From Nitrospirota bacterium (GTDB taxonomy: Bacteria; Nitrospirota; UBA9217), in assembly GCA_029858565.1 (NCBI GenBank), contig JAOUEV010000053.1:1-23088 (forward strand): a DNA stretch of 23,088 nucleotides, read 5' to 3'. Each line of letters starts with the position of its first letter. Within the stretch, counting starts at the first letter, position 1. Positions 1-23,088 of this stretch are shown one piece after another. The translations under genes and the position numbers were made by a program. A model generated the notes under the pieces. The model was not told the DNA's origin and did not search any database. It was given only the letters and a program-made list of their open reading frames with translations.

Positions 1-8
1 TTCGCCAT
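1..8 (-). CDS. 5' end of a gene running off the window (ATG GCG AA...), either a second cassette or a flanking gene
   Basis: Minus strand reads GGAGGCGT-ATG-GCG-AA, a Shine-Dalgarno followed by ATG at 8..6. Only two full codons are visible. Confidence 0.5.
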
Positions 9-63
9 ACGCCTCCCGTGGGTGAGGGGTTTTGGTGCTTCAGAAGTGCGTTTCGATGGCGTC

Positions 64-72
64 AGTATAGCA
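64..72 (-). promoter_or_regulatory. extended -10 promoter (TGCTATACT) for the gene starting at 8
   Basis: Near-consensus TGnTATAAT on the minus strand. The same 9-mer precedes the kinase at 10551. No good -35 at 17 bp. Confidence 0.5.
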
Positions 73-92
73 TAAAATGACTTTTTCTACAC

Positions 93-149
93 CTTCAACG
101 CCGCCGTGAGGGGCGTGCTTTCACGACCCTCTCGACGGCGTGGTTAGAT
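93..149 (-). mobile_element. integron attC site (57 bp)
   Basis: Directly after the cassette stop codon: R'' ATCTAAC (149..143, fits RYYYAAC) and R' GTTGAAG (99..93). Imperfect inverted repeat CGCCGT/GAG/GGG/CGTG around a CTTT loop, with unpaired G134, T130 and A126 on the bottom strand. Confidence 0.85.
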
Positions 150-150
150 T

Positions 151-951
151 TCAATCTGCAGTTCTCAAAGGTTCAATTATCGCTTTTTGAATTCTGTTTG
201 CACCGTCGGCATCTATTCCCGCGGTATCCATTACCTTCATATTCCGGAAAAGCTCCTGCGATACATATTTTTTACTCGTCACTAGGTTTCTGTGAATTAC
301 TTTTACGAGATTGTTCTTGTAAAAGATTAACAGCAGCCTCGGCATCGGAGATAAATCCTCGATCCAGCTTTCTAATATGAAATATTCCTCGATTTGCCCA
401 TCCTTCAATCGGGGGTTCTTTTCAAATTTGTACTTATTGAGAAAACCTTGAAGTGTGCTCTTTTGAATTGGCCCATCTCGATCAAGAAATTTTATGAGCT
501 CATACTCAGGAATACTGTCAGGTTTAATATTTCCCGTATTTATAAAAACGTGCTCTATAACAACTCCTATCCGACTATTCTTTTCTCCTATGTCCCAACC
601 AACTTTAAATTGATCGATTGTCTTGCCTACGACAACACCGTTAATGTCATATAGAATAGAGTCCGCCTTCACTTGAGGGTTTTTAACAATATTAATAAAT
701 GCTGTCTTCTCGACATAAGCAACAAGGCCAAGAGGGTGCCATGTTCTTTCGGTTATGTACGGTGGCAACAGGTCGATCACTGCTCCATCGTTTAGGGTCA
801 AAAGTATTTTGCCCTCTGGCTTCTCTCTTAAATTAGCGGGTCCCTTTACAATCTCAGCAAATGCATATGAAGCCTGAAAAAGAGAAGTAAGTACAAGTAA
901 CAGAAAGATTATTTGAGATATACTACGCCTGTTTCTGTAAGTGCAAGTCAT
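151..951 (-). CDS. integron gene-cassette protein, probably secreted; possible SH3b-like N-terminal segment; function unknown
   Basis: AT-rich ORF between attI and attC. ATG at 951 has an AAGGA RBS, while the 978 start lies outside the crossover point. Signal-peptide-like RNRRSISQIIFLLLVLTSLFQASYAFA is followed by ANLREKPEGKILLTLNDG. Confidence 0.8.
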   Translation of the reverse strand: MTCTYRNRRSISQIIFLLLVLTSLFQASYAFAEIVKGPANLREKPEGKILLTLNDGAVIDLLPPYITERTWHPLGLVAYVEKTAFINIVKNPQVKADSILYDINGVVVGKTIDQFKVGWDIGEKNSRIGVVIEHVFINTGNIKPDSIPEYELIKFLDRDGPIQKSTLQGFLNKYKFEKNPRLKDGQIEEYFILESWIEDLSPMPRLLLIFYKNNLVKVIHRNLVTSKKYVSQELFRNMKVMDTAGIDADGANRIQKAIIEPLRTAD

Positions 952-969
952 CGTGCTATTCCTTTTGAA

Positions 970-988
970 GACTAACAAGATATTAATT
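970..988 (-). mobile_element. integron attI site (L AATTAAT - 5 bp - R GTTAGTC; crossover G976/T975)
   Basis: Same geometry as attI1 (7-bp L, 5-bp spacer, GTT core). It lies between the intI 5' end and the first cassette, and GTTAG is complementary to CTAAC in the cassette's R''. Confidence 0.7.
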
Positions 989-997
989 CTCCCGGAG

Positions 998-1026
998 ACA
1001 GTAGCATAAATTCATTCGATGGTCAA
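998..1026 (-). promoter_or_regulatory. Pc-like cassette promoter TTGACC-N17-TACTGT with TGn extension
   Basis: Minus strand TTGACC ATCGAATGAATTTATGC TACTGT, pointing into attI and the cassette. Confidence 0.65.
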
Positions 1027-1124
1027 ATAATATGCGCCAGCAAAACCACGTATCTCACTGAATAAACTGGTATCACGCAATTTGGATAACATTCACTTTC
1101 TGTAATATCCAGGAATAGAAAAAT

Positions 1125-1145
1125 AATATTCCAAAACGGAATATT
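1125..1145. promoter_or_regulatory. perfect inverted repeat AATATTCC-N5-GGAATATT upstream of intI (putative operator)
   Basis: 8-bp arms, ending 18 bp before the intI ATG and just ahead of the AAGGAGG RBS. Confidence 0.4.
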
Positions 1146-1163
1146 CAATTTAAGGAGGTCCTC

Positions 1164-2558
1164 ATGGAACCTATTCCTGGCTGCATTCTTGAGCGTTTTG
1201 ATTCACTTTTGAACAAGAAGTCTGTCCCATTCGAAGCTCGCGATGACTACCGGAAGTGGCTTCGTTACTATCTTGATTTTCGATCTAAGTACACCCTGCC
1301 CGACAATCGGTCGGAACAGGTGCGTTTGTTCATTGAGAAGATGCGTTCAAAAGGTCAGTCCGGGAAGAGTCTAAACCAGGCGGCTCACGCCCTTTCCTTG
1401 TTCTTCTCGCTCCAGGAAACCTGCAGAAGTGCGCCGACTCAGATGCGGATCGGCGATGAGGCATCGTCACATTCCCAGGTATTGACCGAGGACCGCGGCA
1501 AACCACTGAATTCAACGTCCGAGGCTGAGGCGCCGGCCCGACGTCGCGGAAGAAAATATAACGAGTGGTGGTCGATGGAGAAAACGGTTTCCGCGGAGTG
1601 GGATGTGATCATCACCGGCACGCTCGTCGGCGAAATACAAACGCGGCATTACTCCCGAAGAACCTTGAAGGCATACGCAGACTGGTCCCGCAAATTTCAG
1701 CTCTATCTCAAGCACAAGCCTCCGGCGGATCTTTCCGCCGAAGACGTTAAAGCCTACCTCACCTATCTCGCCGTCAACCGCAAGGTCTCTGCATCTACCC
1801 AAAATCAGGCGTTTAATTCTCTCTTGTTCCTGTTCCGACACATTCTCAAGAAGGACTTTGGCGACCAGAGGGACGTGCCTCGCGCTAAGAGGTCCAGCTA
1901 TATTCCCGTTGTCCTCACAAGGCAGGAGGTGGACGCGGTTTTGCAGCATCTCGCTCATCCGTACACTCTTATCGTAAAGCTCTTGTACGGCTGCGGACTG
2001 CGCTTGTTCGAGTGTCTCAAACTGCGGGTGCAGAACTTCAACTTCGACGCGGGTATACTGACGGTCATGGATGGAAAGGGAAAGAAGGCACGTACGGTTC
2101 CGATCCCTCGATCGATCGAACAAGAACTGCTGGAGCAGATCGCGCGGGTCAAGGCCATACATGAGGGGGACCTGCTGTCAGGCTATGCGGGTGTAGTGCT
2201 CGACGATGCGCTGGACAGAAAATATCGGAATGCGGCGAAAGATATCATCTGGCAGTGGTTATTCCCGCAGCAGAGCTTGACCTTCATTCTGGAGGCAAAT
2301 GAAAAGAGGCGTTTCCACCTGAACGACAGCGATGTACAGGAGCCGCTTCATCAGGCGGTACGAAAAGCCGGTATCACCAAACGCGTCACCTCCCACACCT
2401 TCCGTCATTCCTTCGCCACACACCTGCTCCAGGCGAACTACGACATCCGAACCATCCAGACGCTCCTGGGCCATAGCGACGTCAGGACCACGATGATCTA
2501 CACGCACTGCGTGCCGAGCAGGACACTCAAGGAGCTGAAGAGCCCGCTGGATTTCTAG
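1164..2558 (+). CDS. intI: integron integrase (tyrosine recombinase) with long N-terminal extension
   Basis: Catalytic motifs GLRLFE (R), DGKGKKAR (K), [15 protein letters not shown] and IYTH (Y). SAM-like [18 protein letters not shown]. IntI-specific insertion [35 protein letters not shown]. Confidence 0.95.
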
Positions 2559-2591
2559 GGAAAGATTTCGGTAGGGGAATACCTGGTATCG

Positions 2592-3173
2592 CTACGACCG
2601 GGATTGCGCTTTGCCTGCCAGGAAGGCCTTCTTGTTGATCTCGAGCAGTTTCTTGGGCACCGAATTCACGATCGCCTGGTCCACGATCTTCTCGTCGATC
2701 GGCAGGGACTTGAGCATGGCTCCGACGAGCACCAGGTTCACTGCCCGCTTCTCGCCCACACCCACGGCCAGTTCCGTGGCGTCGAAAGCATGAACCTTTG
2801 CCGCGTGCTTCCTGATCGTCTCATTGATGTCAGCGGGATATGCCTCTTTGCCGATGGACACGCCGATGGTGCCGATGGTCCGGGTGTTGTAGATCACCAT
2901 GCCGGTGTCCCGCAGAAAATGCAGGTACCGCGCGGTCTCGAGCGGCTCGAACCCGACCAGCAGGTCTGCCTCGCCCTCGGCGACAATGGGCGAGAACACC
3001 TTCTGCCCGATCCGCACCTGGGACAGCACGCTGCCCCCGCGCTGGGCCATGCCGTGCACCTCGCTCTGCTTCACGTCGAGCCCGGCCAGGAGCGCGGCCT
3101 CGGCAATGATCTTGCTGGTCAGCAGCACGCCCTGCCCGCCGACGCCTGCGATGAGAATGTTGAGTACGTTCAC
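2592..3173 (-). CDS. iorB: indolepyruvate:ferredoxin oxidoreductase beta subunit
   Basis: ILIAGVGGQGVLL and SEVHGMAQRGGSV motifs. GTG at 3173 with a GAGGT RBS is preferred over 3236. Lies downstream of iorA. Confidence 0.93.
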   Translation of the reverse strand: MNVLNILIAGVGGQGVLLTSKIIAEAALLAGLDVKQSEVHGMAQRGGSVLSQVRIGQKVFSPIVAEGEADLLVGFEPLETARYLHFLRDTGMVIYNTRTIGTIGVSIGKEAYPADINETIRKHAAKVHAFDATELAVGVGEKRAVNLVLVGAMLKSLPIDEKIVDQAIVNSVPKKLLEINKKAFLAGKAQSRS

Positions 3174-3201
3174 GTTATACCTCGGAAAGAAGATCAGTTC
3201 A

Positions 3202-3299
3202 TTGGCCACGGAAGATTCGGAAAATGCATCTGCCAAAATGTAAAGACGGTGTTCTTATCCTGCTTCTTCAGAATTCTTATCCGCATTTTCCGTGGCAAA
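3202..3299. repeat. intergenic inverted repeat (20-bp arms, 17/20) in the iorA-iorB spacer
   Basis: TTGGCCACGGAAGATTCGGA (3202-3221) versus the reverse complement of 3280-3299, TTTGCCACGGAAAATGCGGA. Confidence 0.7.
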
Positions 3300-3318
3300 G
3301 GTTTTCTTAATAGTTGTC

Positions 3319-5070
3319 TTACTTCGCCACAACAAGCGACTTCGTGGCGCAGAGCTGCGCGCAGATGCCGCAGCCGTTGCAGAGCAGCGCATCCACTGCC
3401 GCGTACCCCTTCTTGCCCTCGGGCACAAAGGACAGCGCGATGCAGCCGGCCTTCAGACAGGCCTTGCAGCCCACGCAGGTGGCGCGGTCCACGGTGTAGG
3501 GTTTTGACGACACGCGGTAGCGCAGCACACAGGGCTGGTTCGAGACCAGGACCGAAGGCCCGGGCGTTGCCAGCTCCTCTTTGATGATCTTTTCCAGGTC
3601 CTTCAGGTTGTACGCGTCGATCTCCCGCACAGCCCGGGCGCCGATCACCTTGCAGAGCTTCTCGATGGAGAGCTTCGGCGCTTCAGCGCCGCCGGCTCTC
3701 CTGCCCGTGCCCGGATGCTCCTGGCCTCCGGTCATGCCCGTGGTGTCGTTGTTCATCACCACCACCAGCGCGTCCCCGCCGTTGTAGACCATGTCAATGA
3801 GCCCGGTGATGCCGGAATGCATGAACGTGGAGTCGCCGATCACGGCCACGGGCTTCTGATGTTCCCCGCCCTTGATCGCCAGGCCCCGGGAAATGCCGTG
3901 GGCCGCGGAAATGCTGGCGCCCATGCAGATGCAGGTGTTCATGGAACCGAAGGGCGGAAGCGCTCCAAGGGTGTAGCATCCGATGTCCCCGGAAACGTAG
4001 GGTTTGAGCTTGGCAAGAATGGTGTAGAGTCCGCGGTGGGAGCAGCCCGGACAGAAGGTCGGCGGCCGCATGATGAGGCCCGGTACCGGCGCCTTGCAGG
4101 TGAGCGGGGTCCCGGTCACGGCATCGCGGATCAGGCGGGAGGTAAGCTCCCCGCAGGGCGGGAACGCTGCCTTGCCGAAATGCACAACCAGCCCCATGGC
4201 CTTCACCTGCTCCTCGATGAACCCGTCCAGCTCCTCCACGATCGCGAGCTTCCTGACCGATGCGGCAAAGGCGCGGATCTTCTTCTCCGGCAGGGGATAG
4301 GTCATGCCGAGCTTCAACACCGGCGCGTCAGGGAAGGCCTCGCGAACGTACTGATAGGCCACGCCATTGGCGATGAAACCGAGCTCGCCGGTCCCCTTGA
4401 TCTCCTGGTTCAGCAGCGTTGTGTCGGCAAATTCCCTCAGCTTGATAAGCCGTTCTTCCACAATAAGATGCCGCTTCTTGGCATTGCCCGGCAGCATGAC
4501 GTACTTGGGCACATCGCGGGCAAGGTCCCGGTCCTTGACGATCACGGGGTCCGCGGTCTCCACAACGCTCTTGCAGTGGGAAACTCGCGTGGTGGTGCGC
4601 AGGATCACCGGCGTGTCAAAGGCCTCGGAAAGCTCGAATGCCTGGCGCAGGAACTCCTTTGCCTCGCCCGAATCCGCGGGCTCCACGCAGGGGATCTTTG
4701 CCATGCGGCTGTAGTGGCGCGTGTCCTGCTCGTTCTGGGAGCTGAACATGCCCGGATCATCGGCAACCATCAGCACGAGCCCCGCGTTCACGCCGGTGTA
4801 GGTCACGGTCATGAGCGGGTCGGCTGCCACGTTCACGCCCACATGCTTCATGCAGGCCATTGACCGGACGCCGGCGAGCGACCCGCCGATGGCGACCTCC
4901 ATGGCCACCTTCTCGTTGGTGGACCACTCGGCGTGGATGCCCTTTTCCTTTGACAGGATCTCGAGCACCTCGGTGCTCGGCGTGCCCGGATAGGCGGCCG
5001 CCACCTTGCCGCCCGCTTCGATGAAGCCCCGGGCGATCGCTTCGTTGCCGGAAAGGATTGCTTTTTTCAA
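3319..5070 (-). CDS. iorA: indolepyruvate:ferredoxin oxidoreductase alpha subunit
   Basis: GNEAIARG, AYPGTPSTE, NEKVA, MKHVGVNVAADP, CPGCSHR, GDIGCYTLG, TPP motif GDSTFMHSG...NND, and C-terminal 2x[4Fe-4S] motifs (CVGCKAC, CNGCGICAQLC). Start is TTG 5070 (GAGGTG RBS) or GTG 5079. Confidence 0.95.
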   Translation of the reverse strand: MKKAILSGNEAIARGFIEAGGKVAAAYPGTPSTEVLEILSKEKGIHAEWSTNEKVAMEVAIGGSLAGVRSMACMKHVGVNVAADPLMTVTYTGVNAGLVLMVADDPGMFSSQNEQDTRHYSRMAKIPCVEPADSGEAKEFLRQAFELSEAFDTPVILRTTTRVSHCKSVVETADPVIVKDRDLARDVPKYVMLPGNAKKRHLIVEERLIKLREFADTTLLNQEIKGTGELGFIANGVAYQYVREAFPDAPVLKLGMTYPLPEKKIRAFAASVRKLAIVEELDGFIEEQVKAMGLVVHFGKAAFPPCGELTSRLIRDAVTGTPLTCKAPVPGLIMRPPTFCPGCSHRGLYTILAKLKPYVSGDIGCYTLGALPPFGSMNTCICMGASISAAHGISRGLAIKGGEHQKPVAVIGDSTFMHSGITGLIDMVYNGGDALVVVMNNDTTGMTGGQEHPGTGRRAGGAEAPKLSIEKLCKVIGARAVREIDAYNLKDLEKIIKEELATPGPSVLVSNQPCVLRYRVSSKPYTVDRATCVGCKACLKAGCIALSFVPEGKKGYAAVDALLCNGCGICAQLCATKSLVVAK

Positions 5071-5082
5071 ATCAACCACCTC

Positions 5083-5308
5083 AAAATATTTATCGCGCGG
5101 AGGCGCAGAGCTCGCAGAGAAGTCAACAGATACGACAAAATCATTTTCTCGCGCAAAGCCGCAAAGTCGCCAAGAAAGTCAAAGACATGAATATTTGGTC
5201 TTGCTGCAAAACAAAATGCCGGGCTAAAAGAATCGGTTCCAATGCGTCAGGATTTCATAAAATAATCATTCTCTGGTTTTCTCTGCGCCTCTGCGTCTCT
5301 GCGCGAGA
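5083..5308. repeat. intergenic repeat element: two degenerate ~54-bp direct copies plus one inverted arm, built of 9-nt CGCAGAGnn units
   Basis: 5093-5121 TCGCGCGGAGGCGCAGAGCTCGCAGAGAA; 5149-5176 TCGCGCAAAGCCGCAAAGTCGCCAAGAA; reverse complement of 5279-5308 TCTCGCGCAGAGACGCAGAGGCGCAGAGAA. Confidence 0.8.
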
Positions 5309-5344
5309 CAGCCTTTTCACTTCGCTTTCTCCCCGTATCAGCAG

Positions 5345-6688
5345 TTATTTCGGCCTATTATCAATGACGCGCTTCGCTTTTCCTTCGCTCCGCTGCACCG
5401 AGCCCGGCGGCGCCAGGGTGATGTCCGTGGTCACGCCGATGATGTCCTTGATGTTCTTCTGGATCTCGTGCTTGATCCTGATCAGCGCTTCCTCTTCCTG
5501 GGCGAATGCCTTGAGGTCCGTGGTCAGCACCTTGGCGGCCGTCTGGTCCATCACGTCCTGGGTGACCTCGACCTTCACGTTCATCTCGTCCATGCGGCCC
5601 TTGCGGCTCACTTCGATGATGTAGTGGGGCGCGACCTCCTTGGACCGGAGCAGCACGGACTCGACCTGCGACGGGAACACGTTCACGCCGCGGATGATCA
5701 GCATGTCGTCTGCCCGGCCGCGGATGCGCCTCATGCGCACCGTGGTCCTGCCGCACTTGCACTTCTCGGGATTGAGGCTCGTGATGTCGCCGGTGCGGTA
5801 CCGGATGAGCGGCATGGCTTCCCGCGACATGCTCGTGATCACCAGCTCACCCTCCTTGCCGTAGGGAAGCTGCTCGCCCGTGGCGGGATCGATGATCTCA
5901 GGAAGGAAATGGTCCTCGTTGAAATGAAGCCCGTCCTGGGCCTCGACGCATTCCGAGGAAACGCCCGGGCCGATGATCTCCGACAGGCCGTAGATGTCGA
6001 TGGCCTTGAGCCTGAGCCGTTCCTCGATCTCGCGCCGCATCTCCTCGGTCCAGGGCTCGGCGCCGAAGAGGCCCACGCGCAGCTTGATGGTGTCGAAATT
6101 GATCTTCATCTCGCACATGACGTCGTAGATGTAGAGCGCGAAGGAGGGCGTGCAGGTGAGCACCGTACTGCCGAAGTCCTGGAGCAGCATGATCTGCTTC
6201 TGCGTGTTCCCGCCGGAGATGGGGATCACCGCAGCGCCCACGCGTTCGGCGCCGTAGTGCGCGCCCAGGCCGCCGGTGAACAGGCCGTAGCCATAGGCGT
6301 TCTGGACCACGTCCTTGTTCGTTGCGCCTGCGCAGGTGAACGTGCGCGCCATGACCTCGGCCCAGAGGTTGATGTCGTTCCGGTTGTAGGCGACCACCGT
6401 GGGCTTGCCCGTGGTGCCCGAGGATGCGTGGATGCGTACGATATCGTCAAGGGATTCGGCGAAAAGGCCGTAGGGATAGTTCTCCCGAAGATCGGACTTC
6501 CTGGTAAATGGAAGCCTGACCACGTCCTGGATCGTCTTGATATCTCCGGGCTTCACGCCCTTCTCATCGAACTTCTTCGTGTAGAAAGGTACGCGCGAAT
6601 AGACGCGATCGCAGACCTTCTGAAGGCGTTCGTTCTGGATCTTGGACATATCTTGACGGGACAGGGTTTCTTCTGTGTTCCAGGCCAT
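5345..6688 (-). CDS. paaK: phenylacetate--CoA ligase
   Basis: [65 protein letters not shown] and GKAKRVID. Confidence 0.93.
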
Positions 6689-6725
6689 AGGAGGACTCCT
6701 TTGGAAGGGTTACAAAAGGTAGCGA

Positions 6726-6763
6726 ATTATATACCATAAAATATGATCTATTTGCAAATAGAT
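6726..6763 (-). promoter_or_regulatory. paaK-iorAB promoter region with an 18-bp perfect palindrome ATCTATTTGCAAATAGAT (6746-6763) centred on a TTGCAA -35
   Basis: Minus strand TTGCAA...TGGTATATAAT. The palindrome is exact. Confidence 0.55.
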
Positions 6764-6779
6764 TGGCTTGCTGGGGACG

Positions 6780-6803
6780 AAAAAAGGGCCCCTTGCGGGG
6801 CCC
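6780..6803 (-). terminator. rho-independent terminator of the cytochrome c7 gene
   Basis: Minus strand GGGCCCC-GCAA-GGGGCCC followed by TTTTTT, 15 bp after the stop codon. Confidence 0.85.
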
Positions 6804-6818
6804 CGGAAGGAGACTGCG

Positions 6819-7100
6819 TTATTTCTTCTTGTGGCAGTCCATGCACTTGTTCGCCTGGGGGCCGGCCTTCTTGGTCGTGTGGCAGCCGCCGCACATCTTG
6901 TGCGCCGCATCCTTGCCGCCGATCGCGAACTTCGCCGGCGGTTCCGTGGCGTGGCAGGCTTTGCAGGTTTCCCGTTCGCCATGCGCCTTGTGATTGAAGG
7001 TCACGTCGCCCATCTTCGCCTTCAGGGTCACCGTATCTGCTGCCAGTACCGGTGTTGCAAGCAATGCCAAAAGCCCGACAACAACAATGATCAACCTCAT
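6819..7100 (-). CDS. periplasmic triheme cytochrome c7 (cytochrome c3/PpcA-like family)
   Basis: Signal peptide ending VLA-AD, VTFNHKAH, three heme motifs (CKACH, CGGCH, CMDCH), AAH distal ligand, GP before the last heme, and a GAGGAGG RBS. Confidence 0.9.
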   Translation of the reverse strand: MRLIIVVVGLLALLATPVLAADTVTLKAKMGDVTFNHKAHGERETCKACHATEPPAKFAIGGKDAAHKMCGGCHTTKKAGPQANKCMDCHKKK

Positions 7101-7486
7101 GCCTTCCTCCTCGACTGTGAAATATCCTGCCTGTGTCTGCAGGTGCGCTGTTCTTATGATCAGGATTTGCTGTTTCAGGGCAGAAGGGTAATAGATGTGA
7201 CTGTACCAAAGAGGAATTCTATTCGCAATAGTCTGGCAAAAGAATGCGAAAATAATCGGAAAGATGCTGTTCAGGCTGGCGCAAAATTGCAGAAAGGCAG
7301 CAGGGATGTGCGAAATGGTGCGTATGCGAATAGATCAGGATGAATGAAATTTCACGATTATGCAATCTTTGACCCGGAATCAGGGTACGCAGTGCCATGG
7401 CCGGGATAGATGAAAACACTGGACATCACCTTGTCCGGCTGGTTAATATTGCCGACACCATTCTATCGTCGGCAAGGGTAAATCGC

Positions 7487-8239
7487 ATGCGATCGTTCAT
7501 TCCGTTCTTCATTTGCATCTTCCTCGTGCTCGCCTCCTGCGGCGGGAAAAGACCGCCTGCTCATCAGCCGGCCCCGTCGGGCGGCAAGCAGAAAGCCACG
7601 CAGCGGCCGTACACGGTCATGGGCAAGACCTACGAGCCGCTCAAGAGCCACGTGGGCTTCACCCAGGACGGCATCGGCAGCTGGTACGGAAAGGACTTCC
7701 ACGGAAAGAAGACCAGCAACGGCGAGATCTACGACATGCACGGCCTTACGGCTGCGCACAAGACCCTTCCGCTCGGCGTGTTCGTGAGGGTGAAGAACAA
7801 GGACAACGGCAGCGAGATCGTGGTGCGGGTGAACGACCGGGGGCCTTTTGTGAAGAACCGGGTGATCGATCTGTCCTACGCCGCCGCTCGGAAGCTCGGC
7901 TACGACACTGTCGGCACTGCGCCGGTCCGGATCGAGGCGCTGGGGTATAAGGCGAAAAGCTCGTCCGGCGAGGATTTCTATAATGAACCGGAAAGCTATG
8001 ACAGCGGGAACTATTCGGTGCAGGTGGGATCGTTCCGGGAATACGGCAATGCGAAGCGGCTGTCCGACGACCTGAAGAACCTTTTCGGCCATTCAGAGAT
8101 ACGGTCCGCGACCGTGAACGGCGACCTCTATTACCGCGTGCACGCGGGCAAATACACGTCGCTCAAGGCCGCGGAGGAGGCCGAGAGAAAGTTCATTGAC
8201 CACGGCTATCCCGGCAGTTTCACGGTGTCGCTGGATTAA
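7487..8239 (+). CDS. rlpA: septal ring lytic transglycosylase RlpA (lipoprotein, DPBB + SPOR)
   Basis: Lipobox LASC, GIGSWYGKDFHGKKTSNGE, TAAHKTLP, VNDRGPF, RVIDLSYAAA, and C-terminal SPOR (VQVGSF...YRVHAG). Start at 7487 gives a proper signal peptide. Confidence 0.93.
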   Translation: MRSFIPFFICIFLVLASCGGKRPPAHQPAPSGGKQKATQRPYTVMGKTYEPLKSHVGFTQDGIGSWYGKDFHGKKTSNGEIYDMHGLTAAHKTLPLGVFVRVKNKDNGSEIVVRVNDRGPFVKNRVIDLSYAAARKLGYDTVGTAPVRIEALGYKAKSSSGEDFYNEPESYDSGNYSVQVGSFREYGNAKRLSDDLKNLFGHSEIRSATVNGDLYYRVHAGKYTSLKAAEEAERKFIDHGYPGSFTVSLD

Positions 8240-8247
8240 GACAATTT

Positions 8248-8274
8248 CGGCGGTGCGTTTTTCACGCACCGCCG
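8248..8274. terminator. hairpin terminator between convergent rlpA and cytochrome c' genes
   Basis: CGGCGGTGCGT-N5-ACGCACCGCCG, an 11-bp perfect stem 8 bp after the rlpA stop. The U-tract is weak. Confidence 0.65.
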
Positions 8275-8335
8275 TCTCGTTTCGCCGGTATCCTAGCCCT
8301 TACCCCTTCAGCCCCTCTTTGGCTTCTTAATCCTG

Positions 8336-8845
8336 CTACTTAAACATCCCGTGGCACCTGACGCAGCCGTCTAGCAGCCCCTTGGTGATCGTCAGCATTT
8401 TCTGCTGATCGTTCTTCTTCGCGGCCGCGGCGAGATTTTCGAGCTCTCCGTGGAATTCCTTGTCCATTTTCACGAATGTTTCCAGCTTGTCCGCGTTCTT
8501 CGTGAGCTTCACCGTGCCGTGGTGCACTCCCTCGTGGGTCTTTTCCATGGTCCCGTGCATGGAGTGGAGCGCGTGATAGACACGCTGACCGTCGCCCAAT
8601 GAAACCGCCGAGACCACATCGCGGAACACCCCGTCCAGGATCTGCATTTCCTCGATCAGCGGATTGCCGCCGCCCTTTGACGCCGCCGGCGCTCCGTGAC
8701 CGTGTGTGCTCTTGTGCTCTTTGCTCTCCTGTTTGTGCTCCGCGTCATGATCATGCCCGGCTCCTGCGCTTAGGGCGAAAAGGAACAGCCCCGCGCAGAG
8801 CAGCGCAAATACCCTGATACTGCCTCTTGTCTCGAACATCAGCAT
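8336..8845 (-). CDS. class II cytochrome c (cytochrome c'-like) with His-rich N-terminal segment
   Basis: Signal peptide, predicted helical body, single C-terminal CVRCH heme motif, HDHDAEH...HGHG linker, and an AAGGAGG RBS. Confidence 0.8.
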   Translation of the reverse strand: MLMFETRGSIRVFALLCAGLFLFALSAGAGHDHDAEHKQESKEHKSTHGHGAPAASKGGGNPLIEEMQILDGVFRDVVSAVSLGDGQRVYHALHSMHGTMEKTHEGVHHGTVKLTKNADKLETFVKMDKEFHGELENLAAAAKKNDQQKMLTITKGLLDGCVRCHGMFK

Positions 8846-8880
8846 ACCCTCCTTGGTGATCGGTCATTTGCATCTGCAGC

Positions 8881-8923
8881 ATGATAAGAGATAACCAGCC
8901 GACCCTGTATGACGTATATCATA
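8881..8923 (-). promoter_or_regulatory. class II CRP/FNR-family activated promoter: TATGA-N6-TCATA (8908-8923) plus -10 TATCAT (8886..8881)
   Basis: Perfect 5-6-5 palindrome. Its centre (8915.5) is -41.5 relative to a start site inferred at 8874 from the -10 box. Confidence 0.6.
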
Positions 8924-9204
8924 ATATTCAATCTCTCATAACTCTTCGTGAATAGTGTTCGCGGAAAAGAGCGCCTTGAATCACGGGAAGGAAAGATGCC
9001 TCCCAGGCGCCGGAAACCTATGATCAAGGGAATTTTACGGTCCTGGCGGCTTCGTTTAAGGACCTGCAGAGCGCGGACCGGCTCGCCGAGCAAGCTCAAG
9101 AAGCTATTCGGCCAGACAGCTGAAAAGAAGTTCGGTAAGCATGGCTGTCCCCGGTGCTTTGTCCTCTCCCGGGATTGATCGCAGGGTTCACCGGCGATAA
9201 GCGC

Positions 9205-9507
9205 TTACACCAGGTAATCCACCGCCACCCGGCTCTCCCGCACCTTGCCCACGAACTCGGCGATCTTCATGTGCTCAGGATGCTTCGCGTACGCGCCCAG
9301 GTCGGCCTCGTTCGCGAACTCGGAATAGATCGCCACGTCGTACGCGGCTTCGCCGGGGATGCAGTTGATGCCGACCTCAAGATGCCTGATCTGGGGTATC
9401 CTGCTTTTCAGCGCTTCCAGATCGGCCTTGATCTTCCTGGCGTTCGTTTCCTTGTCCGCGCCTTCGGCTGAGGGCTTCAGTTTGAACAGAACAATGTGCT
9501 TCAGCAT
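9205..9507 (-). CDS. Dabb family (stress-responsive A/B barrel) protein
   Basis: MLKHIVLFKLK...IPQIRHLEVG...YAKHPEH...VDY. AAGGAG RBS before the ATG at 9507. Confidence 0.9.
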   Translation of the reverse strand: MLKHIVLFKLKPSAEGADKETNARKIKADLEALKSRIPQIRHLEVGINCIPGEAAYDVAIYSEFANEADLGAYAKHPEHMKIAEFVGKVRESRVAVDYLV

Positions 9508-9675
9508 GATGTGCTCCTTGATCGAGATGAATTGTAAACGTCTGGCAGAGGGACATCGTGACAGGCGTTGAGCAGGCGGGCGAGGTATCAGGGTCAAGGC
9601 CGGGAATGAGCCGGCTGGTTCAAGGGGTCGTCACGATCTTCGGTGCTTGGGGTCTTCTTGACGCATCGGCGAGCA

Positions 9676-10443
9676 TCACACCTCCAGCACGTCCGACACG
9701 GCATACCTGCTCGCCACGCCCACGGCAGGTGAAGAGCCGCATACCTCCTGAAATGTCCGGAGCGCCACTTCCGGACTGTTGTTCTGCTCCGACAGATGGC
9801 CGAGCCGCGCCCAGGAAAGCCTGCTGCCGAATGCCGGACCGAGCAGTTCCGCGGCCTCGCGGTTCGAAATGTGGCCGCGGGGCCCCTTGATCCGCTGCTT
9901 GAGGTACTTGGGATAGGGACCGTTGGCCAGCATGTGGGGATCGTAGTTGCTTTCGAGCAGCACCGCGTCGCAGGAAGCAATGAGCCTGCCCAGGTCGCTG
10001 AACACATGCCCCAGGTCGGTCATGATGCCGAGCCGCCTGCTGCCGTTGTCGACAATGAAGATCACCCCATCTTCGCCGTCATGCGGCGTCGGTACCGTAT
10101 GGACCGCGACAGTTCCGAACCGGAGCGCGGACCCGGAGCGGAAGTGCTGGATCTCCTTCAGCACGCCGAGATTGCATCTGCCCTGGGCGGCAGAAAGGGT
10201 GCGCGGCGTTACGAACAGCGGGATCCCGTACTTGCGCTGGAATATGCCCGCGGACCGGATATGATCGCCGTGGTCGTGGGACACGATGACGGCCTGGACC
10301 TTGCGGATGTCCCTTCCGTGGTGCGCCAGCCGCTCCTCGGCCGCGGAGCCGCTGATCCCCGCGTCAAAGAGCAGCCGAACGTCGCCGGACTCGACATAAA
10401 TGCAGTTGCCGTTGCTTCCCGACTGAAGTGAGATCATCCGCAT
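9676..10443 (-). CDS. MBL-fold metallo-hydrolase (YycJ/WalJ-like)
   Basis: LQSGSNGN, FDAGIS, SHDHGDH, PHDG, TDLG, LESNYD, GHISN and HLSEQNN. The promoter position favours ATG 10443 over 10476. Confidence 0.9.
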   Translation of the reverse strand: MRMISLQSGSNGNCIYVESGDVRLLFDAGISGSAAEERLAHHGRDIRKVQAVIVSHDHGDHIRSAGIFQRKYGIPLFVTPRTLSAAQGRCNLGVLKEIQHFRSGSALRFGTVAVHTVPTPHDGEDGVIFIVDNGSRRLGIMTDLGHVFSDLGRLIASCDAVLLESNYDPHMLANGPYPKYLKQRIKGPRGHISNREAAELLGPAFGSRLSWARLGHLSEQNNSPEVALRTFQEVCGSSPAVGVASRYAVSDVLEV

Positions 10444-10484
10444 GGACCCTGCATTCCTTTCCCGTACAGCGCGCAACTGCTCCT

Positions 10485-10513
10485 ACTGTAACTCCGCGGT
10501 GCCTGCTTGGCAA
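10485..10513 (-). promoter_or_regulatory. sigma70-type promoter TTGCCA-N17-TACAGT for the metallo-hydrolase
   Basis: Near-consensus boxes with 17-bp spacing. Confidence 0.5.
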
Positions 10514-10550
10514 CTGGAATCAGTCTTTTCGTGACCTCGGCAAGCGACTA

Positions 10551-10559
10551 TGCTATACT
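10551..10559 (+). promoter_or_regulatory. extended -10 (TGCTATACT) for the hybrid kinase
   Basis: 22 bp upstream of ATG 10582, followed by a GAGGAG RBS. Confidence 0.5.
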
Positions 10560-10581
10560 CCTCTGAGGAGTCGGCAAGGCC

Positions 10582-13488
10582 ATGGTTCTGAACATTCACG
10601 CGATTCTCGGGTATCCGCTGGTCTTTATTGCCGGACTGGAATTCCTGCTCGGCCTCATCCTGCTGCAGCAGAACCCGCGCAGGCGGCCGAGCATCGGAAC
10701 GGTCGCCGTCCTGGCGTACTTTTCCTCCGCCTTCTCGCTCTGCACCGGCGTCATGTATATTCAGGCGTCGACCGGCGCATCCTATGACCTGTTCGCCCGC
10801 CTCAACTGGATCGGCTGGTTCACGCTCGTCCCGGCGCTGCAGTTCCTCTACTATCTTCAGGACGAGTCCGGCCGCGCCGCGCCGCGCATCGGGTGGGCCC
10901 TGTACCCGGTCTGGACGGTCGCGCTCCTGCTGAGCGTTTTCTCCGATCTCATCGTCACCAGGCAGTACACGCTGACCCCGTTCCGGAACGTGCCCGGACC
11001 GCTCGACCAGCCGTTCCGCCTCTTCGGGGCGCTGCTCACGGCCTGGCTCATCGTGAAGATCGTCCATCTGCGCAGGAGGTCGTCGGGCCCGCTCCGGAAG
11101 GAGCTTACGTACTACTTCGCCGGCGTGCTCATCTTCGGCGGCGGCGCCGGCCTGACCGCGGGGCTGCTCCAGCAGTTCGGCGGCTTCGGCTTTGAACCCG
11201 GCCTCAGCTCGTACTTCAGCCTGCCCTGGGTCCTCCTGACCTTCTATGCCATTGCGCGCTACCAGCTCTTCGATGCCCGCCTGATCCTGTCGCGGACCAT
11301 CACGGCGCTGACGATCCTCATCGTGCTGTCGCTGATCCAGGCCGGGCTGTTCCTCCTGCTGGCGGGTTCGCTCGGACCGGTCCTGACCGTTTTCGCGACC
11401 CTTTCGCTGCTCGGTCTCCTGCTCTTCGCCACGCCGTTCCGCGGGTTCGTTGAGCGCTGGGTCGACACCTTGATCACGCAGGACAGCGGCCACCATCGTG
11501 AGATGCTCCGCACATCGGCGCGTTCGCTCGCTTTGATCCTGCATCTTGACGAACTTCTGGATTCCCTCATATCCTCGCTCCGCAGGGGACTGGGCGTGGA
11601 GCGGATCGGGATCTACCTTCGCCGGTCCGGCGGCCCCTTCCTGCTGCAGCGGGCGGTCCCCTCCCCGGCCCCTGCCGGCGAGGCGCTCCCGGACGACCTG
11701 GCCCGACGCATCGTCGGCGATCATATGCCGATCATCCGCCGCGTTGAGGAACAGCTTACGCCCGATGAGTCAGCCCTGCGCAGCCTTGCGGCCATGGAGC
11801 CTGCAGGCATGGAAGTGGTCCTTCCGCTGTTGAACCGGGGCGAGATCATCGGCGTGCTGACCGTGGGCCCGCGGACCGGCGCGCTCTACACCCAGAGCGA
11901 CATCATTGTGCTGGAAACGCTGGCCGGTCATGCCGCGGCAGCGCTCGCGAACGCCATCCTCTTTGAGGAGACCATGAGCATCAAGGAGTCGCTCCGCCGG
12001 AGCGAGGAGCTGTTCCGCACGCTTACGGAGACCGCGCCCGGGGCCATTATCATCCACCAGTGGGGCGTGATCAAGTACGCCAATCCGGCGGCGGAACGGC
12101 TCTTCGCACGCGAACGCGGCGACCTGGTGTCGTTCCCGTTCCTGCAGCTCATACACCCTGATGACCGCGGCCTCCTGCCGGACCCGGTCCAGCCGCTCGC
12201 GGAAAGCGCTTCCGCGCCCGCGGAATTCCGCGTGCTGAGGAGCACCGGCGAATCGCGCTGGGTCATCGCCTCGGCCAGCCCCGTCACCTATCAGACCGGT
12301 CAGGCGGTCATCGCGACGTTGCTCGATACCACGGACCGCAAGAACCTCGAGAGCAAAGTGCGCTACATGCAGAAAATGGAGGCCATCGGAAAACTGTCCG
12401 GCGGCGTTGCCCATGACTTCAATAATATCCTGAGCACCATCGTCGGCCAGAGCAACCTGATCCAGATGAGCCTGCCGCCGGACAGCGACCTGGGCAGGCA
12501 CGCCGAGCGGATCCTTGAAGCGACGGAGCGCGCCGCTGCGTTGACCCAGCGGCTCCTCACCTTCGGCGCACGCAAGGACGCGCAGCTCAGGCCGTGCAGT
12601 CTGTCCGCCCTTGTCGCGAACCAGGAGGGGTTCATACATTCATCCCTGCCGGGTACGGTCAGGATCGCGGTCCCGAAACTGACGGCCCTGCTGCCGGTCA
12701 TGGCGGACAGAGGCCAGATCGAGCGCGTGATCATGAACCTTGCCGTCAATGCACGCGACGCGATGCCCGACGGCGGCGAGATCACGCTCGACGCGGGTGA
12801 GCAGGAACTCGACGACCGGTTCCGGCAGGAACACGGCTTCGGAAAACCGGGGCGCTATGCCTGGTTCTCTGTACGCGACAACGGGACGGGCATGGAGGAT
12901 TCGGTACGGCAGCGGATCTTCGAACCCTTCTTTACTACCAAGAGCGCGGGCAAAGGCACGGGCTTCGGCCTGTCCATTGTCTACGATATCGTGAAGGAGC
13001 ACCATGGCTATATAACCGTTTCCAGCAGCCCGGGAAAGGGCTCGCTCTTCACGGTCTATCTTCCTCTTGCCGAGACGCAGGTCGACGGCGCGCTTCGCAG
13101 CGCCCGCTCCCTGGAGTCGGCGTCCGGCCTTGTCCTGCTTGCCGATGATGACGATGAATCCCGGCGCCATTTCCGCTCGGTCCTGGAAGGGCACGGTTTT
13201 GTCGTTGTCGAAGCCCGGAACGGCGAGGAAGCGCTCCAGCTGTTCACCCAGCGCAGGAACGACGTCCGCCTGGTCATCTCGGATATCGTGATGCCGAGAA
13301 TGAACGGCCGGGAACTGTTCCATGCCCTGCGCGCGCAGCGTCCGGCCCTGGGTTTCCTGTTCATCAGCGGCTACAGTGAAGATGTGCTGCTGAGGAACGG
13401 GCTGCTTGACCGGGGGCAGCATTTTCTTCCCAAGCCTGCCATGCCCGGGGATATCATCGCCATGACCCGTCTGGTCCTGGGTCTGTAG
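10582..13488 (+). CDS. hybrid sensor histidine kinase (multi-TM HisKA_7TM-like, GAF, PAS, HisKA, HATPase, receiver)
   Basis: Hydrophobic N-terminal ~290 aa; GAF ([15 protein letters not shown]); PAS ([16 protein letters not shown]); H-box [11 protein letters not shown]; [30 protein letters not shown]; receiver ADDDD...SDIVMP...ISGY...PKP. Confidence 0.93.
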
Positions 13489-13618
13489 CAACCGCGCCCG
13501 GCCATCCCTGTTACATATGCGAATGTCGCCCGGAGACATGAGATTCCGTGCTCTCATGCACGCAGGCCAGTGTTTATCTTGCTGTAAGATGATCAGGAGC
13601 CTGTGCTCTTTTTACCTC

Positions 13619-13640
13619 ACCTGTGTCAAATAGGACAGGT
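13619..13640. promoter_or_regulatory. putative enhancer site ACCTGT-N10-ACAGGT (TGT-N10-ACA) upstream of a sigma54 promoter
   Basis: Perfect 6-bp arms about 220 bp upstream of the -24 box at 13858. Confidence 0.45.
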
Positions 13641-13856
13641 ACTCGGCACCATCTTCCCTGAACCTGTAGCCATCCAATCAACCTCAAGAGCCGCCTGCGT
13701 TTCTTTCTCCCTGCACCGATTAAGGACCCGGAAAAACGCATGTCATTGATAAGTCTGGTTCATTCAACGCATGCAGGTTGGTGACCTACGAGCTGCGCTC
13801 TTCGTACCATGACCCGGATGGATCATAGAGGCACAACATCTTTAACCGCTGCCTTC

Positions 13857-13872
13857 TGGCATTACCCTTGCT
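13857..13872 (+). promoter_or_regulatory. sigma54 (-24/-12) promoter TGGCATTACCCTTGCT
   Basis: GG-N10-GC spacing with TGGCA and TTGCT boxes, 33 bp upstream of the small ORF. Confidence 0.7.
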
Positions 13873-13905
13873 TATAAGGAAGGAGAGATCTCGGAAAAGG
13901 AGGAT

Positions 13906-14109
13906 ATGATGATGAACCTTAACTTCGCGCCCAAAAGGGATGAGATGGACCGGGAGATAGAGCATTGTGTTGCGCTCAACAGGCTGGACACGCTCAACAG
14001 CATCTGCAACAGCTGCCTGAACCAGCGGGTCAAGACCGCGATCCTGTCGTCCTGCCGGACCTGCACGATCCAGGCGGGAAAAGAAACGATCCTGAAGCGG
14101 ATCCACTAG
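13906..14109 (+). CDS. small Cys-rich protein (C + CxxC + CxxC), function unknown
   Basis: AGGAGG RBS at 13898-13903, sigma54 promoter upstream, host-like codon usage, and CNSC and CRTC motifs. The start could be any of three consecutive ATGs. Confidence 0.7.
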   Translation: MMMNLNFAPKRDEMDREIEHCVALNRLDTLNSICNSCLNQRVKTAILSSCRTCTIQAGKETILKRIH

Positions 14110-14201
14110 GAAAGAACCTGTCGGAGAAATTATCCGCCTGGCCAGGCTGAAAAGTGTTAAGATTCCCCTTGCCTGCGGCTCCGTGCCGCGGGGATCTTGC
14201 T

Positions 14202-15197
14202 TTGCGGGAACACCGGCATTCTTTGCGACCATCCATTCACATCCGCGATCTGCTGATAGATCCGCCTCTTCTGCTGGCCCCCATGGCCGGCGTTACCCAC
14301 AGCGCTCTCAGGCAGATCCTGATCAGCTTCGGCGGCGTCGGCCTTTTATCCACGGAAATGCTTTCATCAAGGAAACTGCCAACGGAAAGTCCGCGATTCT
14401 CGCCCTTCCTGATCAGAACCGCTATCGAGAAACCGCTTTCCTACCAGCTATTGATATCCGCTGATGACGAGATGGACAGAGCGATCGACGCCCTGCACAG
14501 GCTGCGGGCCGATGCCATTGATCTGAACATGGGATGTCCCGCGCCCTCGGTCGGCAGGAGCGGTGCGGGCATCCGGCTGATGGAACGACCCGGTGATGTC
14601 CGCGTCATGGTGAGCAAAGCACGCAGACTGACGCAGCTCCCCCTGACCGCGAAGATCCGGATCGGCATCGACCTGGACGAGCAGAAGCTCGTGGACTTTT
14701 GCCGCATGCTTCAGGACGAGGGTATCGACCTGCTTTCGGTCCACGCCCGGCTGAAGCACGAGTCCTTTGCGCGCAGTCCGAGATGGGAGACCATCGCTGC
14801 GGTGAAGAAGCGGCTCTCCATTCCGGTGATCGCCAACGGCGGCATCTTCACCGTCGATGACGCTCGCAAATGTCTTGAACTGTCGGAAGCGGACGGCCTG
14901 ATGCTCGGCCGCGGAGCAGTGATCCGGCCCTGGCTCTTTGCAGACATCGCCCGCGAGGTCTTCGGTAAAGACCTGCCGCGGACCGAGGCAGATCTGCCAA
15001 GGATGTACAATGACTTCATTGACAAGCTTGTGGGGCTGTACCGCCCGGAATACCGGCTCGGCAGACTAAAGGAGTTCACCCACTATTTCGCCAAGAACTA
15101 CCAATTCGGCCATCACCTGGCGTCGCGGGTGCAGTCCTGTGAAAGCGTGGAAGCGGCGCGGGAGCGGGCCGGGGAGTTCTTCCGGACGAGCACCTAA
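14202..15197 (+). CDS. tRNA-dihydrouridine synthase (Dus) family protein
   Basis: LAPMAGVT, IDLNMGCP, KIRIG, VHAR, VIANGGI and GLMLGRGA. Start uncertain (14154, 14202 or 14223). Confidence 0.9.
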   Translation: MREHRHSLRPSIHIRDLLIDPPLLLAPMAGVTHSALRQILISFGGVGLLSTEMLSSRKLPTESPRFSPFLIRTAIEKPLSYQLLISADDEMDRAIDALHRLRADAIDLNMGCPAPSVGRSGAGIRLMERPGDVRVMVSKARRLTQLPLTAKIRIGIDLDEQKLVDFCRMLQDEGIDLLSVHARLKHESFARSPRWETIAAVKKRLSIPVIANGGIFTVDDARKCLELSEADGLMLGRGAVIRPWLFADIAREVFGKDLPRTEADLPRMYNDFIDKLVGLYRPEYRLGRLKEFTHYFAKNYQFGHHLASRVQSCESVEAARERAGEFFRTST

Positions 15198-15413
15198 GGA
15201 GCAGGCGGCCTGCAGCCAGTAGCCGGGAGTCTGTGGCTGGGAAAGAAAGGGGAGCGGCCCTGCGCCTGCGTGGGAGCCAGAGCTTTTGTTTCAACAGCTC
15301 GGCATCGACCTTGCGCATCACCTGCGAAGACACCAGCAGACCCTCGTCGAACTCCGTAACAGGCAGGACGTCGCAGGAATGCGGTGCGGTGTCGGGTTCG
15401 GCCGTGGGAGCGG

Positions 15414-15836
15414 TCAAACTCCCACGATGAAAACGGGACAGGGGGCCTGCTGGATCACCTTTTCAATGACATGGTCTCCCAGGAGCCGTTCATACCAGCT
15501 CTTCTTCTGCTTCGCGCCGAGAATGATCAGGTCGCACCGCTCCTCGGCCGCAACGTCCACGATGGTCCGCGGAACGTCTCCCTCTTCCAGCCGGGTCTTG
15601 ATCAGCGCCCCTTCTGCCTTTGCTGCCGCCGCGATGCCCGACAGGGCCTGCTCCGCTCCGCTGTCGAGCACATCGCCGATGTTCTTGATGCCCGTAAGGT
15701 TCAGGTCCCCGTCGTAGGACGGGATCACCTTCAGCACCGTGACCCAGGTCTTCTCATCCTGCGCCAGTTCGATGCCCTTCTTCAGCACGTCCAGGGAACC
15801 GTTCACCGCCACCAGTACTTTTCTATAGCCTCGCAT
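15414..15836 (-). CDS. universal stress protein (single domain)
   Basis: YRKVLVAVNGS...CDLIILGA...LLGDHVIEKVIQQAPCPVFIV. GGAG RBS before ATG 15836. Confidence 0.9.
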   Translation of the reverse strand: MRGYRKVLVAVNGSLDVLKKGIELAQDEKTWVTVLKVIPSYDGDLNLTGIKNIGDVLDSGAEQALSGIAAAAKAEGALIKTRLEEGDVPRTIVDVAAEERCDLIILGAKQKKSWYERLLGDHVIEKVIQQAPCPVFIVGV

Positions 15837-15871
15837 GATTTCGCTCCAATTCCTTGACATCAATTTCTTTA

Positions 15872-15998
15872 GACACTGAGGACACAGAAGATACTGTGAA
15901 TACGTCTACGATTTTCTTCCGGTCCTTTCCGCCTTGATCGGAGCCGTTATCCGCCTCTGACCTGTCAAGGACCTTGGCGTTTCAGTGTCCTCAGTGTC
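15872..15998. repeat. intergenic inverted repeat (18-bp arms, 17/18) of 9-nt GACACTGAG units between two usp genes
   Basis: GACACTGAGGACACAGAA (15872-15889) versus the reverse complement of 15981-15998, GACACTGAGGACACTGAA. Confidence 0.8.
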
Positions 15999-16014
15999 GA
16001 AAATGCTTTCTCTC

Positions 16015-16878
16015 TTACTTCACCACCAGGATCGGGCAGTTGGCATGGCTGATCACCCGGTTCGTGGTGCTGCCCATGATCGCCTTGCTCATGCCCTTCC
16101 AGCCATAGGTGCCCATGGCGATAAGGTCGTTCTCCAGCTTGGCGGCCGTTGCCGCGATCTCATCGGATGCGTGTCCTTCCCGGATCGCGGTCGCCACCGT
16201 GATGCCCATTCCTGCGGCCATGTCCTTCGCCTGCTGGACCACCTTTTCCGCTTCCAACATGAGGCTCTTCTTGATCGACTCGGAGCGGTAGAATTCCATC
16301 ATCTCCTCGTACCGCGGGATCACATAGAGCACCGTGACCTTCGTTCCTTCCGCCTTTGCCATCTCCAGCGCCCGGGTCATTGCCTTTTTGCTGAACTCGG
16401 ACCCGTCGAACGGCACGAGCAGCGATGTGTAGCTCCCTGTGCATTCAGCACAGGGCCGTTTTACGACCAGCACGTCGCAGGGCGCCGAGAGGATCACCTC
16501 GGAGGTGACGCTGCCCATGAGCAGACGGTTCAGGCCTTTTCTGCCGTAGGTGCCGAGCGCGATCAGGTCCGCTTTCTTGCCCTGGGCGATGTCCGCGAGC
16601 ACGGCCGCAGGCTCGCCTTCGCATACAAAGGACTCGACGCTGCCGTTCAGCCCGAACCGCGCGTTCAGGTCCTTCTTGGCCTGCAAACAGACATGGGTTC
16701 CCGCTTCAAAGCGTTTTTCCATCTGCGACGGCAGGATCGCGAACTCCTCCTGGTCGAAATAGACCGCGTGGACCAGGAAGAGCTTGCCGTTCTTGTTCTT
16801 GACCCGGAGCGAGGCTTCCTTGAGCGCCGCCTTGCTCGACTCCGACTCGTCGTATCCTACTACGATGGTGTTGTACAT
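16015..16878 (-). CDS. universal stress protein (tandem domains)
   Basis: MYNTIVVGYDES...LIALGTYGRKG...MGSVT...CDVLVVK, then YTSLLVPFDGS...MGTYGWKG...MGSTT...CPILVVK. The ATG overlaps the upstream stop (TAATG). The longer 17232 start is spurious. Confidence 0.93.
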   Translation of the reverse strand: MYNTIVVGYDESESSKAALKEASLRVKNKNGKLFLVHAVYFDQEEFAILPSQMEKRFEAGTHVCLQAKKDLNARFGLNGSVESFVCEGEPAAVLADIAQGKKADLIALGTYGRKGLNRLLMGSVTSEVILSAPCDVLVVKRPCAECTGSYTSLLVPFDGSEFSKKAMTRALEMAKAEGTKVTVLYVIPRYEEMMEFYRSESIKKSLMLEAEKVVQQAKDMAAGMGITVATAIREGHASDEIAATAAKLENDLIAMGTYGWKGMSKAIMGSTTNRVISHANCPILVVK

Positions 16879-17678
16879 TAGTGCGCGCCTCCTCCCTTGC
16901 GGAAGATCAGGCCGACGCCGAACCCCGCGCTGAGCGCGATGCCGATCGAGAGAAAGCCGTATACCGCCGCGCTTTCCTTTGCCATCGCGGCCAGCGTCTT
17001 GACCATGCCGACCTGCTCGACCTTCACGTGCGACTCGGCCTGCTCCACGACCTTGCCGTCCTTGACCGCGTAAACACTGACGGTGTAGTCGCCCGGCGCG
17101 GCCTGGTAGGGCCACTGGGTCATGATGTAGTACTCCTGATGGCCGTCGGCAAGCGCGGTCGTCTCGATCCTGCTGTCCCCGGCGCTGTAAAGGTGCTGTG
17201 CCTCCTTGAACTTCACGAACTCGCCAAACCACTTGGACCGGTCCTCAGCCGTCTTCACCGGCTCAATGACAACGTGCTTCTCCAGGGCGGCGTATCCCAG
17301 GGAATATTTTTCCCGTTCAGCCGGGGTCACGATGTCTTCGATCTTCTTGGTGCCCCAGATCTCGTACAGGTTCGGCGTGTCTTCAAAGGACAATGTGCCG
17401 ACGTTCATCCAGAGCAGTCCCGCGACCTTGCCCTTCTGTTTCAGGACCTGATGGCCCTCGGGCGAGGTGATCTTGATCACCAGGTCCCTGCCCGGATCGG
17501 AGAGACCTTTCACGCCGACCGTGCTGCCGTGGTAGAAGAAGTCAATGGTGATGTGGTCGTGGTTCGCCTTCGCCGTCAGCATTGCTGAAGCGTTGCCGGC
17601 AAACCCGAACAGGATGATCAACGCTGTGATAATTACCGTTCTCAATCCGCAATCCGCAATCCGCAATCCGCAATTCAT
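16878..17678 (-). CDS. TIGR02186-type membrane-anchored protein (TSUP partner)
   Basis: Signal peptide, ITIDFFYHG, KGKVAGLLWMN, APGDYTVSVY, and a C-terminal TM (AVYGFLSIGIALSAGFGVGLIF). Directly follows the TSUP gene; start is ATG 17678. Confidence 0.8.
   Translation of the reverse strand: MNCGLRIADCGLRTVIITALIILFGFAGNASAMLTAKANHDHITIDFFYHGSTVGVKGLSDPGRDLVIKITSPEGHQVLKQKGKVAGLLWMNVGTLSFEDTPNLYEIWGTKKIEDIVTPAEREKYSLGYAALEKHVVIEPVKTAEDRSKWFGEFVKFKEAQHLYSAGDSRIETTALADGHQEYYIMTQWPYQAAPGDYTVSVYAVKDGKVVEQAESHVKVEQVGMVKTLAAMAKESAAVYGFLSIGIALSAGFGVGLIFRKGGGAH
17643..17674. repeat. heptamer tandem repeat (CAATCCG)x4 + CAAT inside the 5' end of the TIGR02186-type gene
   Basis: CAATCCGCAATCCGCAATCCGCAATCCGCAAT, translated on the minus strand as NCGLRIADCGLR. 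Confidence 0.9.
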
Positions 17679-17680
17679 GA

Positions 17681-18607
17681 TTAATGTCCTCCTGCCTGGG
17701 ATACGAGCAGCGCCGGTGTCATGGTCAGCTCGAAGATGATCTTCACGGTCACGATCAGCACGATGCTTGCCAGCAAGACCTTGAGTTGTTCGCCTTTCAG
17801 CTTCCGTCCAAAGACCGTTCCGATCTGGGCGCCGACGGTGGAGCCCAGGAGCAGCAGCACCGCCAGCAGGAAATCCACGCTGTGATTGGTATAGGCCTGC
17901 AGGAAAGTAACTTCGATGCACGTAAAGAGGATCTGGAAGAGGCTCGTGCCGACCACCACATGCATGGGCATGCGCAGCATATAGACCATCACCGGGACCA
18001 TCAGGAAGCCGCCGCCCACGCCCATGATCGCCGCCAGGATGCCGACAAAGCCGCCGAGCACCACGGGCACAAGGGCCGAGTGCGTGACGCCGGACTTCTC
18101 GAACCTGGTCTGGAGCGGCAGCGATGCCAGGAACCGGCCCACAGGAGACTCTTTCTGCTCCCTGGTATCAACGGCTGCGGCGTCCTTCTTTTTCCGGAGG
18201 CTCTGTATGCTCTCGATGAACATGTACACGCCCACGATGCCGAGCATCAGCACGTAGGTCATCTTGATCACGAAATCGGCGTTGCCCATGGCATGGAGCA
18301 GCTTGATCGCCTGCACGCCGATGATGCCGCCAAGGAACCCGCCGATGAGCAGATAGAGGCCCATCTTGAAGTCCACATTGCCGACCTTCCAGTGGGCGTA
18401 AGTGCCCGAAGTGGACGCGGCAACGATCTGGTTCGAATCCGTTGCAGCCGCGACTGTGGACGGGATGCCGAACATGATGAGCAGCGGTGTCAGCAGAAAG
18501 CCGCCGCCCACACCGAAGAGGCCGGACAACAGTCCGACGGCCAGGCCCAGGCCGACGGGAACGAGAATATTGATGCTGGTAAGTGCTACGGGTAAGTACA
18601 GATACAT
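17681..18607 (-). CDS. sulfite exporter TauE/SafE (TSUP) family membrane protein
   Basis: MYLYLPVA, LSGLFGVGGGFLLTPLL, second repeat AAIMGVGGGFLMVP, and VVGTSLFQ. Very hydrophobic. Confidence 0.93.
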   Translation of the reverse strand: MYLYLPVALTSINILVPVGLGLAVGLLSGLFGVGGGFLLTPLLIMFGIPSTVAAATDSNQIVAASTSGTYAHWKVGNVDFKMGLYLLIGGFLGGIIGVQAIKLLHAMGNADFVIKMTYVLMLGIVGVYMFIESIQSLRKKKDAAAVDTREQKESPVGRFLASLPLQTRFEKSGVTHSALVPVVLGGFVGILAAIMGVGGGFLMVPVMVYMLRMPMHVVVGTSLFQILFTCIEVTFLQAYTNHSVDFLLAVLLLLGSTVGAQIGTVFGRKLKGEQLKVLLASIVLIVTVKIIFELTMTPALLVSQAGGH

Positions 18608-18682
18608 CGTGAAAGCTCCTTTTCAGTGAATTTGATCATGTGGTGACTGGACATTCTTTGTTGATGGAATACCGGTGCAGGA

Positions 18683-18720
18683 CGTTTCTCCGCGTCTCCC
18701 CGTCCCCGTTTCTCCGCGTC
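18683..18720. repeat. short direct repeat CGTTTCTCCGCGTC x2 with ~8-nt periodicity
   Basis: Identical 14-mers at 18683-18696 and 18707-18720, 24 bp apart, just after the stop of the 184-aa gene. Confidence 0.6.
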
Positions 18721-18726
18721 GGAATT

Positions 18727-19281
18727 CTAGAATCCCGCTGACGGTACATAGCGCATGGGCGCGCCTTTCTGCGCCCGTGCTTCCCGTGCGGCGCGCACCG
18801 ACTGCCTGGTCATGGTCACGATCGGCCGCGACGCGCTCCTTACCAGGCGATTGAGGTCCTTGGTCGTAAGCGCTTCGCTCTCGGTCACCGCGGGGCTCAG
18901 CACCACCTTGTCGATGCTCTGATTGCCCTTCAGGAATGTACGGATCCCGCTGATGAGGTCCCTTTCCATGTTCTGGACCTCGAGCCGGACGCCTGCCTTG
19001 CTCGATGCCACGATCATCTCGGTGATCTTCCTGTCGATCGAGCCCGGCTGCTCGCGGTCCTCTCCTGCCGCCAGCTGCAGAGCGGTCTGTTCTTCGCCTG
19101 CTTCGGCAAAGGCCACGCCTGCCATCAGGTCGTTCACCAGTTCGCTGGCCTTTCTTCCATTCCGCACCAGCAGCAGGACAATGTCCTCGGCCATTGCCTT
19201 GGCAAGCTCGATGGCATAGGAGATCCCTTCATCGATCTGCTCGTTGCGGTAGGTCACAAACAAAAGCTGTCTTGTGTTCAT
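18727..19281 (-). CDS. hypothetical protein, degenerate USP-like fold; first gene of the sigma54 operon
   Basis: AAGGAGGAG RBS. LLFVT...GISYAIELAK...IVLLLV and IDKVVLS...LVRSASRPIVTM echo USP topology. Confidence 0.75.
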   Translation of the reverse strand: MNTRQLLFVTYRNEQIDEGISYAIELAKAMAEDIVLLLVRNGRKASELVNDLMAGVAFAEAGEEQTALQLAAGEDREQPGSIDRKITEMIVASSKAGVRLEVQNMERDLISGIRTFLKGNQSIDKVVLSPAVTESEALTTKDLNRLVRSASRPIVTMTRQSVRAAREARAQKGAPMRYVPSAGF

Positions 19282-19314
19282 GGTCGCTCCTCCTTGATTC
19301 TTGAGACTTATAAG

Positions 19315-19330
19315 AGCAAGAGGGGTGCCA
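19315..19330 (-). promoter_or_regulatory. sigma54 promoter TGGCACCCCTCTTGCT
   Basis: Exact TGGCAC-N5-TTGCT, 33 bp upstream of ATG 19281. Confidence 0.88.
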
Positions 19331-19335
19331 GAAGT

Positions 19336-19348
19336 TAAGTCGTTGATT
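19336..19348 (-). promoter_or_regulatory. IHF binding site AATCAACGACTTA
   Basis: Exact match to WATCAANNNNTTR just upstream of the -24 box. Confidence 0.7.
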
Positions 19349-19534
19349 GCTTGCGGTTTATCGATTCGAGGGGACGTGACGAGTGTTTCAGATATGAACG
19401 CACATGAACGGTCTGTGTTTCCGGGGATCTTCAGTAAGAAAGGGGTTGGTCTTTTTATCCGCTATTAACAGGCTCAAGATGCATTATGTGAACGCGGCCT
19501 ATGGCGGAAATGGTGAATGTGATGGTGAGACAGG

Positions 19535-19557
19535 TTCTGTTTCATATTGGGACAGAA
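19535..19557. promoter_or_regulatory. putative enhancer-binding-protein site TTCTGT-N11-ACAGAA
   Basis: TGTTTCA-TAT-TGGGACA dyad about 210 bp upstream of the sigma54 promoter. Related half-sites TGAGACA (~19526) and TGTTTCA (~19384) are nearby. Confidence 0.5.
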
Positions 19558-19560
19558 ATG

Positions 19561-20892
19561 CTATTCCTCCTTTAAGATCCTCCATAAACTTGTGCGCGAG
19601 ATGCCGAGGGCCTCGGCGGCCCTGGACCGGTTCTCCCCGAAGAATTCGACCACGCGCTCGGCATATTCCTTGTTCAGCTCCTCAATGGTCTTGATCTTGC
19701 CGGGCTGCACGGTCTCGATCTGGAAGACCTTCATGCTCTGCGGAAGGCTGGCGGGAGTAATGACAGAGGTCTTCTCGAGCATGATCGCCCGCTCGATGAT
19801 GTTCTCCAATTCACGGACGTTCCCGGGAAAGCTGTAGGACCGCAGCACGTCCATGGCCTCCTGCTGGATCTCGGTGATCTTCTTGTTCGACTTGGGCAGG
19901 TGCTTCTGCAGGAAATATCTTGCAAGAGGCTCGATATCGTCCTTGCGCTCGCGCAGGGGAGGGATGGCGATCTCCATGACGTTCAGGCGGTAGTAGAGAT
20001 CCTCGCGGAACTTGCCGCGGCTTATGGCGCTGCGCACATCCTGGTTCGTGGCGGCGATGAACCGCACGTCCACTATGATCGGCTTGGTCCCGCCCACGCG
20101 GAAGAACTCGCCCTCCTCGATCACCTTCAGCAGCTTTGCCTGGAGGTTCGGCGCCATTTCCGCGATCTCATCAAGGAAGAGCGTTCCCGTGTCCGCGATC
20201 TCGACCAGGCCCTGCTTGGTCCTGACCGCGCCGGTGAATGCGCCCCGTTCATGGCCGAAGAGCTCCGAGGCCAGCAATTCCTCGGTCAGGGTCGCGCAGT
20301 TGATCGCCAGGAACGGCCGCTCCTTGCGTCTGCTCGTGAAATGCACGATCCGGGCAAGCAGGCTCTTGCCCACGCCGGTCTCGCCGGTGAAGAAGATGTT
20401 GCTCTCCGATTCCCTGATGCCCTCGATGGTGTCGAGGATCTCCCGCATGGGCTTGCTCTTGGCGATGATCGAAACCTGGCGGTCCATGCCGAGATAGGTC
20501 TTGAGCGCAAGGTTCTCGCGCATGAGCCCCCTGCGCTCGCGGAGCTTGTTCACCTTCAGGATCAGCTCGTCCAGGTCAAAAGGTTTGGTCACGTACTCCA
20601 CAGCGCCCTTTTTCATCGCGTCCACCGCGGACCCGATGCTGCCGAACCCCGTGATGATCACCACGTCGGTCTCGGGCGAAAGCTCCTTGACCCGGTCCAG
20701 AAGCTCGATGCCCGTTAATCCCGGCATCTTGATGTCCGCGATCAGGAGGTCATACACATCATTCTCGATCTTGCGCAGCGCGTCGAGACCGTTCGACGTT
20801 CCGACCGCCTTGTTCCCTTCCCGGGACAGGGCGTTCACCAGGTGTTTGACCGTTATCTCTTCGTCATCGGCGATCAGAATTTTGTAAGCCAT
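19561..20892 (-). CDS. sigma54-dependent response regulator (NtrC/AtoC family; REC-AAA+-HTH)
   Basis: ILIADDE, DIKMPG, GETGVGKS, ELFGHERGAFTGA, LFLDEI, FREDLYYRLNV, PGNVRELEN and AAEALGISRTSLWR. Confidence 0.96.
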   Translation of the reverse strand: MAYKILIADDEEITVKHLVNALSREGNKAVGTSNGLDALRKIENDVYDLLIADIKMPGLTGIELLDRVKELSPETDVVIITGFGSIGSAVDAMKKGAVEYVTKPFDLDELILKVNKLRERRGLMRENLALKTYLGMDRQVSIIAKSKPMREILDTIEGIRESESNIFFTGETGVGKSLLARIVHFTSRRKERPFLAINCATLTEELLASELFGHERGAFTGAVRTKQGLVEIADTGTLFLDEIAEMAPNLQAKLLKVIEEGEFFRVGGTKPIIVDVRFIAATNQDVRSAISRGKFREDLYYRLNVMEIAIPPLRERKDDIEPLARYFLQKHLPKSNKKITEIQQEAMDVLRSYSFPGNVRELENIIERAIMLEKTSVITPASLPQSMKVFQIETVQPGKIKTIEELNKEYAERVVEFFGENRSRAAEALGISRTSLWRILKEE

Positions 20893-21056
20893 GGATACCT
20901 CATAAGGGCAGCGATAGAGCTCTCAGCAGCAAGTCGTAAGCGATCTAGCAACCGCTTGATCGATCTGCTGTTCCCATGTTCTGCCCTTTTCCCTTGCCTC
21001 TGACAACTTTAATCTTTCCGCTTTAATGCTTACCGCTCTACAGCTTACTACTGCAT

Positions 21057-22628
21057 CTATATTTTTCGCGGCAATCGTATCGTGAACGCCGTTCCTTGTC
21101 CTTCTTCACTTTCCACAGTGATCTCGCCGTAATGCTTCTTGATGATATTGAACACAATGGCGAGGCCCAGGCCGGTGCCTTTGTCCTTGGTCGTGTAAAA
21201 GGGCTCGAACACCTTGTCCAGTCCTGAACGCGGGATCCCCGGGCCGTTGTCCGCGACGCGGACCGTGACCGCTTCATCAAGCGCGATTACCTGCACGCTG
21301 ATGGTCCCGCTTCCCTCCATGGCGTCCTGGGCGTTCGTAAAAAGGTTGATGAACACCTGTTCCATCTGCTCGGGGTCCGCCTGCAGCAGGACACCCGCGG
21401 GATCAGCATCGACCAGGAACCGCACGGCGCTTTGCTCTCCGGCGCTGCTGCGTGCGTAGGCCGCGGTGATCAGGCTGTTCAGCTCCACCTCCCGGGACCG
21501 CGGCTCACGGCCGCGGGCGAACTCCAGAAGATCGGCAACGATCTTTTTCACGCGCTTGGTCTGCCCCAGGATGTCATCGGCGACCTCGCGGACCGCGGGC
21601 GAGGCGGCGTTGCCCAGCTCGCGCGTCAGCACCTGCGTGGACAGATAGATGTTGTTCAGGGGATTGTTCAGCTCGTGGGCCACGCCTGCTGCAAGCGTGC
21701 CGATGGCCGCAAGCTTCTTCACCTGCACCAGCTCCTGGTTCTTCTTCTCCAGCTCCGCCTGGCGGTCGACCAGCAGACCTTCCATGTGGTCGAACTTCCT
21801 GATCAGCGTCCCAACCTCGTCGGTGCCCCACTTCATCTCCGGCGCATCGACATGGGCGAAGTTCCCTTTGCCGGTCTTCTCCACAACGTCGCTCAGCAGG
21901 TTCAGCCGGTTCACGATGTTCCGGGTGATCAGGAACAGCATCACCACGCCCGTGGCCAGGAAGAGCGGAACAACAATGATGATCGCCGCCTGGGAGATGC
22001 TGATGCCCCGCTCGACCTTGTCCCGGGCCTGGCGGTCCAGTTCCTTGGAGACATTGATGATCCCCTCACCGTTCTTTCGAAGAGCGGCGATCTCCTCATC
22101 GAGTTTTTCGAGACCGCGCAGAAGGCTGTGGGAAGGAGGCAGCTTGAAAAGGTCCCGCAGGAACTGCGCAGCCTGGCGCGGACGCTCATAGAACGCGGAC
22201 TCGACCAGGGGAAAGAACTCGGCATATTCGGTCCGCATCTGGCGCAGACCGCGCAGCTCACGGTTCAGCGTCTTGAGCAGCACCTCGATGGCATCGAATC
22301 CCCAGCGGTAATCCCGGACAAGCCACTGGAGCTCAGGAAGAACGCCGTTCCGTCCAAGAGGCGCAGGCGCGGCAAGGATGGAGTCCAGCTCGTCAAGATA
22401 CCGGTGGATCGCTTCCGACTCCTCCCGCGACTTAGCCGGGCTGTAGAGGAAATAGTTCTTCTCGTGTCTCCGGAGCTGGAGCGACTTGCTCCGGACCGTG
22501 TCCGTCAACTCAAGGAAGCGGATCTCGTTCTTGATGACGTTGAAATTGACGTATTCAAATACGGCAAGGAGCGCGATGATCCCGGCGCTGATGAAGAAAC
22601 TGATGGCTATTTTCTTCTTAAGGGACAT
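21057..22628 (-). CDS. membrane sensor histidine kinase (2 TM, periplasmic domain, HAMP, HisKA, HATPase)
   Basis: Two TM helices, [24 protein letters not shown]-box [31 protein letters not shown] and GTGLGL. Confidence 0.95.
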
Positions 22629-22634
22629 GGGGAT

Positions 22635-22664
22635 ACTGTATCACAGTGCGATAGCGTCCTGCAA
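22635..22664 (-). promoter_or_regulatory. sigma70-type promoter TTGCAG-N18-TACAGT (TGn-extended) 6 nt before the kinase ATG
   Basis: Minus strand ...TTGCAG...TGATACAGTATCCCCATG, with no Shine-Dalgarno. Confidence 0.5.
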
Positions 22665-22821
22665 TGCCCGGAGGGGCCGCTGCGGCGGGATTTCATTCTG
22701 TTCAGGAGAACTTGTTGCAAATCGCCACGGTTTTCCGTGTCACGATCTTGCCTTGGAGGCGCGATCCCTTTCGAGACCGACATGCGGTGAACCCGGCATG
22801 CGGAAGGCGGTTCGGGGTATG

Positions 22822-23088
22822 CTACGATTTCACGACAAGGACCGGGCAGGTAGCGGCGCCGATCACTTTTTCCGTCACGCTGCCCATGAGCAGCCTGCGC
22901 AGGCCGGTCCTGCCGTGGGACCCGACGATGATCATGTTCACGTCCTGCTCCTGACCGAGCTTCAGGATCGCCTCATCAGCCTCGGCCTCGCCCACAAAGG
23001 TCTCGACGGCAACACCCGCTGCTTCGGCCTTTTTCCTCACCGCCGCGGTATACTCCTTTGCTTTTTTGACCAGGTCCTCCACCGCCTG
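22822..23088 (-). CDS. universal stress protein, 3' part (5' end outside the window)
   Basis: MIIVGSHGRTGLRRLLMGSVTEKVIGAATCPVLVVK. The frame is open to the window edge. Confidence 0.9.
   Translation of the reverse strand, partial: QAVEDLVKKAKEYTAAVRKKAEAAGVAVETFVGEAEADEAILKLGQEQDVNMIIVGSHGRTGLRRLLMGSVTEKVIGAATCPVLVVKS

Follow-up and report, generated by a model that had tools for sequence, protein, structure and literature searches.

The window analysed here, a 23,088-nucleotide stretch of a Nitrospirota genome, is the start of a contig and opens on an integron (Table 1). The integrase gene, intI, occupies positions 1164..2558 of the forward strand and encodes 464 residues. It runs opposite in strand to a gene cassette, and the window contains one attC, the array being cut off by the end of the contig. 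At the ends of three other contigs, the first 107 bases are found again with 94–97% identity, indicating that the assembly broke inside the cassette array. Genes for 2-oxoacid:ferredoxin oxidoreductase lie to the right of intI and mark the integron as chromosomal.

As single-stranded DNA, the attC-like site folds at −21.8 kcal/mol (z −6.7), and none of 200 shuffles folds as well. Its inverted repeat is composed of positions 98–117 and 122–141, and copies of 83–84% identity are found on two other contigs of the same genome (C88 and C36). The cassette ORF has a G+C content of 0.41, compared with about 0.6 for the remainder of the window, and matches no Pfam family at E ≤ 0.001. Its start codon is more likely the ATG at 951 than the TTG at 978.

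The region between the cassette and intI has two further copies in the genome, on contigs C124 and C40, whose leaders are 85% and 78% identical to that of the window, respectively (mean column identity of the alignment, 79%). The C40 copy precedes a broken intI remnant cut after about codon 45, and the C124 copy is without intI. The three paralogous copies are similar from the intI start to a GACTAAC box and diverge beyond it, a pattern that places the probable attI crossover at this box. The genome also encodes a second long IntI, 57% identical to the first, on contig C128. Rfam returned nothing at E ≤ 1 for window positions 1–3000, and a consensus scan of positions 900–1700 found no sigma-70-like site. 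In relatives, TTGACG-N17-TATTAT-like promoter boxes can be seen by eye upstream of intI.

Table 1. Features at the integron end of the window, in window positions (aa, residues of the integrase).
Feature	Position	Strand	Basis
attC-like site at the 3' end of the first cassette; imperfect hairpin	86..152	-	Fold as single-stranded DNA; RYYYAAC-type and GTT-type end boxes by eye
First gene cassette ORF, 275 aa from TTG at 978	151..978	-	ORF list
Probable attI crossover box GTTAGTC	970..976	-	Three-copy alignment of window 940–1200 with contigs C124 and C40
Conserved attI-promoter-leader region, about 190 bp	977..1163	+	Two further genome copies
Perfect palindrome AATATTCC-N5-GGAATATT; candidate operator or accessory site	1125..1145	.	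Inverted repeat; ends 18 nt before the start codon
Shine-Dalgarno sequence AAGGAGG of the long form	1152..1158	+	Read from the sequence; five bases before ATG at 1164
N-terminal domain (NTD), aa 1–88: extra core-binding-like (SAM-like) four-helix domain	1164..1427	+	PF13495; AlphaFold2; VIA-align; pN/pS
Linker, aa 89–128: disordered, variable in length and sequence	1428..1547	+	pLDDT; alignment gaps; pN close to pS
Conserved Trp-rich motif, aa 129–147, abutting the canonical core-binding domain	1548..1604	+	Conservation in 105 sequences
Canonical core-binding (CB) domain, aa 148–236	1605..1871	+	PF13495 at aa 157–233, E 3e-30; aligns to VchIntIA from residue 13
Catalytic domain with IntI-specific insertion, aa 237–464, and stop codon	1872..2558	+	PF00589 at aa 250–449; TIGR02249

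The larger part of the protein resembles a normal integron integrase. Pfam recognizes Phage_integrase at residues 250–449 and Phage_int_SAM_4 at residues 157–233 of the full protein, and counts two SAM_4 stretches. The integron integrase model TIGR02249 matches residues 156–463 with 391.1 bits (cut-off 265), and the class-1 equivalog model NF011946 scores 270 bits, under its cut-off of 435. The Vibrio integrase of solved structure, VchIntIA (2a3v), aligns to residues 158–456 only, with an E-value of 1.2e-74 and a single one-residue gap. IntI1, which is present on at least 5000 plasmid records, aligns to residues 158–463 only, with 43.8% identity. Because alignments with the classical enzymes begin no earlier than residue 158, the query has about 157 residues that they lack. 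The region of the IntI-specific insertion, residues 335–385, aligns to VchIntIA with one one-residue gap only. The catalytic residues R280, K305, H411, R414, H437 and Y446 are all present, as a sequence-only reading of this DNA had claimed, and each of them is either invariant or conserved to at least 90% among 105 homologues; all six align with VchIntIA. The query is an integron integrase by every sequence criterion tested, and is predicted to recombine attI with attC and attC with attC.

The extra residues contain a second domain of the core-binding type. When residues 1–149 are scanned alone, PF13495 matches residues 9–82 with an E-value of 7.2e-6 and 26.8 bits, against a gathering score of 27, and the match spans profile positions 2–76 of 85. 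In the full-protein scan, this match is counted as the second of the two Phage_int_SAM_4 stretches. Profile-profile alignment by hhalign pairs residues 8–81 with the protein's own CB residues 150–224 (E 0.0034, 18% identity, 74 columns, one gap). This is essentially the register that had been drawn by eye, about 27–82 against about 168–225. BLASTP of the NTD against the CB half yields no alignment at E ≤ 100, indicating that the duplication is not recent.

The predicted structure has the same fold. AlphaFold2 on a 105-row alignment gives a full-length model with a mean pLDDT of 81 and a pTM of 0.50, which leaves the domain arrangement undefined. The NTD in this model consists of four helices, with pLDDT 87–96 to about residue 80, and the canonical CB domain is built from four helices in a matching pattern. 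Modelled alone, the NTD reaches a pLDDT of 86 and a pTM of 0.75, with helices at residues 6–18, 23–42, 49–62 and 67–88. We compared the NTD model with 48,161 solved chains using VIA-align, and the top eight matches are all tyrosine-recombinase core-binding domains. The best is VchIntIA (2a3v) residues 2–85, with Z 9.7 and an rmsd of 2.6 Å over 79 aligned residues, followed by archaeal Xer (4a8e, Z 9.7), XerD (8.9), XerA (8.7), a haloarchaeal integrase N-domain (8.6), Brujita Int (7.5) and the CB domain of lambda Int (7.4 and 7.3); the tool itself cautions that scores under about 13 may often arise among helical folds. Foldseek with the same model returns no match at E ≤ 0.001, and Xer and IntI chains rank first at E 0.15–0.3 (best 0.15). 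The case for the NTD as a core-binding domain rests on three results that agree: the HMM match, the profile alignment and a structural ranking led by core-binding domains without interruption.

Homologue alignments of 34 and 105 full-length sequences show that residues 1–85 are highly conserved. W32, D38, Y43, R54, K59, A73, S78 and F81 are invariant in the 105 homologues. Helix 4 keeps a Q-A-A-x-A-L-S-L-F signature that is aligned with its CB counterpart. The domain is basic, with a pI of 9.5 in the query and a median of 9.6 (range 7.9–10.3) in 60 homologues, and from this character it is likely to bind nucleic acid. Residues 1–88 are an old, diverged copy of the core-binding domain. The sequence-only reading had proposed a 464-residue IntI with a duplicated N-terminal SAM-like domain, and PF13495, hhalign, the AlphaFold2 fold and VIA-align all bear this out. 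It had suggested a search for two Phage_int_SAM_4 matches, an AlphaFold model and a phylogeny of long IntIs. The full protein shows the two stretches (the NTD alone scores 26.8 bits against 27), and the model contains a confident four-helix NTD of core-binding fold.

A long linker connects the NTD to the rest of the protein. Residues 89–131 have pLDDT below 50 in the AlphaFold2 model and are predicted to be disordered, and linker length varies from about 35 to 100 residues in the alignment of homologues. The linker is followed by the Trp-rich motif. Across 105 sequences, W146 and D147 of this motif never vary, and conservation reaches at least 90% at G129, E134 and W135. An HMM of the motif matches only the nearer part of the clade. 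The segment had been described as a low-complexity linker with a basic patch. A disordered, variable linker is indeed present, but the supposed patch is the start of the conserved Trp-rich motif.

The N-terminal extension begins at a conserved Met1 and is under purifying selection. Every one of the 60 N-termini aligned from genome loci has Met1, and the mean column identity is 56%. Between the query and eight relatives, pN is 0.19–0.31 in the NTD, against a saturated pS of 0.72–0.94. The linker, in the same comparisons, has a pN of 0.57–0.71, near pS and approximately neutral, and pN in the CB and catalytic parts is 0.11–0.19. The strong ribosome-binding site that had been noted before the long form is present, an AAGGAGG at 1152–1158, five bases from the ATG.

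Proteins with this extension are widespread. Of 538 candidates from a search with residues 1–150, 175 proteins reached E ≤ 0.001. Most of the 175 are 440–520 residues long and are named 'integron integrase' by the source databases, without comment. An exhaustive search of cluster representatives gave 1309 proteins at E ≤ 0.001, 321 of them at E ≤ 1e-10; many are short fragments. Five of the short matches were inspected for standalone NTD proteins (P0010, P0037, P0101, P0121 and P0123), and these five are truncated or frameshifted long IntIs. Species-representative genomes contain at least 588 stretches encoding a relative of the query, found by two catalytic-domain peptide patterns. The best 80 of these at least 588 include MAGs of Nitrospirota, Thermodesulfovibrionia, several Desulfobacterota families and anammox Planctomycetota (Scalindua, Brocadia and Anammoxibacter), as well as Nitrospinota, KSB1, a Marinifilum and Methylococcales. 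Most of the best 80 match query residues 1–464.

We built a maximum-likelihood tree from the CB and catalytic parts of 110 IntI sequences that passed coverage filters, out of 128 loci, with two Xer proteins of this genome as the outgroup. The tree was searched quickly under LG+G4, with SH-aLRT as its sole measure of support. All NTD-bearing enzymes fall in one clade of 79 rows, which is supported at 100 and whose stem measures 0.87 changes per site. Within this clade, 67 rows have the NTD, 3 are cut by contig ends and 9 lack the NTD in frame. Six of these nine contain NTD remnants in another frame or a split ORF, two begin within 180 bases of a contig end, and one retains the last 17 residues of the NTD only. 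No intact short member was seen in the 79-row clade. Open-frame length was dropped as a proxy for a long IntI, since two loci, L115 and L106, have long stop-free frames without the domain.

The same two loci lend some plausibility to an artefact, in which the true protein would begin internally, at about residue 138, leaving the 137 codons before it as a frame that is open but not translated or as a fusion in decay. Some short IntIs are indeed preceded by long stop-free frames that contain no domain, and the query has a Met138 from which a 327-residue protein of classical length would be made. However, the residue at this position is Leu in most homologues, so an internal start is not conserved. 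The strong Shine-Dalgarno sequence stands ahead of ATG 1164, the fold of the NTD is confident, its pN is far below pS, and Met1 does not vary. Furthermore, all 79 rows of the clade have the NTD, its remnants, a truncated 5' end or a contig-end cut. The artefact is already contradicted by these observations and is very improbable. We also looked for an NTD without SAM-like similarity and for an extension that is not conserved in homologues, which the sequence-only reading had named as refuting it; neither was found.

Extra N-terminal domains are not limited to the long clade. Among 401 sampled genomes of the phylum, an NTD profile matches 74 at E ≤ 1e-8 and TIGR02249 matches 108 at E ≤ 1e-40, and the two sets are not identical. 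The 30 top TIGR02249 scorers of this sample belong to IntI clades other than the long clade. Among 29 ORFs of these scorers that were scanned, 10 show two Phage_int_SAM_4 stretches. By their N-terminal sequences and profile comparisons of groups, 14 of the 29 carry a SAM-like N-terminal domain, 6 carry an unrelated beta-rich domain, 8 are short or have no recognisable domain, and 1 is cut. The SAM-like N-domains of the other groups are related to one another with E-values from 1e-8 to 5e-15 in profile comparison, and to the query NTD with E-values of 1.4e-6, 5e-4, 3e-4 and 7e-5. In one group, the N-domain is nearer still to the CB domain itself (E 2e-11). In another Nitrospirota IntI group, an unrelated domain occupies the NTD position and gives a sub-threshold HARP match in three of four sequences. 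Other IntI clades therefore place either a related or an unrelated domain at this position. The presence of related SAM-like domains in other IntI clades indicates that the duplication is old, and the simplest reading of the sequences would be one old CB duplication followed by divergence. The protein had been proposed to represent a class of IntI with an extra module. The module is indeed conserved throughout a clade, but the architecture is not confined to one class, and related N-terminal SAM-like domains occur in at least four further IntI groups.

The palindrome upstream of the start codon is a candidate target of the integrase. Its exact pattern, AATATTCC-N5-GGAATATT, occurs in the 3.9-Mb genome only here and at the C40 remnant. 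We examined 58 upstream regions, those of 57 related loci and the window's own. In 26 of the 58, an inverted repeat pairs at 8 or more positions; the other 32 show no palindrome by the same criterion. The mean best match is 4.5, against 1.3 in shuffles. Nineteen of the 26 repeats (19 of the 58 regions) end 4–22 nt before the intI start codon, and many of the palindromes lie, by eye, downstream of a promoter of the TTGACG-N17-TATTAT type. The arms are alike within IntI subclades and unlike between them; the half-site ACTAATAT is found in many Nitrospirota loci. In our reading, many arms have TAAT or TAAC cores that resemble integron core boxes. Where one genome has two long intI genes, as for L050 and L095 in one MAG, whose palindromes differ, and C137 and C128 in this genome, the upstream sequences differ. 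No palindrome was seen upstream of the C128 paralogue. This pattern is consistent with recognition of the site by a protein that the element itself encodes, whichever domain of that protein would do the reading.

The palindrome could instead have other functions. Palindromes adjacent to the intI start are the usual place of host LexA boxes, and the IntI1 locus shows CTGT-N8-ACAG at the same place, so a box for the host repressor could be present here. The window's palindrome is, however, absent upstream of lexA and recA in the same genome, where different repeats are found; this absence is not decisive. The repeats could also be RNA hairpins in the leader. Three mismatches were counted in 17 leader repeats, too few for wobble-type mismatches to separate an RNA hairpin from a DNA operator. 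If the site is bound by IntI, the binder could be the normal clamp of CB and catalytic domains rather than the NTD, for the covariation of site and subclade follows from shared ancestry and does not pinpoint the binding domain.

Models of the integron rest on proteobacterial enzymes of about 320–340 residues, IntI1 and VchIntIA. The query shares with these the CB domain, the catalytic R-K-H-R-H-Y set, the IntI-specific insertion and a divergent cassette with an attC-like site. Unlike the query, the classical enzymes begin at or beyond the counterpart of residue 158 and are without the NTD, the linker and the Trp-rich motif. In the accessible part of a classification of tyrosine recombinases, integron integrases are filed as 'simple' enzymes of CB and catalytic domains, and N-terminal additions appear only in other subgroups (PMC8138268). 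No description of an extra N-terminal domain in IntI was found in the full-text literature outside subscription journals. The present analysis shows instead a monophyletic IntI clade with a third domain, core-binding-like and tethered, in the phylum and at least seven other named groups.

Several other recombinases contain accessory N-terminal domains. In the heterobivalent recombinases lambda Int, Tn916/Tn1549 Int and IntDOT, an N-terminal arm-binding domain binds arm sites and controls directionality, and the arm-binding domains belong to Pfam clan CL0081 (PMC8138268). The query is similar to these enzymes in that an accessory N-terminal domain is tethered to the CB domain. However, its additional domain consists of helices throughout and is a copy of the CB domain, and no arm-binding Pfam family was matched. 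The query thus falls outside the arm-binding-domain integrases because the fold of the extra domain differs, although it may work like them. Possible accessory sites lie near the core, namely the conserved 190-bp attI-leader with its palindrome and the palindromes in 26 of the 58 regions, and their binding is putative.

The same source describes a helical N-terminal DUF3701 of suspected DNA binding and unknown function in recombinases of the TnpR subgroup (PMC8138268). The query resembles them as a 'simple' recombinase that gained a helical N-terminal domain, but the domain family and the recombinase subgroup are different, and Pfam finds no DUF3701 match in the query. The N-terminal core-binding-type domains of MrpR (8a0a) and SroF (9rd5) superpose on the NTD with Z 6.2 and 6.5, scores in the range that the tool calls common for helical folds. 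By their PDB titles, both are tyrosine-recombinase-like regulators, and SroF (9rd5) was solved bound to DNA. In these two proteins the entire recombinase fold has been turned to regulation, whereas in the query an additional domain is attached to an integrase that looks active. By analogy, MrpR and SroF may offer a precedent for a core-binding fold acting as an operator binder.

The window's gene encodes a full-length, translated IntI of a distinct 'long' clade, composed of the NTD, a disordered tether, the Trp-rich motif and a normal enzyme. We favour the view, with a probability of roughly 0.55, that the NTD is a tethered accessory DNA-binding module that makes IntI heterobivalent. The normal clamp of CB and catalytic domains would act on the attI and attC crossover sites, and the tethered NTD would bind accessory sites in the conserved attI-promoter-leader region of about 190 bp. 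The resulting heterobivalency would be like that given by the arm-binding domain in lambda-type integrases. The most specific candidate target of the NTD is the palindrome just upstream of the intI start codon. Binding of the NTD there might give IntI a means to repress or adjust its own expression, or might aid assembly of the attI synapse. The sequence-only reading had supposed that the module could alter att-site recognition, directionality or autoregulation; the NTD has a suitable fold and is basic, and any such effect would depend on its putative DNA binding. A more elaborate version, which we put forward tentatively, holds that long IntIs are self-regulating as well as heterobivalent, and that the duplicated CB domain reads a degenerate IntI-box-like palindrome in its own leader and the attI region.

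The NTD may alternatively bind protein rather than DNA, as an autoinhibitory lid on the DNA clamp or as an oligomerisation handle that stabilises a dimer or tetramer. The NTD is only 18% identical to the working CB domain, the conserved Trp-rich motif at residues 129–147 beside the CB domain could be a docking surface, and the undefined domain arrangement of the full-length model (pTM 0.50) leaves room for such contacts. Against this view, the NTD is basic throughout the clade and keeps the helix-4 Q-A-A-x-A-L-S-L-F signature, and a long, unconstrained tether suits reaching a distant site over fixed docking. A complex prediction of NTD residues 1–90 with core residues 140–464 scored 0.00 against a mark of 0.32, and speaks neither way. 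We consider a protein-binding role unlikely. Less probable still is that the NTD recognises folded single-stranded attC, or its second arm, and so tunes cassette choice or the directionality of excision and integration. IntI substrates are folded hairpins, and the attC-like site of the window folds strongly. HARP is a fork- and junction-binding domain, and the HARP-like match (three of four sequences) lies at the same position in another Nitrospirota IntI group. That match is, however, below threshold, no attC feature here is tied to the NTD, and the conserved palindromes adjacent to intI would be left unexplained.

If the NTD binds DNA, as in the heterobivalent reading that we favour, long IntIs would be mechanistically nearer to lambda-type heterobivalent integrases, and attI recognition, directionality and an SOS-independent control of shuffling would become testable in environmental integrons. 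If the tentative self-regulating version is true, the integron carries its own control of expression and synapsis, without reliance on the host LexA. Self-regulation could then explain the spread across Nitrospirota, Desulfobacterota, anammox Planctomycetota, Nitrospinota, KSB1, Bacteroidota and Methylococcales, and in environmental integrons an integrase with an N-terminal accessory domain would be the norm. A native host for testing a relative of a more distant type is Candidatus Thiodictyon syntrophicum Cad16T, a strain named in culture, whose plasmid pTs485 encodes a 454-residue 'integron integrase' of that type.

The Shine-Dalgarno sequence (AAGGAGG) and start codon of the long integrase gene, intI, both lie inside a perfect inverted repeat of 10 nt. 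Its left arm falls in the leader, the conserved attI-promoter-leader region upstream of intI, and pairs with codons 3-6 of the gene. The repeat could therefore form a translational hairpin.

Coordinates of the features in the window and in other contigs of the same genome
Feature	Contig	Position
Start of the next cassette	window	1-107
Leader	window	977-1163
Inverted repeat, left arm	window	1109-1118
Shine-Dalgarno sequence	window	1152-1158
Long intI (+)	window	1164-2558
Inverted repeat, right arm	window	1171-1180
L006, broken long intI copy	C40	1690-2020
L002, second attI-promoter-leader copy	C124	636-900

The genome contains two further copies of this region. L006 retains the leader and about 45 codons of intI, past which lie four tandem 16-nt repeats and inverted repeats of 16-26 nt. 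In appearance, the repeats at the break resemble the terminus of an inserted element. L002, with 85% identity to the window, is flanked on one side by a cassette-like ORF and carries an unrelated gene at the expected place of intI. It is an attI without an integrase. The start of the next cassette is likewise repeated, with copies of 94-97% identity at the ends of contigs C67, C82, and C69. This repeated cassette 5' region is the probable cause of the break in the array's assembly.

Short fragments matching the profile of the NTD, the extra SAM-like core-binding domain of the 464-residue IntI, occur in many genomes of the 401-genome phylum sample, with 5-7 fragments per genome in some. These fragments are confined to the start of the profile (positions 1 to about 40-65) and often contain stop codons. 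It seems that decayed 5' ends from long intI genes are common and scattered in the sample.

A separate IntI clade of the same phylum (loci L099 and L101-L105) carries a conserved β-rich N-terminal domain in place of the SAM-like copy. This domain, in the N-terminal ~100-190 codons ahead of the canonical core-binding domain, is unrelated to the SAM-like copy. It matches no Pfam family above threshold; three of four sequences match HARP (PF07443) below the cut-off (E 0.003-0.03), and its language-model neighbours are unnamed clusters.

On the Thiodictyon plasmid pTs485 (L127), a palindrome of 50 nt lies directly upstream of the tandem-domain IntI. It has 22 matched pairs, ends 8 nt before the integrase start and does not appear to resemble the CTGT-N8-ACAG LexA box that precedes IntI1.
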